Assembly (NCBI GenBank): GCA_017499595.2
Contig: CM039009.1
Location: 1,178,001-1,242,000, forward strand
Length of the DNA: 64,000 nucleotides
Direction of reading: 5' to 3'
DNA from: Psilocybe cubensis
Lineage: Eukaryota
Below the pieces are notes generated by a model. The model was not told the origin of the DNA. It saw only the letters and a program-made list of their open reading frames with translations, and made no database searches. Position numbers and translations under genes: made by a program. Shown here one piece after another: positions 1-64,000 of the stretch (positions are counted from its first letter, which is position 1; every line of letters starts with the position of its first letter).

Positions 1-761
1 GTGGATTGACCCTTTGCCAGCAAAGCACTGTGCCGTCAGGATAACCTATGTGCGAACTACGGAGAGGTATTTTTAAGATTGCCAAAGAGATGTACCGCTG
101 TTCTGGACTTTTTAAATGTCAATGGATTCTCCGCAAAAGAGTGCACCAAGGCGACAGTTGAGGTATTCAAAGTCTCGATACGTAACTCCCGAGCAGCGAC
201 AGTACCGTGTTCAACCATACCAACTAACTTGTCTGCATGTCATAAAATTTATTAAATTGGATAATCATTGTGCAGATTTTACTCACTATTTGCTCATACA
301 TAATGCTTGATACAACATTGAACATGCTGCATAATCAATTTATTGTCAAGGACATCACAATGATCACATATTAAAATTGAATAGGCAAGTCAATCAGATT
401 TTCAGAATGAAAGAAGAGAATGCGTGAACCCACCGAACTTTTCAGAGGAATTTAATTTTGCTCCACCGTTTGAGCCTAAAGTCGGTTAGGTCGCGCAGAA
501 GCACTAGTAAAAATGGAAATAAGAGAATAACAGCGCCGAGGTGAGAACGCCCGACTAGCGAACGTGGAGCAGTCAGTACAGTTCTTTGACTAAAATCTAA
601 ACCATCTAAACAGAAGGAAGTCTAAAAACACGTTCTCGGTTCCCGTAATTTTTGTTGTGTATACGAATAACATTTTCACTGACCTTGACCCAACCTTGAC
701 CTGACCTCGACTGAAGAAATTGAAAGCGTCGATAAAGATTAAAATCATACAATAGTCAAAT

Positions 762-2522
762 TCACAAATTATTCAACAATGTGGAGATAGCCTGTCTTGC
801 AATGCGCTCCGAAGTGAAGTTCCGGCGATAGACTGGATCCATAGTTCGAAATCGCCCATCGTGAACCTCAATCGAAGACAAATTCCAATGGACAAGAGAG
901 TTATCAGGCTCAGGATGTGTTAACTTTTCCAGAGAGTTGGGTTAGGCTTCTCAGATTTCAGTGGATATAAGCTCACATCATCATGGCGCTTCTCGTAAAT
1001 TAGAACGAGAGAACGCAGATCAGGAAGTCCCTTCGCCAAAACCACCAATAGCGCAATATCCAACATGGTGACAGCAATTTCAAGGTACTGAATTTCGAGT
1101 GACCGATGGCTGAACAGCGCTATAACCTGAGCTATTTCATTTGTAGTGAGGTACCGACCTTTCAGACAAAGCCGTATCAATGTGTCACATGAACGCTGGA
1201 TGATAGGTAGAGTGTTGCTCAACGAAATGAAGGGGATTTCGAGAGACCTGAGGGATGAAAGACACCTGGGATGAGCCAGTAGCAGATTATTCATGCGAAC
1301 CCAAGGTTTATTATCACTCTGGGGATTGATGTTGTTTGTATCTGTCCTTGCGTAGCGATCAACACTTTGAACAGACTGGGACTTGACAGGGTCTAGATGG
1401 TTATGCTCCCAATTGGCAGATAGAATGACTTGTCGAAGGCTGACCGCACAAGACTCCAGGATTTGGCAGAGGCCACTTGCATCCGAGAGAAAATCTTTGT
1501 GAAAAGAGATGTTAACTCCAAAGCCTCGAAGAGAGGGGAAGTAGGAGGGAAGAGCATGAAAAAATTCCGACAAATTGGTGGCAGACGATGACGACACACG
1601 TAAAGACTGGAGACGGTCTCGACGCTTTGCAATAAATGGGACTACAGTCTCCAATAATATTTTCACGTAGGGGTCCGGAGTTTCGGACACAGTACCCCCT
1701 GGACGATAGTCAAAGTGGAAGTCCAACTCCTCGATGTTATTAAAATTGGTATTTGCAAGAAGATCTTTGAATTTGGAGATCGGCGCTCGTAAAACGAGCT
1801 TGCGTAGACTGTTATCGAACGATGTTCTTGCTGATGTCAAAAATATCAACGTGTTCTTGTTCATAGGGAGATCCCGCCATTCGAAATTGAATTCCATAAC
1901 ATTTGACATTCCTGCCACGGCGTTGACCATGGGATTGATAGTTGATTCGAACGAAAGAGCGCCGTCCTTGGATCGTTCATGCCTGTGCTGAAGAACCCAC
2001 TGTGGATCATATCCTCTGTTGGTCTTTAAACTGGTGTTTATTCCGAGTTTTGAAGCAACGGATAGGATCGCGTCCTTCAGGACGGTATTTGTTTCCTGAA
2101 AAGACGAAGGAGGATCATACAAGATGTCACGCTTCAGGAGATACTGGATAAACCAGGCTCGTATGTGCAAGACACGCACTCGACAAGCGATTAGATGAGA
2201 TCTATGGTCAATGCAGGAGGGTGTTACACTGATGGATTTCCTGAGGATAAAGTGCAACTCACTGTAATCTTTCAAGCTGTCTCGAAAAGCGCTGATCAAG
2301 GGCGAACCACTGTACCTTACTATATAACTGGTCGAGGGCAAGGTCGTAGAACGTGCGGTTCACCCCCATGTATCTAACAGCATGGTACCCTGAGTCCGAC
2401 AGTATACCGGCAATGATACGCCAAACATCGTCAGGAATGTCGTTGCCTGTGATGATTGGCGTAGAACCTGTTTGCAGACAACTAGAGCCCGCAGGTGGCA
2501 TGGCCAAGGCTTCCGAAAACAT
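762..2522 (-). CDS. F-box-like protein (agaric-type, LRR-like C-terminus), 3 exons
   Basis: Exon 1 (ORF 2259-2522) has the F-box-like segment DIPDDVWRIIAGIL...VNRTFYDLAL. An intron (GTGAGT...CATAG, about 2204-2262) joins it to ORF 920-2341, which has LxxLxL repeats. A final intron (GTGAGC...AAAAG) leads to a terminal exon ending TGA at 762. Confidence 0.65.
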
Positions 2523-2939
2523 CTAGCACGGACGTTGGTAGTACTGCGACTGCGGAGGGATGGACATTATATAACCAATGAGCTGTAGGAGAGACTGTTG
2601 GCAAATAAAGAGGTTGACATGATTGATAAAGATTGAAGATGGTGACAGTCGGCGTAAGGTTCGGTAAAAGCTGTGCCGGCCAGGTCATACTTAGCACGAA
2701 CTTGTTGTCAAGACTCGAGATGCCCTTCAGCGATTTGATATAGAAATTTATCAAGGATTATCCGACTCTTATGAAGAACTATTCACGCGATAGACAAAAC
2801 ACAAATTACAAGACACTTAGGACAAGCTTATCTTCTCATCCCAAGTAATTTAAAAACAAGAAATCAGGCCCAGGACCATACTAAGAAATTGGCTGTCATT
2901 CGAACAATAAATAATCATACACATACGGTCGTCATGAAA

Positions 2940-3772
2940 TTACTGGATTTTCATTACAGAATCGATACGAGCTGCTTGGATTTTTTTCCTTAGATTGACC
3001 CAGGTTGGGAAGCCGCCAAAGAAAGTTGATACAACATACATGGCCTGTATCGACAAGCTTTTTTATCAGCAACCGATTGACATTGGACGTAGCATGTCAA
3101 CGCACCCCGAGTGCAAATCCAGTGGAATGTCTTCGGCACAGGCTGTACATGTAGATCGATTCTAAGCTGTGAAGGCCTGAAATAGTCCAAAGTAACCATT
3201 TAACCACAGTGGTTCCGGTGTACGCAGTTATGAAATCTGCAGTTTGGCCGAAGATGGATGGATGACCAGGGAGATTGTAGATAAATAGCCCAAAGAAATA
3301 CAACACTGTCATTACCCAGGCGTCCCTGGGGAATTCAAAGGTTGTGATATGCGGAGCTTTGATCTAAGCGCGAATGGTTTGTCAAGAATTGTGTGATAGG
3401 TAACGTAGAGACACACCATTCCTAGTCCCTCCTGAGCAAACGCTTTCATTTCGAGCAGACGAGGCTTCACATCTTCATAGCCAGAAAGTGGGGGCTCTAT
3501 AGGGACCCTGACCTCCTTCTTCGAGCCTCCTTTCATCGTGCAGGTCAACGTCATGCTCTATGTAATGAACCATCGTTAGGGGGAGTCAGGACGAATCCGA
3601 GTTCCAAAGTGTCAGGGACACGTACATTGCAGTCGATCGCCGTCATTTCCGCGCTGGTGATGACCTCTTTGACCTTCCCAAACCACTTCGCATATGCAAC
3701 CAGCGTGTCAGGATGATTCGACATATACATGCGAAGGAATCCGGATTTTTCTGCGACGGGATCTGGTGCCAT
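2940..3772 (-). CDS. DUF2470-domain protein with C-terminal membrane segments, 4 exons
   Basis: N-terminus MAPDPVAEKSGFLRMYMSNHPDTLVAYAK...AEMTAID...VRVPIEPPLSGYEDVKPRLLEM fits DUF2470. The C-terminal exons are hydrophobic. Three GT-AG introns keep frame, and the gene ends RIDSVMKIQ*. Confidence 0.75.
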
Positions 3773-4312
3773 GTTGATTATGTTTCTGAAGACTGCAACT
3801 TGGAAGGAAGGGTTGGATGTAGAGTCAAGAGAAAAACCCGCGCCAACTGATAACCTATTCTTCAGCTATTCGAGAAGCTATGAGAAATAGAGAACGTGGA
3901 GGACGACAAGTGGAAGGTCGACGGAAGCCTGACGGGCCTGGGTAAAGTTACATCGGTAATCGAACATGGTTATTTGCAAGCGGTATCACCGACTCGGTTT
4001 CGCAGGCGCCAAGTAGCCGCCTACTATCTCAAACCCATGCCGGCCGTTGCTTCAATCTCAAGGTGTATTTTACAGACGTATAGGACACGAATCGAATTCT
4101 TTCTTGAGTCTTTCAAACTGTGTGTGCTCTGGCTATTGAGTAGACGTTCACTGTCGGCTTCACCAGGTTACAAGTGTTCTTTCTTCTTCAAAACGATATA
4201 GAATCAAATCCAATCCGAAAAGGAAAAGTACATGCATATGCACTCAAAAACCCTAAGATGTCCGATTAGCCACGGAGGGCCAATAAAAATGGGATCGATG
4301 CCTTCCGACCTA

Positions 4313-5549
4313 TTACTTATCAACGGCATGTACCCTGTCCCAAAACCGTTGGACGATGGGTTCCATACCGCCCTCATCTACTGCAAATCCTAGGCTAAGA
4401 GCGTAAGAATTATCAAAAGCTGAAGGCCATGAGGATACTAGACGCCGGTTGACAGGGTCATCTTTGAATTTGACAAGGTTCAAAGCATCTTGACCAGCGA
4501 CCTTGAAGAGAGCTTCCAGCTCGTCTCTAACAGTGGCTGTAAATCCTGGAAGACAGATTACGCGCGTGTGCGGGAGAAACTTCTCGGCAGGAATGTGCTT
4601 TGCCGTTACGATGTTTTTAATGGTCGTCTCTGGGGAAGCGAGCCATGACTTCAATGAAAGTTCGGGAGAGTTGATAGAGTCGCCGATGGGACAAACTGTC
4701 TCTACACCGTGAAGAGGTTCGCGAATGATAGCTTTACGAACAAATGTACAAATATATGTCAGGAGAAGGAAACCAATAGTTAAACGCATTTTACTGACCA
4801 GAGATGAAAGAAGAACTCGCAAGTGATGGAGCACCAGGGCGGACCAGGATCGTAGGCAGACGTACTATACGCCCGTCCACCCACCCACGGCGAGAATATT
4901 CATTTATAAACAGCTCAGAGGTGAGCTTACCAAAGCCATACGAACCTTGAGGTGTGGCGATAGTCGAAGTCGTCACTACATCAGGCTGTAGTCGACCATG
5001 AAAAATATGGAAAAGAAAGTTGTCGTCAATCAGCTCACCAGAGGTCCACCATATACTGCCAGCGAAGATGTAAATATAAATTTGACAGATGCTTCACAGT
5101 AAGAACGCGTAGCCTCAAGCAATAGACGAACGGAATCGACATTGATCTGGAATTTTCGTACAAAACGTTAAGGCAAAACGTCGTGAAGATGAGCGATATA
5201 CTGACTTTGACGCCTAGGTCAAAATTATCTTCGGCTCCTCGAGACATGATTCCATGTAAACAGTAGACGGTATCAGGAATACCAAACTCAGTGGAAAATA
5301 GGGTTTCCAACTGAGCTTTGTCGGTGAGATCCGCCTTGATGCAAATCGACTTTGATAATGGAGGGGCATTTGGCTCGACAATGTCAGCCAGAATCAAACG
5401 GAGGTCAGGAGTTCTTGGATCGTTGATGAGTTCAGCAGCCAGCTAGTCCATCCACCACAAATCAATAGCAAAACATGACAAAAGAGTTAGAGACTTACCA
5501 GTCCCCCAAGCCACCCTGCTGCGCCAGTTATTAAAACAGTGCTGGACAT
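4313..5549 (-). CDS. NAD-dependent epimerase/dehydratase (extended SDR), D-erythronate dehydrogenase DenD-like
   Basis: Rossmann start VLITGAAGWLG, then FIFTSSLAVYG, the YxxxK motif SYGFGK, and ELFINEYSRRGWVDGRIVRLPTILVRPGAPSLASSSFISAIIREPL, which is typical of the DenD subfamily. Four GT-AG introns. Confidence 0.85.
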
Positions 5550-6092
5550 TACAGGCTTGGGACGTTCAAACGCGTAGAATCAAGAGGAATATTCAGACTC
5601 TCGCACATTAGTATCTTTCACGGAAATCCGGCGCACTATAAAAAGCCCTTTTTGTCCCCATGACGCTTCAACATTCACCGTACAGGGGAAAAAAGCGAGG
5701 AATTCCACAGTACGATGATTCGACGTTGATATTACATCAGACACACCCGCATATATATAGTATGCAGCTCGAATGTCAATTGAAAGTAAACGCAAAGTTT
5801 GAACGTGAAAGTTTTAAGCATGTCCGAACCAACCAGGGTCTGGAATGGGCAGACAAAAAGACGGCCATCAAGCCGAAGTTCAATCGGAGATTTGTATTTG
5901 CCTAAGCGGAAATTGAAATATTTCTCAGACACTCACTCCGCTCGCATAGATATAGAGGTTGATCAGTTTCACGCCTTGGACTTCATTGTTACGCCATTGG
6001 AGGTTTCAGCTTAAATTTTTTTGGGCTCATTCTCGGGAAGTAAAAACGCAGGCACATAAATTTGGTTCTTACTGAGCTTTGCTATTCTTCGC

Positions 6093-7308
6093 TTATGCTT
6101 TGCCCTTCGACCCGAACACATCGAAAAATCTGAGGCACTCCTTGACAAGAACATCGGACGCGATGTCCACAGCTTCAGGAAACGACTTCGATAGAAGAGC
6201 TTCCCCTAGCACCCTTGCGTATGGATCACGTCCCCAGCTGTTTATATTTATCTACCAGTAGAAGTAAGTTTTAATCTCACGAGAATGGGCAACGTCACTA
6301 TAACCTTGCTGACACCGTTTTTGATGCATTCGGCGAAAAGCGTATCTGGAAGAGTATCTGTCCCATGCAAACAAATGGGGACCTTTCCTCTAAATTCTTT
6401 ATAAAGGTCCTGCAGTCTGAGATGAGATCCATCAACGATGTGGTTAGCGCGTCAACGTGTCCAGAGCTTACATATGCTGACGGAAATCCGGTGGTCTAAG
6501 GTAAGCACCGTGAAGGTTCCCGATACTGGGCGCTAAAATGTCAGCGCCAGTCCTAAACAAGTAATAAATTTCAGATTGTTTGTTTGTTTGAGAAAATTAT
6601 AACTTTCCCTTCCATAAAGGCCTTAGCCTTTGCTGGGTCGGTGAGCTTAGCGTCTGAAATCATGCGAAGACCAGCTTCACCGCCTTCAAGACGTCCCATT
6701 TCGACCTCAACTGCGATGCCTAGCTTATGCGCCCGATCAACGTATGGCTTGGCGATGGAAATGTTTTCTTCGTCATTCTAGGACGAACGGGATTTGCTTT
6801 GTTTGGAAAAAAGTGTGATAAAGAGTATTTTTACCTCTGCATGACTGGCATCAACCATTATACTATCGAAGATAATACCTTGCTCTGCAAGTGATAAAGC
6901 AAGTTCCAGGTGTTCTGGATCGGTGGCATGATCCAGGTGCACAGCAATTGGTACAGATGCCTGATGTGCACTTCAGAAACACAGAACAAGGAAGTAAGCT
7001 ATTCCATTCAAATGTGGCCCAGATAGTAAGTTGGACATACAGGTCGAGGCACAATCTCAAGAAAGGACCTTTTCCGTATTGCAAAGTTACAGGAAAGAGC
7101 AGAATTATCGCAGGGCTCTGGGCTTGCTCGGCTGCGCGGACGAGACTGATTGCCATCTGGGAGTCATAGCTGGCGATAGTCGGATGTCAACGATAAGTGT
7201 CAGGCAAATGCTGTTTAGCATAGATTACCAAGCCTGAGCAAGCACACCATATCCTTCATTCTCCGCGGTTGAAAGTATCCGAAGAGTACGATTGTCAGCA
7301 AGTAACAT
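6093..7308 (-). CDS. Class II (Zn-dependent) ketose-bisphosphate aldolase (FBA/tagatose-bisphosphate aldolase family)
   Basis: Spliced product contains VPIAVHLDH, DSIMVDAS, VEVEMGRLEG, TGADILAPSIGNLHG, LHG and SKININS. Six introns, one apparently GA-AG. It is not the glycolytic FBA1 type. Confidence 0.9.
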
Positions 7309-7813
7309 TGTGTATGTATTGAAATGGTTAATGTTAAGCTTTGAGAGGCGAAGCAGCGGGCTTCCTGGGAATGAATGAAGTTGTCGCCTGATTGGTGTGT
7401 AAGAGCTCACAAGGCACTGGTCATGAGATTTGCAGTAGCCAACGAACGGTGGCTGACTAGTGATCACCATTGATAGCTATAGCATCCGGTACATCCTTTC
7501 AGAGCGCTTGGACGCGACCTAGTTATAAATAATTCGACAGTTCCGACATTGTCGTTCCCCTGTTGGGGAGTAAATCATATCATCTGATGCAAACATTACC
7601 CTGGAAGATACCATACTTCATTGAAAAAAATTTAAGAGACCTTGAGTGCTATCAAACCCCAAAATTAAGCATTATGTCAAAAGCATATGAGATATAGAAA
7701 TAAAGTCTAAACTGCACAGCCAAAATCGAAGTTGCTGTAGGTCGAACATTATGTTCTAATTAAAAACAATTAACGAATAGACTTTCCAAGGGATTTCAAA
7801 TGGCGTACCAGAA

Positions 7814-9073
7814 TTAGGTTGCTGGTGTCGAACAGAGTACAGCAGGATCCTGGTCCTTTGACATCATATTATTGACGTTTTTGACTGCATCGTTATAAAC
7901 GAGGAAGCTAATAATATCCTCGTCCTGAATAGATATGCCCGTAATTTTGATGGTTCGTAAAGGACACTCCGACCGGTCTAGTAGCTGTTCGACTGTATTC
8001 AAGGGATTAGAATGCGCTGGAGGGACAGACAAATCTAAAAGAGAGAGATTAGACAATGTCAAGGGGCCTATAAATGGAGCAAGGGTGGCGAATATGTTCA
8101 GATATATGCGCAGTTGTTTAAGCCCGGTGTGGAGAACCCCGTCCAAGGGGAATTCGCCCTCGATACTGTTAAGGTCGTCGAACCTGCAGGATACTAGATT
8201 TGGGCACCGTCGTATGAGTTCAATTGCCTCATCCGTGGAGGCTGTACCTAAGGTGGCTTCCGTGAGTTGTTCCCAAGGAAAGAGAAGGTCGTGCATATAA
8301 TAATGCGATGAACTTATGCGCCTCAGTGAAGGTGCGTTGGCGAATGCATTCAGTGATTTAAGTATGAATATGTAGCCAGGTGGTCGTATTGTCACCGATG
8401 CCAAATTCTCTAGCTTTTCGCGGACATTCTGAAGCTTGTTATACCAAGTTTCAGGAAGGATAAGGTCGAGAGAACGCCAATTATGGCAATGAAGGAGAAG
8501 CACATCAATTATATGCGTGCTCGTTATCCCGGACACGTTCCACGAGTCTTCGTCCTCAAGGGTTATACGGATATCGAGGGGTCGACCACCCGAGCGATCT
8601 ATCCATTCACGTAACAGGGTTGCTTGCGCCGAGTACCGTGTCTTAGAAACACGGCAATGGAACGATGACCACAGCTCAGCCAAGCCCCAAGCAATGTTCC
8701 GCCATTCCGAGCATACCTTTCCAAGTAACAAGGGAACAGTGGTTGGCTGAAAGCATTTGTGATCCTTGTGGATGTCTGTCGACAGCGTAAACCGAAAAAT
8801 TTCTGACAGAAGCTCAACGGGTAGGCGTGCCACGGGGGCATATCGATTCCGACTTCGACAGGCCAAAGCGCGTCGTTTCCGAAGCTCGTCGATGAGGAAT
8901 TGCAAACTGTCAATATGCGTGTCCATGTGAGCAGTGTCATTGTGTTGTAGGAGATTCCGTTCTTCCAAGTCATATCTTTTAAGAAGTTGTTGGCGGTCCA
9001 CACTGGCACACAACACCTGTTCCAGCGAATACTCAGTGATGGAACCGCAATTTGCACACGAAGCCATCGCCAT
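7814..9073 (-). CDS. F-box domain protein (agaric-expanded F-box/LRR-like family)
   Basis: 419-aa ORF with a coiled coil followed by APVARLPVELLSEIF...PLLLGKVCSEWRNIAWGLAELWSS, then LRR-like repeats and LLDRSECPLRTIKI. Confidence 0.85.
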   Translation of the reverse strand: MAMASCANCGSITEYSLEQVLCASVDRQQLLKRYDLEERNLLQHNDTAHMDTHIDSLQFLIDELRKRRALACRSRNRYAPVARLPVELLSEIFRFTLSTDIHKDHKCFQPTTVPLLLGKVCSEWRNIAWGLAELWSSFHCRVSKTRYSAQATLLREWIDRSGGRPLDIRITLEDEDSWNVSGITSTHIIDVLLLHCHNWRSLDLILPETWYNKLQNVREKLENLASVTIRPPGYIFILKSLNAFANAPSLRRISSSHYYMHDLLFPWEQLTEATLGTASTDEAIELIRRCPNLVSCRFDDLNSIEGEFPLDGVLHTGLKQLRIYLNIFATLAPFIGPLTLSNLSLLDLSVPPAHSNPLNTVEQLLDRSECPLRTIKITGISIQDEDIISFLVYNDAVKNVNNMMSKDQDPAVLCSTPAT

Positions 9074-9378
9074 CTAAAAAGCGTCAGACATCTACACAGA
9101 AAGCGTAGGGTATCTTTACCTCTAAACCTGTAAACGAATAAGTTAAGAAAACCGAGGTGGTGGCAGAACTAAACAAAGAGCAAGCTGTTAATTTCACAAA
9201 AGAGCATTTCGGCTAACGCTTCAAGCTCGGTGTTCTGAAAATAGAATTCTCACGCTACTTAACCGAGGATGACTAAGCATCATGCCAAGTAACATGGCCG
9301 AGGAAGGGCCATAAATAACTTTTTCTTCCTGCCATTACCGTGATTGGTGTTGTAGTCCATTATCTGGCGGGACTGGCA

Positions 9379-12183
9379 ATGCTGGGATCTAGACGAATAC
9401 CATGCACCCGACGCAATCTATCTCGTTTTTATACGCAACAATCTATCCCATACTATGACGGTGTGTTTTATGATTTGAATCTCTGACGCGTCCGACCAGC
9501 TAGAAACTTATGCCTTCTATTATTTCACTAGTGTGCGTAATTGGTGGTGGACATGCAGGGTGCGAGGCAGCAGCAGGTGCTGCACGCACCGGAGCTAGAA
9601 CCATTCTTTTGACCCAGAAACTCGAGACTGTCGGAGAGCTTTCATGCAATCCATCGATCGGCGGTGTCGGAAAGGGAACCCTGGTACGGGAGGTGGATGC
9701 ACTTGATGGGTTGATGGGTCGCGTTGCGGGTAAGTCATTCCGTGATAATGTACTGTACGAATGCTAGAGCATATTTGAAGATAAGGCCGGGATACAGTTC
9801 CAGATTCTCAACCGTTCCAAAGGTGCTGCTGTCTGGGTAATATGCTCTATAAGAAGCTATCCTCCAGTTGTTACTGAAGCGTCACATAGGGACCAAGAGC
9901 TCAAATTGATCGAAAATTATACAAGCGAAGCATGCAGAATCTCCTGTTCAATTATCCTGGTCTCGACGTTCGTGCAGGAAGTGTATTTGACCTGTTATTT
10001 GATCCTACCAACGCGGAGAATCCATGGGGAAAGATAACTGGTGTTCAGCTTGGTGAGTTGCATTTCATTTTTGTATCATTTTAAGCTTAATTTTGCTCCA
10101 GAAAATCAGGAAGTCATTCATTGCTCTCAGGTCGTTATTTGCACTGGAACATTTTTATCTGGAGAAATTCATATGGGTATGGCGCATTGTTTTTGCAGTC
10201 TGGTATATGTGCTAACCTTGCACAGGTATGAAACGGTTTCCAGCAGGAAGGCTAGGCGATGCCCCTTCTATCGGACTTTCAGCGTCGTTAAACTCTGCAG
10301 GATTTAAACTGGGTCGCTTACAAACAGGGACGCCTGCACGGTTGGACCGCAATACGATTGACTTTCGCGGGATGGAGCAGCAAGTAGGAGATGTCTCTCC
10401 AACTCCTTTCAGCTTCTTGAACGACGCCGTAGACAACGCGGTAAGCCAATCATTCGGCCAAACAATTTGAAAACAATGTAACAATTCTTGTAAAAGGCAA
10501 ACCAAATTGCATGTTATCAAACAAGAACAACCCCAGCAACACACCAAATTGTAAAGGATAATATACATCGCAGCGTTCACATCCAGGAAACTCGCAAAGG
10601 TTTAAACAAATGTTTATTTTCTTGTTCTGACATGCTAAGAGTTCATAACTTTTAGGACCACGCTATTGCCCGTCCTTGGAAGCAAAAATTCTTCGTTTTG
10701 GTCATAAAGCATCACACACCGTATGGCTTGAGCCAGAAGGTTATGATTCCGGTCAGTTTTGTCTTAACCTTGCTCGAGATATTCTTTTTGGGGCTGACCA
10801 AGTTTAAAAGATGTCATCTATCCCAACGGAATATCGTGTAGTCTTCCCGAGGAAATTCAAGAACCGATGATGAGGACTATACCAGGTCTTGAAAATGTGA
10901 AAATGGTCAAACCCGCCTATGGTGTCGAATATGACTACATCGACCCCAGGGAGCTAGGGCGTGCGTATATCGTGTTATACTTCCATTGTTCCTCAAGCTG
11001 AACACATCGCATCTTGTTTAGCTACTTTGGAAACCAATCGCGTCAAGGTGAGCTATATTGAGAGATCAAGGATGTTCCATCTAACACAATCTAGGGTCTA
11101 TTCCTCGCTGGTCAAATCAACGGAACAACTGGGTACGAAGAAGCCGCTGCTCAAGGTGCAGTTGCAGGAATCAACGCTGGTTTAGCCGCCCTGAATAAGC
11201 CTCCATTGGTGCTTACCCGCGCCGATAGCTTTACTGGTGTGATGATTGATGACCTCATTGTCAAAGGAGCAGAGGAGCCCTGTGTGTATTCATTTCACTT
11301 ATTGAATCCAAAGTAGGCACATCACTTATCATACGCCCTACAGACCGGATGTTCACATCGCGATCAGAGTATCGGATGAGTATCCGAAGTGATAACGCGG
11401 ACTTGCGTCTTACGGAAAAAGGTATGTATGAAGATCCTCTCTGATGCAATAAGATAACGAATGGTGACATTTCTTTTGCTCAGGACGTGAGGCTGGAGTT
11501 GTTTCCGATGAAAGGTGGAAAGTGTTTGAGAATGTCAAGGATACCATGGAGGAAACGAAGAGTCTTTTAAGGTCAATATCATTGAGTCCGCAAGCGTGGG
11601 CCAGCCATGGTATTACTGTACAATTTGACGGAATCAAGCGGAGGTGAGTCACTTCAACAAGGTAGCTGCAGAATTATGTCTGACTTGGGGGTCACATAGC
11701 GCCTTCCAAATGCTACGATACCCCAGAATCACCCCTTTCAGCCTTACAACAGCTATACCTAGTCTCCAAAACATACACCCTCGGATATTGACCCGGATTG
11801 GCATCGATGGTGTGTTTCGCGACCTTTTCCATTTTGAAATCATTTCACAATTGTGCACGTCTGATAGGATTGTACGATGCGCACTTAACTCGGCAGGAAG
11901 CTGATGTCAAAGCGTTTAGCGCTGACGAATCTTTGACTCTCGATCCCCAGATGGATTATTCCACTGTCGCAGGGTTGAGTTCTGAGATTATCGAGAAATT
12001 GTATAGAGTTAAACCGACGACGATAGTAAGTTCTTTCAAAATCGCGTGAGCCAATCATTTTGACGCGACATTCTACAGGGCGCTGCTAAACGGATGGAAG
12101 GAATGACTCCAACTTCGCTAATCTCACTCTTGAAGCATTCTAAACGGAAATGGGTCAATGGGCCTCAAAAGGCCTCGGTTTAA
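9379..12183 (+). CDS. MTO1: Mitochondrial tRNA U34 modification enzyme MTO1 (GidA/MnmG), multi-exon
   Basis: Arg-rich presequence [17 protein letters not shown], then [75 protein letters not shown] and [11 protein letters not shown]. Confidence 0.97.
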
Positions 12184-12738
12184 GAGACTCCGAGAAGGAT
12201 TTTTGTCCAGAAGGTCTCAGTCGACAGCTCTTCAAACTGTCTCTCCAGGCGCTATGTTATGTCTTGCTATGTCGCCATACAGTCTGCCGTCGAGGCATTC
12301 GCTTGGCAACTTGTCGCCAATCTCTTCCTTGTGATTGGTCAACGCGACCAATTGCTCCAGGTCAGGGGTAAATTAGAAGACGGCTTGTAGCCTTATACTC
12401 TATTCTACTCTTGTGCAGCCCTTTATTGACCGATACTAGAGTATAGAGATCTGAATCTATTTGTTTAAACATCTCGATTACCTGTGAGAGCTTCATGGGC
12501 GAAATGTAAACCCCTCGCGCCATTGCCCAATGCAAGAACGAATGGATGGCGTGCTGATCAACACATACACAATCATTCGACGCGCGTATTACTCCTCAAC
12601 CTCCGGCTGTCCAGTCTAACTGTCTATCTATCTAACATGCACAGGCATATAAGAGTCATAGCAGAGATCCTCTCGGAAAAGCGTAAACTTCCCAAAACTT
12701 CCTCCTTTCCAGGTTAACAATCTCAAAGACAACACAAC

Positions 12739-14337
12739 ATGTCCGTCCCATCCTTCCTCGGTTCGCTCGCCAACTTTGCGCACTACGACGCGACACCGCA
12801 CATCGGCACCGTCTTCAGCGACGCGAGCGTGCAGCTCTCGCAGCTGCTCGCCGCACCCAACGCGGACGTGCTCATCAAGGACCTGGCCACGCTCGTCTCG
12901 CAGCGCGGCGTCGTGTTCTTCAAGGCGCAGGATATCGACATCGAGACGCAGAAACTGCTCGCGACGCGCCTCGGCGAGCTTACAGGCAAGCCCGCGGACT
13001 CGAAGCTCCATCGCCATCCTCTAACGGAGGACGGGTCCGAGCTCGGCGACGATGTGCAGGTCATTAGCAGTGCAGTGTGAGTGCGGATTGTTGTTGTACT
13101 GAGCTTTCTTTTGTTCATGTGTGTGCTGATTTGTTGTGTGTTTTTTTATTGTGTGAAGGGTTTTCCCGAGGGAGAGGGCGCTTGCTAGCCGCGGGTGGCA
13201 TTCGGATGTTACTTTTGAGCCAGTTCCTTCAGATTATGCTGTGCGTCCACGTCGAGGAGTTTCCACCCTCTCTCTTCCATATCGTATACTCACTCCGCTT
13301 TTCTTGTCAGATTCTTAAAATCCATACCCTTCCTCCTAGTAAGCCCTTTACGCTGTTCGTTCTCCAAAATCCAAATATCTGACTGCATTCCGTAGGCGGC
13401 GGAGACACCCTCGTAAGAATCCACATGCCCAAATGCCCAACAAAAATCTTCCGCATCTAACCCAGACATAAATCCACAGTGGGCCAGCGCATACGAAGCA
13501 TACGACCGCCTCTCACCCGCATACCAAAAATTCCTCGAGGGCCTCACGGCCGTGCATGACGCAGAGCAATTCCATGTTGTAAGTGCAGCGCTTGAAAGGG
13601 TGTATCTTGAAATTCCCGGGCATTTCTGACCAAGGCCTGACTTTAACCTTTATCAGGCTGCGAAATTGAGAGGATTTGAGATCCCTGCTGGCCCGCGCGG
13701 CTCACCATTGAACGTCGGATCCGAGCTGACTGCTGTACAGTAAGTCCCCCTTTTTATGTACCTGTATATACAAAGCTTGCGGTTGCGGTTTACCTGGACT
13801 GACTGACGATCATGATGAATAGCCCCGTCATCCGCACGAACCCCGTCACCGGATTCAAAGGCCTCTTCGTAAACAAAAAGTACGCCTTTTCACCAATCTA
13901 ACAACACACGTTTTAACTCACTGCGACCCTCGAACAAAAAAACAAAAAAGCTTCACCAAGCGCATCGTCGAGCTCACATCTGACGAGTCCGCGGACGTGC
14001 TCAACTACCTCGCGGTACACGTCGCGGAGAACCACGATCTGCAGGTGCGCTACCGCTGGGAGAAAAACGATGTTGCGATCTGGGATAATCGGTCCACGTT
14101 CCACACCGCTACGTATGTGCTCTTTTTTGCTTTTTCTTTTTTATTTTTTCGATTTTGGATTTTGGATTTTGAAGCTCAATTCCTCCCCGATTTTTTTTGT
14201 GTTGTTTTTTTTGCAGACCGGACTATGATGGCCTGCGTGTGGGCAACCGCGTCGTGAGTGTCGGCGAGAAACCCTTCTTCGATCCCGCGTCAAAGTCGCG
14301 CAGGGAGGCGCTCGGAATCAAGTCCAAAGGGCTTTGA
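12739..14337 (+). CDS. TauD/TfdA-family Fe(II)/2-oxoglutarate dioxygenase (sulfonate dioxygenase, JLP1-like)
   Basis: TPHIGTVF, LVSQRGVVFFKAQD, the HxD motif GWHSDVTFE, GGDTLWAS, PVIRTNPVTG and RYRWEKNDVAIWDNRSTFH. TATA-like TATAAG at about 12648. Confidence 0.92.
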
Positions 14338-14823
14338 GTGTGGGTGGGTAGGAGAGTATAAATTCAATGTAATATAACAGTGGCGGTGGTGGTGGTCTGT
14401 TTGATGTTGTACATATATATGCTTGTTTTTTTGTTGGATGTAACTTGAAGCTTGAAGCTTTGATTCTCTGCATATGAACATAAGAACTCTTTATCATCCT
14501 CCTCCGTAGAGAGTTGGATGTGGGTGGGTTGGAAACAAAGTACTTTCATGCCAGTCTTCTTATTTTGTTTCGTCTCGTCTCGTCGTTGACATGTGAGTAT
14601 AATACAATTGATTTCGATCAACTTATTAGCTATAGTTAGTGTCTGTACAATGTAATTTTGGTGGGACTTGAATCAACGCGTGTTGTAGATCTGTAAAAGA
14701 GTCAAAAAAAAAGAAGATAGGTGGTCAACACAAGAACTTTGCACCAAGGCAGGAGAAACAGTACTAAAAAAAAAAGAGGGCTACAAACGCTCACCTTGGA
14801 ACTCAATACGATCACATAACATA

Positions 14824-16320
14824 TCACCCCGGCCGTGGCCAATTGATATCCTCCCTCTCATGCCGCCTTGCTCTCGTCACATCGATATACTCCTGCGGCC
14901 CCCGCTCCTCCGCTAAACCAAAAGGTACATCAGCATCCAATCTCATCTCAACTCCCGAAAGAAAACACAAAGGGACGTACTCCGATCGATAAGATCCAGC
15001 TCTGCTTCATCGTCCGCGTCCTCCTCGTCCTCCTCCTCTTCCTCCTCCCACCGGTCCATAAGCGCCCCGCGCGGGTTCTTCTCCCTGTCGATTGCGAGAT
15101 CCTTCATCACGCGCGCCATTGACTCGTCTTTGGCTGCTTGGAGAGTCTGCTCGCGTTGTTTACGCGCAGCTTCAAGTTCAGGGAGGTACTCTCTGAGCGT
15201 CAAAGTGGTCAATTGGAATGGAAGAAAAGGATGAGAGAGAGAGAGAGGAAGGCGCACTTTTCGTATTCCTCGCGTGATCCTTCGACGGCTTCTAGGAACT
15301 CTTTGAACCCTGCACCCGTTACACTCGACACACCCACAGCCTGTAAATTCCGCCAAAAGCATCAGCAAACGACACAGCAGTCTCACTCAGACGTATATAT
15401 CCAACGAAGGGAAATACAAAAAGCAGAAAAACGCACCTTGAGGTTCTTGTAGAATTCATCCAGAACTAGACTCATGCTATTCATGAGACTGTTCATGTAG
15501 GTTGGCTCGCCTTCGGAATCGCGCGCGCCTCCGTGTGCGGCGAGTGCTGCTTGGAATTCTTCAAAGTCGGTCATCCACTCGACTGCAAAGTCATGAGGCT
15601 GCACATCGGTTTTGTTGAAGACGAGGATAAAAGGGAGTTTGGTTTTATAGAGAATACTGGGTGAAGGGAAGAAAGTATGTGAGTTTGATTGGGGTGGATG
15701 GAGAAGAACGCTCACCTGCACGCGTAGAGCATATTGGACATGAAGGTCGCAGGTGCCGTCGTACGCGGTGTGTCAATGACATATGCAACGACAGTCGGTA
15801 GTGAAGATGCGATCGCGTCTGTGATAATAGCCCCAGAGGCTGACCAGGTGAAGATCTCAATCTGCCCGGGTGTGTCAAGCACAACGTAGCTGAATCAAAC
15901 AAATAATCAGACATCCTCGCGAGAGAGAGACATGAATATGTTTACTCAACGCTGTCCGCCCGCTGCTCAACCAGCCCTAGTACCTGGTCGAATTTTGTGG
16001 TGAAGAGGTTGAGCGCTGTGAGGATGCCGCCGTTGGGACCGAGATTGTACCTTTATGTCGAGTCAACGCAAGCAGAGACGGAAGCGCGGAGAGACGAACT
16101 GCTTCATGACCTCCTGGTAGTTGACGGTGTCTCGGATGTCGATGTTGGGCTCGTAAGGGACGTAGGTGACGGCGGGGTCGAGGTTGAGGATGTACGGGGG
16201 AGCAGGGGGGTCGCGCGAGTGGAGATACGAATTGAGGCGTTGGACAAATGTTGACTTGCCTGCGCCGGCCATGCCTATGGTGATTATTGCGACGGGTTTC
16301 TTTGAAGAAGTTGTTGCCAT
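14824..16320 (-). CDS. GPN1: GPN-loop GTPase GPN1 (Npa3/XAB1), RNA polymerase II assembly factor
   Basis: P-loop [49 protein letters not shown] and an acidic C-terminal tail. Confidence 0.95.
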
Positions 16321-16547
16321 TGTGTCGTGAAAGGAGAGATCAAGGACAAAAGTTGTCAAATGTCAAGATAACGAGTTAATGGGGCCGTGGGCAAAAAGTT
16401 TGACGCGCTAATGACTCCCTTTCAATCAGGTGATGTTTCTAGACATGCACACAATGAGGGCACCTGTGCTTTACAAAACCATGGCTGCTCCGTGCCACAG
16501 AGCAACAACTGCTCTTCATTCAGAACCACCACAATCTCATCTTCAAC

Positions 16548-17754
16548 ATGGCTGAAAGACTGTGCGTATTCAACTGGCCTCGCTTCCGCTGATCATCCCG
16601 TCTAGTTCTAATCTTAATTCATTGCAGTCGCAGACAGTTTATGGAATCTCAGCCTGACTGGTTTCCAACCCAGCAAGATCCTCGCTTTGGGCCGCCCGCA
16701 AAGTACCCCATCTTCCACACCTTCAGAAATCGGTACGTTCTGCCTGTTATGTTCTCTTCACGCTACTCACGCATAGTACCACTCATCCACAGAATTGAGT
16801 GTTCCAAAGCAGGTATCCATGCTCCAACAGTCGCCGGGATCGCAGGCACTGTGAAAGATGGTGCCTTCTCCATCTGCGTATCCGGGGGATATCGCGACGA
16901 TAAGGATGAGGGGGACTTCATGTATGTATCCCACTTTGCTTCTCTTGTGGTGCGTGGAATGACTGATGGGATTTTGTATTATTAGTATCTACACTGGTAC
17001 CGGTACGCCCTTTTCCTCGTTGTTCCCATTGTTCTTTTATGGCTGGATTAGGACGCTGACTCTGACTCACTTCTCGATTTTTTTTCTCACCGGCACTATT
17101 CGCGAATTTACGCCGTTGTGATTGACAGGCGGGCAGGGGGACAACAACTTCGTGCGTAGCCATCTATTCTTCTATCTTAATCGATGGATGATGCAGTGAT
17201 TGTATACTGACGATTGTTTTATTTTGTTTTGTACTGTGATCAGGGCACGGGAAACGGCAAGCAAGTCGAGGACCAGTCGTTCACCCACCCAGACAATGCG
17301 GCGTTACTGGTGCATGCCCCGCTTTACTTCTAGAATATCGTTGACTTGTTTGTACTGATTGTGCTACCACTATACAGAGATCCTTTGAGACCAAGCGTCC
17401 TGTACGCGTCGTGCGCGGGTTCAAACCCAACTCTGTATATGCGCCTGCACAAGGGTGAGGGTTTACTTTATCTGTCTGTACCATAATGTCCGCCGATTTT
17501 GACTTTTTTGTGTGGCATGGTAGGTACCGCTACGATGGGATGTACGTCGTAGAGAACGCATATATGAGCAAGAGCAAAGAAACAGGATACATGATCTGCA
17601 CATATGAGCTCCGAGTAAGTCCCAAGATTTAGATCAGCTTGGTTTCCCTTTTCCTCCCCCCTTAACTTTCTTGCTAACTAACTTTATGGTGTGTTTGTGC
17701 GATCGGCGACAGCGTGTACCTGGCCAACCACCCATCCCGAAGCGCGAGCTCTAG
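16548..17754 (+). CDS. Stand-alone SRA/YDG (modified-cytosine reader) domain protein, about 190 aa, 9 exons
   Basis: Spliced product reads FRNRIECSKAGIHAPTVAGIAG...AFSICVSGGYRDDKDEGDFIIYTGTGG...QVEDQSF...NAALLRSFETKRPVRVVRG...YAPAQGYRYDGMYVV...ICTYELRRVPGQPP*. All hallmark SRA motifs are present. Confidence 0.93.
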
Positions 17755-19618
17755 GCCAAATTAATCTGGAATTCAAACTCAAACCCCATTTTCCTCTCCG
17801 CATTTCAATTTTGAATCTTCGACGTTCGATGATGATATCCGGCCCAATACTGCCTTTTGACGTCGACTGCTTTTATGTGTTGATATTACTTAACTGTTAC
17901 TATATACTCTGTACACACATCTGATCTCACGATTCAGTGACCCCCTGCTATAATCCCTGCTTTCTTGTTCTTGTTCTGGTCGTTTTCCCGTTTCTTGATA
18001 ATGATATTAATGCTATACGTACAGTATAGTAAAGTCATGTACACCGTTTACCCATTGATTGAAGTGTTGTTGTCCAAGGACGTACGTATGGATGGGAAGA
18101 TAGGGAAACCATTTGAGCTTTGGATTCTGGAATTTGATTCCTGTGGGGAAATTCAGAGTTGGCCTTCAATAGAACGTTGAACGTTCTGGTTTTGTAGCAG
18201 TTTGAAATGGAATTTAAATATTATCATTGGGATCTGAGCCTTGCATATAATATTTTCGAGCGTCGAAGGTTTGTTGAACTTAGAGTAAAAAAAAGTTTGA
18301 CATGAAGTCGCGTCTTTGTGAACTCGGCCCGCCGGCAGCTTCACCTACAATGAGCACGTGACGTGGACACGTTAATGAGGTCACGATTGGCTGGCCATTG
18401 CAACCCTAATCTCAACTCTGACCTTGTTTCTCGCCACGAACGTTAGCGAAACCCCCGCTGCTGCCTCAAAAGTGCGGTATATCGTACCTGCATTTTGACA
18501 GTGACCTAAAAAGACGCATATCATACGCGATTCACATTCCTCAGTGCCTGAACAAGACGAGTTTTCGACGTGGAACACACCGCATAGGATTCGATACAGA
18601 CGACTTTGCCGCTGTCTTGCTATATTTCTATAATCAGTCATGAGTAATATCATTCAGGAGTATTTGGAGGGAAAGATTGTGAGTTGTTTGTTTCGTTGGT
18701 GTGAAATGACAATGTAATTGACCAATACTTATTTTACAACCTAGGATTTCGCGGGGCAGAATTTGGTTGACCTGATTAGCAAGGCGACGTTAGCTGGGTC
18801 TGGTGTGAGTATCTTTCTCCGCCTCTGTGCTGAAATTAGGCTGCGAGATGGATAGACATCTTGAGTGCAAACTATTCGGTAGCGTGTGCTCATTGCTTTT
18901 CTAGGTCCTGGCGTTCGTTGTGGGGTTCGTACTACAGGATATCCGTATAACGTTCGCTATCATGGGGCTGGCGACTGTAACCCTTGCATTGGTATGTCAA
19001 CAGACTCTCGTCTTTTGCCAATGATACATATTGATGAGCGGCGGTGTGATTCAGCTCGTTCTTCCTCCGTGGCCCATATTCAACCGCAATCCGGTGAAAT
19101 GGTTGCCTGTCAAAAACACGAAAACAGAATGATTTGCTTTTATACATACGTTGTGTACTATACCTCCCCTGTCTATACCATTTGTTATGTGTTTAAGATG
19201 ATGCGGCGGTGTGTGTTATTGTGTCGCTGGAGACTCGGACTCGAATGGGCTGCGGCGGTGAGCAGCCCGCCCGTATATTATTGATATGCCACAGTAGCCT
19301 GGGGTAGATGTTAATACAAGAATACCTCCTAGGCTGTAGGAAATACCCAGCTACACATAGAAGCGAAAATAGTTTGAAAGTAGGTCGAATAAGGGTCAAT
19401 TGATGTTAAATAAGGCCGGTTCTGACAAATTAGGAGCGAGGCCGCCCGCTGGTCCCGAAGGAATCCCACAACGCTGAGCGGCGTTTTGGATCTTGTCAGT
19501 GACCTCGAGTGTCTTTGGAATCGTTGTTCCCATCTTTCTGCGCTCTACAACCCGTCTATCTCTCAAGAATCCGGTGCACGGGCCCACCGTAGTCCAGCTC
19601 CCACCTCAACAAAAAGAG

Positions 19619-22600
19619 ATGTCCACCTACCCGACAGCACTCGCCCCGCAGCTGAACCAGGTCCCGGAGGACGCTGTTGCGGGTCAGCCAACCCCGTCGC
19701 AGGGAGGCATGATCGGAGGCCACGAGTTCGACATGGCCATAGGCCAGCCATCACACTACCAGCAGCCATCAACCCCACACGCCCCTTCCAGCAACAGTAA
19801 CAGTAACAGCAACAGCAACAACGCCAGCTCGGTTGGCTCAGCACCACTTCCTCGAGGGGCCACACCCAACTCTCATCGTGCCAGACCCGTCTCGATGCCC
19901 CCGCAAGCCTACGCCCCATCGCAGCCCCCAGCTAGCAGCCGCGATGCAGACTCCCGGGACCGGTCACAGCCTGCGGGTGACGAAAACAGGGAAAGGAGAA
20001 GACACAGGGACGACCACAACAGCACGACCGGCAGGTCCAGTCGCTCCAACCGCATCCTCGGCGACTACACGCTCAGCAAAACCCTCGGCGCAGGAAGCAT
20101 GGGCAAGGTCAAGCTCGCCACCCACAACATCACCGGAGAGAAGGTTCGTCTAATCTACGCTATCGCACTTTCTCAACTTTCTCAACTACTTGAATAGCTT
20201 GCCGTCAAAATTCTGCCCCGTGTCTACCCTAATCCACCACCCCAGACGAATGGGAACAACGACTCGGCCGCGCGCCAGGCCTCACGGGACGCATCCAAGG
20301 AAATTCGGACTCTTCGCGAAGCCGCACTCTCCATGCTTCTCTACCACCCCTATATCTGCGGCATGCGCGAGATGATCGTCCACCAGCACCACTATTACAT
20401 GGTCTTCGAGTACGTCAACGGCGGCCAGATGCTCGACTACATCATCAGCCACGGCCGCCTGCGTGAGCGCGTCGCCCGCAAGTTCGCACGCCAGATCGGA
20501 AGCGCGCTCGAGTACTGCCATCTTAATAGCGTGGTCCATCGAGGTAACGTACTCTTCTTACTCCCGATATTAAAAAACTCTAATTCGCTATGTTTAGATT
20601 TGAAAATTGAGAACATTCTCATTTCCCAGACGGGCAACATAAAAATCATAGACTTTGGCCTGTCCAATCTGTTTGATCCCTTGGATCATCTATCCACATT
20701 CTGTGGATCTTTGTACTTTGCTGCCCCTGAGCTGCTCAATGCTCGGGTCTATACTGGCCCCGAGGTTGATGTCTGGAGCTTTGGTGTTGTCCTCTACGTT
20801 TTGGTGTGCGGTAAAGTACCTTTTGACGACCAGAGCATGCCAGCTCTCCATGCAAAGATCAAACGTGGTCTAGTAGAGTATCCGGTTTGGCTCAGCTCCG
20901 GTAATTTCAAGTTTGTAACCATTTTCCTTCATGGCTGATTACTATCTTTCTAGAGTGCAAACATCTTCTCTCGCGGATGTTAGTCACCAACCCCGCCAAC
21001 CGTGCTTCTCTCGCTGAAGTTATGAGCCACCCATGGATGATCCGTGGCCACACGGGTCCTCCAGCGATCCATATGGTCCATCGCGAACCTCTACGCGCCG
21101 ACGAACTCGATCGACAAGTGATCAAGGGCATGACGGGCTTCGAGTTCGGCACAGAAGACGAAATCGAACAGAAACTCATCCGCATCCTCGAGTCTGAAAA
21201 CTACATTCGGGCGGTGCAGCATTGGGAACGCAAACGGAGTATGGGTAATTTGAATGGTAATGGCAACAGCACCTCCCGCTGGGGCGAGTCCGTGTCCAAT
21301 TCAAGTCTCGCAATCTCCTTCGACAGCAACAGCGGCAAGAACGACGCATCCGCTTCAAGTAGCAGCAAAAAGTCCCGCCGGTTCTCGGGCTTCGATTACT
21401 ATAGACGCAAGCTGTTCTCACCAGCGTCGTCACCACCAGGGAGTCCTCAGAGTCATTCACCACCCCATTCACAGCATCATCTCGCTCATCCTTCATTTGC
21501 AGATTCGAACCGGGAGCCGATGGACCCGACGAAGGGATTCCACCCTCTGATATCGATGTACTACCTCGCACGCGAAAAGCTAGAGCGCGATCGTGTATAT
21601 GGCCCCGGCCAGTTCGCGAGCTCACAGTTGTCGATCTCAGGCGATGCGGCCAACCAGGCTGCCCTCAACATGACGACACCCGTGGACGAAACCTCGATGC
21701 GCCAGCAACAGTACCTCGCCACGACTCAGCCACACTTCACCGCGCCCGCAGTGGCGAAGAAGGACCCACTCCCATCCGCCAAGTCCAAGGCGGACTACAG
21801 CATGCCGTTGCCCCGACTTCCCGCACCCGAGACGTCGCATTACTCTGGCATGTCGTACGACAATACAGCAGCGCCATCGCCAACCTCGCCAGCGTTTGCG
21901 CAGCCGCGTGCAAGGGATCCAGGGCTTCCGCCACCATCGCCTTCTGTGCAGCAAAGGCAGCATATTGAGATCGAGCAACAGCAGCAGGGCGTTGCACCGA
22001 AACAAAACTTCCCGCGTCCCCCGGCACCGACTAAGCATAATAGAAGTCACAGTCTTAGCCAGAGGCCGACGAATCTGGGGCGTGCTTGGGGTGGCATGTT
22101 TGGAGGAGGGGGCTCGGTCACGGAGAGTGTGAGCGCGGACGAACAGGGTGTTAGTCGGTTGCCTGCACTCCCGCAAACGGCTGGCCCGGAGATAACTTCG
22201 TTCGCGGAGAGGCAAGAGGAGGGTGCGGAGAAACACCATGACCATGGGTCGGCGTTTTCATCTGGTGCAACGCTCGTACGCAAGTTTGGGAGTATGCTGG
22301 TGGGTGGTGGGCGGAGCGATGATGGGAAGAGGCATGGGACTGTGTCAGGGAAAAGGGGTACAATTCTCAGCGGCGCGTCGACGTCTCCTAGGCCGTCTTC
22401 TGGTGATGTCAAGTCTGCTGAAGATGAAAAAACAACACAGCCAATTGGCGAGGGTGCAGAAGGTACGGTCACGACACCCTCGGCGACACGGACTCTCTCC
22501 GCGAGCGTCAGCCAGCCAATTGGGAATGTGCATCGGCGTGCAGCGACTATTCTCGATCCTCAAGGGCGCACGACGCGGCACGAGAGGCGGAGCAGCACCG

Positions 22601-23829
22601 GTGCCGCGCTGGTCAACAGTGCATCCGGGGGCACGATTGGGCGCCACCGCCGTCCATCGACGGGCTATGGTAGTTCACGACCGATTACCGAGAGACTGTT
22701 TTCGAAAAATGAGGCGGAAAAGGATATGGCGGAAAAGAGAGAGGAGGAGGAAGCGCAGGACGGAGGACAGCGTACTGGTGAAAACTTGGGTGAGGAGGGT
22801 ATGGAAGAAACATTTAGGGAGGAGGATGAGAGGCATACGAATGAAAAAGATTTCAAGCCCGTTTTCCTCAAGGGATTGTTTAGGTACGTCTATGTTGAAG
22901 TGTCACTATCGTGGTTTCTTTTTTATTCATGGTTATCTACTAAACAGTGTGGCTACCACGTCTACAAAACCGCCTACTGCTATTAAGGCAGATATACGTC
23001 GCGTTCTTGATAGGATGCAGGTCCAGTATCGGGAAACAAAGGGAGGATTTGAGTGTATACACTTGCCCTCTATTGACCTTTCCTCGGTCGAGACATCGAC
23101 CATTCGTGGTAACTCGCACCACCAGCAGGCGTCATCGACTACATCAGGCGACACATCCCCATCGACGCCGAGTAATAACCGGCCATCGATCGCCAGAAAG
23201 GTTTCTAAGCTCTCGTTTGGGATGAAGCGTGACAAGGGCAAGGACCGCGAACAGACGGAGAGTAAAGACCAGGAGAAGTCGGAAAAGGAGAAGGAGACGT
23301 CGACGACGGGACGGCCGTCGGGTGCGACGCTGATGACAACACCAAGCAGTGGGTCTTCGTCGTTCTTCAATGTGTCGTCGAACCACACAGTTGTCGCAGC
23401 CTCAGGTGATATCCAGACGAATGGGGTTTCGACGCCTAATCCTGGTGCAGATTCGGGTGTTACTCCCCCGCCGAGGTCGCACTCGCCCGCGATTTCGAGT
23501 AAGGATAAGGGCAAGGTGCTTCCCCCTATCCCACACGACTTTGCGCCGAGGCCTGCGTCGCCACAGCGCAGTCCAAGCCCTATGCCAACTGGAGAAATCG
23601 ACCGCGAGTTGTTTGAGAGTATGGGTAATAATAGCTTGAGCGTCCGCTTTGAGATCAATATTGTAAAGGTAATGTCTCTGTGCGCCTTTAACCTTTTTTT
23701 GCTTGACTTATTAATAATCTTTAGGTGCCTTGGCTACCATTACATGGGATCCAATTCCGACGTGCGGGTGGAGATGGTTGGCAGTATCAAATGCTGGCTA
23801 GGCGGGTCCTAACTGAACTGAAGCTATAA
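19619..23829 (+). CDS. KIN1: KIN1/Par-1/MARK-family Ser/Thr kinase with C-terminal KA1 domain
   Basis: [76 protein letters not shown] and the KA1 end [43 protein letters not shown]. Confidence 0.95.
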
Positions 23830-23965
23830 CCTCTCTCTTATCCTCATCGATCGGCCAACGTTCCGACAATGAGTCAAAACTCACGCTTTTCTCTATCCCG
23901 CCTCACTCCTTTGCTCTGGAATCTTATTGCGCTCTGCTTGCTGCACAAATCCCACATGAATCATA

Positions 23966-23993
23966 TACCTACCTACCTACCTACACCTACCTA
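23966..23993. repeat. (CCTA)n tetranucleotide microsatellite in the KIN1 3' region
   Basis: tacctacctacctacctacacctacctac. Confidence 0.8.
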
Positions 23994-24915
23994 CGTCTAA
24001 CACCCACCGCTCTCGTTTTAATGTCTTTCTTGGTTTTTTATTTCTTCGGCGACGTCCCTTTATAGGTTTTGTTATATCAAACAAATCTTCGTCTTATACT
24101 CTTTTTCTCTTTCTTGTTGTCCTTTTTTTCTTTATCGATAGGCTTTCTATTATGTTTCTGTTTTCTATTTCTCTTTAGGTTTCTTCTTTCTTTTTTATTT
24201 ATCTGGTACACACTCACGAAATCGCATCCGCGTCCCCTCTCTCTCTTTAGCAGGTCTTTCAATAATGCATGTCTTTCGGAAATTCACTTCACGATATATT
24301 AATGAGAATTTTTGCTATTTTTTTTCATCCCTACTGGGTGGATATGCATATACCATTCAAAGACGCACGATCAATACACGCGATGGTTTGAACTTATCTA
24401 CTATCCTTTTTGTTCAGCGGTGAGACTTTGGGTTGCTTCAAGCGAAAAGAAAGCTTCGAGGCAGACTTCAATTGTGCCATGTGACCGGAGGTAAATCCGG
24501 GTATAGCGGACCGTATATACCCGGTCAATAACGCGAAGGCTTCGCGACGATTCACACCTTGATTCTTCTCATCTTCAACAGTTTTCATTTTCACCTTCTC
24601 GCTGGCAGCAATATACCGCAAATTCTGGCATAAAGGATAGAAGCACTTTTTCAGCGGAAATGAAGCAGGTGTGTGGGTATGGCATAGTTAATCAATGCAA
24701 AGCGCGTCTTGACTTGTTGATGGTTCGAAAAGGAGGTGAAAAATAGATTAACTGGCATTTACTGTGAAGATGTGGCTTCTACGTCACAGTGGGATAGGAG
24801 CGCCAGCACAAGAGCGAAGTCTGGAGCTGGATGTGTATAAATACTCGTCCAATGCCTTGTCTGGTTTATAACGCTTCTTTCGATCTTCGCTTGCTGGTAT
24901 TCGACTCTCAGAAAC

Positions 24916-27083
24916 ATGTCAGGCGATCGTCCTCCGTATTTTGGACTCACGGGCGCAACTCTCAATGTATGGGTCACTGTAGCGTGCACAACGGCTATGA
25001 CACTATTCGGTGAGCTGGAAAATGACGCATATATCAACTTGATATTCGGCTGAGTACAATCTATTTTTTATTCAGGTTATGATCAGGGCGTGTTCGGTGG
25101 AATCATTGTCACGGACGACTTTTTGAAGACTATGGGTAATCCAAGTCCAACTCTTCAAGGGACCATTGTGTCATTGTATGATATCGGATGGTATGTGTTT
25201 GATGATTGTCCGATTGTACGGGTAGGTTTTGATATGGATCATCAACAGTTTTTTTGGCGCTGTATCTACCTTTGGATTTGGCGAGAGGTTAGGTCGGAAA
25301 AAGACGTTCTTGATTGGGGTGACGATCATGTCTATCGGGGCGATCCTTCAAACGTGTTCATTCACAGTGACTCAAATGATTGTTGCGCGTTTGGTGACTG
25401 GTGAGTTTTTATCCTTTTTGAGATATCAATCAAACAGTCTGACCCTGCACATAAAGGTGTTGGCAATGGGTATGTTATCTTCGCGACATTTCTTGGCGAG
25501 GAGCCCATATCTAATCCATTCTATCTTTCTTAGGATAAACACTGCCACTGCCCCTGTATGGCAGAGCGAAACCTCGAAACCCAGCTGGAGAGGCAAATTG
25601 GTCGTTTTTGAAATGATGTGCGTATCACATTCCCCTGTGCACATAATTAATCATTGATGTGATAGATAAATGCAGAATGAATATCGCTGGCTTTTCGTTG
25701 AGCAATTGGATGACGTACGGTTTCAGTTTCACTCAAGGAAGCATTGCTTGGAGGTTTCCTATCGCCTTTCAGCTAGTGTTTTCAATCATTTTAATTTCGA
25801 CTATTCCATGGCTGCCCGAAAGTCCACGCTGGCTTCTGGCACATGGATACCACGAAGAGGGCGTTAATGTTTTGGTAGCCCTGGAAGGATCACATGCGAC
25901 ACCTAAAGATGAGCTGATCATTAATCAAACTGAAAATATTTTGGAAGCCGTACGCATCGAACAAGAAACCGCACCAAGTTGGCGGGATATTCTAAAAGGA
26001 AGAACCGGTAACACTGGAATGATCCAAAGGCTAATCCTTGGAGGAGGTGCGGTAAATCAATTAAGAGTAACTCCAAGAAGCTTACGATGACTTCCGTTGA
26101 ACAGGGACACAATGGATGCAACAGCTGGTTGGCATCAATGTTACGAGCTATTAGTCCGTGTCGTTTTCGTACTTCGCTTAAACTTTATTGACTTCAGTCG
26201 GACGATTAGTCTCCCTCTTGTCCTGCAGAATTCCGTAGGATTGTCAAACAACTTATCTCGACTACTCGCGGCCTGCAACTCTGTTTCATACCTGTTTTTC
26301 TCTTTTGCTGGGCTGCTTTTGATTGAAAGGGCTGGCCGAAGGAAACTAATGATGTGGGGTGCGGCAGGTCAATGCGTGTGCTACATCTTCATATCGGCAC
26401 TACTCTCTCAAGCGAATAATCCCGCCAACGGCGCCAAATTTGGAGCAGGAGCGACAGCGTTCTTCTTTCTCTATTATGTATTTTTTGGGATATGTTGGCA
26501 GGCACGACATGACGTTTTTTCATTTACGATATCCACTCATGTTTTTTTGCAACACGCAGGGAGTGCCATGGTTATACCCGACGGAAATTAATAGCTCGGC
26601 TATGAGAACGAAGGGAGCAGCAGTTGGTACTGCATCTAACTGGTACTATTGGTCAATGTATCACTCCATCTAAACCATTATGCCTGACGTCGAAAATGCA
26701 GGATTTCCAATTACATCGTAGTGCAGATTACACCGTCTGGGATTGCTAATATAGGCTGGCGTTTCTATCTCATTTGGGTGGTGTTCAACGCTATTTTTGT
26801 GCCGGTACGTTGCCTCCGTTATCTACTTGATTCGATGTTTAGGAACCCACTGTACTTCTAGCTTGTCTGGCTCGTGTATCCAGAGACATCCAACCGTCAG
26901 CTCGAAGACATCGACAGGTTGTACCGAGACAATAAGTCGATGATCTTTGTATTCAGGAACAAAGAGGCCACTCAAGTCGAACGCCCTCAGCGATTTATAG
27001 ACGCTGACCAGGCACGAATTAGTATGCTCGCGAGGTCAAAAGAGAAGGACCAGGGCACCCCTGAAGAAAGCATCCAGAACTGA
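24916..27083 (+). CDS. MFS sugar porter, STL1-like (glycerol/polyol:H+ symporter clade)
   Basis: PPYFGLTG...LFGYDQGVFGG, GERLGRKK, ARLVTGVGNGINTATAPVWQSE, WRFPIAFQ, PESPRWL, QQLVGIN, GVPWLYPTEIN and YPET. Confidence 0.93.
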
Positions 27084-27830
27084 CTGCAATTACACAATGC
27101 AATGTGTATTTTGTGTTAGTGCAAATGCACATGCCTCGGCTTTTAGGTTTAGTTTTTGTTTCCGACTCCTGTCAGTTTCGATTGCCGAAAGATAGAGTCC
27201 TCGTTGGCTCGCGCTCCATTTTTCCAACCGGCATGAGAAAAAGCAAGTGGAGGTGGGACGTAGGAGAAATGATGTGAGAGAGAAAAGCGTATGGAAGATT
27301 GGTGTATACAATATTAGTCGTCCATCTTAATGCCACCCACTGCAAGTCAATGTAACTAAGTGTATGAAAGTGCATCATTCCTGTGGATTCTATTGTATTC
27401 ATACATGTTTGACAAGTTGGATGAAATTCGGGAGCGCGGAAATTCATGTGGCTGTGCACTCATGAGCCCTAAAAGAGTAGAATTTCGGCGGCGTAAAGAA
27501 AGCAATTTGTTCTGTCTCCTTCGTCGTCTCTCTCGTCCACATCCTTCAAGACTTTTCAGGGTTTAGCGCCTTCAGCACTCCACTTACTCTGTTCTGACCC
27601 TGCATATACGCCGCCCATATCCCCAGTGCGTTCAGGGCATATCCGGTTGCACGCTCACTGCCACTGATCCCCATCCCACCGCCGCACACCAGATACCCCG
27701 TGCTCGCACCGTTCTTAGTTCCTTTAGCTGTCTTTCACTCTTGTCTTCAAACCACTATCAGCAGCAAAACAGTCTGCTTTCCCACTGCCCATTCACATCG
27801 ATTTGCAGCTCTCTTTGACCTCGGCAACAC

Positions 27831-29618
<1,788 letters not shown>

Positions 29619-31427
29619 TCAATGGCGTTTCCCCTCACGTACAGGCTCTTATTTCTCGCTGCCAATATCTGTACTCGCGCGCAGTCATCCAATCCTCCGT
29701 CACATGTCCTTTTCCTTTGCCGATTCACCGACCGTCTAAACCATTCACTTCACTTCACGATTCATCACAACGTCAGTATTCCCATGCATTTTTTTCACAC
29801 TCTTTACACATTTCATTCTCTTCCAACAAGTTCAATAATTTCAGTACTCCTCCATTCACAAACAAAAATATAACAATCCATTGCATTCCGCTTTCGTTGG
29901 ACGTTTTCCACCCTTTCTCTAAGTATGTTTGTCACTATGAACGCTGTTGTTTTTCTTTTGTCAGTTGCAATCTCAGACTTTTGTGGGGTTTCATTTTCCC
30001 TTCGTACTGTAATGGGCCAATATTTGTTTTCATTTTCGGTTGGCATCGAAGCAACCCCCAGCATCTTTACCCTTGATATTTTTAATTTGGGCGTTCACAT
30101 TCTCATCCTCTGAATCTTTCGGGTATGGAGGTCTCTTTTTTTGGGCGCCCCTCAAGTAGAATTTTGTATTGCCCCACATGTTTTGTTTCCGCGATAACAT
30201 CAGTTTGTACAGGTGGAATGACGCGCGCAGAGATCAAAGATGTCAATGACGTTTCCCGTTGACGATCTTGACTCGGTGCTTACCTTGAGGCCTGCCTCGA
30301 GTTCTGGGCTCCTGTGGGCTCTTTGGCTGGTGGTTATTAGGTACATTCAATTGCTATGAGTCACTCTCTCGAGTAGACATATTTATGTAGACACGTGTAG
30401 ATTTACGACTATCTAACTTACTTTCAGATGACTCGACTGAATTTTCGCTATAAATAGTTTGCCAAGGTTTTTTTTGCGACCGAAGTAACTGGGAAATACT
30501 ACTATAGTGATTCCTCTTTGAGTGAACTTTTAATTTGCGCCATCAGAAAGTTGATCGAAAACCTGTATACGCCTTACTGGACGCCATCTGCGTTTTATCT
30601 TTAAGTCGTAAATGCACCGCTGGGACGGATGGTACACGTAAACAGCTGGCGCTTATCTCAACAGTTAGCCATCTTGAAGGCTGTATACGTAGGCGTTTCC
30701 TATTCCTATGACGTTTCGAGTACCAAAGAGTATGATTCTGCTCATTTGTTTATGCAAGGTTTATACTTTGATTGATACGCATTTTATAAGGTGAGTCACT
30801 CGCTTTACTTGGATATTTGGCATCTAATCTGCTAACCCAGGGCATCGTTCAAGTTCATAAATCGTACGCAAGTTCGTTAACAGTACACGGAAGACGCGCA
30901 AAGCTGCGGCTACACAGTGATCCCCCTGCAGAGGTATACATGAGTCGTCCGATTACTCTATATCACATAACACATCAGTCAATACTTGGTTCAGGTTATT
31001 CAGTCAAGAGCAAACACCGCAGAGGGGGACGTAAAGGCACATGAGTGCCGTTCGGGTAAAAATGGCAAAAAATAAATTAAAATTCGATTGTTTGCTTCCA
31101 AGGTTCTGTTATACACTGAGCGGCGACCGATTGGAATTGTGGAGGTACATAACATCTACTCATGCAAAATACATCGTTACGTCCAAAAACGTTCAAATAG
31201 GCTCGTTTTAAATACCATTTCCCCCCACGTTCGTACATTCTTTGACCTTTGATATGATGGTACCAAGCTTGACCGACCAAGGTACGTCTCACACCAGGTA
31301 ACATTAAATATCTCTCTTCTTACGCAATCACGCCCTTACTTTTTTACCCTATCTGTCCCCAGTTCACTCGAGCCTCCTGCAAACCGAAAACTCTCTAGCA
31401 GGCAGACACTTCCTCCGCGGAACTTCA

Positions 31428-31941
31428 TGGCGCAAGAAAAAGACCTGGTACTAAGCTTCTTTGCAATGCATCGTCAACTAAGTGGTTGCGGTACATCATA
31501 GTTGGCACCATCCGCGACACTTTCCAAGCGACATCTGCGGGAGTATTTTCAGACACGGACAACGGAGACGCAGTGCAAAATTCTTGCTTCAAAATAACTC
31601 TCCTGCCACCGCTAGAACACGAAGGGTTTATGAAGGACTTTAATAAAGTGGAGGATTACGTCGACATCTTGGTTACTATTGTGAGACTTCCCGCTAGCTT
31701 GGCCCAGTCTTTTGTCAGAGAAGACCTGGAGGGCATACCATCAGAAACATTGGATACAATCAGGCTTACACATAATCTTAGTAAATTCTCTGTACTCGAT
31801 GTCGCATGAAACAAAATTTTGGACGAGGAACAACGTCGCAGTTTCTTAACAAATGCGTTGGTAGAGTTAACCTTCGTTCTACGTCACACCACCGCTCATG
31901 GCCTCATTGCCGAGTTCGAAACAATCAAGATAATTAAGTAA
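31428..31941 (+). pseudogene. Possible degraded gene for a small lineage-specific protein
   Basis: ORF 31486-31809 stays open for 43 more protein-like codons after the TGA at 31807 (…NALVELTFVLRH…IKIIK*). The upstream ATG and donor do not splice cleanly in frame. Confidence 0.3.
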
Positions 31942-34582
31942 ATCTAGACAGTATTATAAAAATCAGTAGAGAAACCAGTCTGGGATGGCATGATTGTCTC
32001 TTCATTACACTCGGAAACCGCGCATCATATCCGCCCCACAGAAAAAACCAATTGAGTACATGACTATTTACAGACTAGCAAAAGTAACTAGCATATTTTT
32101 ATCTCATGATTACATTAATACTATCATCTTATTCTATCAATGTCGAAGTGTTGGCCACTTGACCTCAGCTTGACCTCATAGATTGTCAAAGAATTGAATC
32201 ACAGACAGCGACGTGAGCGTAGAAGTTCAGTGTTGAAGTGGAGCGGAAGTTAGCCGTGTGAACTTTCTAGCAGCCGGTGATATCGATTCAGAACCCTTCA
32301 ACGGGTAGATAACCAGAAGCATGTACAGGTTTAATTCTGAACGAATTCAGGCACCCTTGTCAATGTCAGGTCGCGACGAAGACGCGTCAGTGTCACGCGC
32401 TTATAAGGCATCAAAACGTCATGTGCGCCACCGGCAACTTGCGGTTCTCGGCGCCTGTCCGGCGCTTCTTCATAAAACGACTACAGCCTTTACTTTGGAG
32501 AAGATAATCATATTGTGGGCTTTATGACAATAATTTAGGTTAAATTGGTTACTTCTCGCCGCTTATAGTTTATAATGATAGAAACCAGTGGAACTCTATC
32601 CTAATATACATCCCAAGAAACATGCCATTAGATCGTGGCTCATGGACCTTTTCGACAACAGACTGGTCTTTCATTCTTAGAAGCCCTAGCTTGATAGTAT
32701 ATATAGATGCTTCCAATGGTTTAAAATGAATGAAACCAAAAATCAACATCTGCAACTTCCTCAAGACCTTTAATGGAGAGTAATGGACACATGAATTGAA
32801 GAGAGAAGCCTGCGTATGGAACTTGCTCTTCTAAGTTGAAGTACTGTTCCGCGTTTACGAATAAAGTGTGATATAGTTGAAGCAAGACTGTGCCGTTGAG
32901 ACCCTGGTCCATTGCTAACACAGTGGCGTAAGTATCTTAGATGAAATATTGATAATGTGATGACACCCCGTTTTTCAATGATAGAACACTGAGGGATGAA
33001 AAGCCCTAAAAAGCCGGCATCAGATAACTTGTTCTATAAATTCTGAATGCACTATAACATTTTATAAAGCCTAACCAAGTCATTCAGCCATTAGGTGTTT
33101 TGTCCCTTGTTTAATTACAATGGCAACAACATCCAAGTCAAGTATTCCTTTGTCAAGCTTCACCTATGAGTAGATTTTGACTGTGGGTAGTCATATCATG
33201 ATACATAGTAGCTTAGACTCTTTTTTGTCCAAGGTCCGATTGTCAATCTCAAGTAATCGGCTGACTCGTGCGGATTTAGCGGCCACCTCAGCCAACCTCT
33301 CACTGTCAAAGATGCTCTCGACATATATGGTGTAGTTTATTCTCAGACCAGATAACTAGAAGCCTCAGCGGCCGCCAATGTAGCTGAACATGAACTAAAA
33401 GGTGAATGTGGCTTGTGACATTTGGCCCAAATAAGCAGTTTGTGATCGATGGGCCACTGCGCTCGGTCCTTATACTAGCAAAAGCAAACATTGATGACAT
33501 AGTTCCCGCAGCATCGCCACTCCCACGAGGAATTCCAGGCCCATGTACAACTTTACCTGCAGTTTCACCTCGTTTTGGACTTCTTCCTCGTCTCTAGCGC
33601 CCTTCACCCAACTATATCTCAACAACGATGTTGAAGGTCTGACAAATTTGGTTATTACGGCCTTCCATATTATCTCCCCCAGCTTTATGACTTCAAAGGG
33701 ACCATTATTGCTGGCAGCTCAAACTTTCGAATACTCGGTTTCAGCCTCCTTGTAGCCTCGTGTCCTGCTTGTCGGTCTTCAGACGTCAAGAATAACCTAC
33801 CAAATTCCCACATGCATGGCGTGGTGGGAAATATGTATACTATGATCGATGAAAGGCATCACTAAATAGACACAGCGTACTGCGTTGGGAGTCATATACG
33901 CTTGTTTAACTATTTTACTTATACGTTTGTCCCACCATTGCTTGATTGAATTACGTTCCCTGATTATTCCCCAGCTCCTTTGAGGATAACTATCATGCCA
34001 AAAAAATCCATGTGGGGCGCGATAGCGGACTGATAATTTTTGATATCCAATTTGGTTGTCTCGCCACCCGTAAATGAACCGCCATCGCCCATTCATTGTT
34101 CCATATTTAGGCATTCTGAAATGCATTCGTTGAACAATTGAATGCTGTAATTGTGTAAGACAACATAAACCTTTGCTTTGACCTTGAATGGAGCTTCCGA
34201 AAGTACAATGCCTTGGCCTTTTTGAAGCAAGTCCACTTCACAGTCGCCGACAATGCCGGTTACCACTGAGAAGCACATCCTTGGTCCGCAAAAAGGTGTG
34301 TCTTTGTGGCATCGCTGCGTCCGTTCAATATCAGGCCAATATGATTGTTGTTATTAGGAATGGTCCGTATGCGGAGTTGGAAGCCCCGCATTCTGGCCGA
34401 TGATCTTATCTGGCATCTAAAGATGGCTTGTCAGAAGCGTCAGTGATCCAAATATATTCTCGCTTCCGTGTTGGCCTCATTGTAAGGATGCAATAAGGGT
34501 AGCCACTCCTTGAATGTATAAATATCGGAAAATCAAACCCTACATCACAGCATAAACCCTCCCTCACTAATTATATCTCAAT

Positions 34583-35300
34583 ATGGCCTTTAGAGTTCGC
34601 TACGTTCCACTCTCTCCTCAAGGCTCTAAACCTCGGGCGATGACCTCTGAAACAGAACTCAAACCCTTCGAGTTTGTCCCACTGTCGCAGGATATCATCA
34701 ACAAAGCAAAGTGAGATCGTATTTTCTTAGCTTACTCAGATGAAAATGACTGATAAGCCTTTCTACTTCAGAAAAGGTTTCGAGGACCTCATCAATGAGC
34801 TATGCCCACTCCCGACCCCTGAGCAGACCTCATTTGCGCACAATGATTTCTCCAATTTTGCCTCCACGTCGACGTTCCCGATCGATGACATGCAGGTCTC
34901 GCCTCCATTTCTTCAACCCGACTCCTTGTCAGAAGAGCAGCATCAATTTTATTCCTTGCTGGATCAAATTGCAGGATCTGAATTCCCTAGACTCTATCCC
35001 ACACAGGATTCTTCCGACGTGCAAATGAGTACAGACACCATCTTGGACAAGTTTCCTAGCTTCGAAGGTGACATGACCTGGAATCTTACCGACGAACAGC
35101 TTATGGAGCTGGGGAGTTGGGAGATATCTCCAGACAATATCTTTGTTCCCGAAACTGCGTCTGAGCTCGAGGATTTTGCCACGCCCGTGGATACGTCAGA
35201 CCTGGAAAACATGAGAAAGCAGATGGAGGAACTTGAGCGACAGTTTTACGGGGAGCAGAACCAGATACCATTCGAGTTACCGGACCTGAGCGAGAAATGA
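34583..35300 (+). CDS. Hypothetical acidic low-complexity protein, 2 exons
   Basis: TATAAAA at about 34517 and ATG at 34583. Intron 34711-34771 (GTGAGA...CTGAT...TTCAG) splices in frame to ORF 34740-35300. The product is D/E/F/P/Q-rich. Confidence 0.6.
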
Positions 35301-36025
35301 TTTGTTTTCAATCCCCACGCCTTCCTCACGACCCTTTCTTGACGGTATACGACGACGACACGAATCAGCATAGCAGACGCACCTAATCCTCACTGTACCT
35401 ATATCCAATTTCCACACGACGCGCAACTCTGTATCATCAGCCACCTAGCCATCACCTTGTGTTAATATATCTGTATCTGTATGTTCACTTGAAGTTAGAT
35501 GAGGTTCGTCAATGCATCTGTACAACCACCACCAAATTAATACTATATTTTTATTTATTGGTTACACTGTACCTATGACTGAGTATGAGTAGTGCCGCCC
35601 ATCGATCATAATTGTCGCAGCATTCCTTATCTGCGACGTTGCAACGCAGTAAGAACAACCGGTTGATAGTTGACAGCCATCGAACGTAGCTCTTTGTGCA
35701 CTGTGAGGCCTGTAGGGAGCGACAACGGTGCTCAAAATACCGGCACCAAATGACGGACTGCGCCGTTGACAACAATCCGTTAGAGATGATGAAGCCTCTT
35801 GAGGTCTACGAAGAGACTGCGGTCGGTGACAACTCACCGGCATAAGTGCCCAAAAAATGGCTGTACGCGTCAAGCGCTGGGAGAACACGGTCTTGCCCAT
35901 GCACGCAATTTCGAAACACCTGCTAGACCTTAAAAAAAGAGTGACTAGTCGTTGAAAGGGAGACATTATCCACCCAGATTCCACCTCTTTCACTATTAAT
36001 TAGATCCTTTGTCAAGCACCACGCA

Positions 36026-36905
36026 ATGTTGTCGTATTTTATCTCTTTTGTGGTAGTGTTCAGCACCGCAGTCTGTGCACAGAACAGCGGAAACAGTCCT
36101 ATCGCACCTATTCAAAAATTTTATTCCTCGGACTTTGTCAATCCAACTCCTCCGAATATAACGAATGAGTTCCGCGCCAACTATATGCAGGTCAGAACAC
36201 CCCATACGACATCCGTTAAGAGAGCTGACCTATCCCATTTCTATAGCATAAATTCGACGTCAACGTAAATCATATAGTCAGCGGTTTTGTGAGCGCATTA
36301 TTGAAACCCCTATTCGAAAAATTCATTATTTCCTTTAGATATACGTAAGCCCTAGCCAGCAAAAAATACGTGTAGATGGAGCGGCGGATGGGTCATTGGA
36401 AGTTAGCTTATTCGACTTCAAAAACACCACAGCGAATGGTACACAAGTCTCCAATTCCATTATGTCCTTCGTAGGCGGAGCAACGGAGCCTGTATGCTCT
36501 TCCTTTTTGTTCGTCCATTCAACTTTGGGTTCCTGTAATCAATATGGAATTGACGTTGACGTATACTTAGCGTCGAGCCTTTTGTCCAGCTTTTCCCGGA
36601 GAATTTTTTGTCACAATCGAATGCAGTGTTTGAGGGAATTCAACATGACGATATATACGGACCTGTTACTGCCTGGACATTTTCAGTAAGCACGTCATTA
36701 ATGACTGCAAGATAATACTGACGACAAGGATAATTTGTAGCAAGGGAGTACCCTTAAGATCACGTTTTTTCTAGATTCCACAAACAGATTGGTCAGGTTT
36801 GATTTTGCGGCGTCGAATACCCTTCGGACGTTTGCCACCACTCGATTTTTCAATATTATACCGGGCCCAATTAATTCCACAGTATTCGAAACTTCTTGTC
36901 AATGA
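36026..36905 (+). CDS. Secreted glycoprotein of about 215 aa, possibly LolA/ependymin-like beta fold, 5 exons
   Basis: Signal peptide MLSYFISFVVVFSTAVCA and four in-frame GT-AG introns. N-glycosylation sequons NIT, NTT, NGT and NST. Ends TTRFFNIIPGPINSTVFETSCQ*. Confidence 0.7.
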
Positions 36906-37799
36906 CGATAGTTATGACCAGTGGAAGGAGTCGACGCTAACTGGAAAGCATGACGCTTGATGGCGGGAGCGCTTGGATGCGACTGTGGAGTATTGGGAGT
37001 ATTATGCCAAGCCGCAAGTAATACGCTGCGTGCAGTGTAATTTTTGAGATAGAGTGTACCGTGTTAAAATGGCGATACCGGAGTGTACTTTGCGGTAAAT
37101 CCTGGCAATTGGGGCAGTAGATTGGCCGCCGATTGATTGAAAAAATATGACTTGCGGTTCTCGCTCTGGTTTGCCATAGAAATGAGTGTTCTAGACGAAT
37201 ATTACTGTTAACCATATTGTTAAGGCAAGGCTTTCAAGTCATGTTATTAGAAAAGGCCTTGAGTTTGAAGGAGAGTGGGAAATAGTAACGGAAGTTGGGG
37301 TCCATTTCGGCAAACCCAGTTACTGCAAGCCGCAATACTCCACCCTCCGTTCGGCAGGCAATCCTCCACGGTCGACCAACATCCCTTCATTCACTAGATA
37401 ACCTTCTTGTTACATCGTCCTCGTCGCTCGTCATTGAAATACTACAACGCCATTCATCGGAGTCTTGCAACCAATGATCAAGAAATCAAAGTGGACGCAC
37501 CTTACTGTTGTCGACCTAGTATTATATTTACTGCCACCGCCAGGCAGTGTTCTAGGTGGCGAAACAAGACATAGCGGAGGTGTGATTGGAACAACCTGGA
37601 GGATTAGGAGGCGGCCTTGCAGAGGAATGAATAGGCATGTTATACAATGACTCGCATCAGCGTAGATAGAAATTCACTCGCCCACATGATCCTTTAGAAA
37701 TGCCCTTCAGTACGATTCGATATCGAGACAATGAGCCAGCTCTCCAATATCTGGAAACGCCATGTCAATCTGGTTTTTCGTAGAGGAGCAGCGTCAGCT

Positions 37800-38190
37800 C
37801 ACAAAGACAACTTCGAAGACCGAAAGGCGTTTGAGGCAATGGATGGGCTATTAGAGTCGAAGAAGGAAGTTTTCCGCCTTTACAGCTCGTCAGTTATACT
37901 CGACACGATAGCGTTCATCATTACATTGCACTAAAGCTCAACCTTGCAGGCGTTGATGAAGCCAACCAAGGGGGCTGAATTTGGCGGTCATAATATTCAC
38001 AAAGACTCCCTCGAAATCCAAAAGGTTGTTGAGGCAATGGACGAGCTGTCATAGTCGAAGAAGGATATTATCCGCCGTCACAACTCGTCAGTCATACTCG
38101 ATATGGTACTGTTCACCATTACATTGCACACAAGCTCAACCTTGCAGGCGTTGATGGAGCCGACCTAGGTGGCTGGTTTTGGCGGTCATA
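37800..38190 (+). repeat. Two diverged tandem copies of a 198-bp unit (probable decayed repeat-coding pseudogene)
   Basis: CACAAAGAC recurs at 37800 and 37998. Shared blocks include GAGGCAATGGA, AGTCGAAGAAGGA, CATTACATTGCAC, AAGCTCAACCTTGCAGGCGTTGATG and TTTGGCGGTCATA. Confidence 0.9.
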
Positions 38191-39039
38191 GCATGCAGCT
38201 TAGCTGCCGCCGTCCAGTTTGTGTGCTGCTTTGCCATGATTGCTGGTCGATATTTGGTGGGTTTCAGCGCTCAGCGGTCAAAGGTCTAACAAATGGTATA
38301 CCGAAAACAACTATAGCTGATAATACTTACCACACGTAGGGGTATGTTGTCTGGACCTCCGTCTCGAGAAACAATAGACTTAAAGGTGTTGATGAGATAT
38401 AATCCTCCTTCACAACTATCAATTAAAGTCGGGTGAGTTCCGATATTAGATATTGTCAAGAAATGTACGTTTACAGCATATGCAATTCAAGGTGCTCACC
38501 GCAAGCGATTATTAACGTTTTTTTCTTGTTTTGAGTGCCACGCGCACAGTAGGTTCCAATAGGCGGCAAACAAAGCTTCCTCGAGTGGCGGGCACCCGGT
38601 TGGTGAGGGTTCTCAGCAGTGACCTTAGCTTCTGCAGCGGGACCCAGAGCATATCTTGTGCATCACAACTTCCGGTACAGCAGAAGCTTTACAATGGATG
38701 GGAGTCTGTATGGAAGAGGCTGACCGAATCTTGTCACACTGATAACATGGATGCATTGGTGCCTAGCATCCAGCTGCATTCTCGATGCAACAAAAGTGCT
38801 GGCCTGGCATCAGTGGGGCCACAACTAAACCACTCAAAGACTACTCACAGGAATAACCATCAATAACCTGCTCAATAGTTGGTGTAGTTCACAATATGTG
38901 CTAATAGGGAGCCACAAAGATTGTCATGGGGTGAGATGAGACCTAGACCATTGCCTAATTACCATGCTGCAATCATAGGCAGACATTCTCCATTCCCATG
39001 GTAATGTCCTTTGCCACTTTGCATTGATACAATGGTCAG

Positions 39040-39530
39040 TGTAAAGGACAACACGGGCATGAGAGTGTCTGCCATTGGATGGATGGGTTCGCAATGGGTG
39101 ATCTGGGCCGGTGTGCGTGCGCTACGATCTCAAAGAGGACCAAGAATCGTCGCTCATCCAACGTTGTAGCGTTGGGGGTTTCAGGTAAGTTGCATATATG
39201 TATGGGCAATAATGGTCCTTACCTCTTGACGCTTTTCAAAGTTCTACAGATTCCACACCATCCTGATTCCCTACCCGATGCCCTCTCATGGTGATCTAGT
39301 TTCCAGACCGAAGGCGAAGAGTGGTCGAGGAGTCTGGCCCCCATTTATAGGCCTGATCACTCCACATCGTGCACAGTGACCATGAATAAACGTTCTCGAA
39401 GGTTGTATAGCGCATGAACAAGCGGTCACTGGACATAGGACCTTGGGTAAGTGGCTGACATGTTGGGCGAAGTTCGCAACCCAGGTCACAGCGAAACAGG
39501 CACATGGCGTCCAGTGACAATTTTGTTACA
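39040..39530 (-). mobile_element. Possible solo LTR or retroelement remnant
   Basis: 491-bp segment bounded by TGTAA...TTACA, with a minus-strand CCTATAAATGGGGG TATA-like motif at about 39344 and CpG-free DNA on one flank. No target-site duplication is visible. Confidence 0.3.
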
Positions 39531-41657
39531 CCAAACGCCTTTCTTTTCGTGCGTAGCTGTACTTCACTTTCTCAAGCTAATAGATATGTCATTATGAAAC
39601 CAAAATCGCAACAAAAACGGCTACCTCTAGACCGTAAAGCAGCTCAAAGATATGATTTCTAGAACACCCGCATTAAAATTCTGGCCAATAGTGTTCATGC
39701 AACTGTTGCAACACGATTCCATTCCTGCGCCACATCCGAAATACTCTACGCTGCCCAACATTGTGGAAAAGGTCTGAGAAAACCTCGTCAGCCGACCGTT
39801 GCTCAGGAATCGATGTGAGACGCCAACTAAATCAAAACGCTCGCCATCTGACTGTCCAAGCTTGGCATTGCAGAATTCCTCATCGGATCGCAGACCCTAG
39901 CCCAAATGCATCACTCTCATACGAATTCCAAATCATCAGAATCTCACCTCACGAAGGAGCTCCATGTTGTATTTAACCCGACAGGACACGCCCAAACTTC
40001 AAGGGGAAAATAGCCTGTCTAATGACGGAGGCAACGGAATAAGACTTGAACTCACAGACGCACCGTCAAATCAACCGCATGTGCTTCTTCGCCGACCACT
40101 CGGTTCTCCACAGTCCTTCCACCGATCTTCGACCCAAGTTTAAGGCCAGCCCAAGCTTGTATGCATATATTTCACTCAAAATCGTCCAACTTTTCACAAA
40201 GACCCTAAAATATAGACTCGGACACGCAAATGGACGAAAACTAGTGGGTTTGCACACAGCCAGTAGCATTCCCTCCTTCTCTTAATCTCCGACACTCAAC
40301 GCAAGTCCATCCGATATTTCAGAAAGGCACGGCGGCACGCAAAGTATCTGGTAGTAGGATCATCCTTTACGCGTTCGCAGGGAGCTTCCGACGGCCCTTC
40401 AATTTATAATGTGATGTATCTGCGCCCGGGAAGAGGTCAGGCCTCAGAACACCTACTACTTTTGCATATCAACCCCCAAACACGGCACGAAGGTGATAAT
40501 ACGCTTCCTACGAGCATTCTGCGCCTTTGCCGGTCTACAAAAAAAAACATTCCCGCCTGAATCACGGCTCTGGGGAAGATAACGAATCAGACATCGAAGA
40601 ATACGAAGACAAATCTACATTCTCTTCATACGCCCAGCCTCCCAAAATTCCTCTACTATTACTGTCATATTTCAACCTTCACATTCGCACGATAGGAACG
40701 TTATAATCTGTAGCATGCTATGCCATACATCCCCAATTCACCGTTAGCCCTCTATTCGACCCTCCGATGACCGCCTTTTAGTTCTCCTACTTCACCCCAT
40801 CTCTATAGCAAAGCTTGGTCTCTGAGATACGGAGCAAAGCACATCTCCTGTGGGCTATGTAGTAGATGCATTAGTAAATGTTGTATATTGAGTATGTTCT
40901 TCTCATTGCACCCGTAGAGAGTTATCTATTACACTGAAATGCCACAATTTCGTGAAAGGATGCAACGAATTTGTGCCTCAGATTATTCCATCGTGCATTT
41001 GACAGCTGGACTTGGTTTGACCGACAATGGCGGCTACAGTGGGAGATTTGTGCTAATAAAACAATTCTGGGTAAGCTGATATGTGGCGTACGACTTTTTC
41101 TTCTTCTTTTCTCTGCACAGTATTGTACAGATCTTTCTATTCGCAGGTATCCCGGAACTCTGACGACAACAGGCAAGTGTTAACATACTCGATATTAAAT
41201 TACCGATTTATAAATTATTTCCATGAAAAAATGGGATGTACAAAGTGTGTTAATTGCAAACCGGTTTAGTAGAAAGACTGATGGTAGCATGCCCAAGGAA
41301 GGACGAGAAAGAGAAAGAAAGTGACATGTTAGTAAACAAGAAAGGAAAAGCATAGATGATAGGTTGTTGAAAACATAGTAAATAGTAATAGGGAGTGGTT
41401 GGTTGGAAGTTTGAAAGGAATGTGTCGTGTGTACGTATGAAGCAGTTGTAAGTAGCAGTTGGAGGCATTTCGGTTATCCAGCTCGCGAGCCCAGGTATCA
41501 ATATTACGGTGAAAAGTGGTATATACGGGAAAGCGATCAGAACATAAAAAGAAAACAGACAGGTCAGAAGCTGAAAAGAAACACACACATATAATCAAAA
41601 TTTGCAACAGAGAGGAGATTTAACTTTGAATGTGTAATATCTTGATTTATATCCTTT

Positions 41658-44600
41658 CTACTCCTCGTCTTCTTCGATGACGTTCTGGAGGGGGGCACCG
41701 TGTTGATAGCGACCAGGGCTGCTTCGCCCAGTCTCTTCAAGAGGGATGCGAGGAAGATCTATTGCTAACGATTCAGAAGGTGACGGCCTTGGTGAAACTT
41801 TGGGGGAAGGTGTGGCCGTGAGGGAGCTTTCTTTAGGCAAAGAAGCTGTGCGGACGGGAAGACGGGAGGGAGCAAGGGGGGCGATGACGACAGGGACAAC
41901 GTTGATGGGGTTGGTCTTTGGAGAACCGCCACGCTCACGCTCCCGGTACATTTCGATGAGAGCTGCGGTTTTACTTGGCGTCGATGGGAGGCCATTATTA
42001 ACCGCAGGAGCTGCACCATTGTCTAATTTCAGATCCTGTAACCGATTGAGAGTTGCAACGGTTGATCTGACCGGGGCCTGAGGACTAGGCTGCTGGATGG
42101 TTGGCTGAGCAACAGGTGCGACAGGTGGAACGGGAAGTGGTCGAATTTCAGCAATATTGTGCACTTGTCCTTCTTCTTCATCTTCATCTTCGCTGTCATT
42201 GTTGGAAAGTTTCGCTCGAAGATTGTCTTCATCAATCATGGACTGTGTAGCATTCCGTCTTTCAGGATGGAGGTCGAAATAACCCAGACGGCGTTGGTTT
42301 CTGGCAGCTTGAAGGGCACTTAAAACTGCGGATTGCGGTTGGTCTCCATGATCCATCTCGGAATCATCGTAGGCAAGGCCCGACTCGCTGTCATAGTCTT
42401 CTTCAACATTGCTGGTTCTAGGAACCGTCTCAACCTCGTCAATATCATAATCATCCGAGAGATGATGGTCCATGCCATAATCCTGGTCGACACGCTCCAT
42501 CACACTCGAAGGAGACGGAGCACGGTTTTGAACAGCAGCAAGAACCTGAGCTACCTCCAGACTAGCATCGTCAGGATCCAAAGGCTTACTACCTTGCCCA
42601 CGTTTTCTGTCCGAGAACTCAGCCTCCTGGCCCCCCATCCTCCGGCTCTGACTCCCCACCAAGATGTCAACCCAGGCGTCCGCGCTCGATTCACGTCGCT
42701 TCTGCTTGACGTCTTCTGGTTCATTTGGATTGACATTTTCGTCATCGTCACTATAGCTGGCCATTCTGGTTTCAAAATCAACGCTTGAATAGGCAGCTGG
42801 GATCATTGACCTTCGATTCGAGCCGGGCGTCGTTGGAAGTCTAAACAACGATTTCTTCACGGACGGTGATGTTGTAGAGTCGGAATGCATCTCGTCGCTC
42901 TTCGGTGCAGCATGTGCCTCGGATTCAGCTTTAACTGTGGGCGCCGGTACCGTCTTTACAACGGGGGCTTGAGTTGCATGAGGAACAGGTAAGGGAGGCG
43001 GAGCGGTAGTTACTGGAGTTTGCAAACGTGAAGCCTTTGGATTGAGTGATAGAACTTTGGTGGAAGTTGTGCCATGAAGTAAACCTTCGAATTCAACTTC
43101 ACGAATAGAAGGGCTATGTGGAACATGCCCAACGACATAGGGACGACCATTAAGAGTCGGTGCCTGTTTCCAGGTCTTCTTGTTCGATGTAGAGAAAAGA
43201 GACGGCAAACGTCGGCGGTTGGATGATTTGATCGCTAGTTGCTCACGATATTCCAATGGAACAAATTCCTCGAACAAAAGAAGAGCTGTCGATGTACGAG
43301 GATCTGCACCGCCAGAAGCTGTCGTCCGAGAAGGCGGCAAAGACTTGTATTCGACCTAAACGAATAACGTATGAGTTATTAATAAAGATATTCACATACC
43401 AAATGAAAAAGACAAACTCACCAAAGCCCAATTGCAGTCTCTGTCAAGCATCTCACCCCTTTCAAGATCCATCCAACCGCCACCATAGATGAGATCGCAG
43501 AATACGTCCAGAAACGCTTCTTCAATGACTTCCTCGGTCCCAATAACAGGCTCAGTGTCCCAACCGAATGCTGGCAATTGCTTCTGTGTTTTCTTTAATT
43601 TCTTGGTCATTTCAGCGCTTTGTGCTGGCCATGACGAGATGGTATGTGTCAGAGGTGTGCTGAATTGGAGAGTAGCACTTAAAGGGGCATCCATGCGGGA
43701 GAACCCTGCAGAAGAAAAGTCGTTCCAGGACAACGTCTGCCGTTTAGCCGAGCGTTCCTGTAAATTAATGAATAAAAGATGCCGTAATTCAAGATAAAAT
43801 ATGACGCACTGTTCTTGCAGACTCTGTCAGGTCAAACTGAAGTTTCTTCTCGTCCCCAAGACCGCCGAATCCCATAGACTCGAATTCACCCCATTTCAGA
43901 TCCGTGAGACTCCTAAACTTATCTTCACCTTCTCGAACACCACTGAGGCCGAAATAATCTGATGTCGGAAGAAGGGAACTGTTGCCCGTGGAAGTTGAAG
44001 TAGTAGATAGATATGATGAGGTTGACTGGGATGGACTCATGTTTATAGCAGCACCCGGCGAAATATCTGGATTGAAGTTGGCTGGCATGTCCATCCTCTT
44101 CTTGTATCCTTCCGAGTAACGAGGAGCCAACTTTAATGTAGCGGGTGCAATTCTGTCCCATTCCTTCGAATTGGCGAGACCATTGCTAACATTTGATCCC
44201 GGTGGTCTGTATGCCCATGTAGATGCAGTTTTGACAAGATCCGGAGAATACATCCTGACGTTTCTGCGTACACTAGTGACGCGAACGGTACGGGCACCTC
44301 TGCGAGGCTGAGGCTTCTTTTGCTGGATATCGGGCAGCATGGAGGGGTATCCCTTAATCCACTCTTTGAGCCTGACAGGAACTCCCAGAGACGCTGCGCT
44401 GGCGGAAGGATTTGAAGTCTGTAGCACCCGAGGGGTGTCTTTCCATCGGACGAAAGAAAGAATGAGATGTTCCATGGCGCTGACAGCGCGTAAGTAATGA
44501 ATGTATGCATGATGGAAAGCAAGCGTGGCGGGGCCAAGGCCAAAGAAAAGAGGGCCAAAGAGCGGCGAAAGTGTTGGGGGTGTATGCCCTGATGAAGTAC

Positions 44601-45500
44601 TATTGGCGACTAGTCGAGAAAGCAAGTCGAGAAGTCGGACGATAATGGCTTGAAGAGGGGGCGGTAAAGGTGGCAGGAAATGTGTGGCAAAATGTATTGG
44701 AGGGTATTGAAGTGCTATGGAGAGTAGAGATTAGCCTATCGTCTGGTGGCACACCATGCCACAGAAAAAAGGCGACATGTAAGGGGATTCCACATACCTG
44801 CCTCTGATTCGCGGAACTCAACGTAGTGTTCCCATGAGACCAAACCACGGACGTCCTGACCACCAACAGATCTGATGACACGAGCCAGTCCCCATCGCAG
44901 ACACATCCCCAATTCATGAGGACCTGCAAATCTTGCTTCTTCCCTCCACTTTGCCTCCGCCTCCTGGGCTTTCTGACCAGAGAAAGATTCACAGGAACCA
45001 ATGAAACTGCGAATCAGACGTTTGATTGCAGATGACGATATGTCCAGGGCGGTCGTAGAAAAAATGAAGGGGGTCGTTATCCCACCGCGAGTCTCCAGTT
45101 CCTCCGCTACAACCTCTACCAGCCTCTCGACCTGCTCGATACCCAACACCACGTGTCGTTCATACGATAGGTACCCGTAATCGTGTTCTTTATGGTATTC
45201 TGAAGCATTGTCGTTTCGAGGTTTTTCGAGGTTTAAGGGTAGAAAAGCGCCATCTGGAAACTGTGGATCCAGAGGCTGCTCAGACTCTTCCCGACCAGAG
45301 GGAAAGGTTTTCTGAAATTTTTGGTCCTTCTTCTTGTCCTTTTTGGAAGGCGTGCCTAGGGTGACGCCGCGGTTGGAAAGACGGCTGTTGACCCTTCCAA
45401 ACTCATCGGAGGACCCTAGTCCATAGTTCTCGTCGGCGGGTAGATTATGTCGCTTCTGTGGTGTCGAGGTTGTGCGAGTACGAGAAAATAGGCTGGGCAT
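41658..45500 (-). CDS. Msb1/Mug8 (DUF1708, RhoGAP-like) domain protein with long disordered C-terminus
   Basis: VERLVEVVAEELETRGGITTPFIF...HELGMCLRWGLARV...GLVSWEHYVEFRESE...TLSPLFGPLFFG resembles the Msb1/Mug8 domain. GT-AG introns link ORFs 44736-45530, 43789-44625, 43392-43733 and 41658-43340. Confidence 0.75.
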
Positions 45501-45926
45501 CGGGTTGTACGATGAGAGGGTGGGCAACAAGAACTGAGAGCGTTGTTAACAACGACAGATCAGGGGGCTTCGGCAAATACCGTCTGCCCTGATATCCCTT
45601 TCAACCGACAAATGAAAAAATCTCTCGCGGAACGGCAAAAAGAAAATCTTCACAGAATGCTCTTGTTCCACAAATCATATATACTATCACCTGTGTGGCA
45701 TGTCGTCACTCCGTAAACCTGGTATGAACCCAGCCTTCACTTAAGAATAAGCAATTCCCTGATGGTGTCAAAATAACTTGTTCCATATCTACATGCTATT
45801 GATGTACAGATAGATCATAGAACAGGCATCGGACCAAGGCGTCTGTCTAGAGTCCTGCCCTGAACAGTGCAACGGCATAAACATCGCTCCGACAACAGGC
45901 TGAATCGGCTTCACATCACTGGTTTA

Positions 45927-46752
45927 TCAAGCCCTATAAGCCGGAGCTGGCACGGTTGTAGTCAGTGACGAAATGGAAGCGGGGCGCTCCTTAATTCTGT
46001 CCTTGAGCCTGTCGCCAGCTAGGAGTGGTCTAGGGAATCCGCCACTGACGAAGGCAGTTTTCGGTGGTCCCATGGACTATGAAATCGGCGTCAGCATCGA
46101 CGCTTGTCCAGAACATAGCCAATATCAACGTACATTCGAGTAGCCCGTAAAGGGATAGGCGTCTGGGAAAGTAACCTGTGAATGGGGAGCAGTGTGGTTT
46201 TGATTGATGCTGTGCGGTTTATAATTGCTGTAGTGTTGAGCTGTCGCAGGGTACATGGGCCCGCTCATCGGGGGCTGAGGGCTCATGCGGCCGTCCGCAC
46301 CTCCAGAGTAGGGACTCTTGTTTCCGCTGTACACTCTGGAAGGACCGGAGGTGGGATTGTACTCCGTCGCAATTATAGTAGGAGGGCCATCTACTTGACT
46401 AGCTTCGACATTATATTCCCTCTCCGAAGCCTCCGATCTTCTTCTATTTCGAATGACACATATCACGAGCGTGGCAAGCAGGACCAATACCAGAACTGGA
46501 TCATCAACAAAAACTGATTAACCACCACTTTCAAGCAGGGTCAGTGACATCAAACTTACGACAAGTAATAGCAATCGCGATCCGGATACCTCTCGGGACT
46601 CGATCTTTGCACGTCTGTTTGCCTGACCTTTTAAATGAAGCTTGTCAGTAAGCCACATGAACAACGATTGGTAAAAGGAAGTAAAACACCGCCACAGAGA
46701 GTAAATTGATACACTCCCAACCTCCAGAACGAATCAAGATATGACCGCCCAT
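45927..46752 (-). CDS. Small single-pass membrane protein, hypothetical (exon 1 boundaries uncertain)
   Basis: TM segment IRIAIAITCLLVLVLLATLVICVI followed by RNRRR, then a Pro/Ser/Tyr-rich tail. The last exon reads GPPKTAFVSGGFPRPLLAGDRLKDRIKERP...*. Confidence 0.55.
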
Positions 46753-47638
46753 GGCATGACACACCAGAAGCAGCGATGGAAAAGTGAAGACTCGACTTAC
46801 TCGTCTTTCGTACAAATGGACCAACTAAGTGCAGCATTAGTCGTCGGCAACGACGAGAAAGCAAGCAATCCCAAAGATAATAAAACAGCAGAATCTAGAA
46901 GAAGAAGCAAACCAGTTTAATCTTGGTTGACCGAAAGAAAAACCGTTTGAATGTACGCACTATCAATCATGTTCCAAAGGCTTTAACAAGCTCAACTAAT
47001 GATACCAGGGAGCCCAGGACTATTTCGTTACACTTGACGAACGATGAAAGAGTCAAATGCGTCCTAATGGCGTTACTGAAGGTTTTTATGATATGTAGAT
47101 TTTGTCGATGCTCGATGCGATACTCCGCTGGCCTGCAGACGGAGTGTGGTTGGGGGTGCCGATGAGGGTACGAGGTCAACTCGAGGAACTCGGGAATCCA
47201 TTTCCTCCAACAGTAACGGACAGTCATTCGGTTAACAGATGGGTGACAAAGCATTTGATGGCGCCCATCACGACGGACACTGCCTATGAGCTTCAATTGA
47301 GAAAAGTGATCTTCTCCAAAGTTTGAAGTTGAAACACCATCATAGCTTGCTGTATCACGCTTTGTGAAGACCAGCTGCCGGCTATTTTCCCAAACATTTG
47401 CCGTGTTTGTCAATTATTCAGATCCACAAATTCATGCGCCGCGCCGGCACTATGGGCGCCAAATTGAATCTTGTTGGCAGTGTGGTTTACCCAAAGATAA
47501 AAAAATCAATTTAGCATAGCAAAGCGTGCTTTTACATCTGTGTCATAACTATTATACAGAACATTAACTACATGAATAACAGCGTGAAAGCATGTGTGTA
47601 TCGCAAGGCGAGAGAGGGGATTCTGAGTCGGATGAAAA

Positions 47639-50602
47639 TCAATGCCAGGTCCTAGGTCTGGTGTCGCGGCAACAAATTAGTAATTAACACTCGAGCAAAT
47701 TAAAAAATGACTACACACCCAAAGAACTCGCCGTCTGCTACTGTCAGCAGTGTTTTGGATGTACCATCTGCAGTATTCCACATGACGCTAAAAGAAAGAA
47801 AATTTAAACAACTAATGATCACCAAACAGTAAGAACCGGTACTCACGTATTTCCCCACCAGTTCTGAAGACCAATACCGATGGAACCGTTTTTGGGATAT
47901 TGTAGAATGAAGAAAATAAGGACCGCGCTAACAGCAACACCAGAGTCGAGAGCAGCAGAGAGGACATAATTGTATTTAGTCCACCATGAGAAGTGGCGCC
48001 TTCGGATGACGTATTGGAAGATGAATCCAACAATTGCCCAAGGTACGTAGTTGACGGCACTCGCGGGAGGAATGAGACCAGTGCCGGAAAAGATAACAGG
48101 GAAGCTGAAGGCATGTCAGGAAAGCACAGTGCAAGGAATAAAAGAAAAACATACTTGAGGTAGCGGAGCCAGCTGTTGGGGAACTTCAGGCTCAGGAGAT
48201 AAGTGATGACTGGGCACACAATGCCAACGATGAAGAAAAGGCAGAGCGCTGAGATAAATGTCAGTTGACTAAACAAAAAAGGACGACTATCTTGACCACA
48301 TACCATAGTAGATCTGGCCCTTGGAGAATTGCCTAGCAGGTCCAATAACTCCCCAAATAACACTGGCGGTGCCGAAGGTCTCTGTGCTGGGGCAAATGAA
48401 GCCATCCTTCTGGCCAGGTGTGCACATGTCAGGGATGTTGGTGAACATCCACGCTTGAACACCCAGTTGAACAGTTCCAGCAATGACGGTTGCAACAACC
48501 TGACCCCAGAACATTGCCCTAAATAACATCAATGCGTAAGTCTACCGAGTATACCAAGCACACCGATAGAAACGGCAAACATACCTGGGAGGAATCTTCA
48601 TGTAATGGCCAAGCTTGAAGTCGGACGTGAATGTCAGTGCCTGAGCCATGGTAATGTAACCCCAAGTCTTGAACATCATCATGGCGACAGGGCGACCAGG
48701 AAGACCGTAACCAATGATCAACTCTGTGATGACGTTGAGACCGACTTGTTGATTCGTAATGGCCTGAATCATTCCAATGGGAATAACGTAGAAGAAGGCA
48801 ATCACGAGAGCAAGGATGAACCATTGGCTGAAGCAGAGCGTCAGAATAAAATTATTTGCACATAAACTGAACATACACAGGGAATTTAGTCTCCCAAACT
48901 TCAATAGAGACAACACCAAATACGAACATGACAACTGAGAAACCGATTTGTTAGAATTATGATATCAACAAAAAGCAGAAGCACATACCGAAGATTACAG
49001 CATACCACCATTCAGGGACCTGGGGATAATGTGACATCAAACGAGCATGGATATCTGGCTGTTCATGCATAGCACGGCGAGCCTGAGTCCAAATTTGCTT
49101 GCGGAAATACAGGAATGCGTGGGTGAGGGTGGCCGTGATCGAAGCAAACGACAGGCCGTAAGAAATGGCAAAGGTGGTAGAGATGAACAAAGGGCTATAG
49201 GCATCATATTCCTCTTGGTTGAAAGTCGTGTCTGGGTTGGTGATCCTGGTGACGTTGTAGGTGCTGCCAGTGTTATCGAAGGATCCACGAGAAGAGATGG
49301 GCATATACTTGCTGCTCCAGGTGTTGGTAAACTGTGTAACAATATAGAATGTCACTAATAAATTGATCAAATATTAAAATAATGCTTACGTGGAGAACGG
49401 GTGTGAGAAACCAGAAGAAGAATACGAATCCAGCGACGATGTTGGCTTCAGCCCACCAAGGCGTTGCAAGGGGAGATCCAATGTACGCAATCTGGGCCCA
49501 GTCGAAAGTAATGAGACTCATACCCATACCGTGGACATAACCGAACATCTCGTTCAGAGGAACATTGTCGGGGGCAATCCAGCATACCCAAGAGAAGTAG
49601 CTGAGAGCCTGGAAGAGATATCCGGGGAGAAGGTACCAAATAGCAGAGGCGGCGAAAGCGTAGAAGAAGAAACGCTCTCGGCTGATACCCCCGCGGTTAC
49701 CCACACCAGCATATGTTTGGGCATGCAAGGTATTGAAAAGTGCGCATGTAACCAGATTGGTAGGCCAGACTAGTGGAATTGATGATGAGTACTGATTTAT
49801 TGCTTTAAATAGTGTACTTACTCATCGACGGGGGTTGGACCAAGAATCGTCGAGCAATACCTCCAACAGAGAACCCAATAAGCTGGGTCGACATAACAAC
49901 CATCCATTGGTCTAACAATGATACGGTAAGAATGGAACCGCAAGATAAAATAATTAGACTTACAGCTGAAATTGAATGTTTGGTTGTAGTATACTCTCTG
50001 GACAGCGACAATGTCCGTGGCATAGGCACTGGAATAACCGACAGAGGCCATGATTGTAGAAAGTACGTGCTCCTTGATGGTGAAGGGACCTGGGTTAATT
50101 TCGACACCAAATATCTTTACGTTTGGAAGGAGGCGAGCCCATGCTCTTCCTAGAGGGAAGATTAACAGTTGGCCAACAATCTTGACAACTAATTAGATGT
50201 GGTATAAAATGAGCTAAGAGAAAACTTACCCCTGTAACAGTGACGGAAGGATAACGGAAGAAGAAAAACTGGTTGAGCCCAGGGATGATAATAGCCCAGA
50301 CGAGTCCAAGTACCCAAGCACGGAAAGTGTTGCAAGGAATGCTGGGGTCATCAGTGTTAGCTACGGCAGACCGAACTTCCGGGTATGGCGAATCGTCCTC
50401 CAAGATTCCAGCAAGCGCCTCATTCTTGTCGATGTTGGGGTCATCGAAGTCGGGCAAGGCAAGCTCCGCAATATGGGCTGTATAGGTTGTCAGTATTGTT
50501 AAGGTGCAGTATTGGAGCGGAAGGGGACTCACCCGGATCGCCACCGAGTTTCTCGATGTCGGAGGGCTGGCTCTCTTGCTTGGTGTCTTTGGAGAGAGAC
50601 AT
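47639..50602 (-). CDS. OPT-family oligopeptide transporter (Isp4/Opt1-like), multi-exon
   Basis: [38 protein letters not shown]-type segment, [43 protein letters not shown] and [12 protein letters not shown]. Confidence 0.95.
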
Positions 50603-53509
50603 ACTGGGAGCTGAAGCAACGCAAGCTTGCAGAATTGTCGAAGCATCGGGCTACTTAAAGAGAAACGAGGAAGTCAAGCATGTGGATTCTAAGATAAGAA
50701 CCCAATGTACATCGATGTGGCGAGATCTTCATTCGGAAGAAGAATCTGCATTGAAATTGTGTTGACATAGTGGCAGACATTTGGTTACACGCCTTCAGGA
50801 ACTCAAAACATGGTGTTAGCTCCAATGAACGAATGGAGCCTCATCCATTTTCTCCGTTACCTCGCGGACGGTCTCAATTAAGCGACAACTGCACTCATGG
50901 ACACTTTAGCATTTGTGTCGGAATATCGGTTTAGCTATCCCTCGGGGTTATTTGTGACATTCTTAAGGAGAAAAGAAGTCCCTATAGATATGATAAGTCA
51001 GTAGGTAGGAAGAGAACAGCAACTTCTACCTTGGATAGACTACATTCGAAGAAATCGAAGAGATAACAATAGTCACTCGAACAACTTCTGAGATCTAACT
51101 GTTTTCAAACGTTGAATGCTGTGTTTAAACAACGGCAGGAAGACTTCGTGGAAACGAGTTCGAAATTCTCGGAGACGATTCATTTTGACTACTTGTGGAG
51201 AATTGCCGAAAGTCGCGTCTGAATTTCTCGGAGAGGAAAGACGTCAATGGGGTCTAGTATGCTCCAAAAACATAGCAGCCATCACGAGGAGGGAGAGGAG
51301 TGAACCGATTTACCACCTCAAACTGCACACGACATGGAGGTGCACATGGTTTGTGTTAAACCCGCATCAAAAGGAAGCAGGATTCTTCATTGATCGTATC
51401 TTGCGATTAAACAAAAACACAAACAAACATTGTTGAACACAACTTAGATTTTATCTCCATATGTTCATGGACTTGACAACTTTAAAGGATTCCTTTTTGT
51501 ATGTCATGTCCTCAGCTTCATTATTATGTCTGAACCCTTCTTATTGGCCCTCAGAGATAGTGGGAAATAGAGAGGGGTAGCATGATCTGGTCAACTTGTA
51601 ATTCATATTTTTCCTCACCTTTGTCTCACCTTTGTATTTTCACCGACTCGGAGAACTAGAACTTCAATCCAAGGGGCGTGGCTTGACTTTTGTATTGAGT
51701 CGTCCATGTATCGATGTGAAATATCTTGGGTATCATCAGTTCTGGGTAACAACTAGACCTTTGAACTGCACTGCTGTCATGCAATCAGGTGTGAAATTCA
51801 TTGGCACTCATTATGCTCATTCTGTCCATCAAAAGAGTCGGAAGATACTGGCGAATACGTCCAATATGACGGGAACAAGATTTAGCATTGTCAGCTATCA
51901 GTCAACATATTTGTGTGTGAGAGTCTTGAACGAATACTACATGCATGACTTGCCGGCGGAGAATCCTACAATTTGTCAAGTGCTGCGTAAAAAGCTGTAC
52001 CTGACTTGAGAAGAAAAGAAGCGAAAACTAACAGTCGTTTCCTCTGAGGGATACTATTTTTCTCTTAAACCGGCTCTAAATAATAATCTAATTATGGCCT
52101 GTGCCTCAACGCGGAAGATTTTGTGAGTCCCGTTTATGTGTCCATAAAATTAATTGTGGGGCAGTAAGAAGAAGGAGCTACTGCTAGGACCGAACTCCGA
52201 TAAATTTAAATTACTCTTATTGAAGATACCGTGTCGTCCAATGTGAAAAGAGAGTAGGGCAACATATCGGAAACTATTATATCAGATGATACTTGCTCCA
52301 GACCTGGGTTACAGGCTGTTGCAGGGGAGTAGATGCACATGCTGATTTTACCCCTAGATTTAAACTTGACGTCGCATGCATAGATATCCTCCGATAAGAG
52401 GAACAGGACAAATGCTATCCGAAAGCAAACTGTTGGCGAGCTGAATTGAAAACGTCACATATGGAGATCTAAAAATAGATTTGATTTAAGGGCTTGGCGG
52501 GACGGTAGGGACTTTTCTACTAGATTTGCCATTGAATTCCATGCCGTAAACGATAAATGCAAGCCACATGCAGATATCCGCTTGACAAGAGATTCATGTG
52601 GCCTTCGCTATATTGTCGATAGGGCTTTTCAATCTAAGCGCCGGCAGTGTGAACAGATGCCCGCACTCACGCCTACCCACTACTCACGCATGCTAATAAT
52701 GTCGTGTGCAGTGTGTGTGTGAGAAAGGCCACATCTAGGCAACCTCAGGATCCAGAATAAATGATTGGAACTTGAAGAATGGAGAATTCAGCAAAAATCG
52801 TACATATTCTTCAATATCTTATTCCCTCTTCATTAGTTAAGTCAGTCACTGTTCAATATGCACCGTCACATGTGGCCGAAAAGTAATGATGAGACGTTTG
52901 AATGAGTACGAACGATATAGAAACGCATACAGAGAAGCACAAGGACCTCTCAAATCCACCGGGTTAACTAACACCTCGAACAATCGCAGTAAATTGAAAC
53001 GTACATATCGCCAGACGTCGCGAAAAATCGGAAAAATCGAACCCAAGCCCTCGGTATGCAGTGTGTTAATACATCAGGCGCTTTCAATTGTGGGAGTTGC
53101 AGGTAGGTTCTTCCCCACCTTTGTTTCGGTGGTGCACCCGACGTCGTGTTTATTCCGGCTCGGTAAGATGTATGATGCGAATTTTACTGGCAACCTGCCA
53201 GAACCCTTGGAAGATGAAAGCTTTTGAAATCTCTTGTGACAAAGACCCGTTTTCCTTATGAGGAACATGAGGATTGCGTATAACCTGGAAAGTTGAATAA
53301 AATTTATGTGAAGTTCTGATGTATGTAGTTCGGTGCAAAGCGATTCGGTGGTTGAGAACAACTTTTAATCACGACGAATAATAGGGGCTTGTAGCAGATA
53401 TAATTCCCACGCCACAAGTATGAGCATGATCAACGTGTCAACCGTCAACGACGCTCAAGGTCGTCCAGTCACCACGAGCTCAATCCATTTCAAACTTCAC
53501 GGCTAAGAT

Positions 53510-53889
53510 ATGGTGAGTCCAAAAGTTATCTGTTATTCACTACGAACACTCAACTAACGTCAATTTGTCAACCAGTCTGCTCTATTCAACTTCCAATCCC
53601 TGCTATTGGTGATTCTCTTATTCATTTGCACATGTACATATCTACGCGCCGTTGCTCCTTGGATGGTAGACCGCAATAAAGTCGGGTATGATTGAATTTA
53701 TAATTTGTCTTTTCTTTAACTTATGGGTCACAGTTTCCCCGGTTTACTGTTCAAGGCAGCCAGAATAGGCACGTACATGATTCTTACGCGCATACACTCA
53801 ATTTTCAACTTATTACTTCAGGAGAGCGGTTATCACCTTACGTCGGACTTGCCTGTGTCGCCATGGCGGTTACAATTCTTTTTAAATGA
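53510..53889 (+). CDS. KSH1: Kish/TMEM167 small Golgi secretory-pathway protein, 4 exons (absent from the ORF track)
   Basis: Spliced product is [71 protein letters not shown]. Exon 1 codes only the ATG. Confidence 0.93.
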
Positions 53890-53961
53890 TACACTATTAG
53901 CACAGCAATATGGACAAACGAGAAATAATTAGGGATCCGTTACATCTACTTCCTCCACCCA

Positions 53962-56900
53962 TCAACTACCAGCAATCCTCCGTGCCCGCCTTGGATTCTG
54001 GTTCTCATCGTCCTCTCCGTTTCCATTTCCGTTGGCATACAACGCCGACGTCGATCGCTGAGCGGTTCTTTCCACTATCGAGGTGCCATCTCGGAAACGT
54101 GCGCGGAAGAGTACGTTGGCATTCGTGAAGAGACCTTCCTTCAAAGACACAACAATGAACTGCGAACCCTTGAACCGTGTGCGGAATAACTGGCCAATGT
54201 GTTGTGTGTGGGACAAATCTAGAGCAGCATCGATTTCGTCAAGGATGTACATCGGTGCAGGCTTGAATTGAAGGAGAGCCATGATAAGGGAAAGAGCGAT
54301 CAGTGACCTGTCGAAACGATACGTCAATTTCATGCTTTTCAAGTAATTCCATTTTTGAACACATACCGCTGTCCTCCACTCAGTTCAGTCAAACTCTGTT
54401 TCCATACGGTACCGAGCTGGACTTTAACTTCCAGACCGTCCATAAGATCTTGCCCATCCGGCGGCTGCAGCTTCGCGAAGTTCCCTGGTAATAGTTCTGC
54501 AAATATATCACCGAAGTCTCTGTGAAAATGAGTCCATGTGCTCAGTCCCATAGCCACGCAAGATAAACATGGCTGTCGACTAACTTGCTAACTTTCTCCC
54601 ATGTTTTCTGCAAGGCATCTCTTTTGTACCGATCGAGTTCCTCGATGGTCTCCTCGATCTTGGTTTTATCTTCGTTCACGATTGCCATGTTCTTCTTGAG
54701 GTCCGTTTCCTTCTTCTCGACGCTGGACATTTTGTGTCAAGTATCCGTGAATTGATTGCGAGAAAGTAACACACCTATCAATCATGTTCATAACCTTCGT
54801 GTTAACCTTCTTCTTGAGACCGTCATGCATGGCTTGAAGTTCCTCAGCCTTTTGACGCAAGCCCAGGAGATCAATGGACTTGAAGTCATACTGTGTTCCT
54901 TCCTTGCCAAATTGACTACGTTTCAGTTAGCCTTCTACATTTCGTAAAAGAAATGTTTCCAACTTACTCTTTGTCTGTCTCAATCCACTCATTTGTAGAT
55001 TCGAGCTTTGAGATGGCGTGGGCAACCTTGTTCTTTTCAGTCATATAGCCTTGAATATCATGATCGAGCTGCTGAGTGTCAAGATCAGCCTGTGTGATCT
55101 GTTCTTTGTGCTTTTTGATATCGCGGTCCAATGCCTTCAGCTCTTCGTCAAAGCGGCTCAAAGTGGCCATCTCCTCCTGCAGCCTTTCCTCAGCTTTTGC
55201 ATGTTCGGCCTACGAGGTCAAAGGCATCGAGACAAGTGACAAAGAAGACGGCAACACATACACATGCAACGTCAGCCACATAAATTTAACGGAGCAACGG
55301 GACGACACACGCACCTCACTGGAAGCGACCTGGTTCACAAGTTTATCAAGCTCTTGATGTAAAGCTTCGATCCCAGCGCGTGCTTCCTCGAGCTGCTCCT
55401 TCTCTCCGGAAATGTCATTCTCGAGTTGCTCTGTGAAAAAACAAAGGGAAACGAAAAAAGCACATGGTGCACGTCAGCGGCAAGTTAAGTGGCGCACGCC
55501 ATCAAAATGAACGGAGATGGAGGGAGTGGGGCAGAGTGGGATAAGTGGGATAAAGATAGCCCATACGGCGTACATACCAAGCTCCATATTGGCGGCCTGA
55601 AGCTCCTTCTGCTGTGTCTTCACAATCACCGAGTTCTTCTGGAGCGCGGTTTTTTGCGCCGCTATATTGACCTGCGCGATAATAGAACAACCACATGTTG
55701 CTGTTAGCTCACGGCATCCCACTTTCACCAAACAGTTGCAATGCAGACCTTGAGTTCCTCAATTTTCCCATCTTTATTGTTCTTGAACTCGTCCATGTCG
55801 CGCTCGAGTTTTTTGCATTCCTCCTTTGCCTCCTGTTGCCGGTCTTTGGCACTCTGGAGGGCCTGACGCAGGTTATCAATAATGCCCTTGACCTTCTCGA
55901 CCTCCCCTGCGATCTAAAAACGCAACACGACAAAATTAACGATTTGTCCATGCAGTGATACGCATCGCAACGAAAAGACTTACGAGAGACGCATTGCTTC
56001 CCCCGACTTGCTCTTGAAGAAGCTTCAGTTCATGCTGTTTGATCTCCAGATCACGTGTGAGGCCCTTCCAATTATTGCGCGCGTTCTGAGTTCGCTGCTC
56101 TTCTTGCATAAGGGTCTGAAGCCTATGCTGGGCCTCCCGGAACTTGTTCTCGACACCAATAAGTTCCTGGACCTGAATGAGTGTCTGTGTCGAGCTAGGC
56201 GCAGACCCGCCGCTGAGGGTCCCGGAAGGATCATACACGTCCCCATCGAGTGTGACGGACTTGACGCCAATCTTGAAGGTGACTTCCTTTGCAGTATTAG
56301 GATCGTCGCAAACGAGGGTGTCGCTAAAGATATAGGCGATAGCTTTAGAAACTTCCTCCTCGTATCCTACGAGAGAAAGCGCTGTGCGGACTTTGCCGGG
56401 GGCGAGTCGAGTGGCAGCTTGAAGTTCCTAGAGAAAAAAATAAGCCAATGAGTCATTGGGGTCGCAATCTAGACACAAACCTGGTTTGCGAGAGTGCGGG
56501 CGTTGATTTTATTTAGAGGAATGAAAGTCACTCGTTTCTTTAAGCGTCCGTTCTTGATGAGGTCTTTGCCGACTTTCTCGTCTTCGATGACGACATTGAA
56601 GAGCTTACCGCCGCCTGCGATTTCTAGAGCAGTGGCTTTGTTGTAGTGCTCTTCAGGAAGAGTGATGAGTTGGGCGGCTACACCTTTCACTTTGCGACGG
56701 TCGAAGTTAGGAGTAGGGTCTTCATAGTCAAAGTTTAGCCTAGGGATTCTGGATTTAACTCGCTCGCGTTGCTATTATTTATAGTGTTAGTGAGTAGTTT
56801 TACAGAGCAAAGACAAAATGTGATCGTACCTCTGCAAGATTTTTACACAAATCTCGCGCCTCTCTCAATTGCCTTTCCAATTCCCTATCCTGCTCTGCGC

Positions 56901-58612
56901 CCCAGCCACAGTTTTTGATCTTACCTTCAAGGCCTTCAACTGCAGCTTGAACATTCTCCAGTTTCTTCATGTTATCCCCGGCCTCTTTAGCAAATGCCTG
57001 CATCTTCTTTTCGAGGTTGGCGAGTTCCTTCTCGTTCATGCTGAGCTTCACCTTGTTCTGCTGCTCCTCGGAGGCAGCCTGAGCGATACGCGCCTTCGCG
57101 TCCGCGAGCTGGCCCATATAGCCTCCGCCCTTGTTCTTTGCATTCGATGAGGAAAGGCCAGTGAGGAGAGTTTGCAAGAGCTCTTCATCAGAGGCAAGCT
57201 TTGTCTCGAACTCTGTGTGCTTGTCCTTGATCTTTGTGAACTGGCTTGAGACCTTTTCGACCTCTTTCTTTTTCTTGGCGTAGATCGCATTCGCCTGAAA
57301 AATGACAATTTGGCATGGTAAACGTATTATGAAGTTATATGCAACACACCTCTTTGAGTTGAGCGTCGAGTGTAACGACTTTCTTTTCCTCCTCTTTAAT
57401 GGTTTCGAGCTTGATTTCCGCCTGTGCACGGATTTTGGCCACCTTTTTGCCCTGTTCGGTAACTTCGTCCTGCAGTTTCTTGAGTTTCCCGCCCTTACTC
57501 ATTTCAGCATCTCGCCTCTTTGTCACACCTGCCATTTCTTTCTCCGCAGCCGTAATTGCCTTTAGCGCTTTCATTTTCTGGGTTTTGATGTCGTCTTGTT
57601 TCTTGTTCGCTGCCAAAATATCCGCCTCATACTTGGCCAACTTTTTCTGCCCGTCTGTCCACTCGTACGCGCGCAACTTCCGACCTATCCGCTCCAGCTC
57701 GCTCACGGACTTCTGGTACGCAATGTACGATCGCTTCTCGGCGCGGAGCTTCTCGAGTTTAGGGGTGATTTCCTCATCCAATATGTTCTGCAGCTCTTCG
57801 ACACGTTTCTCCTTCTTTCCCATCGTTTTTTTGGCTTTGTCTTTGCGCTCCTCGAACATACGTGTCCCGGCGGCTTCTTCGACCATACCGAGAATCTCTT
57901 GGGGGCGCATGTTGAGTACCTAAATTTGTGATGTGAAAGACGTCAGAAGGTGCAAAGGGACAAAGAACGCCAAATACCCAATCACCTTTGTGATACGACC
58001 TTGCATAATCACGAAGTTTGGGTTGTTGATATTGAGTTGAACGGATTGAAAGAGTGATTGGATAGTTGCTTGTTGGGATTTGTGACCATTCAGGAAATAC
58101 TTTGACACATTGGGCAGCGCGATCTGAAATAAAGAGATAACAATTGAGTGGTGTCGGCTACTTGAAAGAGTACACGCACCTGACGAGTAACAGTGATTTG
58201 CTTTTGATCCTGGAAGCCAACAGGGCTATTATCTTTGTCGGAGTTGTCAAAGATGATTGACACGCTGGCTTTGACTACACCAGCCTGGCCACGCTTGTAG
58301 ATTAGGTCCACTTGGTTTGACGCGCGCATCTGGAAGACCAAAACGCGTCAAGAATGAAAACATGATGCAGAAGCAGTTGTTCCATGTACCTGGGACATGT
58401 TTGTAATGCCTAGAACAAAACAAATCGCGTCGAGAATGTTGGATTTGCCAGAGCCATTAAGACCAGTGATGGCGTTGAAAGATGGGTCCCATCCCGTAAT
58501 TGCTGTTCGTACTGGGTACGATTTGAAACCTGGAGAAGTGTAGAATAAGCTTCAAGTGTACAATAGGCGCACAGAAAAGCATACCATCGATTACCAGCTC
58601 TTCTATCCGCAT
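53962..58612 (-). CDS. SMC2: Condensin subunit SMC2 (Cut14), multi-exon
   Basis: [49 protein letters not shown], hinge [10 protein letters not shown] and [10 protein letters not shown], signature [13 protein letters not shown], and Walker [14 protein letters not shown]. Confidence 0.98.
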
Positions 58613-59564
58613 ATCTTGTGGCTAAAGGCAAGCTAGAGTGATGGTTTAAAACGCGCCCGCGTGAGTCATGTGGTTTGTTCCAATGTGTCACGACCCCGGT
58701 CACCCTCTTCAGAAGATATGTGACAAAATTGTTTATTGAGCAGATCTGCGCCAAATAATGCCTTTAGTCATCAAAGCTGGTGAAAGGGGCTGTTTGTTTA
58801 ATCGCAAACCGATTCTCTTCCTTGAGGTGCCCAAGGATTACCGTTATGTGCCGAAATTGATTCTTTTCGTGTGGTATGTGATCATGCGACCCAGATAATT
58901 CCCACAAGTAACTGCCTCATGTTGAACATGCACCCTGTTGCACTGGAACGTTTATGTTTTCTTCATATATTCAACAAATACTCAACATTCACTGATCAAC
59001 CTAAACGTTTTTTGGTTCTTTCTGTGATTATCAGAAGAGATCAGTTGAGTAAATGTTGATTCTGAACTAGTTACATGTTAAAGAAGCTAAGAAATCCTTT
59101 CATGCAGATACTCTGCAATGAATAATATGATATCTCGAACTTATCTACACCATGATTATCTTCCGATATCCAGCACATAGTACATACATTGGTGTAGAAA
59201 GGTGTGCACTTCTCACCTGTGCGTTCTAACAAACCGATTCTTTGTTGTGCGATAATAAACACCTCACAATCGCCATTGAAGCTCTCATCCCAATCTCGTC
59301 CTCTGTTGTCATTTCGGCAGTGACATAATCAATGTCGGCTACGTCAGCGCCTATTTTTCGACTGATCGGTGCATCTTAAATTGGACGCGATCGAGGGAAA
59401 TTACGTGCGGGCCAAATTTAAATTGGTTTTCCTAAAGTGAGACCCCGTACTATATGGATACAAAAGCAATCTTGCCCGCGACTTTTGTTCTACTGGCTTC
59501 ATTCCTCTTATCTCTGAACACTCTCCTTTCATTTCATATTCCCCCTCAGCGACTACGAGCAGCT

Positions 59565-62500
59565 ATGCCGCCTATGGAATTTAGCATCACGTTTGATGAG
59601 GAGGAATTGACTGAATTGTCGAGCGATGAAGAGGACGATGCGCCAATGTCCCTTCCAACACCTAAATCAGCACCTCCGCGGCCAGTCATAACAACGGAGC
59701 CTATTGCCCCTGTAGTCCCAGTAAGAGCAAAGTCGACAAGACCAACGACCCAAAAGGCGACGGAGGACAGTCGAGCCCGAAATAATAAAAGCCCTACGGT
59801 CGTTCCTCCCTTGAAAGTCGGTAGATCGACGACGTATTCTATCTCGAGTCTCTTTGGTACTCCTATCAACATATCTTAACTTTTTCACAACTGATTCTTG
59901 TACCTTCAGAATGGCTTAAAAACGGGCCCGAGTCTCTTGACCTTGAAGCGGATTACCAACGAGGTATGTTATCCTTTGTTTCGAAGTTACCTCTCTACTC
60001 ATACATCATCACTTGCATTGTCAGGAATCGTATGGTCCGACGTTAAGCAGGTTGGACTTATCGACTCCATCTTTACAAACTTCTTTATTCCGCCGCTCGT
60101 GTTCAGTAAGTAAAAGGTTTCAAATGACGACCCAATATTGTACCCATGGATGCTCATATGTAGGCGTCACTTATCATCCGGACGGAAGTGAGAGCAGGGT
60201 GTGCATTGACGGAAAACAACGTTTGACTTCTATTCTCAGGTATGTGCGACAGAAATTGGCATATTCATCTATGAACTGAATGCGAATAGGTTTATGCTCG
60301 GAGAGGTTGGTTTGCATCATTGTTCAACTGGTTGATTTTTCCTGAACAAAGCTACCTTTGACATGCATTTTTGTGTGCGATAGATCCATTGTGAGTATTT
60401 TTTTCGCCTTCCGCGTTATGATATGATATTAAATAAAACCAAATTTTAGTTTGGGACCGGTGCGATCGTTTGTAGTTTATGATCAATAAACCCCTCTCAT
60501 TATATTGTCAGACATCAACAGAAAAGAGTTTTCTATCGATCAGCACCTGGAAAACGGCGAAAAGTTCTTGACGACAAAATACGCAAAACTTTCGACCAGA
60601 AGCAGTTAATGTGTTACGAATACGAGTCAGTGACCCCTGAACAAGAGCGAGAGATTTTTCATGTGCGTCGTCAGCCTTTTTCGTTTCAAAATCAAACTTT
60701 TCATGCCGCGTGATTGACTATTTTCAATTTGATAGCGTGTGCAGCTCGGAATGGCCCTTGGACCTGCAGGTGTGTGGCGTAATATCGTACTAAGGAACTA
60801 TGCTTCTCATGAAACTTAATCAACAGATCGACTACCTGCAATCAATGGATCATACGCCGACCTCGTTCGCGCATTACGCTTGAAGATGGAAAGCACCGAA
60901 GGGTTTAGTCATTTCAGCAATGAATCCCGCGGCAAAGATTTCCAGGCCCTCGCGCAAATCGTATACATGATCGAAGAAGGCCTCACAAAAAAGACTTGCG
61001 ACGCGACGACAAAGTACCTCGAAATATTCCTTGCGAAACAAGGCGTCGACACACGGGCGTTGGAAGCAAAGGTTCATTCCGCGATAGACCTCTTTGTCAG
61101 AATCCTTCAAGACCCCGATCTTTCGCTGCCGTTGTTGGAATACCCAATGTGCTCTATGGAATTTGTTATGACGGTGTATCTTGTGCACCTTCATCGGTCT
61201 TTCTCACTGGAACATCTCTCTGTTGCCATTCGCTTCATGCGGCACCATTGGTTCACTGCACTGACCAAAAAATTATTTACCAAGGCGGACACCAAGGCGT
61301 TCTTGCACCTAGCAAACTTCGTGAAAACAATCACAAAGACAAAGGTGATGGATTGGGCAAATCATACACAACCTGTCCTTGTGCACCCCAAAGGCACAAA
61401 TAAACGCGGCAGGGCAAAGACAGCCGAGGACAATGAATCTGTACTCATGACGAAAACACCCGGAAGAAAGAGAAAGGTGGAAGATGACGACGAGGACGAA
61501 GATTCTGATGACGAGTGTCAGAAGATTTCACGACCCAGGAAGAAATTGACTACGACTGTCAAGAAGCAGGGAACAGTGACGCCGGCCTCGACGCCTGCTC
61601 CCACTCCTGCCCCGGATGCGGACAAACTCAAGATGAAGATCGAAAAGGCTATATCATCGACAAGGAAAGCGAAGACGACGATCAAGAGAGTATCGCCGAC
61701 AAAACGTAAATCCGTTCCGGTACCCACCGCGTTTGCTGCAAAACCTTCTCGCTCTGGAAGTGTGCTGAATCAGGTTGCGAAACCGTCCATCAAACCTGGC
61801 CAGCGCAGCGTGTCGGCATCGACGCCTCAGCCCTGTGATCCATTTGGGCCACTTGATTTTTCGCCATCTGTATCTAGAGCCTCGTCCACTACGTCTACTT
61901 CACGTCTTCCTCCTGCCGCTGGAGATGCTGCTCCAAGCGCAGGTGTTAAACCTCCCATTTCGGTGGCCCAAACAGCAACGACAGCGCCGGCAACACCCAT
62001 AGCACCAACTACACCAACAGTACCAATAGTACCAACAGCACCAACAGCACCGATCAACACTCCAGTCGCGTTCGGAGGCATTGCCACCCCGAGAGCGTCT
62101 CCGATGACATACGAAACTCAGATTGTCAGTGCAAGTGCCGGTCTCGCCTCGCCTCCCCCTTCTTCAGCGTCATCTTCTGCGATGGACGACGGCCACCGGT
62201 TGGCGCCGCTCAGACGCGCACAAGCTGCTGACAGACTCGGAAACAGAGGCTCGTTCAGTGACAGCGCGTCGTCGTCGATGCCTCCGTTATCTGAACTGCT
62301 AGGACGTAGACAATCGTCGGACAGCTCGGGTTCTTCTATTCCTATGTCAGGTAGTTCTGGAAGCACATTGCCCGGCAAGCGTTCGTTCTCGGCGCCGAAT
62401 GCTACCACAAATGGCGACGCCGCACCTGCTCAAGTTGTTTCTACGAGCACACCCACAAACTCAATGTCGGGCCCAGAGATGGAAGCCTATCTGCTATGCC

Positions 62501-62850
62501 AGCAACGCCCAGTTAACAACAACATTCACAGCCATGCAAATGGGGTTCCAAAGCACCCTCAGGCGGCCCCGCAATCTCCTCCCAGCGACCCACGACTGCG
62601 CGTGCAAGTTCAGCGCGAATCGTCGAGCGTTGTAAAGACGAGTACCGAGAGTAGGCTGCCCACGCCGCCACAGTCTGGGCAGTCGCCGCAGGTCTCGCAG
62701 GAACAATTGTTTGCGAGGCCAACGCATACACATGAGCAGATGACGACGGCAACAGCTGCTGCTGGGATTTCGCCATCTGCGCGGGTTTGGCCTGGCCAGA
62801 CTGGACCTCAACATCCGTATCCTGTTCCAGGGGATCGTAATAACAGATAA
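59565..62850 (+). CDS. DUF262 (GmrSD N-terminal, ParB/Srx-like NTPase fold) domain protein with long disordered C-terminus, about 900 aa, 10 exons
   Basis: Spliced product has LDLEADYQRGIVW, GLIDSIFTNFFIPP, VCIDGKQRLTSI and EREIFHRVQLGMAL, matching the DUF262 motif series. GT-AG introns with 7-nt (60384-60390) and 10-nt (60450-60459) exons keep frame into ORF 60880-62850. Confidence 0.85.
62002..62052 (+). repeat. 9-bp coding tandem repeat encoding (A/T/V)P(T/I)
   Basis: gcaccaact acaccaaca gtaccaata gtaccaaca gcaccaaca gcaccg. Confidence 0.8.
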
Positions 62851-64000
62851 TGATCGCTGCCTGGTTTCTGGTTCGACGGCGGGTGACCCGGGCTAGCCTA
62901 GCCCTCCATGTCTTGATTGTTGCGGATGGTCCGACGACGACGACTCACTTGTTAGTCGTATAGTGGTACCGTCCTCCCCGCGACACCACTTGCAATTTTA
63001 TTTGCGCACGTCCATAACATGGGCAACGCGCATTCTCATTCGACCCAACCGCCACTTTAAATCTATTTGCATCTTTTGACCCATTTTCGTTCTCCGAGGT
63101 TCGACTCAACTCACTTGATCAGGCAAACGGCGCGCCGCATTGCACATTTATTGACACAGGCCACCTTTATTTTGGCTTTTTCAGCATCATCATCATTTCC
63201 ATGATTGCCATCTTGATACTCATTTCTTGAATCATCTTTCGACTTTCTTGCAACACTTTGTTCTTTTTCACCGTTTATTATCCCACTGCTCCAATTTTAG
63301 CAGCGATTTTGCTACTCACACTACCATTGATGAACAACCATGACCAACCATGAAGCCCGTAGCGTAAGAATTCATATAATCCCTCCTACATACTATATAC
63401 TTGCCACTCCAGATTCCAATTTGCCACACAATGCAGACCTCACAGAACGTTGAGATTGCAGCCTCGTGTAAATACAAATACCTCGTGTTTCAATTCTGTA
63501 CTTGTATTTCTTGAAATGATACATTGGACAAGCGTCCAGCAATTAATATTCCGAAATATCCTGCTTGTGTGCCAACAGATGATCACACTGGGGCTCCACA
63601 CTAGCCCCGTTTGCAATGCTCGCGAGCGAGTCTTACTTTGCAGGCTCAACTCAAAGCATTCTTGCAGTCGATCCTCTTCCTCCTCACTTCACCTAGGCAC
63701 ACCCGGCGGCACAACTGTTCTTACTGACGTCTCTGCACGTTTATTTGGCGCTAGTAACTTTATTCAAAACCCCATGGATTATATTCTGAATAGTCAGATA
63801 TCGCCGCGGCATCAGAAGTGTCGGACCGAGAAGTCTTCAGTTGCTGGTTGCCATATGCATACGGCAGTGCCGTTACTTAAGAAGTAGCGCGAAAAATATC
63901 CTTCTCTGTCTGTTCTCATCCCTATAACCTACTCGCAAAACGCCCCCCGCTGGCGGCCCTGCAAATCCCACAAGTCGATGAGCTTCCTCCATCGCCGACG

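Follow-up and report, generated by a model that had tools for sequence, protein, structure and literature searches.

A nuclease-less DUF262 and ParBDB-like protein of Psilocybe cubensis from a fungal family with members encoded beside condensin SMC2

Prokaryotic relatives and the Psilocybe cubensis protein

DUF262 modules of bacteria act as sensors that arm nucleases in anti-phage systems. ParB-like proteins serve as loaders of bacterial SMC complexes, and the CTP-binding box of canonical ParB is GERRxR. According to Li et al. (2025; PMC12065111), NsnA, the sensor of the Menshen NsnABC system, joins a ParB-DUF262 domain to an eight-helix ParBDB domain, and its chain contains no nuclease. They define the segment after DUF262 as ParBDB, marked by eight helices that are conserved, and refer to earlier work in which SspE-M is required for DNA binding. 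NsnA is encoded in an operon with the ABC ATPase NsnB and the effector NsnC. In the biochemical parts of the report on BrxU (PMC8565348), a change of the Q or the R of DGQQR abolishes hydrolysis, RLFDS is named as the nucleotide-binding motif, and S42 within it controls an ATP-driven dimer-to-monomer change.

A gene of this kind lies in Psilocybe cubensis, in a window that comprises the 64,000 nucleotides of contig CM039009.1 (assembly GCA_017499595.2) from 1,178,001 to 1,242,000. It occupies window positions 59565-62850 on the forward strand and encodes, in 10 exons, a protein of 914 aa. Among known prokaryotic architectures, NsnA rather than GmrSD comes closest to it. Like NsnA, the fungal protein has a ParB-DUF262 domain and then an eight-helix ParBDB-like domain, with no nuclease in the chain, and NsnA is the best PADLOC match of P0001, the database model of the gene (E 1.2e-15), with PD-T4-2_A also among the best. 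A second P. cubensis family member, P0067, aligns to positions 48-333 of the 385 in the NsnA profile. Unlike NsnA, the window protein is eukaryotic, spliced and monocistronic, bears an acidic N-terminal motif and a tail of ~490 aa, and reads DGKQR in motif II and FxRVQxG in motif III. Upstream of its gene, in place of NsnB and NsnC, lies SMC2 on the opposite strand.

The remaining comparisons are more partial. GmrSD/BrxU (PDB 7p9k, 7p9m) shares the N-domain family PF03235 and gives the top structural match. DUF1524/HNH (PF07510) and other nuclease families are absent from P0001 (Pfam, E<=0.1), in agreement with the preliminary description of the locus, and the DHIYP motif is absent from the window protein, which therefore cannot be a restriction enzyme of the GmrSD/BrxU kind. 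SspE and the DndI-system protein (PDB 6jiv, 7dri, 9jfl) also combine DUF262 with a helical domain, but they have C-terminal nuclease or effector parts and sense phosphorothioate. With the CTPase clamps ParB, Noc and KorB, only the fold of the nucleotide-binding N-domain is common; measured against canonical ParB (PF02195, TIGR00180), the window protein has no ParBc match. ParB partners SMC in bacteria, and the window gene neighbours SMC2.

The sensor pair of ParB-DUF262 and ParBDB thus persists, nuclease-free, as a conserved, spliced and expressed family in mushroom-forming fungi. The literature searched yielded no paper on this family or on the function of any fungal DUF262 protein, as had been supposed; the family thus represents eukaryotic reuse of a prokaryotic immune module that has so far gone unstudied. 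A phylogenomics paper on GmrSD never mentions fungi, and a 2025 survey of the ParB-CTPase fold, which searched with PF02195, mentions neither DUF262 nor fungi.

Gene structure and folded domains

The gene is already annotated in UniRef. Its limits were given exactly in the preliminary description: the start ATG lies at 59565 and the stop codon ends at 62850. All nine introns are GT..AG and measure 50-78 nt each. Exon 1 (59565..59856) encodes aa 1-97 plus 1 nt and carries a conserved acidic N-terminal motif, EEELTELSSDEEDD (59598-59639), as well as the first DUF262 strand/helix, GRSTTYSISSLF. P0001 uses an earlier donor for this exon and lacks the 12-13 residues before 59857; we prefer the donor at 59857 (GTACTC) because orthologues retain the adjoining stretch. 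Motif I begins in exon 2 (59910..59963; YQR...) and is completed in exon 3 (60025..60105; ..W), which also encodes GLIDS, and motif II lies in exon 4 (60164..60239). There follow exon 5 of 16 nt (60290..60305) and two micro-exons of 7 nt (exon 6, 60384..60390) and 10 nt (exon 7, 60450..60459), both of which are also in P0001. Motif III is divided between exon 8 (60512..60662) and exon 9 (60736..60769; F.RVQ.G), and exon 10 (60827..62850) contains the helical domain, the tail and the stop codon.

From intron 3 onwards, the chain of exons agrees with the RNA. A spliced contig of run X1 has joints at 60105>60164, 60241>60511 and 60662>60736. The 30 letters within the second of these joints correspond to exon 5 and the two micro-exons, the piece from 60511 to 60662 matches exon 8, and a loose end at 60824 coincides with the end of exon 9. 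The joints and the loose end therefore support introns 3-9, which is the range that this contig covers, introns 1 and 2 lying outside it. Run X1 is labelled 'RNA?' and contains spliced contigs; runs X3-X5 consist of unspliced DNA contigs from another strain and are uninformative for expression. RNA contig record 1, covering 59444-59754, gives a 5' untranslated region of at least 59444..59564. An in-frame ATG within it, at 59454, was rejected as the start of an N-terminal extension: orthologues begin at the MPP... position, and the frame from 59454 is broken by a 1-nt insertion behind 59521 in all four runs.

The DUF262 domain spans aa 86-235. PF03235 (GmrSD_N/DUF262) scores 58.7 bits on residues 99-197 of P0001 (cut-off 33.2 bits; E 1.1e-15), far above chance, and this bears out the family membership first proposed from the letters. 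It is the only Pfam family reported for P0001, with no PF02195, HTH parS-binding or C-terminal dimerisation domain, and NCBIfam gave no match. The three motifs said to be intact across many exons were all located, in their fungal forms QRxxxW, DGKQR and FxRVQxG: motif I as QRGIVW (aa 114-119, 59957-60035, interrupted by intron 2), motif II as DGKQR (aa 158-162, 60208-60222) and motif III as FHRVQLG (aa 228-234, 60657-60750, interrupted by intron 8). GLIDS (60054-60068) is the counterpart of RLFDS of BrxU. Across 95 family sequences, four positions of motif II (D, G, Q, R) and three of motif III (F, Q, G) never vary, and conservation is 90% or higher at the K of DGKQR, the S of GLIDS and the Y, Q, R and W of motif I, a pattern that fits a nucleotide-binding role. 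Compared with the bacterial FxxxN (reference list of motifs I-III: section 13 of PMC12065111), motif III keeps the spacing and reads F-H-R-V-Q, the invariant Q replacing N and so keeping the amide with one extra carbon. Given this replacement and that of Q by K in motif II, nucleotide preference or turnover may differ.

An AlphaFold2 model of a 333-aa piece has a mean pLDDT of 91.4. A comparison with SspE, GmrSD and ParB by Foldseek had been suggested; that search returned nothing at E<=0.001, with BrxU best at 1.9e-3, and we therefore used VIA-align, which did match BrxU, SspE and ParB. In an unbiased comparison against 48,161 chains, the whole model matched best to BrxU (Z 7.9), 9jfl_A of the DndBCDE-DndI entry (7.5), PadC (7.2) and SspE (7.0). 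Over all comparisons of the whole model, the BrxU matches span Z 7.9-8.4. Over its residues 1-138, the model can be superposed on ParB with bound nucleotide (7o0n_A; Z 7.8, rmsd 2.8 A, 89 aligned), as well as on Noc, KorB and PadC. When PDB sequences were searched with a sequence profile, each of the 12 matches at E<=1 fell in the low-complexity tail, and DUF262 structures were absent from them.

The helical region noticed after DUF262 occupies ~180 aa of exon 10 (aa 242-420, 60829-61365). Modelled alone, it has a mean pLDDT of 91.2 and eight main helices. Its only whole-domain matches among the 48,161 chains are BrxU 249-518 (Z 7.2, 163 aligned), 9jfl_A 238-506 (Z 6.7, 164 aligned) and SspE 330-604 (Z 6.0 for the SspE CTD and Z 5.8 for SspE, 167 aligned in each). 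The remaining structural matches involve 56-127 model residues each. All these fold Z-scores, from 5.8 to 8.4, are middling by the tool's own scale, the more so for helical domains, and we assign the region because of the identity and length of the matches, not the size of Z. On the model, it matches a known domain type, ParBDB, the DNA-binding segment of the bacterial relatives, which follows DUF262 in NsnA, GmrSD/BrxU, SspE and DndB.

Family, SMC2 neighbourhood and candidate functions

The family comprises 209 representatives at E<=1e-30 and 1690 proteins at E<=1e-8. It is large and multi-copy in Agaricomycetes and reaches Glomeromycota. PF03235 was found in six of eight close relatives and in 36 of 38 further ones; none of these 38 has a nuclease family (Pfam, E<=0.001) or an effector domain. 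One Coprinopsis assembly carries seven members on a single contig of 475,947 bp (P0175, P0051, P0180, P0184, P0207, P0220 and P0223). The window copy is the longest branch of its subclade and shares only 40% identity with its Panaeolus cyanescens orthologue. With nine introns, RNA-confirmed splicing and collinear orthologues in Agaricales, the gene is a long-standing eukaryotic one, as first thought; a transposon origin was rejected given the introns, the collinear orthologues and the single copy in the window. A scan of 185,579 prokaryotic species for the fungal-type motif gave 10 pattern matches and no relatives, with a pattern specific to the fungal motif, so that distant bacterial relatives may exist.

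In the window, SMC2 lies at 53962..58612 on the reverse strand, as placed by open reading frames and by a tblastn search with the P. cubensis SMC2 protein P0248, which is 98% identical to an exon in the window. The two genes stand head to head, with 952 bp between their start codons; this orientation is known for the window only. The position of a long-tailed lineage next to condensin SMC2 is new here. A family member and SMC2 have consecutive identifiers in seven other species: Agrocybe pediades (D9613_009303/009304), Phlebia brevispora (NM688_g1792/g1793), Sparassis crispa (GBE85556/GBE85557), Somion occarium (CAL1701766-68 / CAL1701769-70), Grifola frondosa (OBZ73327/OBZ73328), Russula earlei (KAI9507223/KAI9507224) and Flammula alnicola (KAF8966104/KAF8966105). 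In Panaeolus cyanescens, a 55-kb contig carries both genes, at a distance of four locus tags. The species with an adjacent pair belong to three orders, Agaricales, Polyporales and Russulales; the order was confirmed for four of them, P. cubensis included.

Taking equal contig size as a proxy only for a shared contig, SMC2 and at least one family member are on contigs of equal size in 24 of the 35 species present in both the SMC2 and the family lists (manual count), and on contigs of different size in 11. Of the 20 entries in the two long-tailed clades, 19 are on a contig equal in size to that of SMC2. The SMC2-adjacent members may not form a single clade: FastTree placed them in two non-sister clades of 13 and 35 tips, with weak support at the deep nodes (0.23-0.82). 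No SMC2 was found in the 80 metagenome loci that carry family members (tblastn, E<=1e-5), though all 80 best match outside clade A, that of the window gene; these loci are no test of the SMC2-linked lineage. Eleven have their best match in P0024, P0030, P0162 or P0164 of long-tailed clade B (30-36% identity); for the rest it lies in other paralogue clades. In Grifola, the accession order of the second paralogue departs from the locus-tag order.

The reading that we prefer, and to which we give about an even chance, is that the window protein is a nuclease-free DNA-binding module that is gated by NTP and acts in the nucleus, made up of the ParB-fold DUF262 nucleotide-binding domain, the ParBDB-type eight-helix domain and the low-complexity tail with its conserved short motifs. 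We infer for it NTPase activity, DNA binding, nuclear location and partner recruitment. By analogy with bacterial relatives, DNA would be held by the two folded domains, whose oligomeric or DNA-bound state would shift as NTP is bound and hydrolysed at the DGKQR/GLIDS site. Recruitment of partners through tail motifs, not cleavage, would be the outcome, and the basic NLS-like cluster of the tail would bring the protein into the nucleus. The interpretation offered in the preliminary description is, overall, partly supported.

Defence against invading DNA offers another role, which we consider unlikely: the protein would sense foreign or modified DNA (transposons, mycoviruses, oxidised methylcytosine) and trigger an effector encoded elsewhere and recruited by the tail. 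The characterised relatives, as presented in the relevant sections of PMC12065111 and PMC8565348, are all defence sensors, and the best defence-library matches, the local expansion of a multi-copy family (P0067 and the Coprinopsis cluster) and the long branch and low orthologue identity of the window copy point the same way. However, the long-tailed lineage behaves as a conserved orthologue fixed beside a housekeeping gene, unlike a mobile defence island; effector domains are lacking in the 38 relatives, and the window has no transposon features. Very improbable, in our view, is an enzyme acting on a protein or small molecule, in the manner of other ParB/Srx-fold proteins such as sulfiredoxin and SerK, or a scaffold with a dead site. 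The N-domain does superpose on sulfiredoxin 3hy2_X (Z 5.7, 85 aligned), the ParB fold binds CTP, ATP or GTP depending on the family (PMC12704722), and motifs II and III depart from the bacterial consensus. Yet the sulfiredoxin matches are weaker than those to ParB, BrxU and SspE, the attached ParBDB-like domain points to DNA, and the invariance of motif residues in the 95 sequences argues against a dead site.

The neighbourhood suggests a different partner, and a functional link to condensin is possible. We know of no ParB-fold partner of eukaryotic condensin. If the long-tailed lineage acted with condensin, which we regard as quite improbable, its folded module would serve to mark or clamp DNA while its tail motifs would dock condensin subunits, as in ParB-SMC and as proposed for NsnA and the SMC-like ATPase NsnB in the discussion of this analogy by Li et al. 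(PMC12065111). The more specific form, in which the long-tailed protein is the eukaryotic counterpart of ParB in ParB-SMC, an NTP-gated DNA-binding module retained next to SMC2 throughout Agaricomycetes that regulates or recruits condensin through short tail motifs, with the shorter, expanded paralogues as genome-conflict offshoots, seems to us decidedly improbable. The head-to-head pair, the consecutive identifiers, the near neighbourhood in P. cyanescens and the equal-sized contigs favour such a partnership, but adjacency is not interaction, and the comparison is of linkage alone, the background retention rate of neighbour pairs being no part of it. Contigs of different size, a distance of 30 accessions between the two genes in Rickenella mellea, the single known orientation and the metagenome loci lacking SMC2 also weigh against it. 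A shared cell-cycle box (ACGCG) was dropped as a candidate: the 952-bp intergenic region has three, close to the window-wide density (110 observed against 88 +/- 11 expected), and hence gives no common promoter signal. The linkage of one lineage in three orders is a concrete, testable lead; were it retained synteny only, the family would still be a tractable model for nuclease-less DUF262 function.

The tail and its short motifs

The tail (aa 425-914, 61378-62847) consists of ~490 aa of low complexity at the end of exon 10. S, P, A and T make up 48% of it, and it aligns poorly among orthologues; judged from this composition and poor alignment, it is probably flexible or disordered. The NLS-like KRKVE and RPRKK described earlier are both present. 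A conserved NLS-like basic cluster followed by an acidic run, GRKRKVEDDDEDEDSDDE, is encoded at 61462..61515, with the basic residues at aa 453-457. Of 116 family proteins with at least 600 aa, 100 have a basic 4-mer C-terminal of the domain. Basic clusters number five in the tail against 1.08 in shuffles, 0.3% of which reach five.

The second conserved motif, RLAPLRRA (62197..62220), follows the family pattern RL[AGS]x[LIVM][RK]xA, present in 48 of the same 116 proteins. The suggestion that the tail is a CDK substrate fared less well. Both full sites are there, TPGR at aa 451 and SPTK at aa 530, but their number is at chance level (2 against 1.84 +/- 1.3; 56% of 2000 shuffles reach 2) and they are poorly kept, TPGR in no aligned orthologue and SPxK only in Flammula and P. 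cyanescens. Between the two conserved motifs, at 61971..62051, nine copies of a 9-nt tandem repeat encode a P/T/A-rich stretch. This repeat is strain-variable, and the DNA contigs of runs X3-X5 fragment into many short pieces there.

Exon structure and leader

The gene under study runs from an ATG at 59565 to a stop codon ending at 62850 on the forward strand and, from sequence reading and splice signals, comprises 10 exons encoding 914 aa. Its nine introns are all GT..AG and measure 50-78 nt. A spliced RNA contig of run X1 contains the joints 60105 to 60164 and 60662 to 60736. The X1 bridge between 60241 and 60511 consists of 30 letters, exactly exon 5 plus micro-exons of 7 and 10 nt, and the end of exon 9 is a loose end before 60824 in another X1 contig. 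Introns 3-9 of the exon chain in the preliminary description are thereby confirmed by RNA, while introns 1 and 2 lie outside the RNA coverage. The consecutive micro-exons (60384-60390 and 60450-60459, forward strand), both present in the spliced RNA contig, are surrounded by introns of 78, 59 and 52 nt.

P0001, the 902-aa UniRef protein of Psilocybe cubensis, is 100% identical to the last exon and is named 'GmrSD restriction endonucleases N-terminal domain-containing protein'; the domain annotation of the gene is already public. It differs from our model solely at intron 1, where its donor is placed earlier (59820-59910, with no RNA over the site), dropping 12-13 residues (GRSTTYSISSLF) that we keep. 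This stretch is present in the orthologues of Pholiota, Hypholoma, P. subviscida and P. cyanescens, so that, judged by sequence comparison, intron 1 of P0001 is probably an annotation error.

Translation from an upstream in-frame ATG (59454-59564) would lengthen the protein by 37 residues, most of them hydrophobic. In all four runs compared, this frame is broken by a 1-nt insertion behind 59521, so the ATG more likely opens a short ORF within the leader than an N-terminal extension.

A DUF262 module without a nuclease

The sole Pfam match is GmrSD_N (PF03235, formerly DUF262), which scores 58.7 bits (cut-off 33.2); neither DUF1524 nor any other credible domain was found in 38 relatives, the longest included. 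The protein is, as first proposed, a nuclease-less DUF262 protein. The published DUF262 motifs QRxxxW, DGxQR and FxxxN (PMC12065111), three motifs already noticed by eye, occur as QRGIVW, DGKQR and FHRVQ, the last with Q at the N position of the consensus. The 95 family sequences compared show no variation at D, G, Q and R of motif II or at F, Q and G of motif III, and the S of GLIDS, the counterpart of RLFDS in BrxU, is at least 90% conserved in them. In BrxU, these motif residues are described as binding and hydrolysing nucleotide and as controlling an ATP-driven dimer-to-monomer switch (PMC8565348).

A 333-aa piece spanning DUF262 and the helical region was predicted with a mean pLDDT of 91.4. 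Model residues 1-138 can be superposed on ParB in its nucleotide-bound form (Z 7.8, rmsd 2.8 Å, 89 residues aligned), on Noc, KorB and PadC and, more weakly, on sulfiredoxin. When the 333-aa model was compared, without a pre-filter, with 48,161 representative chains, the best matches were BrxU, 9jfl_A (a DndBCDE-DndI entry), PadC and SspE (Z 7.9-7.0). The region previously called helical-looking, modelled alone, gave a confident fold of eight main helices (pLDDT 91.2). Its sole whole-domain matches were BrxU 249-518, 9jfl_A 238-506 and two SspE entries (163-167 residues aligned; Z 7.2-5.8, modest scores for helical folds, on which the comparison tool urges caution), the remainder covering partial helical stretches of 56-127 residues only. 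The matched segments are exactly those that follow DUF262 in BrxU, 9jfl_A and SspE, a segment that Li et al. 2025 named ParBDB and described as eight helices needed for SspE DNA binding (PMC12065111). A structural comparison with SspE, GmrSD and ParB had been suggested beforehand; BrxU, SspE and ParB were all matched (Z 5.8-7.9).

The best PADLOC match was NsnA, the nuclease-less Menshen sensor, and the alignment of the second P. cubensis paralogue covers most of the NsnA profile. Together with the structural matches, this indicates that the folded part is an NsnA-like ParB-DUF262 plus ParBDB module. NsnA is the closest architecture, combining the same two domains without a nuclease; the gene product is a PF03235 member, yet not a GmrSD enzyme.

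A variable tail with recurrent short motifs

Residues 425-914 form a tail in which S, P, A and T make up 48% and which aligns poorly among orthologues. Short motifs recur, however: of the 116 family members that reach 600 aa, 81 carry an 'LTEL + acidic serines' motif, acidic in character, at the N-terminus, 100 a basic cluster shortly past the helical domain and 48 RL[AGS]x[LIVM][RK]xA, and an AKT(T/V)VK-like motif is restricted to the window's clade (9/11). Basic clusters in the tail exceed chance (5 observed against 1.08 in shuffles, with at least 5 in 0.3% of shuffles). Full CDK consensus sites show no excess (2 against 1.84 ± 1.3), TPGR is not conserved and SPxK recurs in Flammula and P. 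cyanescens only; the CDK-substrate feature assigned earlier is therefore unsupported.

Tail length varies within the species. A P/T/A-rich 9-nt tandem repeat of nine copies (61971-62051, forward strand) is split into many short variants in other strains' DNA contigs, and runs X1, X4 and X5 carry a 3-nt insertion (CGT) behind 62266.

Family distribution and the SMC2 neighbourhood

HMMER against 1.84 billion representatives returned 2419 matches at E<=0.001, of which 719 reach E<=1e-10 and 209 reach E<=1e-30; both folded domains are covered by most of the top 150. A profile search retained 1690 of 8000 scored candidates at E<=1e-8; every named one of the 120 matches listed is from Agaricomycetes, Entrophospora excepted. 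The Entrophospora (Glomeromycota) protein P0014 shows that the family extends beyond Agaricomycetes; it has the top profile score of all, with two DUF262 stretches in 603 aa. Rhizophagus clarus (Glomeromycota) also has a member. The matches listed include no Ascomycota, which does not mean that this group lacks the family, and a pattern specific to the fungal motif picked out no relative among prokaryotic genomes of 185,579 species. The family is multi-copy: the second P. cubensis member (P0067, 619 aa) is 37% identical, and in one Coprinopsis assembly seven members (P0175, P0051, P0180, P0184, P0207, P0220 and P0223) share one contig of 475,947 bp, suggesting that the gene family expanded locally.

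A complete, many-intron gene for the condensin subunit SMC2 lies upstream (53962-58612, reverse strand), its start codon 952 bp from that of the DUF262 gene on the opposite strand, an orientation known from the window only. The public SMC2 protein, P0248, matches the query exon at 98% identity and thus comes from another strain. Searching with an SMC2 exon and comparing identifiers, we found the pair with consecutive locus tags in Agrocybe pediades and Phlebia brevispora, with consecutive accessions in Sparassis crispa, Somion occarium, Grifola frondosa, Russula earlei and Flammula alnicola, and four tags apart in Panaeolus cyanescens. Accession numbers do not always follow position; those of Grifola depart from locus-tag order for the second paralogue. 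These species belong to Agaricales, Polyporales and Russulales (confirmed for four, P. cubensis included). Equal 'longest contig' size, a proxy for the same contig, linked SMC2 with at least one family member in 24 of the 35 species common to both lists, a manual count uncorrected for how often ordinary neighbours stay together across these orders. Shared contigs are as small as 22, 55, 116 and 128 kb, and Grifola, Trametes, Lenzites and Rickenella have two members each on the SMC2 contig. The other 11 species (Athelia, Rhodofomes, Hohenbuehelia, Abortiporus, Lentinus tigrinus, Crepidotus, Dichomitus, Trametes cinnabarina, Panus, Botryobasidium and Tricholoma furcatifolium) showed no shared size.

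In a phylogeny built from 225 domain sequences, every consecutive-identifier member falls within two clades, one of 13 tips with the window gene and other Agaricales (clade A) and one of 35 (clade B); they are not sisters, and deep nodes are weakly supported. Clades A and B have median lengths of 843 and 852 aa, compared with 589 aa in the remaining 177 tips, and 19 of their 20 entries with contig information are on the SMC2 contig. None of 80 metagenome loci with family members contained SMC2; none matched clade A best, 11 matched clade B (30-36% identity) and the rest other paralogue clades.

That this is a resident, expressed fungal gene encoding a nuclease-less ParB-DUF262/ParBDB module and a motif-bearing tail is secure, and its residence, as originally claimed, accords with the spliced RNA contig and a family spread across Agaricomycetes. 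By analogy with BrxU, SspE and NsnA, the folded module would most likely provide NTP-gated DNA binding in the nucleus, and the tail would recruit partners. The conserved SMC2 neighbourhood suggests condensin as a possible partner; the bacterial relatives and the family expansions suggest a genome-defence effector as another.

Full-text literature searches found no publication on fungal DUF262 function, in keeping with the preliminary description, which knew of no established function. The word stem 'fung' is absent from the GmrSD phylogenomics paper, and a 2025 ParB-fold survey, which searched with PF02195, mentions neither DUF262 nor fungi. As far as can be judged from these searches, the literature contains neither the domain assigned here to the helical region nor the NsnA-like architecture, the tail motif set or the SMC2 linkage. 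Two Mycena gene models (P0208 and P0215) combine PF07969/PF01979 (amidohydrolase/guanine-deaminase) with PF03235 and may be real fusions or merged adjacent genes.
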